This document shows, in pieces, positions 1 through 64,000 of a stretch of DNA of 64,000 nt. The translations under genes were made by a program, and so were the position numbers. Positions within the stretch are counted from its first letter, which is position 1, and every line of letters starts with the position of its first letter. The notes under the pieces are model-generated. The model was given only the letters and a program-made list of their open reading frames with translations. It was not told where the DNA came from and made no database searches. Origin of the DNA: Candidatus Bathyarchaeia archaeon (GTDB lineage Archaea; Thermoproteota; Bathyarchaeia; Bathyarchaeales; Bathycorpusculaceae); assembly GCA_049512935.1 (NCBI GenBank), contig JBEKWR010000002.1, positions 116,887 to 180,886 of the forward strand, in the 5' to 3' direction.

Positions 1-492
1 GCTAAGGTTTCTAACAACCGATCTAAGCGAAACTTCAGTGAAACGGTTTGGGTTGTCTCGGTTAATGTATTCTTCGAGTTTTTCCTTGTGAAAGGTTTCT
101 CCTTCTGCTAGCGGTAGAATCACAGGGGCGCTCATTCTTACCAAACCATCACGCGCATAAGCAGAAAGCAAAGCCAAGAGTGGTCGTCCAGCAACGTCTC
201 GGTCCCAAAAATACCTCAGAGCCCTAAACGTGGTGATTGATGGGTCTAAACCATAAAGAAAACCAAGATGCATGCTTGTGATTTTTCTGGTTTTTTCAGA
301 GCGTTTGCCTAAGCAGTTCTCTTCCACAATAGCCTTAAGATAATCACTCTTGACGGAATTAGGATTGATCACGCACGATAACAAAGCTTGAAGGTCGTCA
401 AGCATCATTGAACGTGCCGCATGCGTGTTTCCTTTTTCCAGGCGAAAGCCGAAACGAGACAAGATATCACTGTTAAGGTTGGGGTTTTCCAT
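1..492 (-). CDS. BrxA-like (BREX DUF1819-type) protein, 3' end outside the window
   Basis: Not in the ORF track. Hand translation: MENPNLNSDILSRFGFRLEKGNTHAARSMMLDDLQALL...EENCLGKRS...LYGLDPS...FRALRYFW...PLLALLSAYARD. Clear paralog of 2409..3221. Confidence 0.7.
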   Translation of the reverse strand, partial: MENPNLNSDILSRFGFRLEKGNTHAARSMMLDDLQALLSCVINPNSVKSDYLKAIVEENCLGKRSEKTRKITSMHLGFLYGLDPSITTFRALRYFWDRDVAGRPLLALLSAYARDGLVRMSAPVILPLAEGETFHKEKLEEYINRDNPNRFTEVSLRSVVRNLS

Positions 493-698
493 GCTTCACG
501 AGCCTCTATTCCCCCTGCGTCTCGTTAACAGGGCGATCGGAATGCTGCCATCAACGTTACTGCAGGAGAGTTTTGATACTGTATGCTGAGTTTCTTATTT
601 AGAACTTGCTATTTATAGGTAAATCAGGAGAACCTGAATTGCCAAAGGATATTAGGAAACTACGACTAACTTAGGTCTGCGACAAGCCTTACACCTTA

Positions 699-1274
699 GT
701 GAGAGCGATGAATAAAGAAGAAGCGAGAGCAATTGTTCGTGCAAACTTGAAGGGCAAGAAAAAGAAGGAAGCACCGCTACTTGTTATTGCTGAAGCGGTC
801 AGATTACTGGTGTCCGACCGAGAGTTTGGATCAACCACTAAACTTGCAGACAGCTTTAGTGTGAAAAGACCGACGATAGAATCTTTTGATAAAATGAATG
901 ATCAACCCGTTGAAGTAAAGAAACTTATTAAGGAAGGTAAAATCGGTATTGACAACAATCCTAAATTAGCAAGCATCGTTGATGTGCAAAGACGAATCGC
1001 GGTAGCTTATACCATAGCAGGCCTAAGAACAAGGGATGCACGGGAAATAATAGCTAAATGCAAGAAGGACTGCAATCTTGAACCTGAAGAGTGCAAGAAA
1101 GCCATTATTAATGTTAAACCGCCAAAGAAACCGATAAAATCACTGGCAATACCTTTAGAACCAGAGGAACATTCTAAATTTTTTGAAGCATCGAAAAAAG
1201 CTGGTCTCAGCCCAAAAGAGGCAGGTAAACAAGCTATCGCTGAATGGGTTAAAGAGCAAGAAAAAAGCAGCTGA
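699..1274 (+). CDS. Putative DNA-binding protein (ParB/KorB-like HTH, RHH-like C-terminus)
   Basis: 191 aa. STTKLADSFSVKRPTI...PVEVKKLIKEGKIG resembles the ParB HTH region; the C-terminal strand-helix-helix SLAIPL...AIAEWV is RHH-like. Confidence 0.45.
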   Translation: MRAMNKEEARAIVRANLKGKKKKEAPLLVIAEAVRLLVSDREFGSTTKLADSFSVKRPTIESFDKMNDQPVEVKKLIKEGKIGIDNNPKLASIVDVQRRIAVAYTIAGLRTRDAREIIAKCKKDCNLEPEECKKAIINVKPPKKPIKSLAIPLEPEEHSKFFEASKKAGLSPKEAGKQAIAEWVKEQEKSS

Positions 1275-1277
1275 CTC

Positions 1278-2024
1278 TTAGATTAAGCACTCACTGCTAC
1301 AGAGTCTTTTGACGTAGACATCGGGTAGGGTCTCTTTCTTCTCAAGTTTTTCCTGCAAAGTTCCGAGCGTCCATTTCATTAGCCGCTGTTTAGGGAAATG
1401 CTTTGAATTCTCTTCTAGCTCTTTTGCCTTCATAAACAGGTCCTTATGTTTTTCGTAAATCTCGGTCCATCTCGATAAAGAATTGAACGGACAGAAGAAA
1501 CAGCCGCTTCTCACAGGCATTGAGAAATCGAAGTCTGAGAGCAAGATTATGTCCATGCACTCTTGGCGTGCAATCTGCTTCTCAACTAGAGGGAAGACAT
1601 TCTTAACGTAGGGTACTCCGCTTTCCTTCATGCGGTCTCTTTCTTCATAGGCTATGCCAAGATACTGGTTTACGGGAACGCCAAAAGACCGATAGTGCGA
1701 ATAGATGGGCGTTATCTTGTAGTCACGTGTGGACCAGCGCCAAATCTGTGAGGGTATGACTTTTCGGCGCTTGCAAGTATCATACAGCGTCCCATTCTTA
1801 GACCTAACAACCGTCAACGGTACACCGTGTTTGCTTAAGTAAGAATCAACTGTCTTCAAGTGCTCATAGGTCTCAGGCACCTCGGCGCCCGTGTCGGCGA
1901 AAATAACCTCGTCTAAAGGGTACTCCTTCTCAACGAGCATAATCATAAGAGCCGTCGAATTTAGTCCTGCACCGAAACTAAGAACATACTTCTCATCAGG
2001 CTTTCGTTCAAGCATTACTGCCAC
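1278..2024 (-). CDS. PAPS-reductase-family PP-loop protein
   Basis: SFGAGLNST PP-loop, IFADTGAE.PETY, KITPI, GCFFCPF. Confidence 0.8.
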   Translation of the reverse strand: MAVMLERKPDEKYVLSFGAGLNSTALMIMLVEKEYPLDEVIFADTGAEVPETYEHLKTVDSYLSKHGVPLTVVRSKNGTLYDTCKRRKVIPSQIWRWSTRDYKITPIYSHYRSFGVPVNQYLGIAYEERDRMKESGVPYVKNVFPLVEKQIARQECMDIILLSDFDFSMPVRSGCFFCPFNSLSRWTEIYEKHKDLFMKAKELEENSKHFPKQRLMKWTLGTLQEKLEKKETLPDVYVKRLCSSECLI

Positions 2025-2028
2025 CGCT

Positions 2029-2075
2029 TGCAGGACACTATCCTGCGCATGCAGGACATTATGGATTGTCCTGCA
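2029..2075. promoter_or_regulatory. Tandem inverted-repeat operator upstream of the PAPS-reductase gene
   Basis: GCAGGA-cacta-TCCTGC followed by TGCAGGACA-ttatggat-TGTCCTGCA. Confidence 0.6.
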
Positions 2076-2148
2076 ATAAAAAATTTTCTAGCCTACCGCT
2101 TGAAAAGTTGCCTTTAGCTGATAAGAATTGGGCGGTTATAGAAAAAAA

Positions 2149-2316
2149 TTATGTCTTGGGTATGGTAAAGCCAAGTTTGCCCTCATGATAATACATGAAT
2201 GTAGTTTTCTTGCAGTTGGAACACGGATAGGCTTTAACTTGATAGTAGCCTTTTCTGAAAGGCCATTCTTTCGAAGGCTTGTTAGGTAATTCAGAGCCAC
2301 ATCTTGGACACTTCAA
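2149..2316 (-). CDS. 55-aa zinc-ribbon microprotein
   Basis: TTG start after GGTGA; MKCPRCGSELPNKPSKEWPFRKGYYQVKAYPCSNCKKTTFMYYHEGKLGFTIPKT has two CxxC. Confidence 0.7.
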   Translation of the reverse strand: MKCPRCGSELPNKPSKEWPFRKGYYQVKAYPCSNCKKTTFMYYHEGKLGFTIPKT

Positions 2317-2408
2317 GGCAATTCACCAAGCCTATGTTTTAGCATAAGAAGGATATAAATTAAGGCACTCTTTCTTTTGCCTGCTCAGCCACCGAAGGTT
2401 CGTTCCCC

Positions 2409-3221
2409 TTATTGACGGATCAGATCCATTTGCTCTTTCGTCAAGAGATTCGGAAATTGAGCTTCCATTACATCCTCTAACCGCTTAAAAGAAAGCCATC
2501 CCCGAGATGACGCATTTTCCGCCAGAGCAATGCAATCATTCACTGGCGAGTCGAGCAAGTGCATGAACTCAGTTGAAAATAATTGCTTTCCACGACTTCC
2601 CAATAAGTAACCAAGAAAAAGGGCGTATGAAACAGAACCCTCTGTAGCTACAGCCCTCGAACGAGTCCTTCCTGCTCTCTGTATATGGCCAGACCGAATC
2701 AGACTTCCACAAACATTTCTAACCAATCCACCCAGGCAGAACTCGCTCAATCGACCGGCTGCTTCCTTATCAAGAAACTCTTTGAAAGCCGTTCGATCAA
2801 TAACTTCCCCTTCCTTAAGTGATAAAATGTACGGGACGCTCATTCGAAGCAAGCCATCCCGCGAATATGCACTGAGCAATGCTAACAAAGGTTGGCTGCT
2901 GACGCCTCGTGTCCAGAAATATCTAAGAGCTTGAAAGGTAGCAACAGATGGGTCGAGTGAATAAAGAGTCATTAAATGCCTTGCTGAAAGCTCCCGATTT
3001 TTCTGTGACCTCTTCCCCAAGCAATTATTCTCTATAATTACCGTTACATAATCTCCTTTCTGAGCGTCTGGAGATGGAACGCACGAAAGTAGCGTCTGGA
3101 GTTCTTCAAGCATTATTGTTCGACCGATGTGTACGCCGCTCGGGCCCAAGCGGAACCCTAGCTTTCTAAGAACTGATTTACTAGCTGTGGTTTGATTATG
3201 TTCTGCAAGCTCACTTAACAC
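2409..3221 (-). CDS. BrxA-like protein (second paralog)
   Basis: LGFR...H.GRTIMLEELQTLL, NCLGKRS, YALFLGYL.G.RG..LF are motifs of BREX-associated BrxA-type proteins. Confidence 0.7.
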   Translation of the reverse strand: MLSELAEHNQTTASKSVLRKLGFRLGPSGVHIGRTIMLEELQTLLSCVPSPDAQKGDYVTVIIENNCLGKRSQKNRELSARHLMTLYSLDPSVATFQALRYFWTRGVSSQPLLALLSAYSRDGLLRMSVPYILSLKEGEVIDRTAFKEFLDKEAAGRLSEFCLGGLVRNVCGSLIRSGHIQRAGRTRSRAVATEGSVSYALFLGYLLGSRGKQLFSTEFMHLLDSPVNDCIALAENASSRGWLSFKRLEDVMEAQFPNLLTKEQMDLIRQ

Positions 3222-3390
3222 GTTAGCAGCCCCCTGTTAAGTTTTTAGGCGATCCAAACTTAAGCTTTGTTCTTTTTTCCAGCATGCTAAGAGTGGAAAG
3301 ACTCGAACAACTAAAAGTGAGGCAAACTCTGCTAAACAACAATTTATAAACCGACAGCACCAACAAAACACATGGACACTAGGTGAAAGA

Positions 3391-3654
3391 TTGGATGCAT
3401 TTTCCGTCTTGCTTACAATCTTTATTGTTTCCGTACTCTTCGTAGGAGCGCTGATTGCCATTGCAATCTTTTCTGCATTGTTCAGAAAAAAAGAATCGCG
3501 GCCGACTTACAGCTCAACAAATCAAGAACCTTCATCTCCGACCAATCAAGCCGCGAGCGACATAATTGAGGATAGTGAGGGGGACGGTTTGATGCTCTTT
3601 GACGACCCTATGTTTCCTCCAGAATTCAATGATGAGGAAGAGGACGACTTTTGA
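3391..3654 (+). CDS. Small membrane protein with acidic tail
   Basis: N-terminal TM helix, D/E-rich C-terminus. Confidence 0.6.
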   Translation: MDAFSVLLTIFIVSVLFVGALIAIAIFSALFRKKESRPTYSSTNQEPSSPTNQAASDIIEDSEGDGLMLFDDPMFPPEFNDEEEDDF

Positions 3655-3752
3655 TGGAGAAGACTGAAATTTTGTTTGAAGAAGAACCAGACGACGAAAA
3701 GGGGGATTGGCCAGTTCCAGATGAACCTGATAACCCCGAGAATGAGCCCTAA
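3654..3752 (+). CDS. 32-aa acidic peptide
   Basis: ATG overlaps the upstream TGA; MEKTEILFEEEPDDEKGDWPVPDEPDNPENEP. Confidence 0.35.
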   Translation: MEKTEILFEEEPDDEKGDWPVPDEPDNPENEP

Positions 3753-3769
3753 GCCTTAATGGCTTTTTT
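3751..3769 (+). terminator. Hairpin plus T-tract terminator
   Basis: aagcc-ttaat-ggctt followed by a T run. Confidence 0.45.
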
Positions 3770-3797
3770 ATAAGATCATTGAATCAAATATTTGCTA

Positions 3798-4517
3798 TTA
3801 GAAAGGCGCAGTGTTTTTTGTTGAAATGCCGATATTGAAGAGTTCTCTTTTTTCTCCATTTTTTATTGCGTAGAACTTCATTTCAAACCCTTCCGCGAGC
3901 GGAAACCGGCTTTGTGGGGGAAAAATCATACTGGGAAAACCATCAACCGTCGGATTATCAAGATCCAAAATGTAATCTAATTGTCGAGCAGTCTGCGGAT
4001 GTGATTCTCGCCGCCCATGGCTCGCCAGCAGCCGATGTACGCTCTTGGCTGCAATTCTAAGGTCTTGTTTGAGAAGCCGAAGCTCTTCATTGACAGTTAA
4101 CCCTTTATAACGCTGCTCAAACTCTCTCCTCCGCGCATCCGCAACCTGCATAATTTCCCTGTTGACTTGACCCTTAACGTAGGATCGTGTCTTATCCCAA
4201 TCACGCTTAACAGTCCTTGTTGAAACACCAAGCTCATCGGCGATCTGCTTCTGCGTAAAACCCTTCTCAGCCAAAACCCTCACCTGACGTCTACGCTCCC
4301 TTTCCCGTTTATACTGCACTACACTCTTAGTATAGGCCGAAACCCTGCGATAAGACGCCTCTTTCACCTTAGAATGCTCCTTCTTTGTGCTGAAATGCTC
4401 ATTTTCTTCCAGCTGAAAACCCCCATTTTCGCCTATTTCGCGAAAAGGCTCATTTTCCAAAGCTTTCTCCGCAACAATATCCTCCATTTCTGGCAATTTT
4501 TCACCATTAGTGGACAA
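3798..4517 (-). CDS. HTH-domain protein
   Basis: GFTQKQIADELGVSTRTVKRD. Confidence 0.75.
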   Translation of the reverse strand: MSTNGEKLPEMEDIVAEKALENEPFREIGENGGFQLEENEHFSTKKEHSKVKEASYRRVSAYTKSVVQYKRERERRRQVRVLAEKGFTQKQIADELGVSTRTVKRDWDKTRSYVKGQVNREIMQVADARRREFEQRYKGLTVNEELRLLKQDLRIAAKSVHRLLASHGRRESHPQTARQLDYILDLDNPTVDGFPSMIFPPQSRFPLAEGFEMKFYAIKNGEKRELFNIGISTKNTAPF

Positions 4518-4696
4518 ATTTTACGCTCACTTCCAACATTATTTTGAATTTTAACAGAGCAATTTTTCTAAATTTTGTCACCCTCTGAATTATCATCTTT
4601 TCCCTCAAACCTATCGCACTTCTGCATGCACTTTACTTCAACTTGCTGAAATCACCTCATCTTCAACAGCAACCTTGAAAGAGTCTGCAGTCAAAC

Positions 4697-4715
4697 CACA
4701 GAATACACAGAATAC
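4697..4715 (+). promoter_or_regulatory. Direct repeat next to a TATA box (putative RHH operator)
   Basis: CACAGAATA x2 directly before TTTATA, upstream of the RHH gene. Confidence 0.4.
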
Positions 4716-4765
4716 TTTATATTTTAAGATTACGCATAACTACCCAACGGAAAGAGGAGTATAAA

Positions 4766-5251
4766 ATGCCAAAAAACGTAACAATTTACCTTTCCGACGA
4801 AATAGCCGGAAAAATGGAAAAATACCCTGAAGTGAACTGGTCCGAAATCTGCCGAAAAGCAGTAGTAGAATACATAGATACCCGCAGCCAAATAGACATA
4901 GCATCAATACTTGAAAAGCTTAAAGCCGAAAGCAATGAAGCCTACAAGCAAGGCCAGATACTATTCTATCAGATAGCGCCAAAAATGTCTCTGAAAGAAT
5001 TTGACATATGGTATCCACGAGTGAGCGCAACTATTTTGGAAGGCGGTGAAGGCGGTTTGCTTGGTGATTCACCTTCGCTTTCCCCAGAAGCCGCAACATA
5101 TCAAGCTAAAAAAGGTATGGCACATATGATGGGCAGTTTTTGCCGAGACAACAGCATAACTTACCCCTCAGACGCTTCTGACGCTTTCTGGGAAGGCGCC
5201 ATAGCCGCATTCATGAACGTCTACACCAAAATAAAACCGAAAAAGAATTGA
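4766..5251 (+). CDS. RHH/CopG-type regulator with C-terminal domain
   Basis: MPKNVTIYLSDEI...MEKYPEVNWSEICRKAV. Confidence 0.7.
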   Translation: MPKNVTIYLSDEIAGKMEKYPEVNWSEICRKAVVEYIDTRSQIDIASILEKLKAESNEAYKQGQILFYQIAPKMSLKEFDIWYPRVSATILEGGEGGLLGDSPSLSPEAATYQAKKGMAHMMGSFCRDNSITYPSDASDAFWEGAIAAFMNVYTKIKPKKN

Positions 5252-5329
5252 CTACAACAATGCAGCAATATCAAAGCTTCCAAAACTTTTCTTGGGACAA
5301 TAAAAAAGCGATAGGAGGCACCTAAAAGA

Positions 5330-5776
5330 TTGCAATTGAAACGACTGGTTGTGGGCAAAGGAAAAACATCTAGACCTGGCGAAGCAGATGAATGGGTAAA
5401 AAACTACTTTGAGATTGAAGCGTCTGTCGAAAATCCAGCTGAGCTTGAAGCCGCAAAAGCAAACCTCAGCGGACTTATCGATGGATGGCTTTCCACACAT
5501 AAACCAGTCCCAAGGGAAACGCCGAAAAAGACTCAACTAATATCGCAAGATCTTGAAAAGCTGCCGTGGAAAACCTACAATTCAAAAGAAGACTGCAAAC
5601 CTAACGAGGCAGGCTGGATCTTCACAAACACGCCTGGGGCAGAAGCTCTCTCAGAATTAATTAAAAAACAAGACAAAGAACCCGTTATCCAAATAGGCGA
5701 TTGCAACTTCACCGTAAGATTCAGCGGCGCGGAAAAACAATTCATCGGAAGAGCACCAGTAAAAACCCAAACTTAA
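5330..5776 (+). CDS. Hypothetical mobile-element protein
   Basis: 148 aa ORF after AGGAGG, co-oriented with the integrase. Confidence 0.65.
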   Translation: MQLKRLVVGKGKTSRPGEADEWVKNYFEIEASVENPAELEAAKANLSGLIDGWLSTHKPVPRETPKKTQLISQDLEKLPWKTYNSKEDCKPNEAGWIFTNTPGAEALSELIKKQDKEPVIQIGDCNFTVRFSGAEKQFIGRAPVKTQT

Positions 5777-5797
5777 CCAAGAACGTGAGGCAACATA

Positions 5798-6169
5798 GTG
5801 ACTCCTCTTACTTTTTCCTTGGGTTCGCCTGTTTATATCCGCTATAAAGACCACGTTCTCTTCAAAAACATTCAGCAACCCATGGAAGAAGCAATGGAGA
5901 GGGAAACCATCGGCTGGCTATCAAGAGAAAACGGCGAAATAATTCTCGTCGAGCACGACCGAACAATGCCAAATGCTGAACTCTGCAGCGGTCAAAGCAA
6001 CGGACTAATTATTTTAAAGAGCTGCATCATAGAAATCCGCAAGCTACCACTACAAGAAAGTTCAAAGTGGCACTTAAATTCTCAAGAAACTACAGATAAA
6101 GCAGAGTATGCGCTTCAGCCAAAGAAGCGAAAAACTCCAAAAAGAAACAGGACGGGAGCAAAAAAATGA
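5798..6169 (+). CDS. Hypothetical mobile-element protein
   Basis: 123 aa; ATGA overlap with the integrase. Confidence 0.65.
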   Translation: MTPLTFSLGSPVYIRYKDHVLFKNIQQPMEEAMERETIGWLSRENGEIILVEHDRTMPNAELCSGQSNGLIILKSCIIEIRKLPLQESSKWHLNSQETTDKAEYALQPKKRKTPKRNRTGAKK

Positions 6170-7701
6170 AAACCGTAACCATAACGGAGAGCTCCCGAGG
6201 CACCAAACTGCAAAAACCACTAACTCTCACCTTGCCTGAAGCAGAGACAGCCGCAGACAAAAAGCTCCAACAATACATAATCGACGCATTACTAACCAAA
6301 ATGCCAAGCCTCGTAACCTTAACCTTCCAAAACACCACAACCATAGAACTAGCAAAACACCTCTTACGTCACAGAACAGGCAGCCCAGCCACCCTCTACC
6401 AATACATCTACGGCGTCCACCGCTTCAGTCTCTGGACAAACACCCAACCCGACCAACTTGTCAAAGCCTGCCAAGATCAAGACGGAGACCCAAAACCAAA
6501 AGCTCTTTCGCAGACTAGCCGCATGCTAGATGACTTCGTCGCCAACCTGCAAGCCGAAAACTTGGCACCAGGAACCGTAAGCAATCACGTTAAGGGCGTC
6601 AAAGCATTATTCCGCTGCAACGGACTAAAACTTGAACTTCCTTACAATCTGAGTAAAAGAAGCGTCTACGAAGATAGAGCACCAACACCTGAAGAGCTAC
6701 AAAAAATGCTCGACTTAGCCGATCTACGCGAACGAGTAATAATATCGCTACTGGCGTTAGGCGGATTTCGCATCGGCACTCTATCCAAGCTACAGTATCG
6801 CCATGTCAGACGCGACCTAGAAAAAGGCATAATCCCAATCCACGTGCATGTTGAATCAGAGATAACCAAGGGCAAATACCACGACTACGACACATTCCTG
6901 GGACTGGAAGCAGCCGAATATCTCAAAGCCTACTTGGACTTACGAAAACAAGGCAGCCCAACAGGGCGAAAACAACCAGAAATTATCCACGACAACTCAC
7001 CATTAATACGCGATGGACAAAGCAACCTTGCCAAACCAATAACAACAGGCAGAATTCACTCAGTTGTCCACAACCTCTACGTCAAAGCAGGATTAGTAAC
7101 CAGCAACCCTCGAGGAAGACGCTACGACCTAAGAGCCCACAGCATTCGCAAATACTTCCGGACACAGCTAGCCGCACTTAGCATTCAAACCGATTACATC
7201 GAATACATGATGGGACACACAATCAGCACCTATCACGACATACGCATGAAAGGCATAGAATACCTCCGCGGCGTATACATCTCCTCAGGCCTAAGCATAA
7301 AACCAAAAACTCGCCTAAACAAACTTGAAGCCCTCAAAGAAATGATTCGCGCATGGGGACTCAACCCTGACCAAGTGATGTCCAGAGAAGCATTAGCGCA
7401 ATCCAATGTAACCGTCATAGACCGAGCCCAACTAGAACAAACTCAACTGACACAATTAACAGCTGTTTTAAAGCAGCAGATGATCAAAGAAATATACGAG
7501 AGTCAAGGTCAAAAAAGTATGAATTCACGCCTGGGACAAAGTAGCCCGGGAGAGATTCGAACTCCCTTAGGGGCAGTTTTCAGGCGATTTATTAATTTCA
7601 GTCATTTCTATAATCTCATTGGTAGACGTGGTGGCAATTTGGGATTAAAAGGCTTCTCAACCACAATAAGAGCTTCAAGATTCCAGAACAGGACACAATA
7701 G
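6166..7701 (+). CDS. Tyrosine recombinase/integrase
   Basis: Catalytic residues GFRIG (R), TKGK (K), HSIR (HxxR), MMGH...Y; the C-terminus reads through the att repeat. Confidence 0.92.
   Translation: MKTVTITESSRGTKLQKPLTLTLPEAETAADKKLQQYIIDALLTKMPSLVTLTFQNTTTIELAKHLLRHRTGSPATLYQYIYGVHRFSLWTNTQPDQLVKACQDQDGDPKPKALSQTSRMLDDFVANLQAENLAPGTVSNHVKGVKALFRCNGLKLELPYNLSKRSVYEDRAPTPEELQKMLDLADLRERVIISLLALGGFRIGTLSKLQYRHVRRDLEKGIIPIHVHVESEITKGKYHDYDTFLGLEAAEYLKAYLDLRKQGSPTGRKQPEIIHDNSPLIRDGQSNLAKPITTGRIHSVVHNLYVKAGLVTSNPRGRRYDLRAHSIRKYFRTQLAALSIQTDYIEYMMGHTISTYHDIRMKGIEYLRGVYISSGLSIKPKTRLNKLEALKEMIRAWGLNPDQVMSREALAQSNVTVIDRAQLEQTQLTQLTAVLKQQMIKEIYESQGQKSMNSRLGQSSPGEIRTPLGAVFRRFINFSHFYNLIGRRGGNLGLKGFSTTIRASRFQNRTQ
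7540..7564 (-). repeat. att-like direct repeat of the tRNA-Gln 3' end
   Basis: AGTAGCCCGGGAGAGATTCGAACTC vs AGTAGCCCGGGAGAGACTCGAACTC at 12156-12180 (24/25 identical). Confidence 0.9.
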
Positions 7702-7710
7702 AAAAAGTAA

Positions 7711-7812
7711 GTAGAGGCATTAATCAACGAAGAAGCTCTCTTGTTCGCTAAATATCTGAGGAACAGAAAGAGAGAATGGATTCCAAGAGTTAATATTGTG
7801 CGCACGCGCTAA
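7711..7812 (+). pseudogene. Probable C-terminal remnant of a solo Cas1
   Basis: VEALINEEALLFAKYLRNRKREWIPRV resembles the C-terminus of archaeal stand-alone Cas1 as I recall it; upstream frame broken. Confidence 0.55.
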
Positions 7813-7957
7813 AATAGGGCTGTTCTAACGTTCTATTAACACATTCTCGATAGATTATGGCTAATTTAGCTTATTGAGCCTTAAGAAAGCTTAAATATTA
7901 CTTCAGACTATTACTTGTCAGCAGTTCCAGTTTTGCCTTGAGGCAGATGGATGAAAA

Positions 7958-8767
7958 TTGTCCGAATTGGACAAGACAGATCTATTAATGGGACTGGGGT
8001 TAAGCCCTAATCAAGCAAAAGTTTATCAAACCATACTTAAATTAGGCAACGTTCCAGTTGGTATGATAGCGAAATCTTCTTCGGTAAGGCGAGAAGATGT
8101 ATACAAGGTTTTGCCAGCACTTGAAAAGATGGGTCTAGTAGAAAAGTTACTCGGCAAACCAGCCATGATTCGGGCTACTCCTGTTGCCGGTGCTTTGGCT
8201 TCTTTAATAGTTGATGAAAAAGTCAAATCTGATGAAAGAATAGCCTCAATGAAAGCGAAATTTCAAGTCCTATCTAAGTCGATGTGGGTACAGCCTATTG
8301 TTTTGGGTGAAGAAGAAAGTCGATATGCTCTAATACCAGAAGGTAAAGCAGTACTCGCTAAAATAAACAGTTTAATTGCCAGCTCTAAAATTAATGTTTT
8401 CTGGATTGATACCCAGAAAGAAATCTCGCATGTCACATCTCTTCTTGTCGCTGAAATCAAAAAAGCAATTCATAACAGAGTGGAAGTTAAAGTGATTATT
8501 GAAGATTTCAAACTTGATGAATCCCAAACGAAAGACGTACAACACACCATAAACATCGAGTCTGTTAGTATTAGGTTTCACCATCAACCCCTGAACCGGT
8601 TCGCAGTTTTTGATGGCAGAGAAGCCATGATTTCAACCACCAATAGAAAGAGTACGGCTGAAGAAACTTCAGCATTGTGGACAACCGACACCAACCTTAT
8701 CGGCGTGCTGAAAGGATACTTTGAGACTGCGTGGAGTGAATCCGAAGAATTAAAAACAAATCAATAA
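7958..8767 (+). CDS. TrmB-family transcriptional regulator
   Basis: LGLSPNQAKVY...REDVYKVL..LEKMGLVE wHTH plus PLD-like C-domain (FAVFDGREA). Confidence 0.85.
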   Translation: MSELDKTDLLMGLGLSPNQAKVYQTILKLGNVPVGMIAKSSSVRREDVYKVLPALEKMGLVEKLLGKPAMIRATPVAGALASLIVDEKVKSDERIASMKAKFQVLSKSMWVQPIVLGEEESRYALIPEGKAVLAKINSLIASSKINVFWIDTQKEISHVTSLLVAEIKKAIHNRVEVKVIIEDFKLDESQTKDVQHTINIESVSIRFHHQPLNRFAVFDGREAMISTTNRKSTAEETSALWTTDTNLIGVLKGYFETAWSESEELKTNQ

Positions 8768-8942
8768 ACAACTAAAGTAACCTATCGATAACAAACTTGG
8801 GAAAGTTACGCTTTAAATCGTTCAAACAATTCAACTTCTCGCAAAGTAGGCCAAACATCAAATCGCCAAAAAAGTACACTGTGTTTTTGTTTGAAGAAAC
8901 AAGTTTGTTTTCCCAATAATTTATAGGTGACATCTGTGAGGA

Positions 8943-9275
8943 TTAACAATATTCTTTGTGTTCATTCTGGTTAAGTTCATTCTTTGCTTTGGTTAAAGGG
9001 ATTTCACTTCTAATTTTCACAGTTGGAATCACTTGGTTCAGTTCTTTGAAGTACCTGATCAAGTACAAGCCACGCTCAGTAATCGCGTAAACAATTCTAT
9101 CCCGCTCAACATACTTCGCTTCAACTGCACCTTGTGTAATCAGAAAATCAAAATAATTCTTCAGTACGTTGCAGTTGAGGTTAGCCTTTTGCATTACGTG
9201 AGTTATCTTTAAAGGACCATGACTAGCTAATGTCTCAAGAATGCTCAAACACGTTTCCAGTTTGGATCGTCTCAA
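8943..9275 (-). CDS. Winged-HTH regulator (HTH_45 type)
   Basis: RRSKLE...ILE...TH.M.KANLN...YAITERG. Confidence 0.8.
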   Translation of the reverse strand: MRRSKLETCLSILETLASHGPLKITHVMQKANLNCNVLKNYFDFLITQGAVEAKYVERDRIVYAITERGLYLIRYFKELNQVIPTVKIRSEIPLTKAKNELNQNEHKEYC

Positions 9276-9431
9276 ATTTAGATTTTCCCTTTTCGAAGTT
9301 AAATTACTGTTTTAATGTTTTACCGCATATTTGCTATTGTTCTGCCTCATAAAGGCGGGTCGACCAGTTAATGTATCCTTCGAGAGTAAACGCGCATGAA
9401 TGCTCATCGCGCCTCTATCAGAATCAAGAAA

Positions 9432-9752
9432 CTAAGTATCGTTTTGTTGGGTCATTTTTATCAGTGTAAGTTGGCTTAGCAGTTGATTGATTTTGCCAGA
9501 GGTGACTGCCCTCTTCTGAGTGTTTCTTTCTTTTTTTCTGTGTTCGGCAACATGAGTCTTGATGGCACGATTCATAGCCTGTAAATCTGGCACCACCAGT
9601 ATTTCGGCTCCGCATTCGCAACTAATGATTGGCAAACCTTCCTTCAAGCGCCCATCCACTTCAGCGGATTTGCCTTCTAGAATGTTAGCAATTCCTATTT
9701 CTTCTGTTGGCAACAATTTCTGAATTCTCTTAACTCTACTTCCACTACGCAT
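9432..9752 (-). CDS. Hypothetical metal-binding protein
   Basis: ISCECGAEILVVPDL.AM..AI..HV.EH (C2H2-like). Confidence 0.6.
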   Translation of the reverse strand: MRSGSRVKRIQKLLPTEEIGIANILEGKSAEVDGRLKEGLPIISCECGAEILVVPDLQAMNRAIKTHVAEHRKKERNTQKRAVTSGKINQLLSQLTLIKMTQQNDT

Positions 9753-9942
9753 CTAAACTCGAAAATCTCCGTTCACTTTCTTAATGGCTAACTATATTCA
9801 AGTAAATTCTTTTTATGGTCATGTCTGTATAACCCTCCATCTACAAGGTTAAAATGTCTTCAGATGTACTTGTTTAGCTAAAACTGCCAGTCGATTTGCA
9901 CATAAAAGTCCCTGATCTGATAGATGTTGGATTTTAGAAGAA

Positions 9943-10125
9943 TCATGTGCAGAAGCCTAAGTCTAAAAAAGCACTTCCAACAGAATAATCGTTCTGTTCA
10001 GTTGGATCCTCCCAATGAAGGCTCCAGCCAATCCACCAGAGAAAGACGGCTATTGGCATTAAAAGGAAAACGCGTGCCCTTCTTCTCCGATGTCGAGGCT
10101 GGATGCATATTGCGTTTTTATTCAT
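9943..10125 (-). CDS. Small membrane protein
   Basis: LLMPIAVFLWWIGWSLHW; start overlaps the upstream stop. Confidence 0.45.
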   Translation of the reverse strand: MNKNAICIQPRHRRRRARVFLLMPIAVFLWWIGWSLHWEDPTEQNDYSVGSAFLDLGFCT

Positions 10126-10303
10126 ACCTCATAAGGTATAGGGGTTTTTCTGCCTCTTTTCGTCTTTTTTGCTGAGGAATATTCTTTGCGTTATTGATGC
10201 TAATAGCCATTTTCGAGGTCTCCTGTCTTAGTCCTTCTTGAATGATGAAGTAGAATTCATCGTCGTTTAGGAGTTTTTCATATTTCTTGTCTTGAGAACT
10301 CGC
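10118..10303 (-). pseudogene. Small ORF without a canonical start
   Basis: GGAGGTGA followed by GCG; ASSQDKKYEKLLNDDEFYFIIQEGL...KPLYLMRYE. Confidence 0.35.
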
Positions 10304-10837
10304 TTTCTCACCTCCCGTGGAAATAAACTGTGCTCTCCTTAGACGCTATTCTTTGTTGCATTTCGGAAAGATTTTTTGAAACTTCCTCCATGCGACTACT
10401 CTCAAGCTAGCGAATCTTGCTTTTAGGGGGGAAGGAGGACAGATAGAGGCGGTCATAACTGTTTTAGCAAGATTCGCTGCTTACCATGAACATTGATTTA
10501 AATTATATATTAATACTATGAATTTGAAATTCATGTTTTTGGCTAACAATGAAACTGGTGCCCCAAAACCAATTACTTGACAATGCAAAATTAAATACGG
10601 TCATATTGTCAACAAAAGACCAAGAAAGCCGTTTTACAATAACCAAGTTTTTGCATTTGAAATGTGCATTTTTAAATATTATTATCAGATAATAAATGTA
10701 ATTTTCTAATATTCCATGAGTTAATTCATTATGCCTATAAGCTTGTATCACCACTATAGTGCATGGAGAAGCGTGCACTAACCCCGTGAATAGAAGTGCG
10801 TTGTTAAGAAAAATGCGCGTCAAAAAAAAGATAATGT

Positions 10838-11131
10838 ATGAGAAGATCTAAACTGGAAATACATGTGGATATCCTGAAGACCTTGGCTCACTGGGGTCCG
10901 TTGAAACTGACGCGCGTCATGTACAAGGCTAACGTTAACTGCAGCGTGCTGAAGGTGTACCTTGACTTCTTGACCAAGCAGGGGCTGGTTGAAGAGAAAA
11001 TCATTAGAAAAGAAAGATTAGTCTATGCGATCACGCAACGCGGCGTGACAGTGCTCAAGTATTTCAGAGAGCTCAAAGAAGCACTTCCCATAGTTGAAGA
11101 AACAGGAAACAAAGCATCCCATCCGTTCTAA
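10838..11131 (+). CDS. Winged-HTH regulator (HTH_45 type)
   Basis: MRRSKLEIHVDILK...MYKANVN...YAITQRG; paralog of 8943..9275. Confidence 0.85.
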   Translation: MRRSKLEIHVDILKTLAHWGPLKLTRVMYKANVNCSVLKVYLDFLTKQGLVEEKIIRKERLVYAITQRGVTVLKYFRELKEALPIVEETGNKASHPF

Positions 11132-11615
11132 AGCGCCAATTCTAGCGCGCGCCTTTTTTTCTTGCTGAACTCCTTTATTTTCGCTTATTTCAGAAAAATG
11201 TTCGTTTTCCAAGCTTTTCCTTCCTGCATTTCTTCTTTTTGAGCGGAAAAATCTGCCAAAAGAGAAAAATTTAGCGCTCACCACGACGTGAGTCTGGACG
11301 GGCCAAAAACTTTGCCTTCAGGGTTCTCCTTAAACGTCCGTTGTTAACCCAAAACTAGGTCTCCAAATATAGCCTTTTCCCCGTTTTGGCAACACGGCGA
11401 GACAGAAATCTGCTGGTCAAACGAAGACGCCTTGAATAGGAGGTTGCTGCGAAACCCTAAAAGCACAGTTTAACACAGTAGTATTGAAGAATCTGGGCAA
11501 GAAGCCTAAATCCGCGGCTTTCAACGACGGAAACAAGCATGAATAAGCATATTTTAGACACATCGGTGGCAGTTTCCTACGGTTTAAACCCAAAACTGGA
11601 GGTGCACTATGTTAG

Positions 11616-11726
11616 ATGAGGCCTTGTAGGTTTTGCGGAAAACTAGTTCCTCTTGAACAATACGTGTGCCCACACTGTGGAGCAGCCAAACCGCATGGAT
11701 GCGTCTGCCATGAACGCATCAAATAA
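11616..11726 (+). CDS. 36-aa zinc-ribbon microprotein
   Basis: MRPCRFCGKLVPLEQYVCPHCGAAKPHGCVCHERIK; GGAGGTG upstream. Confidence 0.5.
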   Translation: MRPCRFCGKLVPLEQYVCPHCGAAKPHGCVCHERIK

Positions 11727-12090
11727 GCGTGGACGCCGAGGGCAATTACTCGGAGGCGGAAAGACGCCTAAAAAGAAGATTCTGTTCGTTTGCACCTACG
11801 CGAAAGCTCGAAGCGCCACTGCCGAAGAGATGTTCAACGGTGTAGGGGGAATCGAAGCTAAATCCGCTGGCACAGCAAAGGATTATCCGAACTGCGTAAC
11901 TAAGGAACTGATGGATTGGGCTGAAGTAATTTTAGTCATGGAAGAGATACACAGGCAGTACTTGATTGAAGTTGATGGTTCATCAGCGCACAAAATTTTG
12001 GTACTGGATATACCAGACTTGTTTGGCAGAAACCAACCTGAATTAATACAGCTCCTCCATGAGAAAGCCCAACCCATCTTAAAATACTAA
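11653..12090 (+). CDS. Low-molecular-weight phosphatase (LMW-PTP)-like protein; start uncertain
   Basis: ILFVCTYAKARSATAE P-loop, SAGT, WAEVILVME, LDIPD. Confidence 0.8.
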   Translation: MNNTCAHTVEQPNRMDASAMNASNKRGRRGQLLGGGKTPKKKILFVCTYAKARSATAEEMFNGVGGIEAKSAGTAKDYPNCVTKELMDWAEVILVMEEIHRQYLIEVDGSSAHKILVLDIPDLFGRNQPELIQLLHEKAQPILKY

Positions 12091-12157
12091 ACATCGATTA
12101 GGCGTGGATTCATAGACGTTTTTGTGGTCAAGTTGTAACCGGAAAAGTGCAACGTAG

Positions 12158-12230
12158 TAGCCCGGGAGAGACTCGAACTCTCGTCAAGGGCTCCAGAGGC
12201 CCCTATGCTTGACCGCTACACCACCGGGCT
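12158..12230 (-). tRNA. tRNA-Gln(CTG)
   Basis: AGCCCGGTGGTGTAGCGGTCAAGCATAGGGGC-CTCTGGA-GCCCTTGACGAGAGTTCGAGTCTCTCCCGGGCTA forms a cloverleaf. Confidence 0.95.
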
Positions 12231-12267
12231 TCGCGCACAACACAAACATCGTTCACGATATTTAACT

Positions 12268-12480
12268 TTAATGTTGCGATGCGCCGCCGTTGTTTTTCTT
12301 CGCTTCCCTGACGCAGTAGCATTCTTGGCTGACCCTGTTGTAGCTTTCGCAGTGCCACAGCGTCTCAACTATGGGGTCCTTGTTTTGGGCGTAGCGGGTT
12401 GAACAGAAAACTTTGGTTGGGTAATCGTAACTGTTGTGGCTGTCACAGTTGCCGCAGTACTTTTCGTCGTTTTCCGCCAT
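12268..12480 (-). CDS. Small Cys-rich protein
   Basis: CGNC...FC...WHC...CYC; directly downstream of dys. Confidence 0.6.
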   Translation of the reverse strand: MAENDEKYCGNCDSHNSYDYPTKVFCSTRYAQNKDPIVETLWHCESYNRVSQECYCVREAKKNNGGASQH

Positions 12481-12485
12481 GTTTT

Positions 12486-13508
12486 TCAGCTTCCTTTCCC
12501 TGCTGGTTTTTCAAACTGCAAGAACGGCGTCCGCTTGAAGCCTTCGCCCAGCCGTTCAGTCACGGAGGCAACCAGGAACGGGAAAACCATAAGCGCTTCG
12601 CCGATGACCATCACGTGGTCTGCTTCACCCTTCATTTTTCCCCAACTCACCGTCTCCTCCAACGTTGAACCCGACAAGCCGCCCGTTTCAGGCCTATCCA
12701 GGGTGATGACGATGCCGTAGTCTAAGCCTTTCTTGGATGCCAGGGCGGATGACTGGATTGTGTTGCGTGGCACTCCGCCGCCGATGACTATCATCCCGTT
12801 CTTGGGTGATTTGGCGCAGATTCCGCAGATGGTCGGCACATCCTTGAAAGCGTCTAACTGCAGCACGGGCTTTGGCTTTTCCTGTGCGGCGTGGAGCCAG
12901 TGGATGAAGCCGAATTCTGAGTCGCGTACGGCTGGGAGGAATATGGGCACGTTTTTTTCGTAAGCCGCTCGAAGGATGGAGTTTTTGTCGGAGAGGCGCT
13001 TGCCTATTTCCCAGCTGAACTCGTTAGAAGCTAAGCTTTCCCCTTTTCGTTCGCGGGCGATGTCATCGTAAATTTCAGACATTTTGACGTCTAGTCGAAC
13101 GTAATCTTCCTCTGGAACAAGGATATCGTAGATTCGGAAAAGATGGTACTTGTAGAGTTCCGCGTCGTTTACTGCCAAGTTTCCCTTGTAATGATGCCCA
13201 CCCAAGGCTTCGATGGCGTCGTGAACCATGCATGCGCCCGTGCTTACAATCACGTCGACAAGCCTTTTTCTCACCAAATCCGTGATTAGCGTGCGCATTC
13301 CCGCGGGAACCACGGCGCCTGAAAGCGCCAAGAAAACCGTGCAGTCTTTGTCTTTGAGCATTTTCTCGTAGATGTCGCACGCCGTCGATAATCTGCCCGC
13401 GCCAAGAGAACCTGACTTCTTGTATTGCTGCATCAGTTGGTCAACGGTTTGGGCGCCGCCTATTTTTATGTGCTCAACAGGGTTTTGCAGGTAGTCTTTT
13501 CTTTCCAT
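12486..13508 (-). CDS. dys: Deoxyhypusine synthase
   Basis: GGGVPRN, GGLSGSTLEETVSWGK with active-site Lys. Confidence 0.92.
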   Translation of the reverse strand: MERKDYLQNPVEHIKIGGAQTVDQLMQQYKKSGSLGAGRLSTACDIYEKMLKDKDCTVFLALSGAVVPAGMRTLITDLVRKRLVDVIVSTGACMVHDAIEALGGHHYKGNLAVNDAELYKYHLFRIYDILVPEEDYVRLDVKMSEIYDDIARERKGESLASNEFSWEIGKRLSDKNSILRAAYEKNVPIFLPAVRDSEFGFIHWLHAAQEKPKPVLQLDAFKDVPTICGICAKSPKNGMIVIGGGVPRNTIQSSALASKKGLDYGIVITLDRPETGGLSGSTLEETVSWGKMKGEADHVMVIGEALMVFPFLVASVTERLGEGFKRTPFLQFEKPAGKGS

Positions 13509-13599
13509 ACGAGCTGCGCCTGACCGTTTTTGTTTGATGGATAATGGAGTGCCTTTTTCATATTTAAAGTTGAATCAAATCGGGGAAAAAATTGCTGAC

Positions 13600-13848
13600 T
13601 CAAAATTCGCGGTTACTGAGCCTTTCCTGGACCTCTTTTAGCCTTTGCTCTGAAAGGTAATATTTCCCGTTGACTTCAATGAAGATTCCGCTCCTGCCAA
13701 GCCGTCTCTGCATTGCCTCTTTAAACCGTGGCGGAAGCCCCAGTTCCTCCGCTGACATGGCTTTTTCAGGGCTGATGGCGCCTTTTTCCTTGAATTTTGC
13801 AATTAAGGCGGTAATTTGTTTGCGGATTTCTTCTCTATTTCTAAACAT
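13600..13848 (-). CDS. Small hypothetical protein (wHTH-like)
   Basis: 82 aa; F.EKGA.SPE.A...EELGL...GKYYLSE. Confidence 0.6.
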   Translation of the reverse strand: MFRNREEIRKQITALIAKFKEKGAISPEKAMSAEELGLPPRFKEAMQRRLGRSGIFIEVNGKYYLSEQRLKEVQERLSNREF

Positions 13849-13868
13849 GGGTTACCACGCCGTTCAGG

Positions 13869-14246
13869 TTACTTTTTTAAAAGCGCCAGAATGCCGCCTA
13901 TGACGCCGAGGATCAAGCCGATGAGCCAGCCGCTGCCGACAAAGATGCTGAGCACTGAGAAGATTAAGACGATTACGGCACCCGTGGCTTCCATTCTGGT
14001 CCAAATAAGGTAGGCGCCGACAATGATTACTACTCCGAATGCCACAGCTATTCCACCAAGCACATTCAATGCGACAGCCGCTAGGAATCTGTGCCTGACC
14101 ACGTCTGAACCAGCGAACGCTAAAACATCGCCTACCGCGATTCTGACTAGTCCTCTCAGTAGAACCAGTATGCCACCCGCCAAGGAAAACGCAAAGGCGA
14201 GACTCGCCCGCTTAGTTGTAGGTTGCTGAGTGTTTGTTTGCTGCAA
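13869..14246 (-). CDS. Membrane protein (about 4 TM)
   Basis: Hydrophobic helices; G.ILG.IGGILAL end. Confidence 0.7.
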   Translation of the reverse strand: MQQTNTQQPTTKRASLAFAFSLAGGILVLLRGLVRIAVGDVLAFAGSDVVRHRFLAAVALNVLGGIAVAFGVVIIVGAYLIWTRMEATGAVIVLIFSVLSIFVGSGWLIGLILGVIGGILALLKK

Positions 14247-14394
14247 AATGCTCTTTCTCCGAAAAATGGCTTAAGCAAGCGCTAATTTAAACCTTCCCAA
14301 AACGGCTTTACTGAGCGTTCATTTTGGTTATAAAACGATTGCTTTATCGGGCGTCCATGCCGTTCAATCGCAGAATTTTCCTTCTCTGGAGCTA

Positions 14395-14518
14395 TGGCGG
14401 GCGGGGAGGGATTTGAACCCTCGACCCCCAACTTAGGAGGCTGCTGCTCTATCCATGCTGTTTAGAAAAACAAAACCCGCGAGAAACTGAGCCTGCTGCC
14501 GGGAAAACCGCTCCGCCC
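14395..14518 (-). tRNA. Interrupted or degenerate tRNA-Arg(CCT)
   Basis: 3' portion intact (CAGCATGGATAGAGCAGCAGC-CTCCTAA-GTTGGGGGTCGAGGGTTCAAATCCCTCCCCGCCCG-CCA); 5' pieces GGGCGG and GCTCAG are separated by insertions. Confidence 0.55.
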
Positions 14519-14554
14519 ATAACCGACAATGCCGTCAACATGGGGTCAACATTG

Positions 14555-14682
14555 AAAGTCGCAATCCGCCCATCCCAAAGTCGCAACGTTCAATCAGCCT
14601 CAAGCCCTAAACCCAAAAAGCAACAGGGAACGCAAACTGCCAAGGCCGAAAGTCGCAACTTTCACCAAGGCAAAAGTCGCAA
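14555..14682 (+). repeat. Four direct copies of AAAGTCGCAA
   Basis: Copies at 14555, 14577, 14649, 14673. Confidence 0.8.
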
Positions 14683-14804
14683 CTTAAAAATTAAAACCAA
14701 ACAAAAAACCCGCAAAAACCCCGAAAACAGCGAAAACCAACTGGTTTTGGACAAAAAATATAATACGTTGGATTCAGAGAGAGCTTTTGAGGTTGAAATG
14801 AATT

Positions 14805-14999
14805 ATGCCAGTGGTTCAGGTTTCAGTTTGGGAAGGGATGAGCCCTGAGAACAAGAAGAAAATGGTCGAGGGAATAACCAGAGTGTTCGAGGACATGGGA
14901 ATCCCGAAAGACGCCGTAACCGTCATCATTTACGAAGCGCCCAAAAGCAATTGGGCAACAGGCGGAAGATTGCACTCGGAAATTCACGCGAACCGCTAA
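14805..14999 (+). CDS. 4-oxalocrotonate tautomerase family protein
   Basis: N-terminal Pro1 MPVVQV...NWATGG. Confidence 0.9.
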   Translation: MPVVQVSVWEGMSPENKKKMVEGITRVFEDMGIPKDAVTVIIYEAPKSNWATGGRLHSEIHANR

Positions 15000-15031
15000 C
15001 CCGCAAAACACTAACCGCGAGGACACACACT

Positions 15032-15325
15032 ATGTCGCAGAAAAAAATCAAGCTCAAAGCAAACGTAAGCAGCGAAAACCCCGCAGCCGTAAAACCCGTT
15101 TTGGAACGGATAATCGCCGCAAACGGCAGCATAAAAGCAACAGCAGACGGATTTGAAGTCACGGCGGAACTCAAAGGCGAAAGCGCCAAAGACCTCAACC
15201 GCACGCTACTTTCTGAACTTCGCAGGGCAGAAAAGAAAACGAGGCTACGCTCCGAATGGACAGTTGACGGCACAACCGAGAAGTACTTTGACTACGTGCT
15301 CAAACAAACACGCAAAGCCGTTTGA
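15032..15325 (+). CDS. Hypothetical protein
   Basis: MSQKKIKLKA...SAKDLNRTLLSELRRAEKKTRLRSEW. Confidence 0.65.
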   Translation: MSQKKIKLKANVSSENPAAVKPVLERIIAANGSIKATADGFEVTAELKGESAKDLNRTLLSELRRAEKKTRLRSEWTVDGTTEKYFDYVLKQTRKAV

Positions 15326-15617
15326 AAGGCTAAACGCCCGTTTTTCCCCGCTTATTCTTTAGGCAGGTAAACGCAGTAGGGCTCTTCCTGCAAGTAATCC
15401 TTGTTTATCCGATAACGCCCAGTTCACGACTAATGTCTGCAAATGAAACGCGGCAGTTAAGCTGCGGTTTAAGAGTCACACCTTGAGGCTTACCCAAGAA
15501 AACTCTACCGAACAAACAGTTAGAAAAGCAAGAAATTAACCGTTTGCTTCCAGCCGCCAAGGGCAGTTCTGCGAAGGCTTTTAAAGCTAAACCGCTTGAC
15601 TCTGGTTTAGGGACGAC

Positions 15618-16949
15618 ATGCGCACACGCTTAGCAATTTTAAGTCTTATTCTCATTCTCTCACTAACCCTTACTTTTCCAAGCAACCATATTGCGGTGGC
15701 TGCCAGCACTTCCAGCCAGATCGCTTATGGAGCAAATTTAGCTCAGATGCGCCCACCAATTGACGATTACGCATTCGCTTTTGACGCAAGCATTCCGCCA
15801 CAGTACGGCGTTAACTGGCTTAGAGAAGCAGCGTTTGTGGATCCAGTTCACGCGGCGAATTTCACACAGTTGTATAATCAGTACGCCCCGTACGGGTACA
15901 ATTGGGAGCTTAGGCTTGACATTTTAGCCGTAACTGACCTCTATGGAACAAACTGGACCCTGCCACAGTGGGACACGTATGTCACCACCGTAGTTCATGA
16001 TTTCCCGAACGTTCATGTTTGGGAGGTTGGAAATGAAGTTTTAAGCGGACAAACTCAGTACAACACGGGTTACCTTGCAAGCGGGAACCTTTCGCTTGCC
16101 TACTTCAACATTCTGAAGGACGCCTACACGATAGTGAAGCAGCATGACTCTTCAGACACGGTCATAGCTTTTGGTGGTCAAGACATTTTTGTCCCAACCG
16201 AGTTAGCGGCTTACAATTCAGGAAACTTCCAAGATGCCTCGTATCAGCTTGCAGCGCAGGTGTGGGCAGACGGAGGCGCAAAATACTGTGACGCTATTTC
16301 ACTGCATTGTTACGGAGACAACACAGGCGGAGCATGGTTACCAAACGAAACCGTCACCTACAACGGAGTAACCTCGACGCTTACGCTTCAGCAAATATGG
16401 AACAGCTACATCAACGAGTACGAACAGCTAACAGGCAAGCCAATTTGGTTCACTGAAACGGGAGAACCCATCGACACTCCGCCAAACGACTCGACACCGC
16501 CAGTAATCAGCAATTCACTGCAAAAACAGGCGGCGTTCCTAACCCAAACCTTCACGTTCCTCTCAAGCTTCTCGTTCACCAAAGCAATCTTCTGGTTCAA
16601 ACTCGTCGGACTCTCACAGTACTACGACAACAGCGGTAACTTCCTCTTCACTTTGGACGATGGACTCTTCAACCAAGACGGAACAGCAAGACCCGCCACT
16701 GAAGCCTTCCAAAGCTTCGCACAGCCCACGGCAGTCTCCTCTCCAACTCCAACTGCGCCGTCGAACACATCAACCCCAACGCCATCCCCGTCCTTCTCCG
16801 CATCTCCCACGAGTTCACCTTCGCCAACAAACACGATCCCAGAATTCCAAAACTCCGTTTTAATAACCACATTGTTTGCCTCGGTAACACTGCTCCTTTT
16901 CTTTAAACACGCGAAGAAAGTCAAAAGCGGGGTTTCATTGAACCATTAA
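15618..16949 (+). CDS. Secreted clan GH-A glycoside hydrolase with PEF-CTERM-like anchor
   Basis: Signal peptide, WEVGNE acid/base, IWFTETG nucleophile, S/T/P linker, IPEF + TM + basic tail. Confidence 0.8.
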   Translation: MRTRLAILSLILILSLTLTFPSNHIAVAASTSSQIAYGANLAQMRPPIDDYAFAFDASIPPQYGVNWLREAAFVDPVHAANFTQLYNQYAPYGYNWELRLDILAVTDLYGTNWTLPQWDTYVTTVVHDFPNVHVWEVGNEVLSGQTQYNTGYLASGNLSLAYFNILKDAYTIVKQHDSSDTVIAFGGQDIFVPTELAAYNSGNFQDASYQLAAQVWADGGAKYCDAISLHCYGDNTGGAWLPNETVTYNGVTSTLTLQQIWNSYINEYEQLTGKPIWFTETGEPIDTPPNDSTPPVISNSLQKQAAFLTQTFTFLSSFSFTKAIFWFKLVGLSQYYDNSGNFLFTLDDGLFNQDGTARPATEAFQSFAQPTAVSSPTPTAPSNTSTPTPSPSFSASPTSSPSPTNTIPEFQNSVLITTLFASVTLLLFFKHAKKVKSGVSLNH

Positions 16950-17065
16950 CCTTCAAAAGCTCTTCAAAAGCTAAAAAGAGAATTTGAAATAAAGAGACTT
17001 TCGCGGTCTTGCTTCAGAAAAGTTATTACCTTCAAAACTTACCTAGTTGCGATTAAGGAAAAAGG

Positions 17066-17959
17066 ATGGTTACAACTTCGAGCGCCTCTCAGCCGCGGGA
17101 TGAAGAAAAAATCGTCAAAGTTGGACTGATTCAAACTGCTGCTTCAGACGACATAGCTGATAACATGAGAATGACCGTTGAAAAAATTGAGGAAGCAGCA
17201 GGGAAGGGCGCTCAAATCGTCTGTCTGCAAGAGCTTTACAGAACAAAGTATTTTCCCCAAGCAGAAAAACAGGACTTCAGCAGCCTAGCGGAAACAGTTC
17301 CTGGCGAATCCACGAGGACTTTCTCCGCGTTGGCTAAGAAGAACAAGATAGTTATAATTGCGCCTATTTTTGAGAAGGCTTCAAACGGGAAATACTACAA
17401 TTCAGCCGTCGTAATCGATGCAGACGGGAAAACCTTGGGTGTCTACCGCAAGGTGCATGTGCCTCATGACCCCCTGTTTTACGAAAAAAACTATTTTGAA
17501 GCGGGCGACACAGGCTACTGCGTCGTCAAAACCCGTTATGCCCGCGTTGGAGTGCTTATCTGTTATGACCAATGGTTTCCTGAACCCGCAAGAATCAACG
17601 CCCTGATGGGTGCAGAAATCATCTTTTACCCCACAGCGATCGGCTACGTCAAAGGCGAAAGCCTATCAGACGGCGACTGGAAAGACGCTTGGAAAACGGT
17701 GCAACGCGCCCACGCCATAGCGAACGGCGTCCATGTTGCCGCCGTGAATCGGGTGGGTGAGGAGGGGCAACTTCAGTTTTGGGGTGGCTCATTCGTGTGT
17801 GACTCCTTCGGCGTGATGCTTAAAGAGGCAAGCTGCACGAAAGAGGAAACGTTGGTTGTTGATGTGGATCTTGCAAAGAACAAGAGGATCCAGGAAGGCT
17901 GGGGATTCCTTCGAAATCGGCGACCTGACAATTACAGGGCGCTTGTGGAGGGCACCTGA
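17066..17959 (+). CDS. aguB: N-carbamoylputrescine amidohydrolase (nitrilase family)
   Basis: CLQEL, YRKVHVP, ICYDQWFPE; adjacent to aguA. Confidence 0.85.
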   Translation: MVTTSSASQPRDEEKIVKVGLIQTAASDDIADNMRMTVEKIEEAAGKGAQIVCLQELYRTKYFPQAEKQDFSSLAETVPGESTRTFSALAKKNKIVIIAPIFEKASNGKYYNSAVVIDADGKTLGVYRKVHVPHDPLFYEKNYFEAGDTGYCVVKTRYARVGVLICYDQWFPEPARINALMGAEIIFYPTAIGYVKGESLSDGDWKDAWKTVQRAHAIANGVHVAAVNRVGEEGQLQFWGGSFVCDSFGVMLKEASCTKEETLVVDVDLAKNKRIQEGWGFLRNRRPDNYRALVEGT

Positions 17960-17963
17960 GTCG

Positions 17964-19037
17964 ATGGCGACTGGCGAGTCGGTTGTGAGCAGGACGCCGC
18001 GGGAACTTGGCTACTGCATGCCTGCAGAGTGGTCTAAGCATGAGGCGATATGGCTGGCGTGGCCGCACGACCCAACCACTTTCCTTTCAGGGGTTGAGAA
18101 AGTGGAGGAGACTTACGTTCAAATTGTGAAGCTAATCCACCGCGACGAATACGTCAACCTCTTCGTCAAAGACCAAGCCATGAAGCAGAAGGCAACAGGG
18201 CTGTTTGAGAAGAGCGGCGTGGATTTGAAGAAAATACGTTTCTTCATGTTTGACTACGCCGACGTATGGTTCAGAGACTACGGCCCGATCTTTGTCCTAG
18301 GCAAAGATTGCGAGTTAGCGATGGTTCACTGGATTTTCAACTCGTGGGGAGAAAAATACGAAGAACTCCTCAAAGACAAGCAGATTCCTCAGATAATAAA
18401 CGACGAAATGCACTTGAAATGTTTTGAGCCAGGCATCGTTCTTGAAGGAGGCTCCATAGACGTTAACGGGAAAGGAACCCTCCTCACCACGGAGCAGTGC
18501 CTCTTAAACAAGAACAGGAATTCTTACCTGAAGAAAGAGGAAATCGAGAAGTTCCTGAAAGACTATTTGGGTGTCACCTGCATCGTCTGGTTGAAGAACG
18601 GCATCGCTGGAGACGACACCGACGGGCACGTTGACGACCTCGCGCGGTTCGTTAACCCGACAACAGTCGTGTGCGCTTATGATGATGGAGACGAGGAGAA
18701 CAGTGAGGCGTTGAGAAAGAATTACGAGCTGCTTTGCCAATCAACCGACCAAGACGGGAGGAAACTTGGGGTTGTCAAGCTGCCCATGCCTGGAAACGTA
18801 GCCTACGACGGAAAAAGGCTGCCTGCAAGCTACACGAACTTTTACATCGGCAACCGCACAGTTCTTGTTCCAACCTTTGAAAGCAAGAACGACAAAGTCG
18901 CAATATCCATTCTTAAGCGACTTTTCCCGAGACGGAAGGTCGTCGGAGTAAACTGTGTTGACTTGATATGCGGGTTCGGCGCGATCCACTGCATCACGCA
19001 ACAACAGCCTTCAAGCGATCAAGATTGCTCCGATTAA
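17964..19037 (+). CDS. aguA: Agmatine deiminase
   Basis: MPAEW, WFRDYGP, LEGG, DDTDGHVD, GAIHCITQQQP. Confidence 0.92.
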   Translation: MATGESVVSRTPRELGYCMPAEWSKHEAIWLAWPHDPTTFLSGVEKVEETYVQIVKLIHRDEYVNLFVKDQAMKQKATGLFEKSGVDLKKIRFFMFDYADVWFRDYGPIFVLGKDCELAMVHWIFNSWGEKYEELLKDKQIPQIINDEMHLKCFEPGIVLEGGSIDVNGKGTLLTTEQCLLNKNRNSYLKKEEIEKFLKDYLGVTCIVWLKNGIAGDDTDGHVDDLARFVNPTTVVCAYDDGDEENSEALRKNYELLCQSTDQDGRKLGVVKLPMPGNVAYDGKRLPASYTNFYIGNRTVLVPTFESKNDKVAISILKRLFPRRKVVGVNCVDLICGFGAIHCITQQQPSSDQDCSD

Positions 19038-19227
19038 GTTGAAAGCGTTGACCTGAATTGCAAGAGGCGGCCCTGTCGGGGTGGCAGAACTCAATAAAGC
19101 AGTGATGGCTAAGAAAAGCGCTCTTGCGAACCGCCTTTAAGGTTTAAATGAAAAATCAATGTGGGCTAGCTTAAAGCAAGCGGTGCACGAAAAGTTTGGT
19201 TCTAATTTCAACGCGAATGGAGGCAAG

Positions 19228-20223
19228 TCAGGTGGCTGCGGTGTCTCGGGCAAACGTCGATGTGTACGTTCTGGGGAGCGGCCATTTCTCCGTTAGTGGC
19301 CCAGGTACTGTTTCTAGTCTCTTCACACCTGGAATTCTTGTTATGCGATCGCCCGTTTCAAGCATGTCTTGAACGTTTTTGACCATAAGCATCGCGCATA
19401 TGTTAAAGTCTCCATTGCATTTCATGAGGTAGAAAACGTCTGGGGTTGGAAATATCTCGCGAATTATAGTGTCTACCTCGTATTGGGGCAGGATTCTTAG
19501 GTAAAAATTAGCTAAAGCTGAATATCCTATCTTAAACGGGTTAACTTGAATTCTGGACATTATGACGCTTTCTTCATTCAGTTTTTGGCATCTTCTTGCC
19601 ACCGTATCAATTGAAACGCCTAATTGTTCCGCCATAGTTCTGAAGGAGAGTCTGCTGTCCTTTGCCAAAGCGCTTATGAGGTGTAAGTCGATCTCATCGG
19701 CGTCAAATACACGATTGTCAACCGATTTTTTGTTTGCGTCCACTGGTTGAATAGGAAGAAGAGTCAAGTTTTCTGGAATAAACCACACGTCAGTCCAAAT
19801 TGAGGAGCTTATTTCTTCTATGCATAACTTCCTTCTTAAATCGTCTTTTATTTTACCTAACTCGCTTATGGTTTTAAGAGCAACCACTGCCCTCAAGCTG
19901 TAGCGGGAGGCGCTTAAGAAAGGCCCGAAAACTTCGGGTACGTTGGCTTCGATGTATTTGCTATCTTGTTCTAGTTGGGACGGCTCAACATCCAGCAGAA
20001 GCGTCCCAACGGCGTCATATCCTAATCTCTTGAAATTTATCTGAACTGTGGCACCGGTGATCACGCCTTCATACTTCATTTTCCTGTAGCGGCTCCAAAC
20101 TGCATTTTTGGAGATGCCTAATTCTTTTCCGATTTCCGCAAAATTTCTCCGGGCATTCTCGAACAAAAGACCAATTATCTTTGTGTCAATTTCGTCTCTG
20201 GCCCAAGATTGTGTTTCCGCCAT
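19228..20223 (-). CDS. Tandem Lrp/AsnC-family regulator
   Basis: Two DEID...AR/SR...IA..LG.S HTH plus RAM repeats. Confidence 0.88.
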   Translation of the reverse strand: MAETQSWARDEIDTKIIGLLFENARRNFAEIGKELGISKNAVWSRYRKMKYEGVITGATVQINFKRLGYDAVGTLLLDVEPSQLEQDSKYIEANVPEVFGPFLSASRYSLRAVVALKTISELGKIKDDLRRKLCIEEISSSIWTDVWFIPENLTLLPIQPVDANKKSVDNRVFDADEIDLHLISALAKDSRLSFRTMAEQLGVSIDTVARRCQKLNEESVIMSRIQVNPFKIGYSALANFYLRILPQYEVDTIIREIFPTPDVFYLMKCNGDFNICAMLMVKNVQDMLETGDRITRIPGVKRLETVPGPLTEKWPLPRTYTSTFARDTAAT

Positions 20224-20880
20224 TACACCCCTCTTAGAATAAAATATTGGAACCTTCGATTTGCTTTTAAGTTTTGCTCAAAATTCTATGCAGAATCAGA
20301 AATGCGGTATTGTCACAAATCAACCGACTTTAGCATTAATTTTTTACGATATTATTGGGCACATACATAAGTTATTTAAGGCAAGACAAAATAAAAAAAA
20401 GGAGCGGACAAAAAGAAGCGTTAAGCTTCTTCAACCCTAAGAATGAAATCAGGAGTTAGTCCTTTAAAATCCGGTGAGAAAACGTGGGGGGCTGAGAAGG
20501 CTTTGGCGATTGAGTGCCAAATGTTCACTCATCGAAGGCGTATGCTATTCTCCTTAAGCTTTCAGAGCCTCAGCAAACCCTTACTTCCACCAAAAGACGA
20601 ACGCCATGATCTGTTTTCAGAAGCCTCGATGAAGCTGCTTCAATGGGAAATAATGACCTGAAAAGTCTGAATCAAGATTTAAGGTACGTCGCCCGAAACA
20701 ATCTGGTTGTCCGAGTCAAACGCAAGTGACAGCCCACGAATTGCGGACTACGTTTTGTCAGAATTCAAAAATCGCCCCGTAGATTTCGACTCTTAATTAA
20801 TGGAAATCAAGTGTTTAGCGGTAGACAATAGTAAAAAAAATGGAAATGGGGCTTGCTAATTTTGATATGCTTTGGGTAGT

Positions 20881-21891
20881 CTAAAGCTTTGAGAGCTTTG
20901 TTTGTGGCTTGCGTTTGTAGTAGATTATGAATCCTGCTGCACATGCTGCTAAGGCGGCGATCGCTCCATAGGCTGATTCTGGAAGCACATATATTGATCC
21001 TGCGACGCTGACACTGTATGACTTGGCTAAGTCTAGAGTTGGACTTGTTCCGATTATGTCTTGGGTACCTGACTGGCCTGATTGGCCAGTGAGGTCTAAG
21101 AACTCTGGCCACACGGTTTGGGTGCTGGCTGTGACGGTGATTATTGAGTGGCTCGGTGCATTCGAAGGGACTGTAACGCTGAATGCAGTTTGTCCATTAA
21201 CGTCTGTATAGGCTTTCGTCGGGCTAACATATGTTGAGTCTAATGGCGTAGACGAGCCTTGAAGCGTCGCGCTAAAATCGATTTGGACGTTTTGCCGTGC
21301 TGGAGTGAGTTGCACTTGGAAAGTTACTTTTTCACCTGGAGTTGCCGGTATAGGGGATGCTGGGCTTGTGCTGGGCGATAATGTCAATGTGCTGCTTTCC
21401 GGGTACGCTACATTCATGCCAGCGACTTCGGTTGCCAATGAGGTTCCTGCAGAAATAATTGAGGGACCCAAGTCAAAATCAGAATATTCCGGATCGGCTA
21501 GTGTGCCTGCGGTGGGGTATTGTCCGTAGAGTTCCCAGATTGCAACTTGATCAACTTCTGCGCTAGTGCCGTCTGTCGGAGCATACCAACTCAGAATGTA
21601 GCTGATTGCGTCAAATGCCGAATTGGCTGGCGCTGCGGATTCGTCTGCTGTGTAGGTTCCGCCAATGTCGATTGTGCCGCCAGGCGTTAAACAGTATGCT
21701 TCTCCTGAGTATTGTGTGCCATGGCTATTTGTTATTGTGATTGGAAATGCTCCAATATAATAGCTACCTACTTGGACGGCCAAATTTGGAGATCCTATGT
21801 ATACGGAAACTGTTTGGGCATAAACGGTTGCACTTATCGCTGCAAGCATTAGGACTATTACTAATATTGCCAATATTGCACTTTTCTTCAC
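20881..21891 (-). CDS. Surface protein with putative thioester domain and PEF-CTERM-like anchor
   Basis: Signal peptide; AYCL; DQVAIW; TQDII; VLPES + TM + KRK. Confidence 0.65.
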   Translation of the reverse strand: MKKSAILAILVIVLMLAAISATVYAQTVSVYIGSPNLAVQVGSYYIGAFPITITNSHGTQYSGEAYCLTPGGTIDIGGTYTADESAAPANSAFDAISYILSWYAPTDGTSAEVDQVAIWELYGQYPTAGTLADPEYSDFDLGPSIISAGTSLATEVAGMNVAYPESSTLTLSPSTSPASPIPATPGEKVTFQVQLTPARQNVQIDFSATLQGSSTPLDSTYVSPTKAYTDVNGQTAFSVTVPSNAPSHSIITVTASTQTVWPEFLDLTGQSGQSGTQDIIGTSPTLDLAKSYSVSVAGSIYVLPESAYGAIAALAACAAGFIIYYKRKPQTKLSKL

Positions 21892-22100
21892 AGTATAATT
21901 CTCCCTCTCTTATGTTTTCTAAATGAGTTGTATACTTTTGTCTGCTCACCTGATTTAAACCAGTATATAAAAGAATGCCTTGCTTTCTAGAAAACTATGT
22001 TGCGGTTGCCATAAGCTAAGATGCTCCCGCATGCGATTTCCAAATGTTGTAGGGGCACTGATTGAGAAAGCGTCCAAGAAAGTTCAGCTATGCGGGGAAG

Positions 22101-22175
22101 CGGGTCCGGTGGGATTTGAACCCACGACTTTCAGCTTAGAAGGCTGACGCGCTATCCGTACTGCGCCACGGACCC
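22101..22175 (-). tRNA. tRNA-Arg(TCT)
   Basis: GGGTCCGTGGCGCAGTACGGATAGCGCGTCAGC-CTTCTAA-GCTGAAAGTCGTGGGTTCAAATCCCACCGGACCCG. Confidence 0.95.
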
Positions 22176-22314
22176 ACTTTGCAACAATGAAACCCCTGTT
22201 CCCATTTTAAGCTTTTTCTTCAAGACCGAAAAGAAAATCTGAGCCTTGAAAGATTTCGATGCGGCTTGAAGGGGGAGCGAGCTTTTAATATTTAGACCCT
22301 GTTTAGCCTTTCTT

Positions 22315-23262
22315 ATGCGAATAAAAAAGACTGTTATCGGAAGCTTTCCCAGATCAAGCAGACCCTTAGCTGTGGCTCTTAAAGAAGTAGTTGACTTGCA
22401 GCTGCATTATGGCGTTGATTTGATTACCGACGGCGAGCAGCGAAGCAACATGATTCAGTACTTTAACCAGATTCCGGGAACCGAAGTAGCGGGCAGCAGC
22501 TTGAGAATCGCTGGAAAAATCAAGCCCTTAAAAGCCGAGTTGTTAGACGAGTTTTACAAAATCAAGGATTACCGAACTATTCAATCAATCCTCAAAAGCA
22601 GGGGGAAAGAGAACACAAAAACGAAAATCACAATTACGGGTCCCATAACCCTTGGCACCATCGTTGCCTCAACAGACATCAACAGCACAGCGGAGCATTA
22701 CAACTTGGACGATGAGGAAACGCTGTTCTCCGACTTCTCCGACGCGCTCCTGCCCATAGTTGAAAAAGCGTTGAGCCTGGGGGCTTACGTGCAGATCGAC
22801 GAGCCCCAACTTTCCACCGGGCAGGTAACCCTTAAGACCGCCAAGAAAATTCTCAAAAATTTTACGTCACGTCTCCCAGCAAACGCCATTAAAGAGGAAA
22901 AAGTCAGCTGCCACGTATGCGGGTCAATAAAAAGCGTGGCTGGACTCTACGATGTGCTGCTGGGTTTGGATATTCCAATTTTAAGCTTTGGCTTCAGCGG
23001 AGACACTGAAAGGGAGAATTTCGACGTTGTTTCCAAGGCTTCGTTGCAGTCGCACGGCAAGAAGCTTGGGGCAGGCTTCATCTCAAACGTAACTGTCGAG
23101 GAAGACCGCGCCGTTTTGGAGAGGCTTAACAGGATCGTGGGGCTTGTGGGAGTAGAAAACATCAGGTACCTTCACCCTGACTGCGGCTTCGGCTTGACGC
23201 GGCTTGAAAAAGTCAAGTTGATCCTGAAGAAAATGCAGAAGATAGGCGACGCCGTCAACTGA
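22315..23262 (+). CDS. Core (C-terminal-only) MetE-like methionine synthase
   Basis: VIGSFPR, TDGEQR, TGPITL, QIDEP, HVCG, PDCGF. Confidence 0.8.
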   Translation: MRIKKTVIGSFPRSSRPLAVALKEVVDLQLHYGVDLITDGEQRSNMIQYFNQIPGTEVAGSSLRIAGKIKPLKAELLDEFYKIKDYRTIQSILKSRGKENTKTKITITGPITLGTIVASTDINSTAEHYNLDDEETLFSDFSDALLPIVEKALSLGAYVQIDEPQLSTGQVTLKTAKKILKNFTSRLPANAIKEEKVSCHVCGSIKSVAGLYDVLLGLDIPILSFGFSGDTERENFDVVSKASLQSHGKKLGAGFISNVTVEEDRAVLERLNRIVGLVGVENIRYLHPDCGFGLTRLEKVKLILKKMQKIGDAVN

Positions 23263-23454
23263 AAGCCGATGACCTCGCCCTCAGCGCCAAATATCAGGGG
23301 GAAGCGTACAAGAGACAAGTTTTTGCTTCGGTTAGGAGTTTTTTGGCTAAAAAAGTTAAACGGGGGAAAACAGGTATCAATGGGTTTATACCTGAAAAAT
23401 TAGCCGAATTCATGTTTTCTGCACGGAAAAGCAAAACTTTCAGCGCCTGATTTG

Positions 23455-23550
23455 AGCCCTAAACCAAAAAAGCAACCAAAAACAAGCCCCTGAACAAAAC
23501 CGCCTACCGAGGGAGGGGGTCTACTATTTACATCAAAATTCCATTGTAAA
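23455..23550 (+). repeat. Dispersed intergenic repeat with G-box and hairpin
   Basis: AGCCCTAAACCAAAAAAGCA...GGGAGGGGGTCTACTA + hairpin; related copies at about 14600 and 62744-62910. Confidence 0.7.
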
Positions 23551-23583
23551 AATGGAGCCTCAGCGCCTCGCACCCGCCTGGGC

Positions 23584-24585
23584 TCAAGCCTTTTCGTAGC
23601 CCACCCGAAGCTTTTCCACCTCAGCCTTATCGGGAACAGCCACGGTTAAAGATTTGCCCAGCGCTTCTCTGCCATAGCACACTTTGACTTCGCCTGTTTC
23701 CGCGTCAGAGTAGAAAGCAGTTAACTTTGCGGCTAACTCGACGGCGGCCTTGGTTTTCGATCCCTGCAGAAGGGTTACTGGACCCACAATGTCAGGCGAC
23801 TCAAAATAGTAGTCGCTGGGCGATTTTTGTTCGGTTAAGAACTTGTTTTCTGCCTCGTTTCTTCCCACGATTATCTTGTTTGCGCCCACTCTGAAGTGCC
23901 TGCCAACCCTGAGCAGGGCGATGTCAACCATTGAGACGCGTTTCTTGTGGATGAACAGGTCTCTTAGCTTCTTCGCGTACTCCTCGCACGTCAAGAGGCA
24001 GCCCCCTGCTGGCGACGGGTAACACGTGATCCCAAACTCCTTCGCAACCTGGAACTGAGGCTTCCGCGACCTGCCCGAAATGCTCAGAAGCCGTGCCCTG
24101 TCAACCAAACCCGCCTTTTCAGCAGCCGTTTCAGGCAGCAACTTTGCGGACAGCGGCCTCAAAAGTTTACCCTTCAACCCAGACTCCACCTCGATGATGC
24201 GCAACGCAGGAGCATGCTGCGACTTAGGCCTTTCGCCCAAAACCTCACCTGTGAAAATGAAGTCAGCTCCGATTTCCCGTGCGTACTTTTTGGCTTTCTT
24301 AATCATGAATATTTTGCAGTCAATGCAGGGGTTCATGTTTTTGCCGTAGCCGAACTTTGGGTTGCGAAGCATCTGCAAGTAATCCCCTTCGACGCACAAC
24401 ACCTTAAGAGGAACCTTCAACTGCCCCGCGGCTTTAACCGCCTCGCTTACTCCGTCTTTGGTCGCAGTGCCGAAAGGAGTCTTAACGTTGAAAGCAACCA
24501 CTTCGATACCTTGCCGCCGAATAAGCTCCATGGCAAGGATGCTGTCTAACCCGCCTGAAAGCAAACCTAAAGCCTTAACACGCAC
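23584..24585 (-). CDS. tRNA thiouridylase (ThiI/MnmA-like PP-loop) with DUF814-like C-domain
   Basis: LSGGLDS, CIDCK, GGCLLT, GRHFR...VGRNEAEN. Confidence 0.8.
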   Translation of the reverse strand: MRVKALGLLSGGLDSILAMELIRRQGIEVVAFNVKTPFGTATKDGVSEAVKAAGQLKVPLKVLCVEGDYLQMLRNPKFGYGKNMNPCIDCKIFMIKKAKKYAREIGADFIFTGEVLGERPKSQHAPALRIIEVESGLKGKLLRPLSAKLLPETAAEKAGLVDRARLLSISGRSRKPQFQVAKEFGITCYPSPAGGCLLTCEEYAKKLRDLFIHKKRVSMVDIALLRVGRHFRVGANKIIVGRNEAENKFLTEQKSPSDYYFESPDIVGPVTLLQGSKTKAAVELAAKLTAFYSDAETGEVKVCYGREALGKSLTVAVPDKAEVEKLRVGYEKA

Positions 24586-24857
24586 AATACATCGCCAATA
24601 GCATTCTTCGGCACAGATAATAATTTAGCGATGCCAAAGCCAAGAAAACGCCAGAAAAAAGCAAACAAACACGAAAAACATGGTTTCAAGCGCTCCTCAA
24701 ACAAACGGCTTACAGTTCACTATGTTAATGGCTTTTAGCGTCTGCATGTATGCTTTGTTAAGGGAACTTCGCTTGCTCGCGCCTAACTTCAGAAAATTTT
24801 AAAAACCTATATGAGGATAAACCAATTGAACCCACGCTTGCCTGTTAGTGATCTGCT

Positions 24858-25967
24858 GTGGATATCAGCGTGTTTATTCCAGTTTACAAAGAATCGAATC
24901 AGTTAGCGGGCATGCTAAACGAGCTGAGTTCGCAGAACGTAACTAAAGAAATCTTCGTAACCGTGGACGAGCCCACTGAAGAGTTTTCTGGAGAGATAAA
25001 ACAGCTAAAGAAAGAAAACGTCAAAATCATTGTTAACGCGGAACGAAAGGGAAAAGCAAACGTGTTAAACGACGCCGTCAAATTGTCTTCGGGACAAGTG
25101 CTTCTTTTCTTAGACTCCGACGTCCAAATCACCTCCGACCCCGACTTCCTGAGAAAAATCATCATGGAAATGCAAATGACAGATGTGCTTGACATCAAAA
25201 AGAGGGTTAAAAAAGAGAAATCATTCCTTTCAAAAATGGCTTATTACGAGTACTTCACTTACAACGTTAGCGCCTGGCTGTCTTCAACTTACATGAAGCA
25301 ATGCCCCGCCATAAACGGCGCCGCCTTCGCCATCAAACGGGAAACCTTCGAGAAAGTCGGCGGCTTCCACAAGGTCGTCGCTGAAGACATCGATCTCGCC
25401 ACAAGAACTTTCCTGCAAGACAGCCGCTGCGCCTACACAGCCGACGTTGAAGTGAAAAACGTAGTTTACAGTGAATGGAGCAAATGGTTCAAGCAGCGAC
25501 AAAGATGGGCAATAGGCCAAGCGCTGTGGACAGTTGCGTGGTACCGTGAGCTTGCGAAAAAATTCGCCAAGAAACCGCAGGTTTTTCTGCCCGGACTCTT
25601 TTTCCTCTACCCTTCCATCGCAATTTTCGTTGCAAGCGCGATGGTGCCGAGTTATTGGATGTACAGTTCACTGTTATTTTTTTCATTCTTCCTGTCGGTA
25701 AAATTCAACATTATGCTCCCCGTTTTTCTTGTTTCCCTTTCCACTGCAAACTTGCTAAAAATCGGGGTCATTTCGCTCGCAGGGTTCACGTTAACCGGGC
25801 TCACTTTTTACGGTTTATCAAGAAAACTCGGATTCAAAGAAATGAAACTGCACGAATTCTTCGTCTACTACTTCTTCTACTCAACCGTTTGGATCGTGCT
25901 GCAAGTTGTTGGCTTCGTCCAAGTGATTGCTTTACGCAAAAAAGCTGGACCAGGCTGGAAAACATAG
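24858..25967 (+). CDS. GT2 glycosyltransferase
   Basis: LDSD, AED, QRQRW, C-terminal TMs. Confidence 0.88.
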   Translation: MDISVFIPVYKESNQLAGMLNELSSQNVTKEIFVTVDEPTEEFSGEIKQLKKENVKIIVNAERKGKANVLNDAVKLSSGQVLLFLDSDVQITSDPDFLRKIIMEMQMTDVLDIKKRVKKEKSFLSKMAYYEYFTYNVSAWLSSTYMKQCPAINGAAFAIKRETFEKVGGFHKVVAEDIDLATRTFLQDSRCAYTADVEVKNVVYSEWSKWFKQRQRWAIGQALWTVAWYRELAKKFAKKPQVFLPGLFFLYPSIAIFVASAMVPSYWMYSSLLFFSFFLSVKFNIMLPVFLVSLSTANLLKIGVISLAGFTLTGLTFYGLSRKLGFKEMKLHEFFVYYFFYSTVWIVLQVVGFVQVIALRKKAGPGWKT

Positions 25968-25983
25968 CAACTTAGTTGACTCC

Positions 25984-26733
25984 TCAGACAACGGTTTTTT
26001 TCAGGACGAAAAATGAAGCTGAGAAGAAAATCAGTCCAAAACCTATAAGCGCTAAAAAAGACAACCATGGAAAAAGCTGTCCCAAAGCAGCCGCCCGTAA
26101 ACATTCGCTTGAATGTGTAAGCGGCAAGCAATAAAGCGCAATCTTTACTGCTTCAGGGACTTGTGTCAGAGAGAAGAAAGTGCCGCATAGAAAAGTCATC
26201 GGCAAGATGACCAAAGTGTTGAAGGTGCTCATGTGTACATGATTATTGAATAATGAAGCGACGAGGACACCGAACAAGGCAAACACAAAACAGGACAAAA
26301 ACAGGGTTAACGCAAAAACGGGACTAACAATTAACGTCGGCAACAGGATAAGCCCAACGACCAGTATAGCGACGGAGCTAATTAAGCCCCGAACTACACC
26401 TATCAATGACTTGCCTATAACCAAGGAATACAGGCTCACCGGCGAAATCAAGAACTCATCAAAGCTCTTGTAAAAAAGCCGATCCACTTGAAGTTTTTGT
26501 GCAGAACCATTAAAACTGGAAGAAAAAGCTGTTAGAGCAACGATTCCTGGAATTACGAACGCAAGATAGCTCACCCCGCCAAAACTAATCCCTCTGCCTA
26601 GTCCATAGCCAAAAGCTACCAGATACAAAAGAGGCTGAATGAGGCTGGTGGCAAGAGTTGAGCGCCAGTGGCGACTTAGGTTCCGTAAATCTACCCACAG
26701 AATGGAATAAATGTCTTTTAAAGAATCTAACAT
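25984..26733 (-). CDS. ABC-2 type permease
   Basis: 6 TM; SYLAFVIPG, FLCGTFF, LPLTH. Confidence 0.88.
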   Translation of the reverse strand: MLDSLKDIYSILWVDLRNLSRHWRSTLATSLIQPLLYLVAFGYGLGRGISFGGVSYLAFVIPGIVALTAFSSSFNGSAQKLQVDRLFYKSFDEFLISPVSLYSLVIGKSLIGVVRGLISSVAILVVGLILLPTLIVSPVFALTLFLSCFVFALFGVLVASLFNNHVHMSTFNTLVILPMTFLCGTFFSLTQVPEAVKIALYCLPLTHSSECLRAAALGQLFPWLSFLALIGFGLIFFSASFFVLKKTVV

Positions 26734-26739
26734 TCAGGG

Positions 26740-27603
26740 TCACACAGCCCTCTCGCCAGTCTGCTCCACAAAAACATCCTCCAAGTTTGAATCACGGATA
26801 ACTATGGATTTGATGTTAGGCGGCAATTTCTCAACATAACATGTAGCTGCGGCTCTATCGGCAAAAAACTGGTAAAGCGTCTCTTTATTGTCTACAAGCG
26901 TCTCAACAACTATTGGCCCCAACTTGTTTCGCAATTCTTGAGGCGTTCCAACAGCAATCAACTTGCCGTGATGCATTATACCGACGCGCCCACATAAAGC
27001 CTCAGCCTCTTCAATGTAATGGGTCGTAAGAAATATCGTGGTACCGTCGGAGTTTAGACGACGAACCAAACTCCAGAGTTTACGCCGAGATTGGGCATCT
27101 AGACCCACGGTTGGTTCATCTAAAAACAGGACTTTAGGTTCATGTAAAAGACTGCAGATTATTGCCGCTCTCTTTTTCATTCCACCTGAAAGCGTATCCA
27201 CCATTTTATCGGCGTACTCTTTGAGTTCAACGTAATCAAGCAGTTCCGCTATGCGGAGCTTGCGATCTGAAGAACTCAAGCGGTGGAGCCGCGCATGAAA
27301 CTCCATGTTTTCGCGCACAGTCAAGTCTCTATCTAAAGTCAGATGCTGCTGCACTACACCAATGATCCGCTTAACTTTGTCGGCGTCTTCTGTGACGTCG
27401 AAACCTCCAACCGATGCGGAACCAGAAGTTGGATGAGTCAATGTGGTCAAGACACGGATGGTTGTGGTTTTGCCTGCTCCGTTAGGTCCTAAAAAACCGA
27501 AAATTTCTCCGCTGTGTACTCTTAAATCGAGGTCATGTACGGCTTGCACGGTACCGTAGTTTTTGTTTAGCTTTTCAGTTACTATCGATTCTTCCATCAA
27601 CAA
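26740..27603 (-). CDS. ABC transporter ATPase (DrrA-like)
   Basis: GPNGAGKTT, LSGGM, LDEPT. Confidence 0.92.
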   Translation of the reverse strand: MLMEESIVTEKLNKNYGTVQAVHDLDLRVHSGEIFGFLGPNGAGKTTTIRVLTTLTHPTSGSASVGGFDVTEDADKVKRIIGVVQQHLTLDRDLTVRENMEFHARLHRLSSSDRKLRIAELLDYVELKEYADKMVDTLSGGMKKRAAIICSLLHEPKVLFLDEPTVGLDAQSRRKLWSLVRRLNSDGTTIFLTTHYIEEAEALCGRVGIMHHGKLIAVGTPQELRNKLGPIVVETLVDNKETLYQFFADRAAATCYVEKLPPNIKSIVIRDSNLEDVFVEQTGERAV

Positions 27604-27614
27604 GAAGTTGCCTT

Positions 27615-28400
27615 CTACTTGTCATGTTTCTCTAAAGCCAAAGTAACCGCACTCTTGGTTGCAAAAGCAATCAACTCGCTCATCTTAGTATGACCGCTAG
27701 TTACATGCAACGGCTTACCCATCTTTCCGGAAACGATAACCATATTATCAGTACCTGTGCCAGTTGCCTGATATCGGGGTGCATAGGTGCTTCTAACATC
27801 CAAATCCTGAAACGCGGCGGTCTTTGCCTCCGTGGCTGTTATTATGGCTCTTGCCATCGCCGCTTCGCTCAAGGTAGCATTGGTTAAAAGGATCAAGTTA
27901 ACAGTGCCAATGGAGCCCACGTGTCCATCCCTCTCCACGTATCTTGTCACATCAACGCCCGCCCGCATCGCATTCTCCTTCGCCCCAGCAGTAGCCAAAC
28001 AGCAAACTTTAAACTCTTCATAGGATTGCTCACAAACAGCCAAGTCATCCATGTCGACTGCAGTGATCAAGAAACTTATTTCCTTCGGGTCTATTCCTAA
28101 GGCCAAAGGCAAATTTCTTTTAAATTCATCAAGGTTTTTCATCATGTAATCTTCCAGTGTGGGAGGCGTGTAGGTGTTGGCAACATAGGGCACCTCATTG
28201 TAACCGTCCAACGTTGAAAGGACACGGCATTTCTCATCAAAGGAGACAAGCAAAGTGTTGACTTTCGACTCTCTGAAGAGGTAGTAAATTATCTTAGCAT
28301 GCATTTTATCCAACGATGTTTTTATTTTTCTTTCGCTTAGTTTTTCGCTGATTTCTTTCATCCCATCCTCTCTCTGCTGATAGCTTGCTTTTTCTTCCAT
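27615..28400 (-). CDS. cbiZ: Adenosylcobinamide amidohydrolase
   Basis: GTVN, ATEAKTAA, ATGTGTD. Confidence 0.85.
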   Translation of the reverse strand: MEEKASYQQREDGMKEISEKLSERKIKTSLDKMHAKIIYYLFRESKVNTLLVSFDEKCRVLSTLDGYNEVPYVANTYTPPTLEDYMMKNLDEFKRNLPLALGIDPKEISFLITAVDMDDLAVCEQSYEEFKVCCLATAGAKENAMRAGVDVTRYVERDGHVGSIGTVNLILLTNATLSEAAMARAIITATEAKTAAFQDLDVRSTYAPRYQATGTGTDNMVIVSGKMGKPLHVTSGHTKMSELIAFATKSAVTLALEKHDK

Positions 28401-28863
28401 TAGCTTGCTTGTACTTAAGTTAAGCTATTTCTATCATGTATTAGAGTTTCAACATGAATCAGCCCACTTGAAGAAATCAGAGTTCGCTGCATTTGAGCGC
28501 TCCCATACCTGGAGCCATTGAAAAACTTGTCAAGATAAAAGCTAGCTTCTGGACTTGCGAACCTAATCAGCTGAGCCATGGTGCAGTGCCTTTTTATTTC
28601 CGAAAAAGGATAAAGCGCGCGCTTAAAACTTTCCCATGGACCTTTTTTCTCATCTTTCGTTTCTGGCTCTGCTCAATATGGCTGTATGGTAAATTACGCG
28701 TTGGTCAGTCGGCAACTGTTGAACGTGACTATTTGTTTGCATTTGAATGGGAAAATTTATGGGAATTGGCTTCTAGTTTCGGGTACGCGTCGGATTGCCC
28801 TATAATTCAGAAAGTTTCTTATAGCGGGTTGGATTATCCACCCTAACATGAGGGGATAATAGG

Positions 28864-29838
28864 ATGGTAAATAGAAACATCATTTACATTGCGACCGTAA
28901 TAATCATCGTAATAATAGTTTCAGGCGCATTCATCTACGCCGATTATAAAACTACAAATCAAAACGGCAAGACAGGCATTACTATAACCGACGACGAAAA
29001 CTACAATACCACTCTGGCTGCTATTCCACAAAGAATTGTGTCATTGGCTCCCAGCTGCACCCAAATTCTATTCGCAATAGGAGAGGGAAGCAAAGTTGTA
29101 GGTGTCACAAGCGCTGACGATTACCCATACAATTTTGCAGCATGGGCGGCGGCTGGCAACATGACAATTGACGGAGACTACGGAAACCCAAACATGGAGG
29201 CTATTGCAGGGCTTCGTCCCGATTTGATAGTTACAGACAGTATTAATGACCCCAAGCTTCCAAGCATGAGAAGCCTTGAATACAACGTGATAGAACTAAA
29301 CCCATCTACAGTCGAAGGAATCTACAAAGATATAGCATTAATGGGGAAAGCGACAGGGGCCACCACTGAGGCGAATACAGTAATCCAAAACTTGACAAGC
29401 ACAATTAATTCGATAGCGACAAAAATCGCTAATGCGCACGTGACTCCGCTGAAGGTCTTTTACGAAGTTTGGACCCCGCCACTTATTACCGCTGGCTATA
29501 CGACCTGGATCAACGATGTCATAAGCAAGGCTGGCGGTGTCAACATCTTCAGTAACTCAAGCGACACCACAGCGTACCCGACAGTTTCCTCTGAAGCCGT
29601 TGTTGCACTCAATCCAGACGCGATATTCCTACCCACAGAAATGGGACAAGCCCCGTTCTATGGAAGCGTCAACGATGTGAAGGCAACGCCAGGGTGGAAT
29701 ACAATCAGTGCAGTGCAAAACAACAAAATCTTCGTCGTCAACGGAGATGTCTTCGCAGAACCTGGCCCCAGAGTTGCTGACTGCGTCTATGCTATCGCAT
29801 CCGACTTGTATCCACAGCTTTTCAATTCCACCTCCTAA
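28864..29838 (+). CDS. btuF: Corrinoid ABC transporter substrate-binding protein
   Basis: PQRIVSLAPS.T.ILFAIG, PGPR. Confidence 0.8.
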   Translation: MVNRNIIYIATVIIIVIIVSGAFIYADYKTTNQNGKTGITITDDENYNTTLAAIPQRIVSLAPSCTQILFAIGEGSKVVGVTSADDYPYNFAAWAAAGNMTIDGDYGNPNMEAIAGLRPDLIVTDSINDPKLPSMRSLEYNVIELNPSTVEGIYKDIALMGKATGATTEANTVIQNLTSTINSIATKIANAHVTPLKVFYEVWTPPLITAGYTTWINDVISKAGGVNIFSNSSDTTAYPTVSSEAVVALNPDAIFLPTEMGQAPFYGSVNDVKATPGWNTISAVQNNKIFVVNGDVFAEPGPRVADCVYAIASDLYPQLFNSTS

Positions 29839-29855
29839 TTTTTTTGTCGTGAAAT

Positions 29856-30932
29856 ATGATGAGTGCAGAGGGTAGCTACGTCAAGCGTTCGTCGCGATGG
29901 AAAGTAATCTTAGCCGCATTAGTGTTAGCTCTCGTTTTGACCTTAATAGTGTCTCTTAACATAGGTTACGCTTCTTACATATCCTTCTCGCAAATCTTGG
30001 CCATATTAGGCAAGCAGATTCCGTTCCTGAGCGGCTCAATAAATTCAGCCTCAATATCGCCATCCGATCAAGCTATAATTTTGCTAATTCGTTTTCCGCG
30101 TGTGCTCGCTGCCGCTTTAGTCGGAGCAGGACTGGCCGCGGCGGGTGTCATTTATCAGGGTGTTTTCAGGAATCCCATGGCTGACTCGTACCTGCTGGGT
30201 GCCTCAGCGGGCGCGTCAGTGGGTTACGCCATCGCTATCTTGTATGTTTCGACTGCCTTTACAATTGTGGGTCTAGGAATAGCGCAGGCTTTCGCGTTTA
30301 TGTTTGCCTTGTTAGCCGTGTTCTTGGTGCTTTTTGTTGCGAGGGTTGGCAATAGAATTCCAGTCACCAACCTGCTACTCACAGGCTTAGTCTTCAACAT
30401 CTTCTTTCTAGCTTTGTTCTCAATTATGGAAGTTCACGCTGGTCACGCTCTCAGCGGGTTAGTTGGTTTTACCCTAGGCGGATTCTCCGACATTGTTTGG
30501 CTGCAGGTCTGGGCTGTATTTCCTTTCGTAATTGCTGGCATAGCCATAACGTTCTTCTTTACCCGCGACCTAAACATGCTCTCCATGGGCGACGAAACCG
30601 CGCAGCATCTGGGGGTGAACACGGAGAAAGTGCGCCAGATGCTGCTCATTATCGCGTCTCTGATGACGGCGGCGTGTGTTGCAATCAGCGGCGTCATAGG
30701 TTTCGTAGGCTTAATTGTTCCCCACATGACCCGGCTGGCTATTGGACCTGACCACAGAATCCTCCTTCCCGCCTCAGCAATCGTCGGAGCCATGTTCTTA
30801 GTGATTTGCGACGCATTTACAAGAGTCGCTACAGGAGCATCTGAGCTGCCTGTCGGGGTCATAACCGCCCTCGTCGGCACGCCGGTCTTCATCTACCTGA
30901 TTAGGAGGAGAAGAACAGCCTATTCGCTTTGA
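29856..30932 (+). CDS. btuC: Corrinoid ABC transporter permease
   Basis: RFPRV, FRNPMAD, IGFVGLIVPH. Confidence 0.82.
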   Translation: MMSAEGSYVKRSSRWKVILAALVLALVLTLIVSLNIGYASYISFSQILAILGKQIPFLSGSINSASISPSDQAIILLIRFPRVLAAALVGAGLAAAGVIYQGVFRNPMADSYLLGASAGASVGYAIAILYVSTAFTIVGLGIAQAFAFMFALLAVFLVLFVARVGNRIPVTNLLLTGLVFNIFFLALFSIMEVHAGHALSGLVGFTLGGFSDIVWLQVWAVFPFVIAGIAITFFFTRDLNMLSMGDETAQHLGVNTEKVRQMLLIIASLMTAACVAISGVIGFVGLIVPHMTRLAIGPDHRILLPASAIVGAMFLVICDAFTRVATGASELPVGVITALVGTPVFIYLIRRRRTAYSL

Positions 30933-32302
30933 GGAGACAGAAAAACATGGTTTCACTGAATATCGATGGGGTCGAATGCCGTTACGGCTCAATCAAAATC
31001 TTAGAGGACGTGAGCCTATCGGTGAAGGCAGGTGACTTCGTGGGGATTTTGGGACCCAACGGCTCCGGCAAAACCACGCTTCTTAGAAGCATAAGCCGAA
31101 CGCTCAAACCGTATAAGGGCGCTATCATGCTAAACGACAAGGACCTTTACTCTCTTAAAAACATAGAAGTGGCAAAGCAGATGGCTGTGGTTCCACAGGA
31201 CAACTCAATCAGTTTCAGCTTCACCGCGTTGGAGGTTGTTTTGATGGGGCGCAATCCGCACATGGAGCGGTTCCAGATGGAAACTGAAAAGGACATGGCT
31301 ATCGCCCGAAAAGTCATGAATTTGACAAATACGTGGCATCTGGCATCGAGACCTGTGAACGAACTCAGCGGCGGAGAGCGGCAACGTGTAATTATTGCCC
31401 GGGCCTTGGCGCAGGAACCTAAAGTTCTGCTCTTGGACGAGCCCCTCACATACCTCGATATCATCAACCAGTTAGAAGTCATGGATTTAATCAAGTCGCT
31501 CTGCGTGGCTGATGGAATAATAGCCATGGCTGTCGTCCATGACCTTAATCTTGCAGCTCGATACTGCAACAACGCTTTACTTCTTAAAAACGGGAAAGTC
31601 TACGCCGCGGGAACTATAGATACGGTGTTGACTAGCGAAAACATAAAAAACGTCTTCAGAGTAGACGCTTTAGTGAGGAAAAACGCTGTCACCAACTCCC
31701 TCTATGTCACCCCGCTGTCACCTCAGAAAGCTTCGACTCCGAGAAACTGTTCAATTCACATAGTCAGCGGGGCAGGAACAGGAACCGTGCTGATGAAGGC
31801 TCTCCAAGAAGAAGGCTACACCATAACAGCCGGCGTTCTTAACGTTTTAGACACCGACTTCGAAACCGCGGAATTTCTGAATATACCCGTAGTTAGTGAA
31901 GCGCCATTTTCCCCAATAACCGAAAAAAGCTGCATGGCAAACTTTGACATGATGACCAAGGCAGGATTTATCGTCATAACCTCGGTTCCATTCGGCTACG
32001 GAAACCTTTCCAATCTGGAATCGGCGCTTGCAGCTGTCAAACTGGGAGTCCAAACCTACGTTATCGAAGAAGAACCTATAGAAAACCGCGACTTCACAAG
32101 CGGCAAAGCAGCAGCCTTAATGGAAGAGCTGAGGAAACATGGTGCCGTCTTCATCAAACATGCCTCCGAGCTGCCGACGCTGGTCAACGCAAACCATGAT
32201 TTGATGGAACTGCAGAAAAACGGGCAGAAAGAAATTCCAGGTCACACAAAAAACGTCACCAAAGAAATTATACAACCTACAAAATGTAAGGAGCAAACCT
32301 GA
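30929..32302 (+). CDS. btuD: Corrinoid ABC transporter ATPase with C-terminal extension
   Basis: GPNGSGKTT, LSGGERQR, HDLNLAA. Confidence 0.82.
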   Translation: MRRQKNMVSLNIDGVECRYGSIKILEDVSLSVKAGDFVGILGPNGSGKTTLLRSISRTLKPYKGAIMLNDKDLYSLKNIEVAKQMAVVPQDNSISFSFTALEVVLMGRNPHMERFQMETEKDMAIARKVMNLTNTWHLASRPVNELSGGERQRVIIARALAQEPKVLLLDEPLTYLDIINQLEVMDLIKSLCVADGIIAMAVVHDLNLAARYCNNALLLKNGKVYAAGTIDTVLTSENIKNVFRVDALVRKNAVTNSLYVTPLSPQKASTPRNCSIHIVSGAGTGTVLMKALQEEGYTITAGVLNVLDTDFETAEFLNIPVVSEAPFSPITEKSCMANFDMMTKAGFIVITSVPFGYGNLSNLESALAAVKLGVQTYVIEEEPIENRDFTSGKAAALMEELRKHGAVFIKHASELPTLVNANHDLMELQKNGQKEIPGHTKNVTKEIIQPTKCKEQT

Positions 32303-33412
32303 GTGCCCTCAAAAACAAACCCTGAGCTAACATTTGGCGTGGAGAAACACGGCAGAAGGCTGGATCATTTCATCTGGTCATGCACAAGGGCTTACCCTGT
32401 TAAGCACGCTTTTTCTCTCGGCGACGGAAAACCATTACCGAACGAGTTGACAACTGCGGAAGCTAAGGTTATGCTTAAGAAAGTGGCGGATTTCGGAGCC
32501 GACAACCTGTTCATTTCCGGCGCTGGCTGGACTGGAGAACCTCTGATGCGTAAAGATTTCTTGGAGCTGATTCGTTATGTCGCAGAGTTGGAGCTGGCGC
32601 CTTACGTGAAGGTCACTGGCTGGCATTTCAATCGCAAAGTCGCGGAGGAGTTGGCTGAGGCGAAATGCAAAGCTATAGTTTGCTTCGCGGGGCTCAAGGA
32701 AACTGATGCTAAACTGCGTGGGGAAGATGCGTTTGATGAAAGCTTAGCCGCGGCGAAATTGTGTAAAGAGTTCGGAATTCCTTTTGCTGTAAGCGTCATA
32801 AACACAAAGTACGTTGCCAACCAAGTTTCTGCTTTAGTCGAGTTTGCCATTGATTTAGGCGCTCGCAGTTTCCATTTGGCTTCACTGATTCCTCAGCCTA
32901 TAGACGTTGAGAACCAGCTTAAGGTGCTTGGTCCGCTCGAGTCTACACCCCAGGAAAAGGAAACTCAGCTCGAAGAAATTTATGAACTAAACAAAAAAGT
33001 AAGAGATAGAATCCTTATAGTTCCTTACGAAATGTTCAATAACCGTCTTTTGAAAACGAAGGAACCGCAAAGAGAATTGCGCAGCACCTGCAGCATGTGC
33101 GACAACCTGGTCAAAAACGAGTGGCTGGAGATTTTAGAGGACGGAAAAGCATACGCTTGCGCCCCTCTCGGCTTAGAGTTTGGCGACATAAGAACAGACA
33201 GCATTCAACAAATCATGGATCGCATGCGTGTATCCGACAAAATTAAGACGCTGGCAGACCGATCCAACCTCAAAGGCAAATGCGGCATCTGCCAATTCAA
33301 AACTATCTGTGGCGGCTGCCGAGCCCGAGCTTACATCTACTCGAAAGACCCGTTAAACCAGGACCCGGCGTGCGTTTATCAGCCGAAAAAAGCAACGTTC
33401 GAGGGCAACTGA
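32303..33412 (+). CDS. Radical-SAM/SPASM-like protein lacking CxxxCxxC
   Basis: WSCTRAYPVKH where the cluster motif should be; ELTT.EA, GEPL; SPASM CGIC...CGGCRARA...DPAC. Confidence 0.75.
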   Translation: MPSKTNPELTFGVEKHGRRLDHFIWSCTRAYPVKHAFSLGDGKPLPNELTTAEAKVMLKKVADFGADNLFISGAGWTGEPLMRKDFLELIRYVAELELAPYVKVTGWHFNRKVAEELAEAKCKAIVCFAGLKETDAKLRGEDAFDESLAAAKLCKEFGIPFAVSVINTKYVANQVSALVEFAIDLGARSFHLASLIPQPIDVENQLKVLGPLESTPQEKETQLEEIYELNKKVRDRILIVPYEMFNNRLLKTKEPQRELRSTCSMCDNLVKNEWLEILEDGKAYACAPLGLEFGDIRTDSIQQIMDRMRVSDKIKTLADRSNLKGKCGICQFKTICGGCRARAYIYSKDPLNQDPACVYQPKKATFEGN

Positions 33413-33435
33413 ATTTCGCTAAGTAGGTCAGAACA

Positions 33436-34068
33436 ATGACACAAGATGAAAACAGAAAATCGCTTGAGTTCCTAAGAAACCGAGCGTTAGATTTAGGCGC
33501 CGTTGACGCAAAAATAATTCCCGCCGAAAAAATCGTGGTAGCAGACCGCGTTGTTTTCAAATGCCGTCTGGGCTGCGAAAAATATGGAAAAACATTGGCT
33601 TGCCCCCCTTACGCGCCGACCCCCAGTGAGTTTCGAAAAATCGTCAGTGAATACCACCACGCGTTGTTCATGAAATTCAACTCGCATGCTGAAGGCAATT
33701 CAGAACTCATAAAATACCTTGCAAAAGCCGATGACCCGTCTGTTCCCCCAGAGATGAAGGCGAAAGTGGAAGTTTTCTGGTCCGCATGGAAAGATGACAT
33801 GAAACATTTGCTTGAAACAGTTTTAGAACTCGAAAAAGCAGCGGCTGAAAAAGGGTATCTTCTTGCCGTAGGATTAGTTTCAGGATCATGTCAACTATGC
33901 GAAAAATGCAACGTTCAGAATGGGATATGCGTGCATCCCGCTAAGAGACGATTCTCCGAAGAGGGAGTGGGAGTCGACGTGAAGGCAACTGCCGAAAACG
34001 CTGGCGTAAAATTTACTTTGCCTTTCAATAAAAACCCTGAAACCTTTGCCCTGCTCTTGATAGATTAG
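33436..34068 (+). CDS. DUF2284-type predicted metal-binding protein
   Basis: KC..GC..YG...ACPP, GSC.LC..C.....C.HP...R.S.EG.GVDV. Confidence 0.8.
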   Translation: MTQDENRKSLEFLRNRALDLGAVDAKIIPAEKIVVADRVVFKCRLGCEKYGKTLACPPYAPTPSEFRKIVSEYHHALFMKFNSHAEGNSELIKYLAKADDPSVPPEMKAKVEVFWSAWKDDMKHLLETVLELEKAAAEKGYLLAVGLVSGSCQLCEKCNVQNGICVHPAKRRFSEEGVGVDVKATAENAGVKFTLPFNKNPETFALLLID

Positions 34069-34289
34069 GCAAATGTTGCGCTGGGTTTCCTCGGAAGGAA
34101 TTTTGGAAATTAGAGATTTTCTGGTCCGCACGCTGGTTTATCGGCCACTGAAGCAAAAACTTGCTCAGCAAACTCATCTTGCTCTTCGTTCCCGCTGACC
34201 GCGCGCTGACATTTTAGCTGACCAAAAATTTTCAAAAAATTTTTCGTTCGCTATAAATTGAAAGTTAAAAAAAAGCCATTTGGCAGGTC

Positions 34290-35000
34290 TTAATCTTTCT
34301 TCATCGCTTCTACCTTTAGCTCTTTAGGCATAAGCTCGATAGCGTACCTCAAAGCTGTTCGAGGCATGTCGGCTTTGTTTTTAACAACATACTCGAACAC
34401 TTCTTTTTGGTGTCTCCTGCTTTCCTCTTTCAACAGCCACCCATAACCCTTCTGCACCATATCATCCTCATCAGCCAACAGCACGTCGCAGATTTCAAAG
34501 GCATCTCGCAGGAAACAGCCTTTTTTTGCTGGAACAATAAGCGACACAGCAGCGGCACGTCTAAGCCAACGGTTCCCGCTTTTAGCCCAACTCTTAACTT
34601 CGCCAAGAACCTGCGGGTACTTCTGGATTAAGTCGCCGACTGTGTGGTTGCAGAAACCGTCGCATTTAGCCCAATTATCAATGTAGTTTTCAATCCACGC
34701 TTTGAAGGTTGCCAAATCAGCTGGTTCAAGGTTGCAAACGTAGTTGGGCAGCCAGAAGGCAACTATGAACGCTTCCTCTGTATAGTCTGAACGGTAAAGC
34801 TCCTCGCAAAGATTGAAAATCGCTTGCTTGCTTAGGGTTTGTACTTGCTTCCAGTATTTTTTAGCTATTTTCCCGACAGTTGGTGTTTTCACACCGTAAT
34901 ATTTTACCTGCTCTTTGAAAAAGCGTTGAAAGGTTTTTTGAGTTTGCGGGTCAGTGTTAGCTTGCAAATCTTGTCTTATCTGTTCGAGGATAGTGTTCAT
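34290..35000 (-). CDS. AlkD-like DNA alkylation repair protein
   Basis: GVKTP, IDNWAKCD, MVQKGYGWLLKE, PRTALRYAIE. Confidence 0.85.
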   Translation of the reverse strand: MNTILEQIRQDLQANTDPQTQKTFQRFFKEQVKYYGVKTPTVGKIAKKYWKQVQTLSKQAIFNLCEELYRSDYTEEAFIVAFWLPNYVCNLEPADLATFKAWIENYIDNWAKCDGFCNHTVGDLIQKYPQVLGEVKSWAKSGNRWLRRAAAVSLIVPAKKGCFLRDAFEICDVLLADEDDMVQKGYGWLLKEESRRHQKEVFEYVVKNKADMPRTALRYAIELMPKELKVEAMKKD

Positions 35001-35085
35001 GGCTGTAAAACGGTATTTTGTTAATAATAGCTTTTCGTAAAACTTGAAACAAAATTACAATTAAAAGTGGAAGAAGCCTTAGCGG

Positions 35086-35379
35086 CTAATATTCTTCCAT
35101 TTGGTAGAGGTTAAGGTCGATGTTGAGGGTTTTTTCTGGCGTGTGTGCTTCTTCCAAGTCATAGAGGTTGTGCGTGGCTTTCTCCAGACTGCTTGTTATT
35201 TCAGGAGCCATTTCGGATTTAGCCATCCCAACTTTCATTTTAGTCTTGGGCTTGCGGACTACGTGGGAAGTGCCTATTACCATGGAGTTGTCGATCATTT
35301 TTGGGACAACTTCAACTTTAACGTCTTCAATCATTAACGTGTTCTTGAGGGCTTCGTCGTGTAATGCGTGTTTAGTCAA
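35086..35379 (-). CDS. Hypothetical protein
   Basis: TTG start overlapping the stop of the RHH gene. Confidence 0.55.
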   Translation of the reverse strand: MTKHALHDEALKNTLMIEDVKVEVVPKMIDNSMVIGTSHVVRKPKTKMKVGMAKSEMAPEITSSLEKATHNLYDLEEAHTPEKTLNIDLNLYQMEEY

Positions 35380-35527
35380 CGCCTTTTCGCCTCCAAACCT
35401 CGGCACTGATTAGGTCGCGGATGGCTACCCTGATGGCTTCGGCGCGGTTAGGATAGAACCGCTCGTCAACCAGCTGATCCAAAGCTTTTATATATGTTTC
35501 AGGCAGATACAGAGTGATTAGTTTCAT
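35372..35527 (-). CDS. 51-aa CopG/RHH regulator (CdrS-like)
   Basis: Not in the ORF track: MKLITLYLPETYIKALDQLVDERFYPNRAEAIRVAIRDLISAEVWRRKGVD. Confidence 0.85.
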   Translation of the reverse strand: MKLITLYLPETYIKALDQLVDERFYPNRAEAIRVAIRDLISAEVWRRKGVD

Positions 35528-35741
35528 TAGTTTATCTCTCCCAATTTGTGATTGAACAAACAGACAGAGTCTCGCAACCTATACATGTATATAATATGCT
35601 GTAAACATGCCTATAACATGTTCATGCCACAGCATATAAGCATTTGAAAGACCATGCTGCAGCTATCTGTCAATTTCCACTCAGGAACCTTTAAGTTTTT
35701 ATTCTTTGTTGAAATAACTAACATGCTGGTGTACATGCTTA

Positions 35742-37031
35742 TTGCAGGTTTTCCTTAAGAATTTCGGCTGCTCAGGAAACATCGCTGACGGCGAAGTCTT
35801 AGCTGGCTGCCTACAACAGGCTGGCTTCCAACTCGTTGCCTCAGAAGCCGAGGCTGACGTTTTAATCTACAACACCTGCGCGGTGAAAGGACCAACGGAA
35901 AACCGAATCATAGACGCCATGAAACATGCGCCGGCAGCCAAAAAACTTGTCGTTGCAGGTTGCCTGCCCAAAATAAGTTTTGAACGGCTGCTTAGGGAGG
36001 TACGCTTTGATGGTGCAGTCGGTCCCGCGGTTGGCGCGGAAATAGTCGACGTGGTTAAGCGTGTTGCGGCAGGCGAAAAAGTCGTCGAGTTAGACGAGTT
36101 GAACGTGAAGCCGGAGCTTGATTTGCCGAGAGTCAGGTCTAACCCTGTTGTGAGCGTTGTCCCGATAAATTATGGTTGCTTGGGCTCTTGCGCCTACTGC
36201 TGCGTTGTCTTCGCAAGGGGACACCTGAGAAGCTACAGCATCAAAGAAGTCGTTGACCGAGTGAAAGCCGACGTTGCAGGTGGCATGAAGGAGTTTTGGG
36301 TGACCTCTCAGGATACCGCATGCTACGGAAGGGATCAGCACAGCAACCTCGCGGAGCTACTGCAGACGCTGGGCGACTTGCCTGGCGATTTTCGAGTTCG
36401 CGTAGGCATGATGACCCCAAACATGGTAACTGACATGCAGGATGAGCTGATTGATGCTTTCAAAAGCGATAAAGTCTTCAAGTTTCTGCATTTGCCCGTG
36501 CAGAGCGGCGATGACGAAACTTTGAGGCGCATGCGCAGGTTTTACACGGCAGCCGAATTCGTGGGCGTTGTTGAGGCGTTTAGGGCGCAGTTTCCTCAGT
36601 TGACGCTTGCCACCGACGTCATCGTTGGGTTCCCAGGCGAAACAGAGCAGGCTTTCCAGAACACTCTCGAACTCTTAGAGGAAGTCAAACCTGACATCGT
36701 CAACGTTTCCAAGTTCTTTGCTAGACCCAAAACTTCAGCGTGGCGGATGCAGGATGGCTTGGTTGCAAAAGAGGAGATTAAGCGCAGAAGCGCCGTTGCG
36801 GCGGAGTTGGCTAAGCGGATTTCTCTAGAGCGGAACCTGCGTTGGGTAGGCTGGGCTGGGGAAGTGCTAATCGATGAGAAAGGAAAAGTTGAGGGTTCAT
36901 GGATGGGACGCAACTTCGCCTACAAACCCGTCGTCGTAGAGAACAAAGATTACTTGCTGGGTAAAAAATTACAGGTCAAGGTTGTGGAGGCCTCGGTTAC
37001 TTATCTCAAGGGCATAGTCGCCCTAAACTAA
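35742..37031 (+). CDS. tRNA methylthiotransferase (MiaB-like, e-MtaB type)
   Basis: UPF0004 domain, CLGSCAYC, TRAM domain. Confidence 0.9.
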   Translation: MQVFLKNFGCSGNIADGEVLAGCLQQAGFQLVASEAEADVLIYNTCAVKGPTENRIIDAMKHAPAAKKLVVAGCLPKISFERLLREVRFDGAVGPAVGAEIVDVVKRVAAGEKVVELDELNVKPELDLPRVRSNPVVSVVPINYGCLGSCAYCCVVFARGHLRSYSIKEVVDRVKADVAGGMKEFWVTSQDTACYGRDQHSNLAELLQTLGDLPGDFRVRVGMMTPNMVTDMQDELIDAFKSDKVFKFLHLPVQSGDDETLRRMRRFYTAAEFVGVVEAFRAQFPQLTLATDVIVGFPGETEQAFQNTLELLEEVKPDIVNVSKFFARPKTSAWRMQDGLVAKEEIKRRSAVAAELAKRISLERNLRWVGWAGEVLIDEKGKVEGSWMGRNFAYKPVVVENKDYLLGKKLQVKVVEASVTYLKGIVALN

Positions 37032-37151
37032 CGTGTTAAAAAGCAGCTTGAATCGAGTTAAGGGCTTAACGAAGACTGCTTCGTAATCTGAGCTTTAGCT
37101 ATTATAAGAATTTTTATATGTGCGCTCATCCCTTAAACAGTTGGGAATTGC

Positions 37152-37376
37152 ATGCGAGACTTCGACGTAGTTCTCTTGGAAGATGAAACGGGCGGGTACG
37201 TAGCTATAGTGCCTGCTCTGCCTGGATGTCATACGCAAGGCGACACGTTAGCGGAAGTTATGGAAAACGTGAAAGAAGCTATTGACCTTTATTGGGAAAC
37301 GTTAACTGCGCAAGAGAAGAAGGATTTGCTGAAAGAAAAATTCGTTGGCATACAAAAAGTGAAAGCGCTTGCCTAA
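37152..37376 (+). CDS. hicB: HicB antitoxin
   Basis: GGYVAIVPALPGCHTQGDT. Confidence 0.9.
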   Translation: MRDFDVVLLEDETGGYVAIVPALPGCHTQGDTLAEVMENVKEAIDLYWETLTAQEKKDLLKEKFVGIQKVKALA

Positions 37377-37602
37377 AATTCCGCCGATAAATTCTTTGAA
37401 GTTAATAAAAATTCTGGAGCACGAGGGCTTCAAAGTTATCCGTCAGAAAGGCTCACACGTTATCCTGATTAACCAGGAAAAAACAAGAATAGTAGTTCCA
37501 TTGCATCCTGGAAAAGATATTAAGCCTGGACTTTACAGAGCAATACTACGGGAAGCGGGGATAAATCGCGAAAAATTCCTTAAACTTTTGAGGGAGAAAT
37601 AA
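37369..37602 (+). CDS. hicA: HicA toxin
   Basis: GF...RQKGSH...VPLH. Confidence 0.9.
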   Translation: MPKIPPINSLKLIKILEHEGFKVIRQKGSHVILINQEKTRIVVPLHPGKDIKPGLYRAILREAGINREKFLKLLREK

Positions 37603-37604
37603 AC

Positions 37605-39083
37605 ATGCAAACAAACATTTGTTTTTTTAACACGTTAACCCGCAAAAAGGAAGCTTTTGAGCCGTTGGAAACTGGAAAAGTGAAGATGTACACTTGCGGC
37701 CCCACGGTTTATGATTATGCGCACATCGGGAATTTTCGGGCTTTCCTTTTTGAAGATTTGCTTAAACGTTGGCTTGTCTACCGCGGGTTTGAGGTTACGC
37801 ACGTGATGAACCTGACTGACGTGGATGACAAGACGATTAAGGGCAGTCAGAAGCAGGGTTTGCCTCTTAGGCAGTTCACCGACTTTTACGTCAAGGCGTT
37901 CTTTGAAGACATCAAGGCGCTGAACATTCAGCCAGCCGACGTTTACCCGAGAGCCACCGACCATGTTCCCGAAATGGTTGCGTTAATCAAGACTTTGATG
38001 GCTAAGGGCTACGCTTACCGAGGCGAAGACGGCTCAATCTACTACGCCGTGTGCAAGTTCCCAGAGTATGGGAAACTCTCAAAAATCAAGACTGACGAGC
38101 TTAAGGCGGGCGCGCGGGTTTGCCAAGACGAGTACACCAAAGAGGAGGCTCAGGACTTCGCTTTGTGGAAGGCTTGGACGCCTGAAGACGGCGATGCTTA
38201 CTGGGAAACTGAGCTTGGAAAGGGCAGGCCAGGCTGGCACATAGAGTGCTCGGCGATGTCGATGAAGTACCTGGGCGAAACCTTTGACATTCACTGCGGC
38301 GGCGTAGACAACATGTTCCCGCACCATGAGAACGAGATTGCGCAGAGCGAGGCGGCTACGGGCAAAAAATTTGTCAACTACTGGTTGCACAATGAGCATT
38401 TGCAGGTTGAAGGCAAAAAAATGTCCAAGCGGTTCGGAAACTTCTACACGCTCCGAGACCTCTTAGCGAAAGGGTATGACCCGATTGCAATTCGGTACCT
38501 GCTGATGTCCACGCATTATCGGCAGCAGTTCAACTTCACGTTTGACGGGTTAGAATCTGCGAAAGGAGCCGTGGATAGGCTGCGGAATTTTGTTCGGCGC
38601 CTGCACGAGATTGAAGGCGTCAAAGACAGCAAGGGAACAGTCGCCACGTTAACAGCTAAGCTGGAAGCATGCTTCGGCGGGTCAATGGACATGGACCTTG
38701 ACATTGGGACGGCACTCGCTTCACTTTTCGATTTCGTTCGGGAAATAAACAACTTGCTTGACGCCAACATGGTTAGCAAGCAGGAGGCGGCTGACGTCGG
38801 CGGGTTAATGATGCGGTTAGACGAGGTTTTAGGCGTTATCGGCAAAGTAGAAGTATCCCATCATTATGATAGGCATATTACCGAAAGTTTGACCTTAACT
38901 TACCGCATCGAAGCTGAAGAAGTCTTGCCGCCAGACATTGATGTATTGGTGCAGAAGCGTGAGGAAGCCCGAAAAGCCAAGAATTGGAAAGAAGCTGACG
39001 CAATAAGAGCGCAACTTAAGGCGATGGGTATCGTGCTTGAGGACACGGCGCAAGGCGTAAGGTGGCACAAGGAAAAAGCCTAA
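37605..39083 (+). CDS. cysS: Cysteinyl-tRNA synthetase
   Basis: CGPTVYD.AHIGN, GRPGWHIEC, KMSK. Confidence 0.96.
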   Translation: MQTNICFFNTLTRKKEAFEPLETGKVKMYTCGPTVYDYAHIGNFRAFLFEDLLKRWLVYRGFEVTHVMNLTDVDDKTIKGSQKQGLPLRQFTDFYVKAFFEDIKALNIQPADVYPRATDHVPEMVALIKTLMAKGYAYRGEDGSIYYAVCKFPEYGKLSKIKTDELKAGARVCQDEYTKEEAQDFALWKAWTPEDGDAYWETELGKGRPGWHIECSAMSMKYLGETFDIHCGGVDNMFPHHENEIAQSEAATGKKFVNYWLHNEHLQVEGKKMSKRFGNFYTLRDLLAKGYDPIAIRYLLMSTHYRQQFNFTFDGLESAKGAVDRLRNFVRRLHEIEGVKDSKGTVATLTAKLEACFGGSMDMDLDIGTALASLFDFVREINNLLDANMVSKQEAADVGGLMMRLDEVLGVIGKVEVSHHYDRHITESLTLTYRIEAEEVLPPDIDVLVQKREEARKAKNWKEADAIRAQLKAMGIVLEDTAQGVRWHKEKA

Positions 39084-39865
39084 GCGATTTTGCCCTTGAA
39101 AACCCACTCTTTGGTCGCATACTTCTCTTTGCACAAACGCTCGGCAAGCTCCACTTCGTCAGAAGTCAACTCACCTGGTTCCAGCTTGACGTTCAAAACC
39201 GACCTGAAACCCTCAGCCAAAACGTCCGCAACCCTTTCAGGCGCAACAGAGTGCCCTAACTCGTTTTCTACACTGGTGATTTTGCGTTTGGCGATGTCTG
39301 CGGCTTGGGTACAGCTTGCGTTTTTCAGTTTCAGCAGCGTGAACATTTTGGGCAAATCGACGCTTCGCAGAACCGTGCCATGCTGGAGAACGACGCCGCG
39401 GGTTATGGCTTGGCTGCTTCCCGAGATTTTCTTGCCCTTAACCGTCATGTTGGGGCAGTTTTTGGCGTCGCCCGTGCTAAAGTCGGCTGCTATTCCGAGA
39501 AGCCTTAGCGCTCCTTTTATGGCTTCGTAGATTTTCGCGTAAACAACAGTTATGTCTCCGGTGCCGAACGCTTCGGTTTTGGCGGTTACGCTGTAGGTAA
39601 CTTCGCCCTCATAGTCGTGATAAACGGTGCCGCCGCCGCTCATCCGCCTGACCACATCGACGCCCAGCCGCCTGCAAGCGTCAAGGTAAACTTCGGCTTC
39701 AGGGTTCTGGTTCTTGCCAACGCTCACGGCGGAGGGCTGCCAACGGTAAAAACGCAGGGTGTTCGGCACCTGTTCTTCGATTCGGGCAGTCAGGATTGCC
39801 TCGTCAATCGCCATGTTCATGAATGCGTTGCTAGTTTGCAACGATATTAACCGCCAGATATCCAT
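39080..39865 (-). CDS. Lipoate-protein ligase A family
   Basis: NMAIDEA, RRMSGGGTVYHD, KKISGS. Confidence 0.9.
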   Translation of the reverse strand: MDIWRLISLQTSNAFMNMAIDEAILTARIEEQVPNTLRFYRWQPSAVSVGKNQNPEAEVYLDACRRLGVDVVRRMSGGGTVYHDYEGEVTYSVTAKTEAFGTGDITVVYAKIYEAIKGALRLLGIAADFSTGDAKNCPNMTVKGKKISGSSQAITRGVVLQHGTVLRSVDLPKMFTLLKLKNASCTQAADIAKRKITSVENELGHSVAPERVADVLAEGFRSVLNVKLEPGELTSDEVELAERLCKEKYATKEWVFKGKIA

Positions 39866-39988
39866 GATCTTCGAAGCCTTTCTTGAATGAAATTGCGTTT
39901 TGCCTAAAAACCTTGTGCGAACAGTAAAGATTTTGATGGAGATAAATTCATATTCAAGCTTAGATTAAGGTATGGCGAGGGTTACTGC

Positions 39989-40222
39989 ATGGTTGCTCGT
40001 AAATTCACCGTTTTGCTTGAACCTGCCGAGGAAGGCGGTTTCGTCGTAAAGTGCGTAGAGCTTCCAGTTGCAAGTCAAGGGGAAAACAAGAAAGAAGCCT
40101 TAAGCAACATCAAGGAAGCCATCGAGGGTTATCTTGAGGTTAAAGCTGAGCTTCTTGACCGTAAAACTAAGGGTGAAAAGGCTGAAGTAATTGTCGAAGC
40201 TCCCTCTGCTCTCATGGCGTGA
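39989..40222 (+). CDS. hicB: HicB antitoxin
   Basis: EEGGFVV.C.ELP..SQG...EEA-like. Confidence 0.88.
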   Translation: MVARKFTVLLEPAEEGGFVVKCVELPVASQGENKKEALSNIKEAIEGYLEVKAELLDRKTKGEKAEVIVEAPSALMA

Positions 40223-40409
40223 AGTCGTCAAAGCTCTAAGAAAAGCTGGCTTCCAAATAGAGCGACAAAGAGGCAGCCATTTAATTCTTGTCAAAGATGA
40301 ATTAATAGTACCTGTTCCTAAGCAGAAACAACTGAAGAGAGGGCTGCTTATGGCAATTATAGAAGAGGCTGGTTTAACAAAGGAAGAATTCCAAAAGCTT
40401 CTAAAATAG
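40191..40409 (+). CDS. hicA: HicA toxin
   Basis: GF...RQRGSH...VPVP. Confidence 0.88.
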   Translation: MSKLPLLSWREVVKALRKAGFQIERQRGSHLILVKDELIVPVPKQKQLKRGLLMAIIEEAGLTKEEFQKLLK

Positions 40410-40476
40410 GCTGACAGCACCACAGATAAAGGCTTAAAACCTGAACTTGCATTTTAAAGGGCAAGAGGCAAAGTAA

Positions 40477-41358
40477 TTGAAGGTTATCTGTGGTCCAGCG
40501 TCTAAAGAGCTTGCTGAGCGGGTTTCAGCGTTAACTGGCTTTGGAAACGTTCCCGTATCACCTAAGATTTTTCCAGACGGGGAATCTTACGTCCGATTGG
40601 AAGGCAATGTGCAGGGCGAAAACGTTGCGATTGTGCAAACCACGTGCCCTCCTGCTCAGGATGGGCGGCTTTTCCAGTTGGCGTTCATGGCTGACGCGGC
40701 AAAGCGCGGCGGCGCCAAGAAAGTCACGGCTGTTGTGCCGTATTTGGCTTATGCTCGTCAGGACAAGATGTTCCTTGCAGGCGAAGGCATCAGCGTTGAA
40801 ACCGTGGCGCGAATGCTCAAAGCCGCGGGAATCGACGAGCTCTTAACCGTTAACATTCACTCGGAACCCGCTCTCAAGCAGTTTCCGTTTCCAGCCAAAA
40901 CCCTAAGCGCAATACCGCTGCTCGCCGAGCATTTTGTGCAAAAGGGCTACGGGGGCGCGTTCGCTCTTTCCCCCGACAAGGGCGCCATGTACATTGCCGC
41001 ACAGGCGCAGAAGGTTTTAGGCGGCGAAGCTGGACACCTGGACAAGCACCGTGACCGATACACGGGGCAAACAGTGCAGACGGCTGAGGGCTTAAACGTA
41101 AAGGGTCAAACCGTCATAATCTTCGACGACATCATCAGCACAGGCGGCACCATCGTGGGGGCAGCAAAAATCCTCCGTGAACAAGGAGCCAAACACGTTT
41201 TCTGCGCTTGCGTGCACGGCTTGCTCATCGGCGACGCTGAAAAACGCATTCTTGACGCGGGCGTCGAGGAAATCGTGGGCACCGACAGCGTACCGGGAAG
41301 CGTCAGCAAGGTTTCGTTGGCGCCGCTACTCAGCCAGGAACTTAAGGCGCAAAACTAG
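40477..41358 (+). CDS. prs: Ribose-phosphate pyrophosphokinase
   Basis: FPDGE, YARQD, DDIISTGGT. Confidence 0.95.
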   Translation: MKVICGPASKELAERVSALTGFGNVPVSPKIFPDGESYVRLEGNVQGENVAIVQTTCPPAQDGRLFQLAFMADAAKRGGAKKVTAVVPYLAYARQDKMFLAGEGISVETVARMLKAAGIDELLTVNIHSEPALKQFPFPAKTLSAIPLLAEHFVQKGYGGAFALSPDKGAMYIAAQAQKVLGGEAGHLDKHRDRYTGQTVQTAEGLNVKGQTVIIFDDIISTGGTIVGAAKILREQGAKHVFCACVHGLLIGDAEKRILDAGVEEIVGTDSVPGSVSKVSLAPLLSQELKAQN

Positions 41359-42407
41359 TGGCAAAAATCTTTTTTCTCTTGTCAGGCGAAAGCGAGTCGC
41401 TTCCCGCAGCGGAAGTTAAGGCGATACTGGAAGCCGAAGGCTACGGCTACGAGAACCCCCAAGTTTTGGACCAGACCCTGCGTTTGGAAGCAGAGGTTGG
41501 CTGCGTCAAGGCTGTGCAGGTGCGAGCCGCTTTTACCAGGCTGTGCGCCCTTGAGGTTTTCACTTCAGAAGCGACAGAAACCGCCGCCATCGAAGCCGCG
41601 AGCAACGCCGACCTCCAAGCCGTCCTGAAAGCGGGCGAAAGCTTTTCGGTGCGGATTAACCGCATAAAAAACTACGCTGACCAAGCCATCAACACCATGC
41701 GGCTGGAGGGCAAACTGGGCAAAGCGATACTTACGAGTGCTCCCGAAGCCAAAGTAAACTTGAAGTGCCCAGACAAAACCTTCATCGGCATAGTCACCGA
41801 GGAAAAACTTGTCTTCGGCTTAAAACTCACTGAAATCCAGAGCCGAACCTTCTCCGAGCGCAGACCACGCAAAAAACCCTTCTTCCACCCGTCAGCCATG
41901 CCTTCTAAGCTTGCCCGCTGCATGGTGAATCTGGCGCATGCGAAAGCGGAGAGCCTTCTGCTTGACCCGTTCTGCGGCACAGGAACTTCGCTTATTGAAG
42001 CCACCTACATCGGCTGCCACGCGGTGGGCGTTGATGCCCAGAAACGAATGATTATGGGAACAAGAAAAAACCTGCATTTCTTCAACATCGCTGCCGAAGG
42101 ACTGGTTCTAGCTGACGCCCGCCAACTACCCCTCACAAAGGTTGACTGCGTGGTCACCGACCCGCCGTATGGCCGCTCATCAAGCACTCTCAAGTCGACA
42201 ACTAAGCAACTGGTGAAAGAAGTCTTGGCTTCAACGCATGGCCTGCTGGGGGTGGGGCAACGGATTTGTATTGCTTCTCCTAAAACATTAAACATTAAAG
42301 CGTTAGGCGTCGCCTTGGGCTACAGGCATGTAGAATCCCACTTCGCCTACGTGCACAGAACCTTAACAAGGGAAATCGCAGTGTTCGAAAAGGTGCAAAA
42401 CAAGTGA
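41358..42407 (+). CDS. trm11: tRNA (G10-N2) methyltransferase, THUMP domain
   Basis: LDPFCGTG, TDPPYGRS. Confidence 0.85.
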   Translation: MAKIFFLLSGESESLPAAEVKAILEAEGYGYENPQVLDQTLRLEAEVGCVKAVQVRAAFTRLCALEVFTSEATETAAIEAASNADLQAVLKAGESFSVRINRIKNYADQAINTMRLEGKLGKAILTSAPEAKVNLKCPDKTFIGIVTEEKLVFGLKLTEIQSRTFSERRPRKKPFFHPSAMPSKLARCMVNLAHAKAESLLLDPFCGTGTSLIEATYIGCHAVGVDAQKRMIMGTRKNLHFFNIAAEGLVLADARQLPLTKVDCVVTDPPYGRSSSTLKSTTKQLVKEVLASTHGLLGVGQRICIASPKTLNIKALGVALGYRHVESHFAYVHRTLTREIAVFEKVQNK

Positions 42408-43327
42408 GTCTCCGCGTGGTCTTCCTGGGAACAAGCGGCAGCGTGCCAACATTGAAGCGGAGCTTGCCGTCAGTGGTTATCGACTGCCCACGCCAACTCT
42501 GGATGTTTGACTGTGGAGAAAACACTCAGCGGCAGATGATGCAGTCAAAAGTAAGCTTCCACAAAAAACTAAAAGTCTTCCTGACCCACCTGCACGGCGA
42601 CCACGTACTCGGGTTGCCCGGCGTTTTGCAGACGATGGCGCTGATGGACCGCAAAGAACCCGTACAGGTTTACGGACCAGTGGGAATCAAGGATTTTCTT
42701 GTCTGCACCAAAGAAACACTCAATTTCGGCTTAACCTTCCCAGTGGAAATCAACGAAATCCTAAGCGAAGGCACCCTCGTGGACGAGGAACACTACAGCC
42801 TCGTCGCAGCCAAGTCAAACCACGCCGTTGAAAGCTACGCTTACGCTTTTGTTGAAAAGCCGCGTCCGGGAAGGTTCTACCCGAAAAAAGCCCAAGCGCT
42901 CGGGATTCCAGTCGGCGAAATGTGGTCAAAGCTTCAAAGCGGCAACACAATAAAGCTTCCAGACGGCAAAGTTGTGAAACCAAGCGATGTGATGGGTCCA
43001 CCTCGGTCGGGACGCAAAATCGTCTACACGGGCGACACGGGACCTTTCGACGGGTTTGCCGAGTTTGCGGCTGACGCTGACCTAGTGATTCACGAGAGCA
43101 CCTTTGACGATACCTTGGCGGAGAAAGCCGCGTTGGATGGTCATTCGACTCCTAGCCAAGCTGCGGCGGATGCGAAGGCGGCTGGGGCTAAGCAACTGGT
43201 TTTGACACATATCAGCGCAAGGTACCCTGACGCCACGCTGCTGCTTGAGCAGGCAAAAAAGGTCTTTGCCAACACGTTGGTGGCTGAGGATTTCATGGAG
43301 CTTGAGCTTCCTCTAAAGGAAAGCTAG
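42404..43327 (+). CDS. rnz: Ribonuclease Z
   Basis: THLHGDH, exosite, HEST, HST, THISARY. Confidence 0.95.
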   Translation: MSLRVVFLGTSGSVPTLKRSLPSVVIDCPRQLWMFDCGENTQRQMMQSKVSFHKKLKVFLTHLHGDHVLGLPGVLQTMALMDRKEPVQVYGPVGIKDFLVCTKETLNFGLTFPVEINEILSEGTLVDEEHYSLVAAKSNHAVESYAYAFVEKPRPGRFYPKKAQALGIPVGEMWSKLQSGNTIKLPDGKVVKPSDVMGPPRSGRKIVYTGDTGPFDGFAEFAADADLVIHESTFDDTLAEKAALDGHSTPSQAAADAKAAGAKQLVLTHISARYPDATLLLEQAKKVFANTLVAEDFMELELPLKES

Positions 43328-44106
43328 CCTATGAGTTGCTGCAGTTTCCGAACTGTGTCGGGAACGTTTGTTATGGATTCGATGATTATGGTTTTGTCGT
43401 AACCCATTTTGGTTATGGTTTCCTGGAACCAGTCGTAGTCAATTTTGCCTTTGCCTATGCCAAGGTGCTGGTCGTCTGAGCCGTCGTTGTCGCTGGCGTG
43501 GATATGCACGATTTTGTCGGCTAGCAGGTTGAAGAACGGCTGTATTTGTCCTTCGAGGTTGGCGTGGCCAAGGTCAAAGGCGATTCCTATTGGAAGGTTG
43601 GTTTCTCGGTAGAAACGGGCGAATTCTTCAGGTTTGCTCATGAAAAAGTAGTATTTCGCTGGAAGGTTCTCCAAAGCCGCGTTTAAGCCATACTCTTCCG
43701 ACGTCTTGTAGAGTTCTTGGAGGCTCAGACAGTTTTGTTTCCAGTCTGCCCCCGGGTAAAATTGGCTTATGCCTGTTTTTGAGCCTGGATGGAAAACCCA
43801 GATTTTAGCGTCCATTTCGTTCGCGTAAGCCATGGATTGCCTGAGCCGCTTCATCGAGGCTGCCAAGATGGTTTTGGATGGCGAGGCGATGTTGATGTCG
43901 GCGAAGGGCGCGTGCAGGGAGTACTGCAGGTCGTAGGATTTGGCTGCTTCTTTGAGGGCTTGGACGCGTTTCTTGTCAAGTTCATGGGTGCCGTCGTCAA
44001 CGATTTCGATGTAACGGGTTCCCATTGTGCCTAAGCGTTTAACCATCCGATTGAACGGCTCGCCCAGGCAGTAGAGCATTGAAACCCCAACTTTAGCCTT
44101 AGACAT
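43324..44106 (-). CDS. Sugar phosphate isomerase/epimerase (TIM barrel)
   Basis: HAPF.D.N, LENL, DLGHA, HASDN. Confidence 0.85.
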   Translation of the reverse strand: MSKAKVGVSMLYCLGEPFNRMVKRLGTMGTRYIEIVDDGTHELDKKRVQALKEAAKSYDLQYSLHAPFADINIASPSKTILAASMKRLRQSMAYANEMDAKIWVFHPGSKTGISQFYPGADWKQNCLSLQELYKTSEEYGLNAALENLPAKYYFFMSKPEEFARFYRETNLPIGIAFDLGHANLEGQIQPFFNLLADKIVHIHASDNDGSDDQHLGIGKGKIDYDWFQETITKMGYDKTIIIESITNVPDTVRKLQQLIG

Positions 44107-44195
44107 ACTTTTAACCTCAAGTTTTCAACGGAATAATTGCTCCGTTAAGAGGTAGAACTGCTTAAAAACTTAATCCAAGCAATCGGTCAAAAGAT

Positions 44196-44711
44196 TCAGG
44201 GAAACAGTTTCCTTCCCCACTGCCTTTGGCTGTAAGCGGCTGCCCGGGTGGTTTTGTACTGTACGTCTCTGACGCCGAGCGCTATTTCCGCGAATTCCTT
44301 AATGGTCGTGTGCTGAAAATCCCATGTTGGGGCGCCGTAGCGAAGGCCGCTGCACATTGCGTCGCCGTAAACGTAGAATCGTAACCCGCGGTAGTCGTAG
44401 GCTGCCTGGTTTGGTTCGCCGTATTTCGGTTCGGTGAGCACTTTAAAGGGCCAGATTTTGCAGGCTTCAGGCTTCATGTTCTGGAGTCCGCAGTAGTAGT
44501 TGTTTGCGTCGTTGCAGAGGAAAGCGCAGCTGCCGTCGTCTACCCGCTTGATGAAGAAGCGGTCTAAACCTGAAATGGTGGTTTCAACACCGAAGGTTTT
44601 CGTGAGCCGCAGCCACTCGGGGAAGCTTAAGACCACGCTGTAGAGTTTGCAGCAGTAGCCGCATGCTTTGCAGTGCCAGTCAGCTATGTTTCGCCACGGA
44701 ACAAACTGCAT
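44196..44711 (-). CDS. YkgJ-family CxxCxxCC protein
   Basis: CKACGYCC, CAFL, KPEAC.IWPF. Confidence 0.85.
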   Translation of the reverse strand: MQFVPWRNIADWHCKACGYCCKLYSVVLSFPEWLRLTKTFGVETTISGLDRFFIKRVDDGSCAFLCNDANNYYCGLQNMKPEACKIWPFKVLTEPKYGEPNQAAYDYRGLRFYVYGDAMCSGLRYGAPTWDFQHTTIKEFAEIALGVRDVQYKTTRAAAYSQRQWGRKLFP

Positions 44712-44792
44712 TTGTAAGTTACACTCTAATAAGCTCAGGAAGTGGGTGTCTAAAAATGTTTTTCCCGTGGGCAACGGCGTTTTGCGAAAAAG

Positions 44793-45269
44793 CTATGGCT
44801 TTCGGTAAAGGTAGATCGTGTGTGACGGGTAGCCTAGCTGCGGGTTTTCAACGAAGTTCTCAACCTTCTCAGGGCGCCAACCGATGATCTCGTAGTCATG
44901 CGACACAACCCGTGCGCCCTTCTTGAGGTCGCTGTCGAGTTTCGGCCTGATTTTCTCGTTTGCACTCGTCGTCAAGTACAGGTAAACCACGTCGGCTTCG
45001 GTCAGGTTAACGTTGAACATGTCACCGTTCACGATGGTTACCCTGTCTTCCAAGCCGTTCTCATGGATTATTCCCAAGGCTTTCTTCGCCAAGTCCTCGC
45101 GAAGCTCGACGCCGACGCCTCGGGCGCCGAAGGTTTTTGCGGCCATAATTACGGTTCTTCCGTCGCCTGAGCCCAGGTCGAACAAGACTTCGCCAGCTTT
45201 CAAGTCAGCCAGCTTAAGCATGTACTCTACAACGGTGTTTGGGCTTGGAACAAAAGGCGCGATAAACAT
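44793..45269 (-). CDS. Class I SAM methyltransferase
   Basis: APFVPSP, DLGSGDGR. Confidence 0.9.
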   Translation of the reverse strand: MFIAPFVPSPNTVVEYMLKLADLKAGEVLFDLGSGDGRTVIMAAKTFGARGVGVELREDLAKKALGIIHENGLEDRVTIVNGDMFNVNLTEADVVYLYLTTSANEKIRPKLDSDLKKGARVVSHDYEIIGWRPEKVENFVENPQLGYPSHTIYLYRKP

Positions 45270-45305
45270 GTTTTGGGTTTCACCTGTTCAAGAAATTTTT
45301 TGTTT

Positions 45306-45632
45306 TCATGCCACGTACCCGTCCTTCTTCGGGAGCGGTCTTCTTGCCTCGCCGCATTTTACGCAGCTTTGAGCGCACAGTTCAAGGTATTTTTCTTCGT
45401 CCGCGGAGCCGATTGCGTTTGACGCTTTCAGGCAGAGTTCGCTTGGTTCACTGCAGCCTTCTTCTTTGCATAGTTTTGAAATGAACTGGCAAACTTCTCT
45501 TACATCGCTGGGCTCCAGAACGGCTCTGTTGGTGCGCACGAGCAGGCAGAGTTCCCGCGCCATGACGCATGTTTTCACGTATTTGATGCGTTCAAGAACT
45601 TCGTTGCGTAAATTCTTACGGCTTATTTCCAC
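45306..45632 (-). CDS. Cys-rich helical hypothetical protein
   Basis: Nine Cys including CAQSCVKC; probable GTG start. Confidence 0.6.
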   Translation of the reverse strand: MEISRKNLRNEVLERIKYVKTCVMARELCLLVRTNRAVLEPSDVREVCQFISKLCKEEGCSEPSELCLKASNAIGSADEEKYLELCAQSCVKCGEARRPLPKKDGYVA

Positions 45633-45909
45633 GCTTTTATTCCCCTTTGTGTCAGTATGGGCAATGTAACCAAAATGAAGAGTCTTTACACTTAAATAGT
45701 TGCTGTTACTCAACGTTAAGAACCAAGATTTTTTCTGAAACACAAAACATTCTTCTTGCAGCCTACTGCGTCATCGAAAACAACATGATTCTTCAAAGCC
45801 ATTGTTGTTGATGTTGTTGTTGATGATACAAAGCTTTTCCACCAGAAAACCAAGAGGTCCAAGGGAGCGCAGCAGCTACTTCTCACCAATGATTTCACAG
45901 GTGCATCTT

Positions 45910-48780
45910 TCAAAATCTCTTGCTCAGCGACTTACGTTCGGCTTCCATGACTAACTCGTAGAAACGGTCTGAAAGCTTCGGCTCCTTAGCAAGAACATCA
46001 GCTACGTCAGCCGTGTAAACTCGCCTGGCGCTCAAGGCGACCGCCGCCGCCTTGCCGTACTTTTCAATCAACTCTGCGGTCTGCCTCGCCCGCAACTGCA
46101 GTTTCTCCTCGTCCTTCGCCAAGCGCCCCTTCTTCTCAATCAGCGGCAAAGCCTTCTCCTCCTCGACTTTCAGCAAACCCAACGCGTAGGAGCCGCAGCG
46201 AGGGCATTTCGGTTTGTCAGGCAGGTCTTTGATGCGGATGGTTTCCATGTAGTCCCAGCAGTTTGTGCACACGAAGTTGCCTGTCTCGTTCAGCAGTCTG
46301 GCTTTAGCCGCGGCAATGAGCACTGCACGCATCTTCTCAGGCGGGATAAGGTCAGTTTTCATGCTTACCCGTTCGATTCCGACTCGAGCAACAGGAGTCG
46401 CGTTGCCGCCTGTCTCAACAAACTGCAGGCTTACTTCTCCACTGCGAATCCTGCCAAGCGCGTTTACAAGCCCGTCTGCGTCGAGGTCCTTGCTGAAAAC
46501 TTCTTTCAAGCCTTCCTCGTAAATCAGGGTGCCCTCGAAGCTTGATATCAGCTTCTGGATGCTGACGTTGCTGAAGTCAGCCCACTTCTTCAACGCGCCA
46601 AAACGCCTCGCAACCTGAATCACACGGCGCTTGAACAAACCCGTCTTCACGGTTGACCGTGTAAGCGTGGCTTTAACTGCTTGGTCGCTCATGCTTTTCA
46701 ATTCGTCGAAGACTTCCAAGAGCCTCTGGGCGCTCATGCTGCCCATGGTTTGGACAAAAATTCGGTAAGGGTCATGCTGAACAACGATGCCGCGTCCGAG
46801 CTTGTCAGACAGGACTTCCCCCAAGAACTGTGCCAACGCGCGGTTAATCAAAGAGCCAAAGTTAGAGTGCAGGATAACGAATTCGCCCCAATCCTCAACG
46901 ACAATCCGCCGTGGCGTAGGAACCGCGAAGCCAGAGTTCACCTGCTCCACCGTCTCCGCTAAGGCACGGGAAATCGTCTCTTTGTCCGCTGGGTAACGTT
47001 CGCATAGAAGAACACTTACCTCTTCTGGCGAAAGTCCCGCATGCATTTTTTCCTCGACGAAGCCGCGGATCTCCGCCAGTTCCTGCGCTATCTCGTAGGG
47101 CACGGGGATTTCTTCGCCGATCCAGCTCGGAATTGAGCCCGTCGGGTCGTCAACTGGGCGCACGTAAACCTTGTCTTCCGTGGCGTGCATGATTTGCCAT
47201 GGGCTTCCGCGTATGATGAATTTTGTTCCAGGCTTGCCGTATTCTGCCATGAACGCTTCGTCCAGGACGCCGATTGATGTGTCGGTTGATTCGTCGATGA
47301 CGAGGAACTGTTTTTCCTCAGGAATCATTGACAAGTTGTCGAAGTAGTACTCGAACAGAGCCTTGGACCGCTGAGGCTTAAGCGCAACCTGGTCTTCAAA
47401 GCTGACCCAGGCTAACCGTGGAAAACGCTCATGCATGTACTTGAAGGCTTTGCTGACGTCTTCCAAAGTCAGGTTCTGGAAGGGCGCCGCGTTCCGCGCT
47501 AACTCTAAAACCTCGTTGAATTCTAGTCGCCTGGTCTTGAGCATTAACCCTGCGATCTGATGGACCAGAACATCGTAGGGCTTGTCGGGTATTTCAACGG
47601 GCTCCAACTGTTCGTTGAGGGCTCTGCGGGCGATGGCTAAGGCTTCAAGCGTGTCGTCTGAGTCCATGCCTATGATTACGCCTTCGGCGACCTGACCGTA
47701 AGTGTGTCCTGCACGCCCGACCCGCTGGATAAGACGGGTAACCTGTCTCGGGCTCATGTACTGGATGACGAGGTCTATGCGTCCCACGTCGATGCCGAGT
47801 TCGAGGCTGCTGGTCGCGATTAAACCCTTGAGTTCGCCGCGTTTCAAGCCTGTCTCCGCCGTTATCCTCGACAGCTTAGCCAACGAGCCATGGTGGATCG
47901 ATATGGGAAAGTCGATGTCCCAGACTTTGAAGCGTGACGCTAAAACCTCGGATATCGAGCGCGTGTTGGTGAAGAGCAGCACGGATTTGCGTCTGCTCAT
48001 GTAGTCGCGGATGATGCGCAGTCTAGCGGCGACTTCGGGGTGCGTGTAGATTTTGGCTGCGAACCTCACGTCTTCCTCGGTTGGCTTGGGGTAGATCACT
48101 TGAAGCTTTACCATTTTGGCGACGGGGACGCGAATGATTTCGACTGGGCGCTTGGTGCCGACGAGGAACTGGGCGACTTTGTCTGGGCTGCCGATGGTGG
48201 CGGATAAACCGATCATCTGGAAGCCTTTCCCAATCAGGTTTCTCACCCGCTCCAGCGCCAGGGAAAGTTGGCTTCCCCGTTTGCTGTCGGCTAACTCGTG
48301 GACTTCGTCGATGATTACCCACCTTAGGCTTTGCAGGTGCTGCCGCAGAATCCAGCCTGAAAGTATGGCTTGCAGCGTTTCAGGGGTTGTTATGAGGATG
48401 TCGGGTGGGCTTCGGGACTGTCGCATCCGCTCTTTGGTTTCGGTGTCTCCGTGGCGAACTGCGAGTTTAATGTCTAGGCTATTGCACCACCACTGGAGGC
48501 GTTCAAGAAGGTCCCTGTTCAGGGCACGAAGCGGCGTGATGTACAGGACTTTTATGCCTGGAGTTTTAGGCTCCCGAAGAAGCATACTTAACACGGGCAA
48601 AAAAGCGGCTTCCGTTTTTCCCGTGGCTGTGGGCGAAATGAGCAGCACGTTTTTGCCTTCGAGTATTTTCGGGATGGTTTTCTCTTGGGGCTCGGTCGGT
48701 TTAGAGAATCCTTTCTGTTCAACGAGCCTGCGCACTGGCTTTACCAGCATGTCGAAAGCGTTTTCAGAAGTTGCCTGCAA
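45910..48780 (-). CDS. lhr: Lhr-like SF2 helicase with C-terminal zinc finger
   Basis: PTATGKT, DEVH, SAT, QRVGRAGH, CTNC/CPRC. Confidence 0.9.
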   Translation of the reverse strand: MQATSENAFDMLVKPVRRLVEQKGFSKPTEPQEKTIPKILEGKNVLLISPTATGKTEAAFLPVLSMLLREPKTPGIKVLYITPLRALNRDLLERLQWWCNSLDIKLAVRHGDTETKERMRQSRSPPDILITTPETLQAILSGWILRQHLQSLRWVIIDEVHELADSKRGSQLSLALERVRNLIGKGFQMIGLSATIGSPDKVAQFLVGTKRPVEIIRVPVAKMVKLQVIYPKPTEEDVRFAAKIYTHPEVAARLRIIRDYMSRRKSVLLFTNTRSISEVLASRFKVWDIDFPISIHHGSLAKLSRITAETGLKRGELKGLIATSSLELGIDVGRIDLVIQYMSPRQVTRLIQRVGRAGHTYGQVAEGVIIGMDSDDTLEALAIARRALNEQLEPVEIPDKPYDVLVHQIAGLMLKTRRLEFNEVLELARNAAPFQNLTLEDVSKAFKYMHERFPRLAWVSFEDQVALKPQRSKALFEYYFDNLSMIPEEKQFLVIDESTDTSIGVLDEAFMAEYGKPGTKFIIRGSPWQIMHATEDKVYVRPVDDPTGSIPSWIGEEIPVPYEIAQELAEIRGFVEEKMHAGLSPEEVSVLLCERYPADKETISRALAETVEQVNSGFAVPTPRRIVVEDWGEFVILHSNFGSLINRALAQFLGEVLSDKLGRGIVVQHDPYRIFVQTMGSMSAQRLLEVFDELKSMSDQAVKATLTRSTVKTGLFKRRVIQVARRFGALKKWADFSNVSIQKLISSFEGTLIYEEGLKEVFSKDLDADGLVNALGRIRSGEVSLQFVETGGNATPVARVGIERVSMKTDLIPPEKMRAVLIAAAKARLLNETGNFVCTNCWDYMETIRIKDLPDKPKCPRCGSYALGLLKVEEEKALPLIEKKGRLAKDEEKLQLRARQTAELIEKYGKAAAVALSARRVYTADVADVLAKEPKLSDRFYELVMEAERKSLSKRF

Positions 48781-49026
48781 TAACTTTGGAGCCTCAGGTG
48801 ATAAGCAGGAGCCGAGTATTTAAAAAATGTTGTAGCCTCTGACGCATCGGACCTGTTTTTAGCGTGTTTGAGCAGGGCTTTTTTGACTGTTTGAATTTGG
48901 GTTCGAAAACAATTTCTGCTCAGGTGAATGTTTTTTGGGTTTTGTCATGAATTGGAAAAACTTTAAAAGCAAAATCCATTGACGCTTACTATGTAAGCCG
49001 TTTGTGGCTTACTGGATGGAGCGAAA

Positions 49027-49488
49027 ATGACCCTCAGCCTCGGGTACCTAACGCCCAAGCAGAAAACCATCTGGGACCTCAAAAGCCGCGGACTCCAAGA
49101 AGCCCACATCGCAAGAAAACTAAACGTCACCCGGCAAACCGTCCACAAAGCAATAGACATAGCCAACCTGAAAATCGGCGAAGCCCTAGAGGAAACGGCA
49201 AAAATCAACAAGATTGAAACCCAAAGAATCGACCCGGACAAAGGCTACCTCCTCGGCTACAGCAGCCACTTCAAAACCCAAGCGTTCATCACCTTCTCAG
49301 CCAAAAACGGCGTCCAAGTCTGGTACAAACACGAAGGCGACTGCGAAAAATGCAGCCAACTCGAAACGTGCAGAGAGGCTTTGCTGGCGGAAGCCAAAGA
49401 CCGCAACTTCCTGCTTCTGGACGACACGAGCAAGATTTCGCCATCCAAACTCGCAGAAGCCCTAATATCAAAAATAACAGGTGAATAA
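49027..49488 (+). CDS. HTH transcriptional regulator with Cys motif
   Basis: IARKLNVTRQTVHK; WY.HEGDCEKC. Confidence 0.8.
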   Translation: MTLSLGYLTPKQKTIWDLKSRGLQEAHIARKLNVTRQTVHKAIDIANLKIGEALEETAKINKIETQRIDPDKGYLLGYSSHFKTQAFITFSAKNGVQVWYKHEGDCEKCSQLETCREALLAEAKDRNFLLLDDTSKISPSKLAEALISKITGE

Positions 49489-49490
49489 AC

Positions 49491-50297
49491 ATGGGTTTGC
49501 GACAACGGTTTAGAGCTTTTAAGAATTGGTGTCCTCAACCGCCTAACCCAGTCAGTTCAAAACTTAAACGGTACTCTGCGCCGCCAAACTATCTGGACAA
49601 GCAGGTTAGAAATAAGTGGGGTTACTTGCCCGTAGCTGAAGGATGTTTTCTAATCTTTGCGGCAATAGCCATATTGATGCTTGAATTACAAACCAACAAT
49701 AGCAATTACTCCAATTACACCGTTTTTTACAAATTTTGGATTCCAATTATTTCTCTCTGTCTCATTGCAGGCGCGTTTTCTGTGGTCATCGGAGTAGCAT
49801 ACTTAAGAAGAATCAGAAACAGATGGAGTTACGCCTCAATAACTGCCGGGTTCAGCTTAATCGCCATTGAAGCGTATAAGTTGGCTGCTACTTTAGAGGG
49901 CACATACGAACAGTTTGGAATAGGCTGGAGCGATTTCCAACAAAATTGGGCACCTTACTTCTTTTCTGGCTTAATGGCAGCGTGTTTTCTAATAGTCTTA
50001 GGAATAATCCTTGGTTTAAAAGTCAGAAACAAACTTGGCTATGTCACAATAACTGGCGGGTTAGCCGTAATGCTTGTTGGAGCATCCATACTAGCCGCGA
50101 ATTTAGCTACCAGCCTCAATTACTATCCCCCGAACTACTACTTCAGTTTACAGGTAGCTTGGAACACATCAATTTCCGATTTTCTAATAGTCGGCGCGTT
50201 AATTGTAGCCGTCGGAATAGTGTACTTAGCGAGAGACAGAAACAGAAAGCTGTTCTCAGCCTCAAAGGACATTTCTCAGCCAATTTCAGGTGAATGA
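49491..50297 (+). CDS. Membrane protein with N-terminal WCPQPP motif and internal repeats
   Basis: Repeats VRNKWGY / IRNRWSY / VRNKLGY / DRNRKL flanking 2-TM units. Confidence 0.75.
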   Translation: MGLRQRFRAFKNWCPQPPNPVSSKLKRYSAPPNYLDKQVRNKWGYLPVAEGCFLIFAAIAILMLELQTNNSNYSNYTVFYKFWIPIISLCLIAGAFSVVIGVAYLRRIRNRWSYASITAGFSLIAIEAYKLAATLEGTYEQFGIGWSDFQQNWAPYFFSGLMAACFLIVLGIILGLKVRNKLGYVTITGGLAVMLVGASILAANLATSLNYYPPNYYFSLQVAWNTSISDFLIVGALIVAVGIVYLARDRNRKLFSASKDISQPISGE

Positions 50298-50298
50298 A

Positions 50299-50361
50299 AT
50301 GGGAATGCACAAACGATTTAGTGATTTTAGGGATTGGTGCCCGCAACCGCCTGAGGGGTAG
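50299..50361 (+). pseudogene. Truncated second WCPQPP paralog
   Basis: MGMHKRFSDFRDWCPQPPEG*; same CAGGTGAAT leader. Confidence 0.7.
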
Positions 50362-50400
50362 AATTGTCCAAGAAAAATAAAGAAACAATCTTTCGGTTTT

Positions 50401-50715
50401 TTACCAGCCGTGCTTAATCGTTGCTGCGGTTTGAGGATGCTTGTTTTTCTTTTCTTTTTTCGCCTTATTGAACCTGTTGATTTCAACCACGCAGCCTTTT
50501 ACGTTGACCCAGTGCGTCAGGTTCAGCCCTTTGCTGCTGACAAACTTGTTTACCATCCGCTGCAACTCGAAGGTTGAAACTTCCGCTCCTTTTAACGCCA
50601 AACCATACTGGTCTATGGAGGAATTCAATTTGTAGTGCTTGTTCAGAAAGTTGGCGAGGCTCTCTTTCTCGTCGTCCAAATCGTTCACATCAACTCTAAC
50701 GGGGCTCTTGGACAT
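50401..50715 (-). CDS. Possible eL22-like protein
   Basis: RVDV..L....LANFL...ELQRMVNKFV...L...WV pattern. Confidence 0.45.
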   Translation of the reverse strand: MSKSPVRVDVNDLDDEKESLANFLNKHYKLNSSIDQYGLALKGAEVSTFELQRMVNKFVSSKGLNLTHWVNVKGCVVEINRFNKAKKEKKNKHPQTAATIKHGW

Positions 50716-50875
50716 TGAATGGTCCTCTCTCAATTTGTAATGGCTAATGTCCATCTATAAAAAACTACCGACATAGCATCCCACACTAACATTTTTCGGA
50801 GCCAAAACCCTGAACGATTCGATGCACCGTCAACTTTAACTTATAAGGCACGTCAAATCTAAGACACAGCGAAAG

Positions 50876-52258
50876 GTGACGTCGGTGAAGAAAACCAAGA
50901 TTTTATGCACGGTTGGACCCGCAAGCTTTTCCAAGCAAGTTATCGAAAAAATGTTTCATGCAGGAATGAACGGCGTCAGAATAAACACTGCTTATGGAGA
51001 CCTCGCCCAGTACCAGTCGGTGATTGAAACCGTTCGCGAAGTCGCAGACATCCCAGTGATGGTTGACGTCAAAGGACCCGAAATCAGAATCAGGGCACGC
51101 CAACCGAAAACCCTCGGCAAAGGAGAAATCTTGGAAGTCGGCTTTAACGGTGAACCCGTCTGTTTTAATCATGACTTGTACGGTGAAATGGCTGTCGGCG
51201 ACTTGGTCCTGATTGACAACGCAAAAATCCGATCGCATGTGGTTGAAAAAGCTGATGGTAAACTGCGGTTAAAAGTGGTAAACGGCGGCACGATAGAAGA
51301 CGGAAAAGGAGTCAACATACCTAACAAGCACCTCACGGTGCCGACCCTCTGTGAACGTGACTTGGAAATCCTAAAGCTATGCAAAAAGCTTGATGTTGAA
51401 TACGTCGCGCTTTCGTTCACGAGAAACGCCAAAGACGTGGAAAACCTTTCTCAAACGCACAAGTTTGAAGGCGGGGTGGTGGCGAAGATTGAGAACTCTG
51501 AGGGCGTTGCGAACGCCGAAGAAATCTTGGAAGCCGCTGGCGGGATAATGGTTGCAAGAGGAGACATGGGAATCGAGATTGAACCCGAAAAGGTTCCTCT
51601 TATCCAGAAGTCCCTCATAAAACTGTGCAACCAGAAAGGCAAGCTTGTTGTAACGGCTACTGAGATGCTTGAATCGATGATTCATCAGCCCTGCCCAACA
51701 AGAGCCGAAGTAAGCGACGTTGCAAACGCGATTCTAGACGGGTCCGACGCAGTAATGCTTTCAGGCGAAACCGCGATGGGCGAGTACCCTGTGGAAGCCG
51801 TTAGGATGATGACTCGGATAGCGAACGAAACTGAGAAAGCCGTGAAAAGCAACGTTGAAGACTCCGCCTACGTTAACATTTCTGACACGATAAGCAGGGC
51901 GATTCAGCGGATTTGCCTTAGCATGCCTGTCCACAAAGTCGTAACCTTGACCAGGTCAGGCTACACGGCGCGGATGATAGCTCGCTTTAAGGTAGCGCAG
52001 CCGATAATTGCCGTGACCACTGATGTGATGGTGAAGAGGCAGCTGGAACTCATTTTCGGCGTTGAACCAGTCCTGATAAACTACCTTGAGGAGAAAGATC
52101 GAATTGCTTATGTCGGCAACGAACTTTGCGCTATGGGTCGGATGGGCGAGAAAGAAACGGTTTTGTTTACGGCGGGTGTGAGGACAACAATGAAGCATGC
52201 AAGCAACTCGATTGAAATTCACAAGGTGGAGGATCTCAAGGAGTTTTCTTCTTCCTGA
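50876..52258 (+). CDS. pyk: Pyruvate kinase
   Basis: KTKILCTVGP, AKIEN, MVARGD, MLSGETA. Confidence 0.96.
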   Translation: MTSVKKTKILCTVGPASFSKQVIEKMFHAGMNGVRINTAYGDLAQYQSVIETVREVADIPVMVDVKGPEIRIRARQPKTLGKGEILEVGFNGEPVCFNHDLYGEMAVGDLVLIDNAKIRSHVVEKADGKLRLKVVNGGTIEDGKGVNIPNKHLTVPTLCERDLEILKLCKKLDVEYVALSFTRNAKDVENLSQTHKFEGGVVAKIENSEGVANAEEILEAAGGIMVARGDMGIEIEPEKVPLIQKSLIKLCNQKGKLVVTATEMLESMIHQPCPTRAEVSDVANAILDGSDAVMLSGETAMGEYPVEAVRMMTRIANETEKAVKSNVEDSAYVNISDTISRAIQRICLSMPVHKVVTLTRSGYTARMIARFKVAQPIIAVTTDVMVKRQLELIFGVEPVLINYLEEKDRIAYVGNELCAMGRMGEKETVLFTAGVRTTMKHASNSIEIHKVEDLKEFSSS

Positions 52259-52346
52259 AAGCGGCGCGTCTCAGGTTGGCTGCCACGGCTTAGCTCATAA
52301 ATCGGAATTGACTGGATCATTGGGCTTAGCCAAGGAAGGAACCGCA

Positions 52347-52372
52347 CGTTTAGACAAAAACCTGTCTAAACG
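52347..52372. promoter_or_regulatory. Perfect 10-bp inverted repeat (operator or terminator)
   Basis: CGTTTAGACA-aaaacc-TGTCTAAACG. Confidence 0.45.
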
Positions 52373-52467
52373 CGACGTTTAACTGTGAAATATCCATTCG
52401 AAAACAATGGAAAGTTTTTTATTCTTTCGTGCGAAAGCATGGAAGCGGTAATACGGAGGAAAATGAA

Positions 52468-52638
52468 ATGGCTAAATGTCCAAAATGCGGAACTGAAGTA
52501 GCTAAGCCAAAGAAAACGTGGAAAATGGCGGGTCGTCCAGATAAAGCTGGAAAACGCATGCAACTCGAAATCGGACTTTACGAGTGCCCGAAATGCAGCA
52601 AAGTCTTCCGCGAAGTTTTAAGCAAAAAGAAAATTTAA
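52468..52638 (+). CDS. Cren7-like zinc-ribbon chromatin protein
   Basis: CPKCG...PKKTWKM...IGLYECPKC.K.FR parallels Cren7 P.KVW...IGLF....GK.FR. Confidence 0.7.
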   Translation: MAKCPKCGTEVAKPKKTWKMAGRPDKAGKRMQLEIGLYECPKCSKVFREVLSKKKI

Positions 52639-52724
52639 TTCTGCAACCATTGATAGTTGCATTACCCGTCCTCTTTTATTTTTTCTTTATTTTGAAAGGT
52701 AACTTTAAAGCGTAGAAGCCAATA

Positions 52725-53444
52725 TTGAAAAGGAACACGTACCGTGGCGGAGGCAAGAAAGGCTTGAGCAGTCTGAAACAGTGGTGGAAAAACGATTACT
52801 TCAAAACTGTCGTCGCTGTGGTGCTGATTGTCGCAGTTGTTCTGGGTTTCCTGTTCGGGTTGCAGATGCTCCTCCACACGCCTTATCCCGCGTTGACTGT
52901 TGAAAGCGGCAGCATGAGCATCCCCTACGACGGCGCCGACAACCTTTTGTTAAGCTTGCAGCATCCGTTTGGACGCACGTTAAGCATAGGCGACATCATC
53001 TTCGTGCAGGGAGTAAACCCTAAAGATTTAAACACCAACTACCCGAACAGCGACATCATCGTTTTCCACAACCCATACGACCCGAGCATGCTTATCGTAC
53101 ACCGAATCATAGCCGTCCACGACGTTAACGGCACACTGTACTTCGAAACCAAAGGCGACGGCAACGGGAATCCTTGGCCGCAAACGCCGACTTCAGGCTT
53201 TGACGAGTGGGACGCCACTAACCCGCCGGGAGTTCCAGCGAGCGATGTTGTGGGCAAGGTGGTTATGCGTATTCCATGGTTCGGCTGGGTGACGCTTTTC
53301 ATGAAGAATAGCCCATGGGGTTTGCCGGTGGTTATCGCGATTATCATGTTGCTTGTAATTGTTGAATTCGTCGTTCCCCTCCTGAGAGAGAAAAAACCTG
53401 AACAACAGAATCAGAGTCAACAGCAGCCACAGATGTCTTTATAA
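52725..53444 (+). CDS. Signal peptidase I (Sec11-type)
   Basis: VESGSM, IVHRII, TKGDGN. Confidence 0.92.
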   Translation: MKRNTYRGGGKKGLSSLKQWWKNDYFKTVVAVVLIVAVVLGFLFGLQMLLHTPYPALTVESGSMSIPYDGADNLLLSLQHPFGRTLSIGDIIFVQGVNPKDLNTNYPNSDIIVFHNPYDPSMLIVHRIIAVHDVNGTLYFETKGDGNGNPWPQTPTSGFDEWDATNPPGVPASDVVGKVVMRIPWFGWVTLFMKNSPWGLPVVIAIIMLLVIVEFVVPLLREKKPEQQNQSQQQPQMSL

Positions 53445-53496
53445 AGCCAGTTTTTGATAATGGAAGATTAAGGGCGGTTAAAAAAGAGGGAATCTA

Positions 53497-54057
53497 TTGC
53501 CGAAAGTTAAAGCCACAATAAGCGTAGAAAACGTCGTCGCTTCTGCAACGCTGAACCAGAAAGTCGACTTAAACGCAGTCGTCAAAGGCTACCCAGGAGT
53601 TGAATATCGCCCCGAACAGTTCCCAGGCTTAGTTTTCCGTTTGAAACGCCCAAAAACTGCCACGTTGATTTTTAGTTCTGGAAAGATGGTTTGCACAGGC
53701 GCCAAATCGGAGAAGGAAGCACGCAGCGCAGTTATGAAGGTTGTTAAGGAGCTTAAGAAGGGCGGCATCATAATCATAAGCAAGCCTGAACTTAAGATAC
53801 AGAACATTGTGGCTTCAGGCGGACTCGGCGGCATGATTGACTTGGAGAAGGCTGCTTACACGCTTGGGCACGCAATGTACGAGCCAGAGCAGTTTCCAGG
53901 CTTGATTTACCGAATGGCAGAGCCGAAAGTCGTGATTCTTCTTTTCGCCAGCGGAAAACTCGTCTGCACCGGCGCCAAAAAAGAGGAAGACGTCTACGTC
54001 GCCGTGGAAAAATTGCATGCGCTGCTTGAAGAAACCAGCCTGATATTCTACGAGTAA
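53497..54057 (+). CDS. tbp: TATA-binding protein
   Basis: Two NVVAS/NIVAS...Y.PEQFPGL repeats. Confidence 0.98.
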   Translation: MPKVKATISVENVVASATLNQKVDLNAVVKGYPGVEYRPEQFPGLVFRLKRPKTATLIFSSGKMVCTGAKSEKEARSAVMKVVKELKKGGIIIISKPELKIQNIVASGGLGGMIDLEKAAYTLGHAMYEPEQFPGLIYRMAEPKVVILLFASGKLVCTGAKKEEDVYVAVEKLHALLEETSLIFYE

Positions 54058-54067
54058 AAATGGGTGT

Positions 54068-54694
54068 TTACTGTTTTTTTACCTGTTTCTGGATTATTTT
54101 TAGGCTCTCCTCATCCATGACGCCTGAATCGTACAGCACGTTTGCTATCTCACTGATTTTCAGCACCGAATGAAGCTTGATTCCGCTTTTTTCAAGCTGC
54201 CCGCCCGCGCCTTCTTCACGATCAAGGAACACAACAGCGTCAGTTACAACCCCTCCTTCAGCTCGGACGGCGTCAGCGGCTTTTTTAAGCGTTAACCCAG
54301 TTGTGACCAAGTCGTCGATCAACAGAACCCTCTCTCCCGTCACCAGGACGCCTTCAACCCGTCGTTCCCTGCCGCGGAGGCGAACGCCCTTGCGCAGGTA
54401 GAGGAAGGGTTTTTTGAGGTTGTAGGCAACTTGAGACGCAAAAATGATGCCTGTTAAGGGTACACCGGCTATTCGGTCAAAGTTTTTCACGCCGATCTGG
54501 CTGCTGATGAACTGGTCGCTGAAGTCGCAGATTTCTCGGAAGGCATCTGGGAAACTTGGGATCACGCGCAGGTTAACGTAGTAGGGGCTTGCTTTTCCAC
54601 TTGAAAGCTTGAAAACCCCGAATTGTATCGCGTCAAGCTTGAAAAGTATGTTTGCCATTTCATCTTTCTTTTCTTGAGCCTTTTTAACTGTCAA
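54068..54694 (-). CDS. pyrE: Orotate phosphoribosyltransferase
   Basis: FKLSSGK.SPYY, IDDLVTTG. Confidence 0.92.
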   Translation of the reverse strand: MTVKKAQEKKDEMANILFKLDAIQFGVFKLSSGKASPYYVNLRVIPSFPDAFREICDFSDQFISSQIGVKNFDRIAGVPLTGIIFASQVAYNLKKPFLYLRKGVRLRGRERRVEGVLVTGERVLLIDDLVTTGLTLKKAADAVRAEGGVVTDAVVFLDREEGAGGQLEKSGIKLHSVLKISEIANVLYDSGVMDEESLKIIQKQVKKQ

Positions 54695-55391
54695 GTTTTT
54701 TCACTTCCCTTTTCGAAACCTGATAAATCTTGTTTTGTTCAGGAACCAAGCACAATGTTCTAGGCAGCTCCTTCTTAATTATCTTAGCGAACTCAGTTTG
54801 GCTTGCCGCGGACGCCGTGTGATAAGGAACCGCAAGCCCTGGCTTAGTTAACCGCGCTATTTCGAAGCCTGTCTGCGGCGTAGCGCTTGGAGCAATGCCG
54901 ACCGTGCAGAAGACCACATCGAACTTTTCTTTCAAACCCATGGCTACCAGCTCTGGAAAGGGCAAGCTGTCTGCGGTGTGGTACACTTTGACGCCGTCTT
55001 CGCTGGTTATGATGTAGGTTACGGGCGCCTCGGCGGGGTGGTTGCACTTCTCCGTTTTGACTGAGACTTCGCCGATTTTGGTTTCTGCGCCTGGCTTTGT
55101 TTCCTGCAGTTTATCAACAGGCACGACATTGCGGAGTTTTCTGGCTGAGGCTAAGTCAGCTATGATTGGGCAACCGTTTTCTTTCTGTACTTCCGCTATC
55201 AGCCGCGGGTCAAGGTGGTCGTAGTGCTCATGCGTTATGAGAATCGCGTCCACGTTTACGAGACTTTTAGCCTTGACGTCAACAGGGTCGACGACGAGCG
55301 TTTTGCTCGGGGTCTTCAAAAGCACTCCAGCGTACTGATTAAGCCAAGTGAATAGTACGGTGTTTTTCTCGGGTGTTCTTTGGATTGGCAC
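54684..55391 (-). CDS. Metallo-beta-lactamase-fold hydrolase
   Basis: THEHYDH, YHTAD, VPYH. Confidence 0.88.
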   Translation of the reverse strand: MPIQRTPEKNTVLFTWLNQYAGVLLKTPSKTLVVDPVDVKAKSLVNVDAILITHEHYDHLDPRLIAEVQKENGCPIIADLASARKLRNVVPVDKLQETKPGAETKIGEVSVKTEKCNHPAEAPVTYIITSEDGVKVYHTADSLPFPELVAMGLKEKFDVVFCTVGIAPSATPQTGFEIARLTKPGLAVPYHTASAASQTEFAKIIKKELPRTLCLVPEQNKIYQVSKREVKKLDS

Positions 55392-55491
55392 GGCTTGATT
55401 CCTCAGAATGATTATGTAAGAGGCGTTTTAAAGAAGGTTGCGTTAACCAACCGTTGGGTCGAAGCGTTGACCATGCGGAAAAAGCAAATTC

Positions 55492-55980
55492 CTATTCGTT
55501 TCTGAACCTTTGCCTGTACAAGTCGTAGTCTGGCAGGATGCGCTCGTAGTCTTTGCACATCAGCGGCGAGGAAATTATGAAGTCGGCTGAGGCTCGGTTG
55601 CAAGCTATGGGAATGTTCCACAGGGCGGCTACCCGAAGGAGCGCTTTAACGTCAGGGTCATGAGGAAGCTGCTCCAACGGGTCCCAGAAGAAGATGAGGA
55701 AGTTGATTTCGCCCTCCGCGATGCGTGCCCCAATCTGCTGGTCGCCGCCTAAGGGTCCGCTTTCGAGAACCGTGATTTTTAAGCCCAGCTCCTTCTCGAT
55801 GAGTTTGCCAGTTGTTCCCGTGGCGTAAAGCACATGCTGCCTCAGCGTGTCAACGTTGTATTTTGCCCACTCCAGCATGTCTTCTTTCTTGTTGTCGTGA
55901 GCGATAAGCGCAATCTTCTTTTTAGCCGATATCACAGCTGTTTTTACCATGGCTCTATGTTCTCCTGATGGCTTCAGCAT
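55492..55980 (-). CDS. mgsA: Methylglyoxal synthase
   Basis: IALIAHD, ATGTTG, SGPLGGDQQIG, PHDPDV. Confidence 0.95.
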   Translation of the reverse strand: MLKPSGEHRAMVKTAVISAKKKIALIAHDNKKEDMLEWAKYNVDTLRQHVLYATGTTGKLIEKELGLKITVLESGPLGGDQQIGARIAEGEINFLIFFWDPLEQLPHDPDVKALLRVAALWNIPIACNRASADFIISSPLMCKDYERILPDYDLYRQRFRNE

Positions 55981-56095
55981 GAAAAGAATGCTTAATAATT
56001 GTTCCGTTGTTCGACGGGATGGTTGAAGCTGCGTTTTCGGAATAAAGGTTATGTAGTTAACCAGCGGCTAGGAAATAAGCGGGGAGAACTCAGCA

Positions 56096-56731
56096 GTGGG
56101 GTCGCTGAAGAGTTTAGGAGAAGGCTTTCTAGCTGCCACAGGCTTAATCTGGAGCTTTAACATAGCGGCGCTCTTCAGAAGCGGCGACGCTTGGCTTGCC
56201 ACGCTCTACCTGCTGATTCTGACCATCCCAGTCTCAACCCTGCTGTACCTTAAATTGAAAAACAAGAAATCGCAAGCTACCCTTGAAGGCTGGGAGAAAT
56301 GGAGAAGCCTGCTTTTCTCGGTTCAGGGAGCCGCCTTAGCCTTCTGGGCTTTTGACATCGTCACGACGTTCTACGCCATCAACGTCACGGGTTTAGCTGT
56401 GGAGTTGAACCCGCTTGGCTGGCCGCTTGGAATTTTAGGCGCGTTCGCGTACTATGGGCCCACTATGGTTTTCTCGTATGTTCTTCTGTTCAAAATTAAA
56501 GAGGGCGTCGCTTTCTACGGCGCAGTGCCGTTGGCGCTGGTGACTCTTGGCATGGGCGCCATGAACCTTTTGGCTGGTGCACAAAACTTCCAGGTGTTCG
56601 TTGACACCGCCGCCCTGGCAGTTGGGGTACGCTTTGGACTGCTGGCGGTTGTCGGCACGGTCTGCTTGATAGTTCCTTTTGCCTTGAAAAAAACAGTAAC
56701 TCAGCCCAAACCACTTTGCCCTAACGTGTAA
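56096..56731 (+). CDS. Membrane protein
   Basis: D..TT......ELNPL motif; about 6 TM. Confidence 0.7.
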   Translation: MGSLKSLGEGFLAATGLIWSFNIAALFRSGDAWLATLYLLILTIPVSTLLYLKLKNKKSQATLEGWEKWRSLLFSVQGAALAFWAFDIVTTFYAINVTGLAVELNPLGWPLGILGAFAYYGPTMVFSYVLLFKIKEGVAFYGAVPLALVTLGMGAMNLLAGAQNFQVFVDTAALAVGVRFGLLAVVGTVCLIVPFALKKTVTQPKPLCPNV

Positions 56732-56755
56732 AGACTGACGTTCAGAAAAAAGGTT

Positions 56756-59056
56756 TCAGGCGCTCAAGAACTTCGATAAGTTGGTGACGGATTGACCATC
56801 CACGGCGTCGCGAACTGTTTTCGCCGTGTAGCCCTTGAAGCTTAACAGGTTGGCGGCTGAAGCGTAGAGCAGAAGCAGATACTTCTTGACGTCGGCGTGC
56901 ACGCCTTTCCCGATCAACTGCTCCGCCAGCACCCGCCGATGGTAACGTTTGTTTTCTGAATCCGTAAAGACGAAAGCCAAGTTGTCGCCCGCGTGGACTT
57001 CAACGCCCTGTTTAACCAGCTGCTCCGCCGCTATCACCTGGCTCACATGCTGCCTGTAATGCTTCGGGTTCTTTGACATGCGCTTGGTTACGATTAAGTT
57101 CCAAACTGGAACCTCGCCGCGGACCAGTTTTTCCCGATAAGCCTTCACCACCCGCAGTGCATCAGGGATTCTCTGCGTAAACTCTGCCGCGTTGCTGGCG
57201 GGGGCTAAGGCGCTGATCATTTCCATCTGAAGATCGTAGATGAACCGTGGCGTATCGCTTCGGCGCACCTCTAAGCCTCTGACCTTAAGCTTGCCATTGT
57301 CCATGACTCCGTAATAGCGGTTTAAGACGCCGACGCGTGGGTGCATGGTGGAAGGCAAGAAAACAATCCATTTGTAGTGACCCCCAAAATTTATTTGAAC
57401 CCCCACCTCGTCAGTTATCAGCCTGCAGACGCGCTGGTACTCATCCATGGTAGCGTTTTCCTTTTTAAGCCACAGCGAATCCACGATGCCGTGAACAACC
57501 TCGAACCCTTCAGCCTCGGCGATGTGCGTTGCTTTAAGGAAGGCTTCTCGGGCGAAAGCGCAGACGCCGATGTGCCCGTCAACCGACCCGAACTTCGCGT
57601 TTTTAAACCCCAAGTAGCCGAAGCACGTGACCAGCACCCATTTCAACGCTGTCTGACGTTTATCGTATACTTGTTTGAGTTCCCGATCAGAAGTTTCGTC
57701 CCTTAAACGCTTGTAAGTGAGCCGTTTGGTTAACGCCAGCTTCACTGTTTTCGGAACCATGCCGACGCGTTTCGTGCAGATGTGGTAGTTCAAGTCGGGA
57801 ATCCTGACGGGCGAGTCGGGGCAGCATTTGCAAAGCACCGTTTCGGCTGAAATGTTGTACTTCGCCATTAAGCTCGGGTACATCGAAGAGAAATCCACTT
57901 CCCCGATCGAATCATGCAGCCCCATGCGCGGCTCAAAAACTAAACCTCCGCGGTCGCCTACAAGCAGGTCAAGGGCTGATTTGAAGGCTTCAGGAATCTT
58001 CTTGTTCCGTGGCAGCAGAATGTCATCTTGCATGGCTTGATAGTACTGGATGGAAGACATGCTTGACCCGATTGAGAACCGCGCCGCCGTATGCAACGGA
58101 ACCCTGCAGGTCCGCGCTATTTCAAATAAGCCGTCGAAGCCTGATTCCCTCATGATGAACGTGTTGTTTTCGTCAATGTGGATTCTGCCGTACAGCCGAA
58201 CCGTGCCTGCCCTGTAAAACGTGTGCCCGTACGAAAAGAAGGTTTGACCCGACGCGGTTTTCCGATTGAAAGGCTTGCGGTCCCTGCTTAAAATGAACCC
58301 GTCTACAACGCCGTTTGCGGTTGCCCTGTGAATCAGGTAAGGAAAAAGGTACGAGTCGCCTGACTGGGTTAAAACTATGTCGGGGTCTAACTTGTTTACC
58401 GCGTAGACAAGCTGCATCAGCTTGGTCGCTTCGTCGCCGTAATCAATCACAAGCTCGTCTTCACCGTCCTGCGTCAGGGTGATGCTGCGGATTTCATCAT
58501 CGAAATCGGCGACGACGCCCGTTTTAGCAACATCCACCTCAAGCTTTGCCACTCGCAACGGCGGAATCGCGTAGTCTATGCTTTCAACCGAGTCCAAAAG
58601 CGTGTAATCCAACCCTGACGGTCCATACTTAACTTCTAAGAAGGCAAGCGGGAACAAGCGGCGGCTGAAAATGTACGAGCGGTCGTCATGAATGTCGCAG
58701 TTGTGAAGTTCATAACGCAGGTAATCGCCCATCCGCAAGATTTCAAGCGTTAACCCGCGGATCTGCCTGCAATCCTTCACAGTTATCTCAAGCACCGTGG
58801 ATTTTTCCGCGTCCGTGGCTTGAGCGTACTTCTGCACGAACCGCAATGACGCGATTTTCTGGTTGTTGTACAGTCGGCTGATTAACGTTTCCAACTCGTC
58901 CTTTTTGCCTGAAACGCAGATGCACGGCTGGAACTTGTCGGTTAAGCGGATTCTTTCGCCTTTCTCAGTTATTACCCAGACAGCAACTTTGCCGAAGTCG
59001 GAGGGGTAAACGTCAAGCAGCCAGCCTCTAACTGCCCGCGTGTCCGCCAGCTGCAT
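56756..59056 (-). CDS. polB2: Family B DNA polymerase, PolB2 group
   Basis: DFSSMYP, KWVLVTCFGY, HGIVDS in place of YGDTDS. Confidence 0.9.
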   Translation of the reverse strand: MQLADTRAVRGWLLDVYPSDFGKVAVWVITEKGERIRLTDKFQPCICVSGKKDELETLISRLYNNQKIASLRFVQKYAQATDAEKSTVLEITVKDCRQIRGLTLEILRMGDYLRYELHNCDIHDDRSYIFSRRLFPLAFLEVKYGPSGLDYTLLDSVESIDYAIPPLRVAKLEVDVAKTGVVADFDDEIRSITLTQDGEDELVIDYGDEATKLMQLVYAVNKLDPDIVLTQSGDSYLFPYLIHRATANGVVDGFILSRDRKPFNRKTASGQTFFSYGHTFYRAGTVRLYGRIHIDENNTFIMRESGFDGLFEIARTCRVPLHTAARFSIGSSMSSIQYYQAMQDDILLPRNKKIPEAFKSALDLLVGDRGGLVFEPRMGLHDSIGEVDFSSMYPSLMAKYNISAETVLCKCCPDSPVRIPDLNYHICTKRVGMVPKTVKLALTKRLTYKRLRDETSDRELKQVYDKRQTALKWVLVTCFGYLGFKNAKFGSVDGHIGVCAFAREAFLKATHIAEAEGFEVVHGIVDSLWLKKENATMDEYQRVCRLITDEVGVQINFGGHYKWIVFLPSTMHPRVGVLNRYYGVMDNGKLKVRGLEVRRSDTPRFIYDLQMEMISALAPASNAAEFTQRIPDALRVVKAYREKLVRGEVPVWNLIVTKRMSKNPKHYRQHVSQVIAAEQLVKQGVEVHAGDNLAFVFTDSENKRYHRRVLAEQLIGKGVHADVKKYLLLLYASAANLLSFKGYTAKTVRDAVDGQSVTNLSKFLSA

Positions 59057-59294
59057 CTAAAGCCTTCTCTAAACGCTTAATCTGCTTCTGCTGCGACACC
59101 AAAATCGAGAGAACCATCGGCTCGAAAAGCACGGGTTGAGTAGCGTTGCTTCCAGCTGAAGCGTAGTTTCGGCAGGCATCCATCAAAGCTTCGAAGGCTT
59201 CCCTGTCCTCGGTCCGTAGCGCTTTCGCAAAGCCGCTCCACCTGCGGATTTCATCCTCAATCGCCATGCGGTAGGATTCAACCGTCTTGCCCAT
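59028..59294 (-). CDS. Small PolB2-associated protein
   Basis: MGKTVESYR...W..F.KALR.EDREAF; overlaps polB2. Confidence 0.8.
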   Translation of the reverse strand: MGKTVESYRMAIEDEIRRWSGFAKALRTEDREAFEALMDACRNYASAGSNATQPVLFEPMVLSILVSQQKQIKRLEKALDAAGGHAGS

Positions 59295-59495
59295 CAGGCA
59301 GACACCTCTTTGAAAACGGATTCTTTCGTGTTCATTCTCTTACTTCTCCCCATTGCTGAAGGGCAGAAAAAAAGCTGTTTAAACATTTAAACCATCAACT
59401 CAAACGACATTGCAGAGCAGTAGAGGGTAAACTGAAAGTGAAAGAGAGGCTGAAAATGAAGAAAAACAATCAGTTTAACGAAAAACAAGCAATGG

Positions 59496-59978
59496 CTAGT
59501 TTGATAGCCGTTTTGTCATGACGTAGGCGTTTTCGCCGTCTGAGTAGTACCCGTTTAAGGTTCGGGTTATTTCAAAGCCGAGCTTCTTGTACAGCGAAAT
59601 AGCCGCGTCGTTGGTGACTCTGACTTCGAGGAAGCACTGTTTAGCCCTGTAGTATTGCATGCCCTCAAGCGCCCTAGTGATGAGTGCCTTGGCGACTCCT
59701 TTGCGCCTGTAATTAGGCATAACCGCTATGGACACCACGTGCCCCTTCTTTATCAAGCCGCCGAAACCGTAGTTTGACAAGCCGACCTCGATGCGGCACA
59801 TGATGTAACCCGCCAGTTCCCCGTTTTCTTCAGCAACAATGAAGGCTTCGGGAAAACGCTGGTGCAAATCAACGAAGAAGAAGTCAGTGTAATTTTCAGG
59901 CAAACACACACGGTTTACCTGCATAACATTCTGCAAGTCATCGGGAACGAATTTGCGAAGATTGAAAGTCTGCTGCAT
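59496..59978 (-). CDS. RimI/Ard1 N-acetyltransferase
   Basis: CLPENY, GHVVSIAV, YRRKGVA, YYSDGENA. Confidence 0.92.
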   Translation of the reverse strand: MQQTFNLRKFVPDDLQNVMQVNRVCLPENYTDFFFVDLHQRFPEAFIVAEENGELAGYIMCRIEVGLSNYGFGGLIKKGHVVSIAVMPNYRRKGVAKALITRALEGMQYYRAKQCFLEVRVTNDAAISLYKKLGFEITRTLNGYYSDGENAYVMTKRLSN

Positions 59979-60076
59979 TCTTCCGCCTTATCTTAAAGGA
60001 GATTTCAACGTTTAAACTTAAAGGTTGCGCTTTAAACAACCGATAACCACATTTTTGACTGCAAAAGCAGAACCGC

Positions 60077-61366
60077 CTAAGCCTTTGTTTCTTCAGGAGC
60101 CTTAAACACTGGCAACGTGTAGCTGCCCTGAGGCATCGCCCAAACCCTGGAGGCTGACCCCGCAATCTTGAACGCTTCGTCCAAAGCGTCGTTCACCGCC
60201 CTCGCCGTCTTCAGCTTGAATATGCTTGTCGCGTAATAGTCAGGCAGGGAGGAAACAAGGATGATCTGGTGGTTTTGCAGGGCTTTGAGGAGGTAGTAAG
60301 CCTTGTGCCCGCCCAAGACAAAGTTGCGTTTGATTTCGCGTTCAACGTTTTTCAGGTCGCCGAGGCGGCTCATCCAATCGTAGAACACTTGATTCCCGTA
60401 CCCTTCGGAGCACTCAGCCAGCAAGATTACTACGCCTCCGCGCTTCACCGCGTCTAGACAGTTGTCGAGCCCCTTGTAAGCCTGATAAAGGTTCATGTCC
60501 GCTGGGTAGCCGCCTGCGCTTACCACAATGATGTCTGCCCGCCGATCAATCGTCACACGGTACATTTCATCCACCAGCTTCACTGCTTCCATGAACGCCT
60601 GCTCCAAGTCTCCCGCAAAGGCTTTCACGACTTCACCCTTCTTGTTCTCAACCACGTTCACGATAAAGTCAACCTTCGCAAGCCGCGCAGCCTCAGTCAT
60701 GTCGCGGTCCACGGGATTGTTTTCCAAGTTTCCCGTCCTCGCCTCGGCGCTAAGCAGCATCGAGTGGTTTTGCTTGATGCTTTCTTCGCCGCTCACCGCG
60801 GGCAAAAGGCTTTTTCTTCCCCCGCCGTAACCCGCATAATAATGAAAACCCACATCACCTAAAAGCACCTTCACGTCCGCCTCAGCGAAAACTCTGTTAA
60901 CAAACACCTTGTTGCCATGAGTCTTAGTCGTGCCGATGCTCACCAAATCCGCCGCTCGACAATCATGACTGATAGCCTTCACCCGCTTCAACGCTTCCTC
61001 ACCAATCAGCGCCGCGGCTTCCTCAGGCTTAACCGCGCGGTGAGTCCCGCAGCCGAAGATAACCGTCACGTTCTCGTCTTTAACGCCTGCCAGGTTCAAC
61101 TCAGCCAACACGGGCAACAGCATCACTTTACTTGGCGCTTTGCGAGTCCCGTCATCGACAACGATGGCTACTTTGCTTTCGGAGCTGGCAATCTCGCATA
61201 GACGCTTTGAACCGACGGGAATGGGCTCTTTTAACGCCCGCTCAACTTCAGCTTTGGCGTCTGGAGCGCCTTGGCGGTCGGCAGGCTCAATCGTGCCTAA
61301 AAGGTTTCTTGCTGGAACTCGAACGCAAACGTCAGTTTTTCCGTAGGGAAGCCAAACATCAACCAT
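60077..61366 (-). CDS. larA: Nickel-pincer lactate racemase family
   Basis: DD.TR, GTHR, HYYAGYGGGRK, YQAYKG, GGHKAY. Confidence 0.85.
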   Translation of the reverse strand: MVDVWLPYGKTDVCVRVPARNLLGTIEPADRQGAPDAKAEVERALKEPIPVGSKRLCEIASSESKVAIVVDDGTRKAPSKVMLLPVLAELNLAGVKDENVTVIFGCGTHRAVKPEEAAALIGEEALKRVKAISHDCRAADLVSIGTTKTHGNKVFVNRVFAEADVKVLLGDVGFHYYAGYGGGRKSLLPAVSGEESIKQNHSMLLSAEARTGNLENNPVDRDMTEAARLAKVDFIVNVVENKKGEVVKAFAGDLEQAFMEAVKLVDEMYRVTIDRRADIIVVSAGGYPADMNLYQAYKGLDNCLDAVKRGGVVILLAECSEGYGNQVFYDWMSRLGDLKNVEREIKRNFVLGGHKAYYLLKALQNHQIILVSSLPDYYATSIFKLKTARAVNDALDEAFKIAGSASRVWAMPQGSYTLPVFKAPEETKA

Positions 61367-61501
61367 GACGGGTCACGTGTTGGAATGTATCTCGACGTAA
61401 GAAGCTATTAAGCCTTATCAAAAAGGGTTCTGGTGCTTCTTTGGGTCATAGAAAGAAGTGGTGCGTGACGGGTGATTTTCTTCTGGGTGGTGCATATCGG
61501 G

Positions 61502-61621
61502 TCACAGAACCATAAGATAAATCAAAACGCCTGTTTCGATAATCAGAGCAATTGTAAGTGCGATAAGGGTTCTGTGAAGTTCTTGGTACTTGAGTTTTGT
61601 TTTTTGTGGTTTTTGGTTCAT
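61502..61621 (-). CDS. 39-aa single-TM peptide
   Basis: MNQKPQKTKLKYQELHRTLIALTIALIIETGVLIYLMVL. Confidence 0.4.
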   Translation of the reverse strand: MNQKPQKTKLKYQELHRTLIALTIALIIETGVLIYLMVL

Positions 61622-61710
61622 GTGAAAATTCGGTAACTGAAGCAGTTAATCATGTATACAATTAATTAACTACCTCCAACAAAAAGAGAGCCAAAGCAGG
61701 CGTTAAAAAT

Positions 61711-62091
61711 TTGAGCATAGAACAATGGCTAGAAAATAATACTGTACAAGCAAGAAGAATCTTGGCAAAACGCTTGCTTGCCAAACTATCGAGAATAACT
61801 GTAGCCACGATATTTGATGAGGAATGTGCTGATTGTACACAACAGGCAAAATTGAAAGATTGTTTCATTCCCTTTTTGTCCGACACTGAAAGGATTAAGT
61901 TATGTCTAAAACTTTTCTTATTAGGTGTTGTTTATAGTGCTTTACAACCAACTGGTTTCGCTGGTTTAATTACTGCTGAAGTATTTGCAACAATAGAAGG
62001 TTTGCATGCTGAGTTTATCAAATGGACACAAGAAAATTGCCCAATTGACAAAAAAGTGGAAGCGGAAAAAGCAGGTGCTTACGTAGCTTGA
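61711..62091 (+). CDS. Hypothetical protein (AT-rich gene)
   Basis: 126-aa ORF. Confidence 0.55.
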   Translation: MSIEQWLENNTVQARRILAKRLLAKLSRITVATIFDEECADCTQQAKLKDCFIPFLSDTERIKLCLKLFLLGVVYSALQPTGFAGLITAEVFATIEGLHAEFIKWTQENCPIDKKVEAEKAGAYVA

Positions 62092-62402
62092 GAAGCCTTT
62101 GCTTTTTCCGATAGGTCTTTTGTCACAACTATTACATGGCTACCAAATTTAGTAATGTGATAAACATCGTCATGTTTTGTAGCCAATTTATGCGCTTGCA
62201 AGTCGCGTAAATCTCTGCTCAACGTTTGCGGGTGTATGCCCAAACTCTTTTCTAATTCGTTGAACTTTTGAGGTTTCTTTTCCAAGCTTTCAAGTACTTG
62301 CATATGCGTAGGGTTGCCTAAGGTTTTGAACATGTCGGATACGGCAAGGTCGATGCCCTTTGCTGCTGCCTTGGAGTTCTTTTCTAACCAATCTAAACTC
62401 AT
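62079..62402 (-). CDS. ArsR/HxlR-like wHTH regulator
   Basis: FKTLGNPT...FNELEKSLGIHPQTLSRDL..L...YHITKFG. Confidence 0.8.
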   Translation of the reverse strand: MSLDWLEKNSKAAAKGIDLAVSDMFKTLGNPTHMQVLESLEKKPQKFNELEKSLGIHPQTLSRDLRDLQAHKLATKHDDVYHITKFGSHVIVVTKDLSEKAKASQAT

Positions 62403-62427
62403 ATTCTTCGCCTCCCGAAATACGAGC

Positions 62428-62445
62428 ACTCACATAGTTGTGAGT
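62428..62445. promoter_or_regulatory. Palindromic operator of the wHTH gene
   Basis: ACTCACA-tagt-TGTGAGT between the TATA-like box and the start codon. Confidence 0.6.
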
Positions 62446-62535
62446 ATCACCTTAAAAAGCTTTGTGGGTAGCAATCCCCAACAATATGCCTGCCCAACAG
62501 AGATACGCACTACCGAATTTCGCCTTTTTTAGGCT

Positions 62536-62655
62536 TTACCAGGTTCTGTCACTGCTTGCATTTTGAATTAGGGTTAACCACTTGTTCTTTCCCTCAATCA
62601 TTATTCCCCAAGCCTCAGAAGGGGTTTTGCCGTCTAAGGCTTCATGCGGTTTCTG
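62536..62655 (-). pseudogene. C-terminal remnant of a DDE (IS6-like) transposase
   Basis: KPHEALDGKTPSEAWGIMIEGKNKWLTLIQNA matches RPH..L.GKTP.E transposase tails. Confidence 0.75.
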
Positions 62656-62743
62656 TTAGGCGTATATAGATGTCCCAAATAGGCTTCCCAAGCAGTTTTC
62701 CGTCTTCTCGCCAACGAGTTTCCAACCAGCAAAACTACAATTC

Positions 62744-62910
62744 AAGCCCTAAACCAAAAAAGCAGTCCAAAACAAGCCCTGACTGGAACCCGATTACCTA
62801 CAGGGGTCTCTACTATTTGTGGCAAAATTCAACCACAAAAAGCGCCACCCATCAACGCAAGCGAGAGGGGAGGGGGTCTAGTATTTGTGACCAAAAACCA
62901 TCACAAATAT
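62744..62910 (+). repeat. Dispersed repeat, two G-box/hairpin units
   Basis: Shares AGCCCTAAACCAAAAAAGCA and GGGGTCT...TATTT + hairpin with the 23455 copy. Confidence 0.7.
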
Positions 62911-63010
62911 GGGTCTTTGCTAAATGGATTTATTAGTGTTTCACTGCAACATAGGTATTAAATCGGGAAAAGGAATCTTTCCTACTGAGGAACCAAACGT
63001 GCGGTCACGT

Positions 63011-64000
63011 ATGAGCGTGTTCAAAGACGAGTCTAAGCTTGACATAAACTACGTTCCGCAGAGGCTGCCTCACAGGGAAACCGAACAGCGACTGCTGACG
63101 GAGTTCTTCAGCTTCATCACCCGCTGCCCAGAACGAATGGCACAGCGAGTAATCATAACAGGCGACGTGGGAACAGGCAAAACCGTCCTCGCCCAACACT
63201 TCGGCGCCGCCATCACCTCAGAAGCCAACCGCAGAGGCATAAAGTTCCGCTACGTACACGTTAACTGCCGAGAGTTCCGCGGCAGCCTACTCCCAACAAT
63301 CCACCGCGCCATCACCGCCTTCCGCCCCACGTACCCGTCCCGAGGCTACTCAGAAGAGGAAGTTCTCGCGACTCTTCTGCAGGTTTTAGACGAAGAAAAC
63401 GTCTCCGTGATACTGACGCTTGACGAGTTCGACAGCTTAATCGAAAACGAAGGCTCAGACGCCGTGTACAAGCTGACAAGACTGCAGGAGACGCGGCAGG
63501 GCAAACCTCAGCGCATCTCATTCATCTTCATCATGCGCAACCTGAAAGCCATAGAGCAGCTTGACGAAAGCTCACGAAGCACCATGCAACGCAGCATCAT
63601 CAACCTGGAACGCTACGGCAAAACACAGCTAATCGACATCCTAAGCGACCGCGTAGCCATGGCGTTTGAACCTGGAACCATAGAAGAAGACGTCGTCACC
63701 CTAATCGCCGAGTTAGCGTTTAAGGAAACGGGGAACGCCCGCTTCGGAATCGAGCTGCTGTGGCGCGCGGGAAAATACGCTGACGCAAACGACGCCGAAA
63801 CAGTTGAGCCTGAATGCGTCCGACTGGCAGTCTCCAGCATCATCCCGAGCGTTCGACGCAGCGATTTAGCCTCTCTGGGGCTGCACGAGAAACTGTTTCT
63901 GCTCGCAGTTGCACGCTTCTTCAAAGAGAACGAGCAGGCCTACGCCTCGCTGTCCGAGATTGAAAAGGCTTACGCAGTGGTCTGCGAAGAAGCAGAAGAG
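63011..64000 (+). CDS. cdc6: Orc1/Cdc6 replication initiator, 3' end outside the window
   Basis: Not in the ORF track: MSVFKDESKLDINYVPQRLPHRE...GDVGTGKT...VNC...LDEFD...GNAR. Confidence 0.95.
   Translation, partial: MSVFKDESKLDINYVPQRLPHRETEQRLLTEFFSFITRCPERMAQRVIITGDVGTGKTVLAQHFGAAITSEANRRGIKFRYVHVNCREFRGSLLPTIHRAITAFRPTYPSRGYSEEEVLATLLQVLDEENVSVILTLDEFDSLIENEGSDAVYKLTRLQETRQGKPQRISFIFIMRNLKAIEQLDESSRSTMQRSIINLERYGKTQLIDILSDRVAMAFEPGTIEEDVVTLIAELAFKETGNARFGIELLWRAGKYADANDAETVEPECVRLAVSSIIPSVRRSDLASLGLHEKLFLLAVARFFKENEQAYASLSEIEKAYAVVCEEAEE

Follow-up and report, generated by a model that had tools for sequence, protein, structure and literature searches.

A putative corrinoid importer on a contig of a Candidatus Bathyarchaeia archaeon is directly followed by a pseudo-radical-SAM/SPASM protein (psSAM) in which the CxxxCxxC triad has been replaced, in a form that is conserved across its family and maintained under strong purifying selection. 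Its likely role is that of an undescribed accessory of B12 import, receiving the vitamin after uptake and possibly reducing it. In the literature searched, we found no description of a cluster-less radical-SAM protein of B12 import operons.

Organization of the locus

In the window, the whole 64,000-nucleotide stretch that was analysed, the transporter genes lie on the forward strand in the order btuF-like (28864..29838), btuC-like permease (29856..30932) and btuD-like ATPase (30929..32302), followed by psSAM (32303..33412; 369 aa, soluble) and a DUF2284 gene (33436..34068; 210 aa; PF10050 152 bits, cut-off 25), also on the forward strand. psSAM begins with a GTG codon, with a gap of 0 to the btuD stop. 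The btuF-like gene matches PF01497 (112 bits) and the NCBIfam BtuF model (81 bits, cut-off 234), which ranks second to a generic model, and its product has a hydrophobic stretch at residue 6 that we read as an N-terminal membrane anchor. The permease matches PF01032, with the vitamin B12 permease PRK09535 as its best NCBIfam match (276 of 461 bits), and the best NCBIfam match of the ATPase is the corrinoid ABC ATPase PRK09536 (340 of 537 bits). Translation of the latter probably starts at ATG 30947, and its C-terminal extension of ~190 aa had no match in a Pfam search. The btu names follow corrinoid-transporter models, which are the best matches for btuC and btuD but are below cut-off for all three genes, and rest on context as well.

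Divergent from btuF, on the reverse strand, lie a short form of cbiZ, for adenosylcobinamide amidohydrolase (27615..28400; PF01955 162 bits), and behind it an ABC ATPase (26740..27603) and an ABC-2 permease (25984..26733). A gene for a MetE catalytic domain (core-MetE) is found at 22315..23262. The sequence-only reading had described this arrangement correctly, and had also noted the ABC-2 transporter and a nearby core-MetE. Homologs of these two occur in only 1 of 40 and 0 of 40 psSAM-family loci, respectively, and given these counts we regard both as incidental neighbours.

An Rfam scan of the window returned two tRNAs only and no riboswitch, and a promoter/terminator scan, run with a sigma-70 model unsuited to archaea, stayed at chance level. 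One metatranscriptome was retrieved, with a 0.07 share of words, and two contigs of ~210 bases are identical to parts of the locus, at cbiZ and at the btuF-btuC junction; contigs of relatives span psSAM and DUF2284, and such contigs cannot show transcription.

Conserved loss of the cluster motif in psSAM

The cluster loop of psSAM (32393..32416, +) had been reported to read SCTRAYPVKH in place of CxxxCxxC. The string is present and the triad is lost, although in another register: alignment to intact relatives places the three missing cysteines at Y31, H35 and S38, with F37 kept, and identifies C27 as an upstream cysteine that the intact relatives also have. The expanded GGE motif, GAGWTGEP (32519..32542, +), is likewise present in the translation with G78-E79-P80 kept; its insertion is specific to this lineage, distant members having GGEP or other short insertions. 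Judged by its sequence, psSAM lacks the CxxxCxxC with which a catalytic radical SAM enzyme binds its SAM-cleaving [4Fe-4S] cluster.

Loss of the triad is a family-wide trait under purifying selection and not a lineage-specific decay, which settles the check that the sequence-only reading had proposed. The triad is found in 0 of the 108 psSAM homologs that cover the site. Because psSAM is a single open frame and has 120 homologs (52-100% identity), none with the triad, the observation goes beyond chance, and the same replacements are kept down to ~37-55% identity. dN/dS of psSAM is 0.03-0.07, about 0.05 (5 of 11 comparisons had measurable dS), lower than that of btuC at ~0.075. Within the protein, constraint is strongest on the remodelled loop, with a mean pN of 0.053 over residues 20-47 vs 0.118 for the barrel. 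At position 35, 71 of 116 rows have H, 29 have Y and 6 have F, and the alignment columns hold no invariant His or Cys that could replace the triad as a cobalt ligand, a point against the reading that we favour below.

By contrast with the lost triad, the SPASM cysteines had been called intact, and they are. Within the SPASM domain (C263-C357; 33089..33373, +; PF13186 at cut-off), C263, C286, C327, C330, C336, C339 and C357 are present in 116-119 of 116-120 rows and C266 in 114 of 120, giving the seven or eight cysteines predicted to ligate two auxiliary Fe-S clusters, AuxI and AuxII. We mapped the SAM pocket onto psSAM via SkfB, whose pocket positions are named in a section of PMC6231123. The pocket is kept, with an aromatic residue at 37 in 116/116 rows, E/D79 in 123/123, C/S/T127 in 119/125 and R139 in 125/125. 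The psSAM model (pLDDT 92.9) matches the fold of SuiB, SkfB and anSME at Z 24-26; psSAM is thereby predicted to retain the core of a partial TIM barrel along with the motifs for SAM binding (GGE, ribose Ser/Arg and cluster-loop aromatic). The barrel-pocket residues Y101, K103, I125, S164, Q198, W274 and E276 are common to P0245, the intact sister of the psSAM family in our tree.

The label 'AhbC/D/NirJ-like' had to be given up. AhbC, AhbD and NirJ (treated in part of PMC10114771) have the fold, the SPASM cysteine spacing and the best named HMM matches in common with psSAM, but psSAM is without the SAM cluster and scores far below the NCBIfam cut-offs (AhbD 134.7/500 bits, NirJ2 131.2/500, AhbC 81.4/650). 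The psSAM family is monophyletic, and psSAM and AhbD-like sequences fall into separate clades (SH-aLRT 98 each) in a quick, midpoint-rooted tree whose AhbD-like tips are proteins scoring 380-460 bits rather than a curated AhbD. On the sub-cut-off scores and the separate clade, we reject membership. psSAM does not belong to TIGR04347 either, at 90.2 bits vs a cut-off of 525; its intact paralogs score higher.

Linkage of psSAM to putative corrinoid import

A lack of btu linkage among homologs had been named, beside an intact motif in close homologs, as grounds for abandoning the corrinoid reading; neither is seen. btuF or btuC occurs in 36/40 psSAM loci, or 34/38 independent loci once two near-duplicates are removed, with distant lineages included, and in 16 of the 19 loci measured psSAM follows the preceding btu gene at a distance of -4 to +2 bases. 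psSAM stands between btuF and btuC in L100, L102, L103 and L104, an arrangement of Nezhaarchaeales-type and bacterial-type operons; L102 is a full cobC-cobU-cobT-cobS-cbiB-cobD-btu-cobA-TonB operon. The psSAM-linked transporter clusters with cobamide salvage genes, the corrinoid neighbours being cbiZ, cobS, cobY, cobU, cobT, cbiB, cobD, cobA, cobN, cbiE, cobB-like and DUF71. The proposed ties to cbiZ (24/40 loci) and to a downstream DUF2284 (27/40) hold as lineage-specific partnerships, whereas the transporter is the constant partner.

As a control, 99 loci of intact relatives had no btuF or btuC; this control is incomplete, given nine loci of one genus in which an intact relative lies behind btuD. 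Among 20 other btu loci, intact radical-SAM relatives are directly behind btuD in 9, and the slot of psSAM/DUF2284 is taken in 18 by DUF71-cobT-cobS-cobY, a CbiM cobalt transporter or an intact radical SAM. psSAM is present in only 2 of 251 genomes of the class, although 35 of the 91 genomes from the order carry a BtuC homolog, indicating that import does not need psSAM and that a gene this rare is accessory. psSAM was not found in a sample of 401 Chloroflexota genomes, and an ESM Atlas search with it returned generic radical-SAM clusters only. Several MAG copies of psSAM are frameshifted.

Predicted fold of the DUF2284 protein

The DUF2284 protein has seven invariant cysteines, and the family occurs in 47/151 genomes of the phylum. 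Its model (pLDDT 91.7) has a nitroreductase-type fold, as do nearly all 50 rows of a wide structure search. Its alignment with QueG takes in the entire B12 domain of that protein (chain 2-175; Z 8.1, rmsd 4.9, 154 aligned), and it matches RdhA at Z 7.6 and MMACHC at Z 6.9. An FMN nitroreductase scores on a par with RdhA and QueG in that search (Z 7.6/7.5/7.4), and the Foldseek match is middling (E 0.018-0.07). With the Z scores tied within 1, two features lean towards the B12 and not the FMN branch: alignments run from residue 2 of QueG and only from ~17-45 of the FMN enzymes, and an N-terminal RRSxR-like motif is found in 0/58 DUF2284 rows. On the other side, profile comparison with QueG-like alignments was not significant (hhalign probability 0.4 and 2.9%), sequence searches against solved structures gave nothing usable, and the ESM Atlas search found no match outside the family itself. 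The predicted fold of DUF2284 is of the type found in the B12-binding proteins QueG, RdhA and CblC, in a weak match carried by the model and not by sequence, with FMN enzymes nearly as close.

In L229 and L231, DUF2284 has a corrinoid protein and a URO-D-type methyltransferase as neighbours, which speaks for a corrinoid role. It is without a btu neighbour in 29 other loci, which counts against our favoured reading, and is absent from distant psSAM operons. A B12-binding nitroreductase-type domain is common to CblC/MMACHC, BtuM, QueG and reductive dehalogenases, and CblC and BtuM strip upper ligands off incoming B12, according to portions of PMC8123684. By analogy, we propose that DUF2284 may serve in a similar upper-ligand removal, although its seven cysteines are inserted within the domain, vs a C-terminal ferredoxin, and there is no match at the sequence level.

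Corrinoid metabolism of the host and relatives

The genome encodes 11 B12-binding domains, RACo, cobS, cobY, cbiB and cobD, and searches of it for CobA, PduO and NrdJ gave no match. CobA is found in 0/22 genomes carrying both psSAM and DUF2284, and in 8/20 btu genomes without psSAM, a pattern confounded with lineage. psSAM co-occurs with CobA in 4/27 genomes and within L102, and G395 carries psSAM with both CobA and PduO; this co-occurrence weakens the idea that psSAM replaces an adenosyltransferase.

Proposed function and alternatives

We tentatively favour, as a possible rather than a probable account, a non-radical role: psSAM would be an Fe-S accessory that receives and reduces corrinoids, partnered by DUF2284, which would strip the upper ligand in the manner of CblC in a lineage that has neither CobA nor PduO. 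The rarity of psSAM, its occurrence together with CobA, the intact relatives behind btuD and the middling fold match of DUF2284 weigh against this account. The transporter would import corrinoids, and psSAM would bind two auxiliary clusters. Its emptied cluster site, together with the kept adenine/ribose/carboxylate pocket, could hold the adenosyl or upper face of the corrinoid, or SAM, and the clusters could reduce Co(III)/Co(II), enabling removal of the upper ligand. In the Bathyarchaeia branch, which also carries many B12-dependent radical-SAM enzymes, DUF2284 might play the part of CblC: it would bind the corrinoid base-off and keep hold of it during removal of a cyano, methyl or adenosyl group. 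The stripped corrinoid would then pass to CbiZ/CbiB/CobY/CobS or to apo-enzymes. A bolder version, which we consider unlikely, sees psSAM and DUF2284 as a prokaryotic upper-ligand-processing system in which the corrin cobalt would sit in the place of the lost cluster, the SAM pocket would grip the adenosyl group of AdoCbl, the SPASM clusters would reductively cleave the Co-C bond, and DUF2284 would be an iron-sulfur counterpart of CblC.

The tight coupling of psSAM to its constant partner, the transporter, and the strong selection on the kept pocket would also suit a corrinoid carrier, chaperone or sensor that is coupled to BtuCD and performs no redox chemistry, with structural or redox-sensing SPASM clusters. 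HemW, a heme chaperone of radical-SAM fold, offers a precedent, but transfer by HemW requires the intact SAM cluster (both points from parts of PMC10114771), which psSAM has lost. Two costly clusters with invariant ligands would better suit electron transfer, and psSAM is missing from most btu operons, so that we hold a carrier to be somewhat unlikely. It is quite unlikely, in our estimate, that psSAM serves as a non-catalytic subunit in a heteromeric radical-SAM enzyme, in which an intact partner (the activase-like radical SAM or the intact 'WRCT' paralogs) would modify corrin side chains or the lower ligand. Such partners are at hand: a ~250-aa activase-like radical SAM with the triad intact and no SPASM comes after psSAM in L100/L106 and L112, its family has btu-like neighbours in 9/20 loci, intact WRCT paralogs are present in this genome, G593, G594 and G596, and Bacteroidales pseudo-rSAMs have been proposed as partners of an active rSAM (in part of PMC10352776). 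However, neither G000 nor G076 yielded the activase-like protein, which occurs in only 3/40 psSAM loci, WRCT paralogs are present in many genomes without psSAM, and L102 has no second radical SAM within 17 kb.

Cobalamin itself might replace the lost cluster, with psSAM either drawing radicals from AdoCbl or methylating or adenosylating cob(I)alamin by means of bound SAM and electrons from SPASM. A kept SAM pocket without cluster ligands, the substrate-pocket residues common to the intact enzyme and the 22 psSAM and DUF2284 genomes without CobA are in keeping with this; psSAM nevertheless occurs alongside CobA and, in G395, also PduO, the genome has no NrdJ demand for AdoCbl, and psSAM has no B12-binding domain, making such chemistry improbable. 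It is very improbable that the cargo of the transporter, to be handled by psSAM, is a different metal chelate or tetrapyrrole (heme, siroheme, F430-like): corrinoid genes are neighbours in many independent arrangements and corrinoid models are the best transporter matches, even though all btu names are below cut-off, heme and siderophore models score too, a HutW/ChuW-like radical SAM lies near 4/40 psSAM loci, and iron tetrapyrroles are the substrates of AhbD and NirJ, the best named matches. Least credible is a decaying or hitch-hiking gene, functionless in its operon, to which a patchy distribution and the frameshifted MAG copies might point. In the same assemblies, btuF, btuC, btuD and cbiZ are frameshifted as well, suggesting sequencing error, and the triad-less conservation, the dN/dS below that of btuC and the alignment columns, with the same replacements kept across divergent homologs, refute decay.

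Comparison with known systems

Corrinoid import and nucleotide-loop salvage are already well described. Portions of PMC3541065 and PMC11697101 set out archaeal uptake and salvage by BtuFCD with CbiZ, CbiB, CobY, CobS and DUF71-B12, and PMC11697101 had already noted BtuFCD beside CbiZ in Bathy-6 genomes. The psSAM locus has a putative transporter of this type and the same salvage neighbours; in the portions consulted, neither account mentions a cluster-less radical-SAM protein or DUF2284 as a component. Only a small number of prokaryotic proteins are known that take over B12 behind the transporter and reset the upper ligand or the redox state of the cobalt; the relevant part of a review gives BtuM as the example. 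The locus yields two small soluble candidates, psSAM and DUF2284, that can be expressed and assayed, and the unstudied DUF2284 family gains a testable, fold-based role. Activation of scavenged B12 also bears on the ecology of Bathyarchaeia, given their heavy reliance on B12-dependent radical-SAM enzymes (described in part of PMC11697101).

As a radical-SAM barrel under strong selection despite loss of its defining cluster, psSAM also invites comparison with other members of the fold. HemW/RSAD1 has a radical-SAM fold serving tetrapyrrole trafficking; HemW resembles HemN, depends on the SAM cluster that it retains and is without SPASM (both from sections of PMC10114771), whereas psSAM is the reverse. 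Also comparable are TIGR04347, the pseudo-SAM/SPASM proteins of Halobacteria, and the Bacteroidales pseudo-rSAM IPR026418 (PMC10352776, in part), which like psSAM have a radical-SAM-like fold and were named 'pseudo' by curators. TIGR04347 also has SPASM in its name, as psSAM has in its sequence, but the two are far apart in score. Unlike these pseudo-rSAMs, psSAM has an intact sister of its own and stands in a context of B12 import rather than peptide maturation.

Loss of the radical-SAM cluster in psSAM

psSAM, the 369-aa pseudo-radical-SAM/SPASM protein encoded directly behind btuD (window 32303-33412, plus strand), scores just below the cut-off of the Radical_SAM model (28.2 of 29.5) and at that of the SPASM model, and it contains no long hydrophobic stretch. 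Its structural model (pLDDT 92.9) matches SuiB, SkfB, anSME and PqqE at Z 23-26. Among the best 120 of 361 homologs, which we aligned (52-100% identity), none of the 108 rows covering the cluster loop has CxxxCxxC. Searching 1.84 billion representatives with a profile extended the triad-less family down to 37% identity and brought up a single protein with the triad intact, P0245 (MBI2877318.1, named Ca. Tectomicrobia; E 2e-98, 41% identity). The sequence-only reading had described a replaced cluster motif; the triad is indeed lost, but the register was off, since alignment to P0245 puts the triad positions at Y31, H35 and S38. C27 is also carried by intact relatives. Across the 125 rows of the family alignment, Y occupies position 31 in 100/113, H or Y position 35 in 100/116 and S position 38 in 111/116.

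The motif loss, whose conservation and selection had been left to check, is therefore family-wide, and dN/dS against the window gene is 0.03-0.07 (the 5 pairs, of 11, in which dS is unsaturated; about 0.075 for btuC). Frameshifted copies were excluded from these comparisons. Over 66 pairs, mean pN is lowest in residues 20-47 (0.053, vs 0.118 in the barrel and 0.113 in SPASM), and thus the remodelled loop is the most constrained part of psSAM.

Passages of the SkfB report (PMC6231123) name GGE, Ser211, Arg223 and Phe123 as SAM contacts. Alignment mapping places these at psSAM G78-E79 (position 79 is E in 118 and D in 5 of 123 rows), position 127 (C, S or T in 119/125), R139 (125/125) and F/Y37 (116/116). 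Insertions of variable length occur in the loop preceding GE, and the Asp following the ribose Ser is Ala in 111/125 rows. Because Y101, K103, I125, S164, Q198, W274 and E276 are common to psSAM and P0245 and rare in 75 other intact proteins, we infer that the ligand pocket was inherited and remains in use. Seven SPASM cysteines hardly vary; C266, also common, is substituted in some distant members. No invariant His or Cys replaces the triad.

A quick maximum-likelihood analysis of 102 proteins (SH-aLRT support only, midpoint root) unites the 24 psSAM-family rows in one clade (SH-aLRT 96), sister to P0245 (100). Together they group (98) with intact Bathyarchaeia proteins that we label 'WRCT'-type, three paralogs of which are found in the source genome, G000. 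The best AhbD scorers (380-460 of 500 bits) form a separate clade (98), and the proposed AhbC/D/NirJ-like assignment of psSAM is accordingly abandoned. An identity as TIGR04347 was ruled out (90 of 525 bits).

Association of psSAM with the btu transporter

The window holds two divergent gene rows, 463 bases apart: cbiZ, an ABC ATPase and an ABC-2 permease on the minus strand (intergenic gaps 11 and 6), and btuF, btuC, btuD, psSAM and DUF2284 on the plus strand (17, -4, 0 and 23). BtuD has a C-terminal extension of about 190 aa (window 31700-32299) with no Pfam match, which is missing from the 265-aa BtuD of locus L102.

We examined 40 psSAM-family loci (29 on genome contigs, one in G395 and 10 of metagenomic origin), about 20 of which are close kin and equal few independent events. 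btuF is present in 35 of them and btuC in 34, with at least one of the two in 36; once two near-duplicates are removed, this last figure becomes 34/38, which bears out the btu linkage expected by the sequence-only reading. Two btu-less loci (L032, L105) adjoin a lone cbiE-like gene, and two (L109, L112) are contigs of 2.0 and 1.6 kb. The suggested partners DUF2284 and cbiZ occur in 27 and 24 of the 40 loci but are missing from the remainder, and the ABC-2 permease (1/40) and core-MetE (0/40) do not belong to the unit. Other neighbours are a NicO-like membrane protein (16), DUF71 (4), a HutW-like radical SAM (4) and cobS (3). The lone CbiE-like methyltransferase gene adjoins psSAM at L030:6244-6954, L032:9144-9806 and L105:1-234, with no de novo cbi operon within the stretch seen. 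The core-type methionine synthase of the window (22315-23262), a single MetE catalytic domain whose best match, PRK00957, is below cut-off, neighbours a tRNA gene and a ThiI-like gene and has no btu linkage in other loci.

psSAM abuts btuD in Bathyarchaeia and lies between btuF and btuC in distant lineages. L102 is a bacterial-type operon (cobC-cobU-cobT-cobS-cbiB-cobD-asnB-like-DUF71-btuF-psSAM-btuC-btuD-cobA-TonB receptor), and L100 reads cobN-chlID-btuF-psSAM-activase-like radical SAM-134-aa radical-SAM fragment-btuC-btuD. Since psSAM sits in btu loci of such differing order, its link is with the transporter and has outlasted rearrangement. The L100 psSAM matches the N-terminus of P0119 (named Nezhaarchaeales). 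Two records filed as Nanoarchaeia and Limnocylindrales are probably Bathyarchaeia, judging by paralog sets like those of G000.

Counting G000, psSAM is found in 2/251 class and 3/401 phylum genomes, and in none of 401 Chloroflexota genomes searched; a BtuC homolog is present in 35/91 genomes of the order. In 20 btu loci from genomes in which the psSAM search gave no match, btuD is followed by an intact radical-SAM/SPASM gene (9, one genus), DUF71-cobT-cobS-cobY (7), a CbiM cobalt transporter (2) or nothing telling (2). As a control, btu genes are present at 0/99 loci of intact relatives, just 46 of them at least 10 kb long, a comparison weakened by those 9/20 loci. Members of a single Bathyarchaeia genus have one or two intact WRCT-type genes, of the same larger clade as psSAM, directly behind DUF71-btuFCD (L212-L214, L216-L221; e.g. 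L218:8506-9594).

DUF2284 as a candidate partner

DUF2284 (window 33436-34068, plus strand) is a 210-aa protein with seven cysteines invariant in 58 rows. Foldseek gives no match for its model (pLDDT 91.7) at E 0.001 and ranks nitroreductases, QueG (E 0.025, probability 0.94) and RdhA (E 0.074, probability 0.96) highest. A wide structure search returned almost exclusively nitroreductase-type folds, in which an FMN nitroreductase (Z 7.6), RdhA (Z 7.5) and QueG (Z 7.4) are level. On the Foldseek candidates, QueG ranks first (Z 8.1, rmsd 4.9, 154 aligned, chain 2-175), followed by RdhA (Z 7.6) and MMACHC (Z 6.9), all middling values by the tool's own scale. By structural alignment ranges, DUF2284 starts where QueG starts, without the N-terminal arm of FMN enzymes, and RRSxR, which we take to be the N-terminal motif of those enzymes, is found in 0/58 rows. 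Profile comparison gives no support for a QueG-like relationship. PMC8123684 places RdhA, QueG and CblC together as enzymes whose bound cobalamin has neither an upper nor a lower ligand.

The family occurs in 47/151 phylum genomes. btu genes are present at 0/29 other DUF2284 loci, viewed to 1.5 kb on either side. Of 20 loci viewed more widely, three of which overlap the 29, two have a corrinoid protein and a URO-D-type methyltransferase next to DUF2284 (L229:1750-4661, L231:2047-4545; from two genomes of a different family in the phylum), another two are close to a btuFCD-like operon, and in one the neighbour is DUF1638. A B12 role may not be valid for the whole family. Another DUF2284 of G000, 55% identical, is encoded close to a HutW/ChuW-like radical SAM (G000:C10:32748-36158); in L011 the 81% ortholog of this radical SAM (L011:2987-4270) is divergent from btuF. 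G000 also encodes a 304-aa QueG/RdhA-like B12 and Fe-S protein (L187:1324-2235; G000:C6:69486-70400), under both cut-offs and of an uncharacterised archaeal branch.

Corrinoid need of the host

G000 (2.3 Mb, 93% complete) encodes 11 B12-binding domains, most in 450-500-aa frames resembling B12 radical SAMs, and also RACo, two cobS, two cobY, cbiB, cobD, DUF71 and a second cbiZ, with no match for cobN, cbiE, CobA, PduO or NrdJ. From its gene content, the host looks like a scavenger whose enzymes need corrinoid without the adenosyl group. CobA is present in 0/22 genomes carrying psSAM and DUF2284, 4/27 psSAM genomes searched and 8/20 btu genomes without psSAM, a lead confounded by lineage and MAG gaps; PduO is in 1/47 genomes. 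The four CobA-positive psSAM genomes have no DUF2284 in the psSAM locus, one locus being cut by a contig end. An island of G000 (G000:C13:1-57500; L223-L225) holds several B12-dependent radical SAMs, a Tes-like radical SAM, UbiA, glycosyltransferases, cobS, cobY, cbiB, cobD, three DUF71, two WRCT radical SAMs and a corrinoid protein with an MtrH-like gene. The homologous island of G596 (L228) lies next to the psSAM operon.

Possible roles of psSAM

psSAM is a radical-SAM/SPASM protein that lacks the radical-SAM cluster, is under selection and is tied to import operons of the corrinoid type; it is a real and conserved accessory of B12 import within a B12-linked clade and a variant of corrinoid salvage. 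The cargo is very probably a corrinoid: corrinoid-transporter models are the best matches of the window's transporter genes, all below cut-off, and we consider another cargo improbable. In all likelihood psSAM performs no radical-SAM chemistry of its own, and it probably acts on or carries the imported corrinoid. Decay is extremely unlikely given the low dN/dS.

We tentatively propose that psSAM may serve as an Fe-S reductant that would pass electrons to cobalt, with removal of the upper ligand, and that DUF2284 would hold B12 as its partner in the Bathyarchaeia branch. A pure carrier or sensor would suit the retained pocket, but we regard it as rather doubtful. A subunit of an intact radical SAM, for which the WRCT paralogs of G000 could provide the catalyst, is unlikely. 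That cobalamin takes the place of the lost cluster is more doubtful still. The chemistry of psSAM is directly testable.

psSAM is apparently undescribed. We found no cluster-less or pseudoenzyme SPASM proteins in the open literature, and none of it joining radical SAM, SPASM, BtuF and cobalamin, though a locus of this kind may appear in Fig. S10 of PMC11697101; DUF2284 and its ids occur only in tables of two works. Pseudo-rSAM proteins appear in two papers on Bacteroidales peptides, one of them PMC10352776.

Other btu-linked families

An activase-like radical-SAM family (about 250 aa, triad intact, no SPASM; L249-L268, e.g. L251:1501-2262, L254:1438-2190, L100:10098-10916) has btuF/C/D-like neighbours in 9/20 loci and occurs in 22/201 phylum genomes; it is, after psSAM, another undescribed radical SAM embedded among btu genes. 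A further family, unannotated, of about 265-300 aa and with no clear Pfam match, adjoins cbiZ in G000 and G221, and in L251 and L252 it separates btuF from the activase-like gene (L227:7190-12223; L251:605-1396; G000:C1:218079-221333).
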